A stretch of 5,349 bases of DNA. It comes from a virus. Position numbers and translations under genes: made by a program. Where the stretch lies: the IMG/VR virus record IMGVR_UViG_3300045988_055465, positions 1 through 5,349 of that record; one strand, written 5' to 3'. This document shows, piece by piece, positions 1 through 5,349 of the stretch (position 1 is the first letter of the stretch; each line of letters starts with the position of its first letter). Under the pieces are notes generated by a model. It was not told where the DNA came from. It saw nothing but the letters and a program-made list of their open reading frames with translations, and ran no database searches.

Positions 1-1117
1 AGACCAATACCAAGCGGCCTTAGCAGGAGCCAATCTTTTACCGGTAAACAAATACTTCGACTACTTCACAGGAGCTCTTCCTGAGCCTCAGAAGGGACCA
101 GAAGTGCTATTGCCTTTGGGCAATACGGCTCCGGTTATCACCATGACAACCGACATAACGGGAGTAACAGGCTCATCGCCAAGCCTAAGATTTGCATCAA
201 ACACCCCTATAAACAGCCAAGCAAACATAGTAATAACACCAACCGGAAGCGGAAAAGGAACACTGAATCATACCACAGCAAACGCAGATGCCCTCAACGG
301 CAACCTGATACCTGCAAACCTTTATGCAAATCTGGCGGAAGCAACCAGCGCAACCATCAACGAACTGCGGCTGGCATTCCAGCTGCAAAGACTGTATGAA
401 CGAGATGCTCGTGGCGGTACAAGATACATTGAGATTATAAAATCTCATTTCGGAGTAACATCTCCAGATGCCAGGCTTCAGAGGCCTGAATACCTGGGCG
501 GCGAACGTATCCCGATTAACATCGACCAGGTTATCCAGACATCTGGTACGATGGAAGGAACTACACCGCAGGGCAATACTGGTGCCTATTCCCTTACAGG
601 CAACCAGGGGAGCTATTTCAAGCACTCTTTCGTGGAACACGGGTACGTGCTGGGGCTGGCGTGTGTCCGAACCGAACACACATACCAGCAGGGACTGGAA
701 AAAATCTGGAACCGGAAAAATCGATTTGATTTCTATTGGCCGGCTCTGGCAAATATCGGAGAACAAGCCATCCTAAACAAAGAAATCTACCTGCAACCCA
801 TCAAAGAAGTCAACGAACAGGCCTTCGGCTATCAGGAAGCCTGGGCGGAATACCGGTATAAACCGAGCCGGGTAAGCTCGGCGTTCAGAAGCAACATCAC
901 TAGCGGCTCCCTAGACGCGTGGCACTACGCGGACTACTATGAGAAACTGCCGAAACTTTCGGCAGAATGGGTGCAGGAAACCTACAAGAACGTGGACAGG
1001 ACACTAGCTGTACAGTCTACCCTGGAAGACCAGTACATTGCGGACTTCTGGTTCAAGTGCAAATGTACTCGGCCGATGCCTATCTACAGTATCCCTGGAC
1101 TGATTGACCATCACTAA
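1..1117 (+). CDS. Major capsid protein VP1, C-terminal portion. The frame is open from base 2, and bases 1-99 repeat 5251-5349, so this is the continuation of the CDS starting at 4649 across the circular junction. The full protein is about 572 aa.
   Basis: The frame is open from the window edge with no stop before 1117 (TAA at 1115-1117). The translation upstream of 104 (DQYQAALAGANLLPVNKYFDYFTGALPEPQKGP) is identical to the tail of the ORF at the 3' end of the window. The size and N-terminal sequence (NRNSNSRF..FDRS..HKTTFNAG.L.P.YVDEVLPGDTF..K....IR..TP..PVMDN..LD.YFFYVPNRLVW) are typical of Microviridae F/VP1 jelly-roll capsid proteins. The ORF-track start at 104 is only a GTG within the open frame. 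Confidence 0.9.
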   Translation, partial: DQYQAALAGANLLPVNKYFDYFTGALPEPQKGPEVLLPLGNTAPVITMTTDITGVTGSSPSLRFASNTPINSQANIVITPTGSGKGTLNHTTANADALNGNLIPANLYANLAEATSATINELRLAFQLQRLYERDARGGTRYIEIIKSHFGVTSPDARLQRPEYLGGERIPINIDQVIQTSGTMEGTTPQGNTGAYSLTGNQGSYFKHSFVEHGYVLGLACVRTEHTYQQGLEKIWNRKNRFDFYWPALANIGEQAILNKEIYLQPIKEVNEQAFGYQEAWAEYRYKPSRVSSAFRSNITSGSLDAWHYADYYEKLPKLSAEWVQETYKNVDRTLAVQSTLEDQYIADFWFKCKCTRPMPIYSIPGLIDHH

Positions 1118-1131
1118 GGGGGAAACCAAGA

Positions 1132-1959
1132 ATGGGACTCCTAGACTTTTTCAAAGGGGCATTTGCTACAGGCGCAAATTATCCCTCAAAGGATAACTGG
1201 AATGTCCAATATGAGCAACAGATTGCTGACCGGGATTGGCAACGCAACCAGCAAGCAGCACAGCAGGCATTCCTAAATGAGATGACCAGCGCACAAATGG
1301 CCATGAATTGGGATGCCCAGCAAGCTGCACTCAATCGCCAATTCCAACAAAGCAGCGCACAACAGGCCATGCAGTTCAGCGCCAGCGAAGCGGCCCTGAA
1401 TCGCCAATGGCAGGAAGCCATGAATCAGAAGGCGATGAACTGGGATGCTCAGCAAGCTGAGATAAACCGTAACTGGCAGGCAGCTGAGGCGCAAGCAAAC
1501 AGAGAATTCCAAACTGCATCTGCACAACAAGCCATGCAGTGGGAAGCCCAGCAAGCTGAGCTCCAAAGGAAGTACCAAACTGAGATGTCCAATACAAGCT
1601 ATCAGAGGGCCGTAAATGACCTTAAAGCCGCTGGCCTTAATCCTATACTGGCAGCACTCAATCAAGGGGCTTCTACGCCCTCTGGGGCCATGGGAGGGGG
1701 CTTTGCGGCGTCGGGGTCTATGGGCGGAGGCGCTCAAGGGTCTGGATTTACTTCTTCTGGGTCAACCGGACAAGGTTTTTCGGCATCTGGTTCCCAGGGC
1801 CGCGGATACTCTGCAACAGGTAAACAAGCATCAAGTGCCAAAGGCATCGTCAAAGACGGACTTGGTCTCCTGGGAGACATCATCAAGCTGTCGATTCACG
1901 AGCAACACCAGTCGAAGACCGAGTTTGGGAAACTTCTCGCCGGCTTTATTGGCCGATGA
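1132..1959 (+). CDS. VP2-like DNA pilot / minor capsid protein, 275 aa. It has an N-terminal Gln/Ala-rich repeat (coiled-coil-like) region and a C-terminal Gly/Ser-rich low-complexity tail.
   Basis: A 275-aa ORF follows VP1 directly. An AAGGGGGA Shine-Dalgarno at about 1116-1124 sits 7-8 nt upstream of ATG 1132. Its position after VP1, the Q-rich heptad-like repeats (NWDAQQA, SAQQAMQ, ALNRQWQ) and the glycine-rich tail match the H/VP2 pilot proteins of microviruses. Confidence 0.75.
   Translation: MGLLDFFKGAFATGANYPSKDNWNVQYEQQIADRDWQRNQQAAQQAFLNEMTSAQMAMNWDAQQAALNRQFQQSSAQQAMQFSASEAALNRQWQEAMNQKAMNWDAQQAEINRNWQAAEAQANREFQTASAQQAMQWEAQQAELQRKYQTEMSNTSYQRAVNDLKAAGLNPILAALNQGASTPSGAMGGGFAASGSMGGGAQGSGFTSSGSTGQGFSASGSQGRGYSATGKQASSAKGIVKDGLGLLGDIIKLSIHEQHQSKTEFGKLLAGFIGR
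1303..1566 (+). repeat. Imperfect intragenic tandem duplication inside VP2 (units of about 132 nt; repeated motifs MNWDAQQA and SAQQAMQF/W).
   Basis: Bases 1303-1332 and 1435-1464 match at 24 of 30 positions. Bases 1357-1377 and 1522-1542 match at 18 of 21. At the protein level NWDAQQA(A/E)(L/I)NR(Q/N)(F/W)Q and SAQQAMQ(F/W) recur. Confidence 0.7.
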
Positions 1960-1974
1960 GACTGTAATTTCTGT

Positions 1975-2014
1975 CACTCAGCTCCATTACAACAAGCTAT
2001 AATGGAGCTGAGTG
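1975..2014. promoter_or_regulatory. Perfect 15-bp inverted repeat (stem 1975-1989 CACTCAGCTCCATTA / 2000-2014 TAATGGAGCTGAGTG, 10-nt loop CAACAAGCTA) between the VP2 stop and the VP4 start. It could be a regulatory or terminator hairpin, or an origin hairpin.
   Basis: The reverse complement of 2000-2014 equals 1975-1989 exactly. The 3' arm contains the first in-frame ATG of the Rep ORF (2002). The element lies 16 nt after the VP2 stop and ends 5 nt before the Rep Shine-Dalgarno. No U-tract follows it, so it is not a canonical intrinsic terminator. Confidence 0.7.
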
Positions 2015-2031
2015 CAAATGGAGGACCAAAA

Positions 2032-3048
2032 ATGCCATGCTATTCACCGATGATAGGATGGCGAAAGAAGGACGGTTCTGTGTATATATACGGGGACCTC
2101 CGGAACGAAAACTGGAAGACGGCGCCGGAATCACTTTTAAGTAAGGGGGTGAACCCCTACACGGATGAAAGAATCATCATACCGTGTGGCAAGTGCACCG
2201 GCTGCCGTCTCGAGTATTCGAAACAGTGGGCCGACAGATGTTACCTAGAAGCCAAAACATGGAAAGCAAACTACTGGCTTACTCTCACATACGACGAGGA
2301 ACACATCCAGCACCTCCTGGTCCCTGCAGTGGATAAAAAGACAGGCGAAGTCATCAAAGTGGCAAGCCTGTACAAAAAAGACCTGCAGGACTTTATGAAA
2401 CGTATCCGGGAACGATGGAAAAGAGTACACAATAATCCCAATGTGAGATTCTACGCGTGCGGAGAGTACGGGGAACAGAATCACCGACCTCACTTTCATG
2501 TCATCTTATTCAACTTTGTGATACCAGACCTAGAACTCATCGCAAACAAGAATGGATTTGCAGTATTCCAATCCGAGGAGGTCAGCAAAGTATGGGGTAT
2601 GGGAAACGTAACCATAAACCGAAATTCGTGGCTAACAGCTGCCTATACCGCGCGCTACATGATGAAAAAGCGCAAAGGAAAATGGGCAAAACAGGAGTAC
2701 GCAGAAGCCGGAATAAATCCGGAATTCTGCCTCTGCTCAAGAAAGCCTGGAATCGGATACGGATACTATGAAGCACACAAGGATGAAATATACAGCAAGG
2801 ACGGTATCGCATATGCAAAAGCGAAAGGGGGCGCACAGACCAGAAAACCACCAAAGTATTTCGACAAACTGTTTAAACTGGAAAATCCGGACAAATTTGC
2901 GGAGATACAGGCACTACGCAAAGAAGTGGCGGAACACCAATTTAAATACAGACTTGTTGGAAAAACAACATTACCGCGAATAGAATATTACAAAATTGAA
3001 GAAGAAGTTAAACAAAACACCATTAAAGCGCTAAGGCGGATATTGTGA
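2032..3048 (+). CDS. Replication initiation protein VP4 (rolling-circle Rep, phiX174 gene A family), 338 aa from ATG 2032. An alternative in-frame ATG at 2002 would give 348 aa.
   Basis: GGAGGA at 2020-2025 lies 6 nt upstream of ATG 2032, and the N-terminus MPCYSP resembles the usual Microviridae Rep N-terminus (as recalled). Rolling-circle motif 1 is WLTLTYD (nt 2275-2295). Motif 2 is HFHVILF (about 2491-2511). Motif 3 with paired catalytic tyrosines is YTARYMMKK (Y at 2644-2646 and 2656-2658), comparable to phiX A protein YVAKYVNK. Confidence 0.9.
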   Translation: MPCYSPMIGWRKKDGSVYIYGDLRNENWKTAPESLLSKGVNPYTDERIIIPCGKCTGCRLEYSKQWADRCYLEAKTWKANYWLTLTYDEEHIQHLLVPAVDKKTGEVIKVASLYKKDLQDFMKRIRERWKRVHNNPNVRFYACGEYGEQNHRPHFHVILFNFVIPDLELIANKNGFAVFQSEEVSKVWGMGNVTINRNSWLTAAYTARYMMKKRKGKWAKQEYAEAGINPEFCLCSRKPGIGYGYYEAHKDEIYSKDGIAYAKAKGGAQTRKPPKYFDKLFKLENPDKFAEIQALRKEVAEHQFKYRLVGKTTLPRIEYYKIEEEVKQNTIKALRRIL

Positions 3049-3056
3049 AGTGTGGG

Positions 3057-3085
3057 GAAGCCCCCGGAGAAATCCGGGGGCTTTG
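3057..3085 (+). terminator. GC-rich hairpin (stem 3057-3067 / 3072-3082, GAAA tetraloop) followed by TTTG. It looks like an intrinsic terminator or mRNA-stabilising hairpin just after the Rep stop.
   Basis: AAGCCCCCGGA gaaa TCCGGGGGCTT is an 11-bp perfect stem with 7 G:C pairs. It lies 9 nt after the VP4 stop TGA (3046-3048) and is followed by a short T-run (CTTTGTG). Confidence 0.55.
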
Positions 3086-3136
3086 TGCTGGCCGCGCCGG
3101 CACCCTAAAGGGGCCCCCGACGCTTTTATGGCCAGC
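3085..3136. other. Second GC-rich structured element: outer 8-bp stem TGCTGGCC (3085-3092) / GGCCAGCA (3129-3136) enclosing the palindromes GCCGGC (3095-3100) and GGGGCCCC (3109-3116), then TTTTAT.
   Basis: These are direct reverse-complement matches in the sequence. The local GC content is far above the genome average. Together with the hairpin at 3057-3082 it forms a roughly 90-nt structured block at the start of the only large intergenic region. Confidence 0.5.
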
Positions 3137-3145
3137 AGGCCAATA

Positions 3146-3267
3146 AGGAAAGGGGCAAACCTTTACGAAAAATCGAAAAATAGTTGAAAAAACATAAAAA
3201 AATAATTAATGCAAAAAATTAAAAAAATGATATAATTAAGATAAAGAAAAGAAAGGAGATAAAAACA
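3146..3267 (+). promoter_or_regulatory. A-rich intergenic tract (about 120 nt, strongly AT-rich) with a promoter-like extended -10 TGATATAAT (3228-3236), an upstream TTGAAA (3184-3189), phased A-tracts, and the Shine-Dalgarno AAGGAG (3253-3258) for the ORF at 3268.
   Basis: TGnTATAAT matches the sigma70 extended -10 consensus exactly. The TTGAAA hexamer is 41 nt upstream, too far to be its -35 partner. A5-7 tracts start at 3167, 3175, 3187, 3196, 3213 and 3221, spaced roughly 8-12 nt apart and suggestive of curved or UP-element-like DNA. This is the longest non-coding stretch in the genome and lies immediately upstream of the first small ORF. Confidence 0.5.
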
Positions 3268-3576
3268 ATGAAAAGCACGTACGTACTAATCGGCAGCATG
3301 ACTGCACACGAGGGAATCGGAAGGCTGGTCGAAAAATTCATGGCCAGACAGCCAGAAGTGGCTTTCAACCAAGAAGAAATGGAGGAGATAACAAGATGGT
3401 ACGGCGATGACGTACTAAAATGGGTAAGAACCTACAATAATGGAGAGACTGGCTGGTACGAAACAGTCTACGCATGGAAAACCAAAAACGGAGAAGTCAG
3501 ACACAACAAAAATCCAAAATACGCATTCAAAAAAATCATGGAGGAAAAATATGGAAATTTGGGATATGATGATTAA
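3268..3576 (+). CDS. Hypothetical protein, 102 aa. It is an accessory, non-core Microviridae gene. It is charged, Trp/Tyr-rich, has no transmembrane segment, and I recognise no motif in it.
   Basis: It has the best Shine-Dalgarno in the window (AAGGAG, 9-nt spacer, ATG 3268) directly downstream of the promoter-like region. The frame is clean, and the stop overlaps the next ORF start. Confidence 0.55.
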   Translation: MKSTYVLIGSMTAHEGIGRLVEKFMARQPEVAFNQEEMEEITRWYGDDVLKWVRTYNNGETGWYETVYAWKTKNGEVRHNKNPKYAFKKIMEEKYGNLGYDD

Positions 3577-3709
3577 CATCACCAGAGCAAAAGCTGATAA
3601 AGCATTCCGCGAACTGGACTATGAAGCATTTACAACACTCTGCAACCTAATGGAAGACTTTGAAAAAATCAAAATGGCATATGGGAAAGGAGACAAAACC
3701 AATGTTTAA
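3551..3709 (+). CDS. Hypothetical small acidic protein, 52 aa (MEIWDMMINITRAKADKAFRELDYEAFTTLCNLMEDFEKIKMAYGKGDKTNV).
   Basis: ATG 3551 is preceded by GGAGGA (3541-3546). It overlaps the end of the previous ORF by 26 nt in another frame, and its stop (3707-3709) overlaps the next ATG (3702). The longer ORF-track version from 3440 has no Shine-Dalgarno and sits inside the preceding gene, so the 3551 start is preferred. Confidence 0.4.
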   Translation: MEIWDMMINITRAKADKAFRELDYEAFTTLCNLMEDFEKIKMAYGKGDKTNV

Positions 3710-3875
3710 TCTGACCAATAAACAAGCGAAAGTCCTGGACGAACTTATCATGATGGAGAAGGCCACAGAAACCAAAAATGCGTGGATTTCCTTCCGTCTA
3801 CTTGCAAACGTCAGCGCGAAGGAATATGATAATATCAAGCAGGAAGGAGGTGATGACAATGGCATACAGACGTAA
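3702..3875 (+). CDS. Hypothetical small protein, 57 aa (MFNLTNKQAKVLDELIMMEKATETKNAWISFRLLANVSAKEYDNIKQEGGDDNGIQT). It has a weak LuxR/sigma region-4-like LTxxQxxVL pattern and an acidic tail.
   Basis: ATG 3702 is preceded by AAGGAG (3687-3692, 9-nt spacer). The ORF-track start at 3660 lacks a Shine-Dalgarno. The stop TAA (3873-3875) overlaps the VP8 start region, giving a chain of translational coupling. Confidence 0.4.
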   Translation: MFNLTNKQAKVLDELIMMEKATETKNAWISFRLLANVSAKEYDNIKQEGGDDNGIQT

Positions 3876-3975
3876 GGCAAGGCGAGGGGACCACAGAATG
3901 TTCATGCGCACCGCAGGGACCACGAAGCAAATCAACATCACGCCTAAAATCATGCGAGGAGGCATCAGACTTTGA
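3859..3975 (+). CDS. Small Arg-rich DNA-binding/packaging protein, 38 aa: MAYRRKARRGDHRMFMRTAGTTKQINITPKIMRGGIRL. It resembles gokushovirus ORF8/VP8 and is a functional analogue of phiX174 protein J.
   Basis: AAGGAGG (3844-3850) lies 8 nt upstream of ATG 3859. The peptide is 38 aa with 9 Arg and 3 Lys, an N-terminal RRKARRG cluster and a C-terminal RGGIRL. This composition and size match the small basic DNA-condensing proteins of Microviridae (as recalled). Confidence 0.65.
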   Translation: MAYRRKARRGDHRMFMRTAGTTKQINITPKIMRGGIRL

Positions 3976-4259
3976 AAGGCTATCTGTACAGCATCTACGA
4001 CACCAAACTGAAGCAGGTACTGATGATGTCAATTCATCAGCACGACAAGGACGCAAGAGAAAACTTCCAGAAGGCAACGAAAGAATTCGACGCCAGAGCG
4101 CTGGTCCTCTGCCGGATGGCGGACATCGACACCGAGGAAAACGAACTCACAATATCAAAACAGGAGGTAATAGCACGTGGGAAAAACAACCTCAAACGCG
4201 CCAAGATTCTACAGCCGGCTGAATCTGCCGGAACGGAAACCGTCTCCAGCGGGAAGTGA
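3972..4259 (+). CDS. Hypothetical protein, 95 aa, probably TTG-initiated at 3972 (first ATG at 4023). It may be the VP5/non-structural counterpart. Its last 83 nt overlap the putative VP3 start in a different frame.
   Basis: GAGGAGG (3956-3962) lies 9 nt upstream of TTG 3972, which overlaps the VP8 stop (TGA 3973-3975) as expected for coupling. ATG 4023 has no obvious Shine-Dalgarno. The function cannot be assigned from the sequence. Confidence 0.4.
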   Translation: MKGYLYSIYDTKLKQVLMMSIHQHDKDARENFQKATKEFDARALVLCRMADIDTEENELTISKQEVIARGKNNLKRAKILQPAESAGTETVSSGK

Positions 4260-4665
4260 ATGGGCTGAAAAATGCGTCATTGACGTGGACGCCGAAACCG
4301 GGGCGAAAGTTTTAAAAGTGGTCGGACGAGAAAACATCTACGAGAAAATCCAGGAGTGCCTCGAACCGACAAAAATCGAGAATATCATCCGTCGATTTGA
4401 AGAAGGGGACCCGACGGCACTGGGACACGAAGACGGCATCTATGCCGACATCAGCGATATGCCGACAAACATCATCGAGGCGCAGAAGCGCATCCAGGAT
4501 GTAAAGGCAAAATTCGCGTCGCTGCCTATCGACATCAAAGAAAAATTCGGAAACGACCCGACGGTCTTCATGGCCGAAATCCTTTCAGGGGAAGGATTGC
4601 AGAAACTGAAAAAGGAACCTGAAACCGCGATACAGGAGGAAATCAAGGATGAACAGAAACAGTAA
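4177..4665 (+). CDS. Putative internal scaffolding protein VP3, 162 aa, GTG start. It is acidic and has a C-terminal F-G-N-D-P-T-V-F motif region.
   Basis: AGGAGG (4161-4166) lies 10 nt upstream of GTG 4177. The frame runs 162 codons to TAA 4663-4665, overlapping the VP1 ATG (4649) by 17 nt. A size of about 150-190 aa, acidity, a position immediately upstream of the capsid gene and an (F)xNDPxxF-type C-terminal segment are what I recall for gokushovirus VP3. The assignment is tentative. Confidence 0.5.
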   Translation: MGKTTSNAPRFYSRLNLPERKPSPAGSEWAEKCVIDVDAETGAKVLKVVGRENIYEKIQECLEPTKIENIIRRFEEGDPTALGHEDGIYADISDMPTNIIEAQKRIQDVKAKFASLPIDIKEKFGNDPTVFMAEILSGEGLQKLKKEPETAIQEEIKDEQKQ

Positions 4666-5349
4666 CAGCCGTTTCGCACAGGCTCCACAGGTAGATATAC
4701 AGCGGTCCACCTTTGACCGCTCCAGTGGGCACAAAACGACGTTCAACGCGGGCAAATTAGTGCCCATCTATGTGGACGAGGTTTTACCTGGGGATACATT
4801 CGAAATGAAAACGTCGGCCATTATACGGGGAAGTACGCCTATCTATCCGGTCATGGACAACGCCAACCTGGATATCTATTTCTTCTACGTACCAAACCGT
4901 CTAGTCTGGGACCACTGGAAGGAATTCAACGGCGAAAACACAACCAGCAAATGGGAACAGACTGTAGAATACAGCATCCCGCAGATGGCTCCTCCACCGA
5001 GCAACAATACAAAAGCAGCGGGCTGGGAAAAAGGAACCCTGGCGGACTATATGGGCATTCCTACCCTGGTAGGGCCTGGCGCTTCACAGACCAATCCACA
5101 ATACAGTGTCAACCATCTTCCTTTCCGTGCTTACTGCTTGATATGGAATGAATGGTTTCGAGACCAGAACCTACAAGACCCGGTTTACATCGACACCAGT
5201 GACTCACAGACCAACGGCCAACATCTTCAACCCGAAGAAAGTCTTATATCAGACCAATACCAAGCGGCCTTAGCAGGAGCCAATCTTTTACCGGTAAACA
5301 AATACTTCGACTACTTCACAGGAGCTCTTCCTGAGCCTCAGAAGGGACC
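4649..5349 (+). CDS. Major capsid protein VP1, N-terminal portion. It continues past the window end and re-enters at base 1.
   Basis: AGGAGG (4634-4639) lies 9 nt upstream of ATG 4649. The N-terminus MNRNSNSRFAQAPQVDIQRSTFDRSSGHKTTFNAGKLVPIYVDEVLPGDTFEMKTSAIIRGSTPIYPVMDNANLDIYFFYVPNRLVWDHW is a highly characteristic Microviridae VP1/F N-terminus. There is no stop through 5349. Confidence 0.9.
   Translation, partial: MNRNSNSRFAQAPQVDIQRSTFDRSSGHKTTFNAGKLVPIYVDEVLPGDTFEMKTSAIIRGSTPIYPVMDNANLDIYFFYVPNRLVWDHWKEFNGENTTSKWEQTVEYSIPQMAPPPSNNTKAAGWEKGTLADYMGIPTLVGPGASQTNPQYSVNHLPFRAYCLIWNEWFRDQNLQDPVYIDTSDSQTNGQHLQPEESLISDQYQAALAGANLLPVNKYFDYFTGALPEPQKG
5251..5349. repeat. Terminal redundancy: 5251-5349 is identical (99 of 99) to 1-99. 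This is a circular-genome wrap-around or assembly artefact and defines a 5250-nt unit genome.
   Basis: Base-by-base comparison of the two ends shows they are identical. Base 100 (a) follows in the first copy, and the second copy is cut by the window end. Confidence 0.95.

Follow-up and report, generated by a model that had tools for sequence, protein, structure and literature searches.

A predicted terminator, a predicted promoter and a candidate complementary-strand origin in the post-VP4 gap of a gokushovirus genome

Intergenic regions of small ssDNA replicons and the post-VP4 gap

In the Ff phages (M13/f1/fd), one large non-coding region opens with the preceding gene's terminator and carries the hairpins that constitute the complementary-strand origin; it also accommodates the viral-strand origin together with the packaging signal, and priming by RNA polymerase at its promoter-like hairpins has been shown experimentally. 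Stable intergenic hairpins also characterize the microviruses phiX174, in which the primosome assembles at a site upstream of gene G, and G4, whose hairpins are recognised by primase. A complementary-strand origin has already been inferred from hairpins in other microviruses: the phiX174 intergenic hairpin has been proposed to recruit host priming enzymes, and the reekeekee- and roodoodooviruses possess conserved intergenic hairpins with compensatory substitutions that may serve negative-strand initiation, a role which, according to the authors, could not be certified (PMC9865509). More generally, a complementary-strand origin in a rolling-circle replicon is defined as non-coding sequence that is structured and acts in an orientation-specific manner (PMC4595007, PMC5703833), and in rolling-circle plasmids the single-strand origin is separate from the double-strand origin, the latter being located upstream of rep (PMC5703833). 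For gokushoviruses, our search of the literature accessible to us retrieved no published map of promoters, terminators or either replication origin, and gave nothing usable on the SpV4 promoter and terminator or on strand skew in the Microviridae.

The window analysed here is the whole 5,349-nt stretch of the record IMGVR_UViG_3300045988_055465. Self-comparison showed that bases 1-99 are identical to bases 5251-5349, so that the record represents an entire gokushovirus genome, circular and about 5250 nt long. Its host is probably a member of the Clostridia or a Clostridium-like Firmicute; prophage relatives are located in Clostridia genomes, which is consistent with the usage of a sigma-A promoter and of Shine-Dalgarno sites. 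The longest stretch without a credible gene is the 219-nt gap that follows VP4 (3049-3267); a 45-codon GTG ORF inside it (3050-3187) was rejected as a gene because relatives carry single-base indels within this ORF. The GC content is 66% in 3050-3149 and 19% in 3150-3249, and the initial annotation, which had described a bipartite non-coding region of about 220 nt, is borne out on both counts. It had also suggested predicting the fold of the GC-rich part: the stretch 3040-3160 outperformed dinucleotide shuffles as plus-strand DNA (z -3.5), as RNA (-60.9 kcal/mol, z -3.45) and as minus-strand DNA (z -4.4).

Searches for known elements were negative. A permissive Rfam 15 scan of the entire window returned sub-threshold chance matches only (E of at least 1.2), a tRNA/tmRNA search found none, and comparison of the gap with a plasmid collection by blastn gave no match. 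The 14-mers common to this genome and 12 relatives (up to 3 mismatches) were uninformative, these genomes being AT-rich. A long-range stem pairing 3020-3030 with 3121-3131 was discarded, since the G3030A change found in relatives is uncompensated.

The gap resembles its Ff counterpart in being the single large non-coding region of a small ssDNA phage, with a predicted terminator placed first and hairpins behind it. There is, however, no sequence similarity between the two; the candidate for the viral-strand origin lies 1.1 kb from the gap, unlike in the Ff phages; and whereas Ff priming is an experimental fact, a priming role of the GC-rich block described below is a proposal.

Predicted transcription signals at the two ends of the gap

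An inverted-repeat search identified, on the plus strand and beginning 10 nt past the VP4 stop codon, a hairpin (hairpin 1, 3058-3083) with a perfect 11-bp stem (AAGCCCCCGGA at 3058-3068, TCCGGGGGCTT at 3073-3083) and a GAAA loop; the initial annotation had recognised it one nucleotide too early, at 3057-3082. The RNA hairpin has an energy of -20.3 (22-nt core) to -22.8 kcal/mol, and its GC-rich stem of 9-11 bp with a 4-nt loop is of the kind seen in intrinsic terminators. It runs into a U-rich tail (3082-3091, TTTGTGCT), within which UUUGUGCU contains 5 U in 8 positions as an interrupted tract (tail score 2.96), and the mRNA 3' end is predicted near 3085-3090 (about 3084-3091). The d score of d'Aubenton-Carafa type is +26. 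Hairpin 1 was missed by a simple terminator scan, probably because the scan let the stem run on into the tail, taking in its first two T's.

The initial annotation had proposed that covariation of the stems be checked in related genomes, and for hairpin 1 close relatives do show compensatory changes, the structure being kept while the sequence is not. Among the 18 distinct clade sequences, 6-7 have both partners of the pairs 3065/3076 and 3068/3073 altered, and the re-paired stem, found in 7/18, has exchanged C-G for T-A and gained one base pair. In KT264794 pairing survives through G.T wobbles that are possible on the plus strand only, as expected of an RNA element. Two more distant relatives, L039 and L041 (about 58-68% VP4 identity), possess canonical terminators at the VP4 stop, made of hairpins unrelated in sequence and followed by the T-runs TATTCTTTTAT and CATTTCTTTTTG. 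The hairpin at 3058-3083 together with its UUUGUGCU tail is therefore most likely an intrinsic terminator, as had been supposed, given the compensatory changes, the U-rich tail and the terminators of relatives. As a first step of the mechanism that we propose, it would terminate the polycistronic mRNA directly after the replication gene VP4.

At the other end of the gap, the plus strand carries an extended -10 element, TGaTATAAT (TGATATAAT, 3228-3236), with a predicted start near 3243. It matches the TGnTATAAT consensus, and its position and orientation ahead of a gene, as well as its conservation in relatives, agree with this class. TGATATAAT is the sole TGNTATAAT on either genome strand (0.13 expected by chance), and is unchanged in all 18 clade sequences despite indels and variable spacing upstream. 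It stands 32 nt ahead of an ATG, with a strong Shine-Dalgarno site in between (AAAGGAG and the ATG at 3268 of the first small ORF, 3252-3270, plus strand); this first small ORF is swapped for unrelated ORFs in close relatives. At the equivalent place, L039 has a 12/12 promoter, TTGACA-17-TGgTATAAT, which is the only strong promoter of its genome, while good matches also occur in L040 and L043, the latter with TGcTAAAAT 22 nt before the ATG. No recognisable -35 hexamer exists at 16-18 nt from TGATATAAT (the best, ATGCAA, matches 3/6 at 16 nt), and a promoter scan listed no -35/-10 pair there; a -35 hexamer is not required in the extended -10 class.

Unique, invariant, rightly placed and matched by consensus promoters in relatives, TGATATAAT is most likely an extended -10 promoter, and the initial annotation, which had singled out this element, was sound on this point. 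Other parts of its description did not survive. TTGAAA (3184-3189), which it had listed as part of the promoter, lies 41 nt from the -10 and cannot be its -35; moreover, the Dulem viruses have the mutated form TTAAAA. Nothing supports the designation 'early'. Upstream of the -10, the A-tract-rich region (3167-3227, plus strand) does hold six tracts of the A5-7 type, in an arrangement resembling an UP element and with spacings of 8-11.5 nt and one gap of 16.5 nt, but their claimed phasing lacks significance: a periodicity of about 10 nt was reached equally well by 114 of 2000 shuffles. Overlapping this region is CGAAAAAT-CGAAAAATAGTTG (3166-3186, plus strand); the 13-mer CGAAAAATAGTTG is present twice, 22 nt apart, in the L041 intergenic region, and may be a protein-binding repeat.

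As a second step, TGATATAAT would act as an extended -10 promoter for the housekeeping sigma factor of the host, aided by the A-rich region upstream, and transcription from about 3243 would pass through the accessory ORFs into VP8, VP3, VP1, VP2 and VP4. Two transcripts had been envisaged previously, one covering VP1-VP2-VP4 and the other the small ORFs, VP8, VP3 and VP1. Finding a single strong promoter together with a single strong terminator does not support this map; it is most simply read as one operon of genome length, running from about 3243 round the circle to about 3085.

The GC-rich block between terminator and promoter

Between these two signals lies a GC-rich block (3084-3160) whose core is an invariant nested inverted repeat (3086-3137, strand unassigned), our candidate for the complementary-strand origin. 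The 8-bp outer stem (3086-3093/3130-3137) encloses an inner stem (3094-3100/3117-3123) in which a C.A mismatch on the plus strand becomes a G.T wobble on the minus strand. In minus-strand ssDNA the nested fold is clearly the minimum-energy structure as well as the centroid, this wobble being its sole non-Watson-Crick pair. The plus-strand minimum-energy fold, as DNA or as RNA, consists instead of two local hairpins, hairpin 2 (3085-3103; GTGCTGGC CGC GCCGGCAC, with one T.G wobble) and hairpin 3 (3129-3142; TGGCC AGCA GGCCA); hairpin 2 and the nested fold are mutually exclusive. A nested structure had been described previously: its 8-bp outer stem is real, albeit 1 nt further on, but it is not the plus-strand minimum-energy fold, and the GGGGCCCC palindrome noted with it is not conserved.

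Divergence is only 2.0% in 3084-3240 (2% within the block) versus 12-32% in the immediate flanks; for comparison, it is 6.7% in VP4 and 13% in the small ORFs. Not one substitution falls in the nested stems across the 18 distinct clade sequences. Hairpin 2 is invariant, and sequence comparison consequently gives no test of it. In hairpin 3, the sole stem substitution (G3139A, Dulem 183/184) breaks the pairing and is uncompensated, and the homologous stretch of L039 (TTATGCCAATAAAGG) is devoid of this hairpin. On the 3' side, the conserved purine-rich stretch GCCAATAAGGAAAGGGGCAAAC (3139-3160, plus strand) shares k-mers with L039 and L041, and relatives display G-run-rich stretches at the equivalent place. 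Conservation of the block is thus at the level of sequence, with no covariation, and equally fits a protein-binding site. Recombination could account for part of the low divergence; the segments on either side of the block are swapped or mosaic. Relatives harbor non-homologous, highly structured blocks in the same gap (z -4.2 to -9.5). When two stretches of the block were used as exact patterns to scan viral contigs, only this clade was returned, together with chance matches in large GC-rich contigs.

On balance, we favour the view that the gap is a transcriptional seam, composed of terminator and promoter, in which a DNA-level element that primes the complementary strand is lodged. The terminator and promoter steps of this reading rest on comparative sequence evidence, while the origin step is one that we infer. 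In this third step, 3086-3137 and its conserved 3' flank to about 3160, being situated between terminator and promoter and hence probably outside the main transcript, would be recognised as folded ssDNA and would prime complementary-strand synthesis after infection, RNA polymerase, primase or a PriA-type primosome being the candidate priming enzymes. That the block is a complementary-strand origin is plausible: like single-strand origins in general, it is non-coding and stably structured, on the plus (z -3.5) as on the minus strand (z -4.4). The earlier wording, by which it was 'the obvious candidate', is nevertheless too strong, because (i) a far more widely conserved hairpin of origin type exists at 1975-2015, (ii) the block failed the tests for membership of the ssoA class, and (iii) it is doubtful whether this lineage packages its coding strand.

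Regarding the second of these reasons, the plasmids with ssoA/palA elements (pT181, pC194, pMV158) offer a likeness, since they combine a structured non-coding element with an HUH-type Rep and a Firmicute host; ssoA, however, measures about 160 nt against about 55-75 nt for the block, and both of its motifs are absent here. The best match to RSB (TTATGCCGAGAAAATTT; PMC4598088) within the gap has 8 mismatches in 17, and CS-6, TAGCG[TA], which in ssoA lies within the loop as TAGCGT/A (PMC4598088), is missing from the gap both here and in L039-L043. Local alignment of the pC194 palA with the gap scored below the shuffle mean, and a 12-mer shared with the pT181 palA (CCAATAAGGAAA) is not significant, as 48 of 1000 shuffles do as well. 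An origin of ssoA/palA type was rejected on these grounds. Nor was homology found with the complementary-strand origins of phiX174 and G4, whose hosts are enterobacteria and which act on the virion (coding) strand, whereas the host is here probably a Clostridium-like Firmicute and the relevant strand possibly the non-coding one. The hairpins of the reekeekee- and roodoodooviruses belong to other subfamilies, lie between the capsid and Rep genes and share no sequence with the gap; unlike in those viruses, the compensated hairpin is here better explained as a terminator and it is the invariant block that is the origin candidate.

The block might instead act at the RNA level, as a back-up or insulator behind the terminator with no role in DNA replication, blocking read-through round the circle or shielding the mRNA 3' end from exonucleases. 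We regard this as unlikely. The block is located immediately 3' of the terminator, the plus-strand RNA folds well (-60.9 kcal/mol, z -3.45), and the T.G (U.G) wobble of hairpin 2 pairs on the plus strand only. However, neither hairpin 2 nor hairpin 3 is followed by a U-tract, the only stem substitution breaks hairpin 3, the nested fold has its wobble on the minus strand, and an RNA element would be expected to show compensated changes as hairpin 1 does, yet the block is sequence-invariant.

This constraint on sequence rather than structure would suit double-stranded protein-binding sites, in the block and/or the CGAAAAATAGTTG repeats, a reading to which we give a still smaller chance. The protein could be a host or phage regulator of the adjacent promoter, operators being typically palindromic and the CGAAAAATAGTTG 13-mer occurring twice in L041, or it could be VP4 itself at an accessory Rep-binding site, as at the bind locus of pMV158. 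That locus is 84 bp from the nick site (PMC5703833), in contrast to the approximately 1.1 kb that separates the block from the 1975-2015 hairpin; no candidate regulator was found in the 5,349-nt window, and the accessory ORFs adjoining near-identical blocks are swapped, which makes a partner protein encoded there unlikely.

It is very improbable that the gap is an attachment site for host recombinases (XerCD/dif-like), as in temperate gokushoviruses, whose dif-like sites are mostly in non-coding regions (PMC7062461). Three Clostridia prophages (L046, L047, L056) are indeed bounded by direct repeats in the post-VP4 gap, the repeats being palindromic arm-spacer-arm sites; here, the only such palindrome is the terminator hairpin, and matches to dif or att cores (28-bp 11-6-11 site) have at least 13 mismatches in 28, no better than shuffles. 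Furthermore, in the temperate relatives the gap is AT-rich, holds a ribbon-helix-helix-like gene and has no GC block, and the closest prophages among 185,579 species genomes reach only 51-60% VP1 identity. The single long contig from this clade proved to be a concatemer of head-to-tail copies, not a prophage.

Equally remote is the idea that the TGATATAAT region is a Rep nick site (viral-strand origin), instead of or besides a promoter: TGATATAAT agrees with the phiX174 origin core TTGATATTAATAAC at 10 of 14 positions, and TGATAT recurs in the post-VP4 gap of this virus and of L039, L040 and L041, but such a match is what an AT-rich -10 yields, and a far better origin candidate, the CTTGAT-loop hairpin family, is represented outside the gap, at 1975-2015. 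TGATAT as the remnant of a nick site was rejected, as it occurs genome-wide at about chance frequency.

The hairpin at 1975-2015 and the polarity of the packaged strand

The hairpin at 1975-2015 (strand unassigned) has 15 bp and the loop CAACAAGCTA, is situated between VP2 and VP4, upstream of the latter, and belongs to a gokushovirus-wide, origin-like family whose CTTGAT loop was detected in about 70 of 98 gokushovirus genomes. Its loop resembles the phiX174 and pC194 nick sites (CAACTTG/ATATTAATAAC and TCTTATCTTGATAATAAGG), the loops of the family carrying CTTGAT or CTTGTT. In the sequence records, the annotated viral-strand origin of phiX174 falls in CTTGATA, and pC194 contains CTTATCTTGATAATAAGG, which we take to be its nick site. 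The phiX174 origin differs in having no hairpin and in lying inside gene A, and in the present virus the motif and the genes are on opposite strands. This hairpin, and not the gap, probably contains the viral-strand (Rep-nicked) origin, although it could instead be the complementary-strand origin. When viral contigs were scanned for the loop motif CCTTTCTTGWTGTAAT, most matches were chance ones in AT-rich phages, microviruses accounting for 2 of the 120 stretches examined.

In the present genome the loop is in the inverted (R) orientation, with CTTGTTG on the minus strand and TTACAACAAG on the plus strand. In about seven lineages, a change in loop orientation is accompanied by a reversal of the A/T skew at silent sites. 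Six A-rich F-type genomes are exceptions to the match between orientation and skew. Hairpin counts did not differ between inverted-origin and standard genomes. The inverted loop and the concomitant flip in skew suggest that this virus may package the strand antisense to its genes. We propose, tentatively and with somewhat less confidence than we have in our reading of the gap, that at least about seven independent gokushovirus lineages, this virus included, have an inverted origin, with the CTTG(A/T)T motif on the non-coding strand; Rep would then nick, displace and package the antisense strand ('negative-sense'). If this is true, a complementary-strand origin in 3086-3137 must act on the minus strand, the one on which the nested fold is favoured energetically and the C.A mismatch is replaced by a G.T wobble.

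Gokushoviruses are among the commonest phages of the gut and the environment. Across the relatives compared here, the post-VP4 gap appears as a conserved 'service bay', holding terminators, promoters, hairpin blocks, small regulator-like genes and attachment sites. For one lineage, testable coordinates are now available, namely a predicted terminator at about 3085, a promoter with a predicted transcription start at about 3243 and a 52-nt invariant candidate single-strand origin. The observation on hairpin orientation, a by-product of this work, carries more weight than the annotation of the gap: tracking silent-site bias as it does, hairpin orientation would offer a sequence-only way to predict the packaged strand of a microvirus, and the textbook label 'positive-sense' may not be valid for all microviruses.

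Genome organization and the post-VP4 gap

The first 99 bases of the window recur at its end (1-99 = 5251-5349), so that the window represents a circular genome of 5250 nt. All its credible genes lie on the plus strand: VP1 (major capsid; 4649 across the junction to 1117), VP2 (1132-1959), VP4 (replication initiator of the HUH type, PF23343; 2032-3048), three small ORFs (3268-3576, 3551-3709, and 3702-3875), a VP8-like basic peptide (3858-3975), a further ORF (3972-4259), and VP3 (4177-4665). The longest VP4 reading frame begins with an ATG at 2002, within the 3' arm of a hairpin at 1975-2015; the start annotated in relatives is the equivalent of 2032 (338 aa) and follows a GGAGG site, and the start at 2002 is probably not used. 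The nearest kin (89-92% identity) are Dulem viruses 182-184 (lemur), Gokushovirus WZ-2015a (fox), and a pig-faeces Microviridae record, and the clade also includes several IMG/VR and metagenome contigs. One 9.8-kb metagenome contig (L058, 1-9792) spans almost two genomes of this clade head-to-tail, with VP1 copies of unequal length (577 vs 571 aa); rather than a prophage, it represents a concatemer or a chimera assembled from two strains.

As the initial annotation had it, the 219-nt gap after VP4 (3049-3267) is the largest non-coding stretch and is bipartite, with 66% GC in 3050-3149 vs 19% in 3150-3249. The 11-bp hairpin and the 8-bp outer stem described there are real, at 3058-3068/3073-3083 and 3086-3093/3130-3137, each 1 nt away from its first placement. 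The A-tracts are also real, but their supposed helical phasing is not significant (equalled by 114 of 2000 shuffles). Positions 3166-3186 of the A-rich tract contain the 13-mer CGAAAAATAGTTG, preceded by a partial copy, CGAAAAAT; the same 13-mer, which looks like an iteron or operator, is found twice in the gap of L041 (a relative with 59% VP4 identity), at 2008-2020 and 2030-2042, 22 nt apart.

Divergence, computed by region against 15 relatives, was 2.0% in the gap core (3084-3240), 5.6% in VP2, 6.7% in VP4, 11-13% in VP1, and 13% in the small ORFs, and reached 12-22% in the last 200 nt of VP4 and 24-32% in the first downstream ORF. The latter (3268-3576) is swapped for unrelated ORFs in several otherwise near-identical genomes (L006, L008, L009, and L010), and the end of VP4 falls into two or three divergent haplotypes, so that recombining cassettes flank the gap. 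The low divergence of the gap between such variable flanks marks it as either a strongly constrained module or a recombination-homogenised one.

Probable terminator and promoter within the gap

Hairpin 1 (3058-3083) is the sole part of the gap where the sequence changes but the pairing stays. In 7 of 18 distinct sequences, AAGCCCCTGGGA-GAAA-TCCCAGGGGCTT replaces AAGCCCCCGGA-GAAA-TCCGGGGGCTT, that is, a C-G pair becomes T-A and one extra pair is gained. In KT264794, a member of the same clade, the stem is kept by G.T wobbles that allow pairing on the plus strand only, hence an RNA-structure signature. The tail UUUGUGCU lies directly 3' of the hairpin, a classical terminator score is positive, and relatives of 59-68% VP4 identity have unrelated hairpins with clean T-runs right at the VP4 stop. 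Taken together, the compensatory changes, the plus-strand wobbles, the tail, and the relatives' terminators make the proposed terminator function well supported at the sequence level. The motif GCCCCCG occurs at 3060-3066 and 3113-3119, and each copy can pair with CGGGGGC at 3075-3081, so that the 3' arm of the terminator has an alternative partner downstream.

At the other end, TGATATAAT, the genome's only TGNTATAAT, is invariant and located 32 nt ahead of the ATG, with AAAGGAG in between. The TTGAAA proposed with it is not a -35 element, since it lies 41 nt upstream and the Dulem viruses carry a mutated version of it. Upstream indels in KT264794 and L008 indicate that the spacing to any -35 is not fixed, as expected for the extended -10 promoter class. 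At the equivalent place, L039 harbors a perfect TTGACA-17-TGgTATAAT (no other strong promoter is present in its genome), L043 has TGcTAAAAT, and L040 has TTGACT-17-TACTAT. Being unique, invariant, correctly placed, and matched in these three relatives, TGATATAAT is a well-supported candidate promoter, for which the label "early" has nothing in its favour. Given a single strong promoter and a single strong terminator, transcription is most simply mapped as one operon running from ~3243 round the circle to ~3085.

The GC block and its counterparts in relatives

The GC block (3084-3160), located between terminator and promoter, is constrained at the sequence level. Among 18 sequences, the variable positions in 3084-3142 are 3108, 3109, 3112, 3113, 3126, and 3139, none of them within the nested stems; the change at 3139 disrupts a local hairpin (3129-3142) and is uncompensated. 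Folding of 3040-3160 beats dinucleotide shuffles (z = -3.5 for plus-strand DNA, -3.45 for RNA, and -4.4 for minus-strand DNA). The nested structure of the initial annotation is not the minimum-energy fold of the plus strand, where the local hairpins 3085-3103 and 3129-3142 win. For the minus strand, it is the fold of lowest energy and also the centroid, with the outer 8 bp and an inner 7 bp at 3094-3100/3117-3123; one pair of this inner stem is mismatched as C.A on the plus strand but forms a G.T wobble on the minus strand. In relatives with 58-68% VP4 identity, the post-VP4 gap measures 340-600 nt and is full of long perfect hairpins of unrelated sequence (z = -4.2 to -9.5), which makes a structured block at this place a lineage trait.

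Complementary-strand origins are by definition structured, orientation-specific, and non-coding (PMC4595007, PMC5703833), and the same argument has been made for other microviruses (PMC9865509). Such an origin is a reasonable proposal and the best functional guess for the GC block, though unproven and not the sole candidate; we regard it as possible rather than probable, its main rivals being an RNA-level back-up structure and a protein-binding site. The block showed no likeness to ssoA/palA: the RSB and CS-6 motifs are absent, and alignment to pC194 or pT181 palA gave no signal. Searches for a dif or att site, a known RNA family or tRNA, and plasmid DNA similarity were negative.

The closest prophage relatives (51-60% VP1 identity) reside in Lachnospiraceae, Peptostreptococcaceae, Oscillospiraceae, and other Clostridia, which fits the window's strong Shine-Dalgarno sites and sigma-A-type promoter. 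Boundary repeats flank the prophages L046 (5466-5490 and 10473-10506), L047 (5506-5538 and 10625-10657), L048 (4587-4618 and 9644-9675), and L056 (3640-3667 and 9313-9340). These are palindromic arm-spacer-arm sequences (e.g. ATCTCTTCGCAAAA-CCTGTC-TTTTGCGAAGAGAT), unlike canonical dif, and the site falls within the post-VP4 gap in three of the four prophages. In L046, L047, and L056, the bounding direct repeats lie 245-300 nt after VP4, and the gaps, AT-rich and without any GC block, also hold a terminator and a consensus promoter. Between this promoter and the attachment site, L046 (~10270-10415) and L047 (~10480-10615) carry a small gene for a ribbon-helix-helix-like protein (e.g. MAKTLFAVRFEQETLRDIEIIAKQKKRKKSDLIRIIVENYVEQHKM; fold assigned by eye only), which may be a repressor. 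These contents point to the post-VP4 gap as a general site for accessory functions; in the window's clade, nothing points to lysogeny. A 36-kb Clostridia contig (L049) contains two gokushovirus genome copies head-to-tail (7001-15597; period 5173 nt), which represent a tandem prophage or, alternatively, assembled replicative concatemers. Overall, the gap is best read as a seam between terminator and promoter that also holds a putative single-strand origin; the more unusual finding concerns another part of the genome.

A candidate nicked origin and the packaged strand

A 15-bp perfect hairpin with the loop CAACAAGCTA is found between VP2 and VP4 (1975-1989/2001-2015), and its counterparts lie at 2686-2729 in L039, 2494-2530 in L040, 753-797 in L041, and about 616-660 in L043. 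In these relatives (58-68% VP4 identity) the stem is strongly diverged with pairing still perfect (heavy covariation), and the loop (TTACAACAAGTA; TTACAACAAG...) and stem base (GTCAC/GTGAC) are conserved. A scan of 98 VP4-oriented gokushovirus genomes detected the family in about 70, the loop carrying CTTGAT or its reverse complement. On the coding strand, ~53 of the 98 (F type) have CTTGAT or a close variant at the end of the loop, typically as ...GTTAC-ctcttgat-GTAAC..., and the exact 10-mer CTTGATGTAA is present in about 40 of 79 genomes. The reverse complement occupies the coding strand in 19 genomes, including the window (R type; L043 and L246 were assigned by eye, and the scripted call for L242 was overruled). 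The motif can be linked to rolling-circle nick sites by two comparisons: CTTGAT matches the viral-strand synthesis origin of phiX174, annotated at 4306 within CAACTTGATATT, as well as the verified pC194 sequence TCTTATCTTGATAATAAGG, which we take to be the pC194 nick site. The isolate Chp2 is of F type. This hairpin family is probably the Rep-nicked origin, for which it is the best candidate, and its position agrees with the frequent placement of double-strand origins upstream of rep (PMC5703833).

Strand composition was compared across the window, L205-L283, L039-L071, and L046-L056. At four-fold degenerate sites of the coding strand, A exceeds T in all 19 R-type genomes (AT skew +0.25 to +0.77), whereas F-type genomes mostly show T>A (-0.13 to -0.79), the same direction as phiX174 (-0.64) and Chp2 (-0.37). 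A rough neighbour-joining tree of VP4 implies ~7 separate gains of the R state, each beside T-rich F-type relatives, as for L278 (+0.77) next to L273 (-0.68) and L205 (+0.65) next to L046/L047 (about -0.35). The exceptions are one clade (L272, L277, L252, L259, and L264) and L229, which are of F type with moderate A>T, and G/C skew does not mirror the pattern cleanly.

The plain interpretation is that the orientation of the loop determines the strand to be displaced and packaged. Packaging of the mRNA-complementary strand by the window's virus is a prospect we place a little short of even, arguing from the nick-motif analogy, the distance tree, and base composition. If so, the minus strand is the one on which the gap hairpins matter, and there the nested fold is favoured. 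More broadly, the flip of skew with loop orientation suggests that some gokushoviruses, that of the window included, package the antisense strand.
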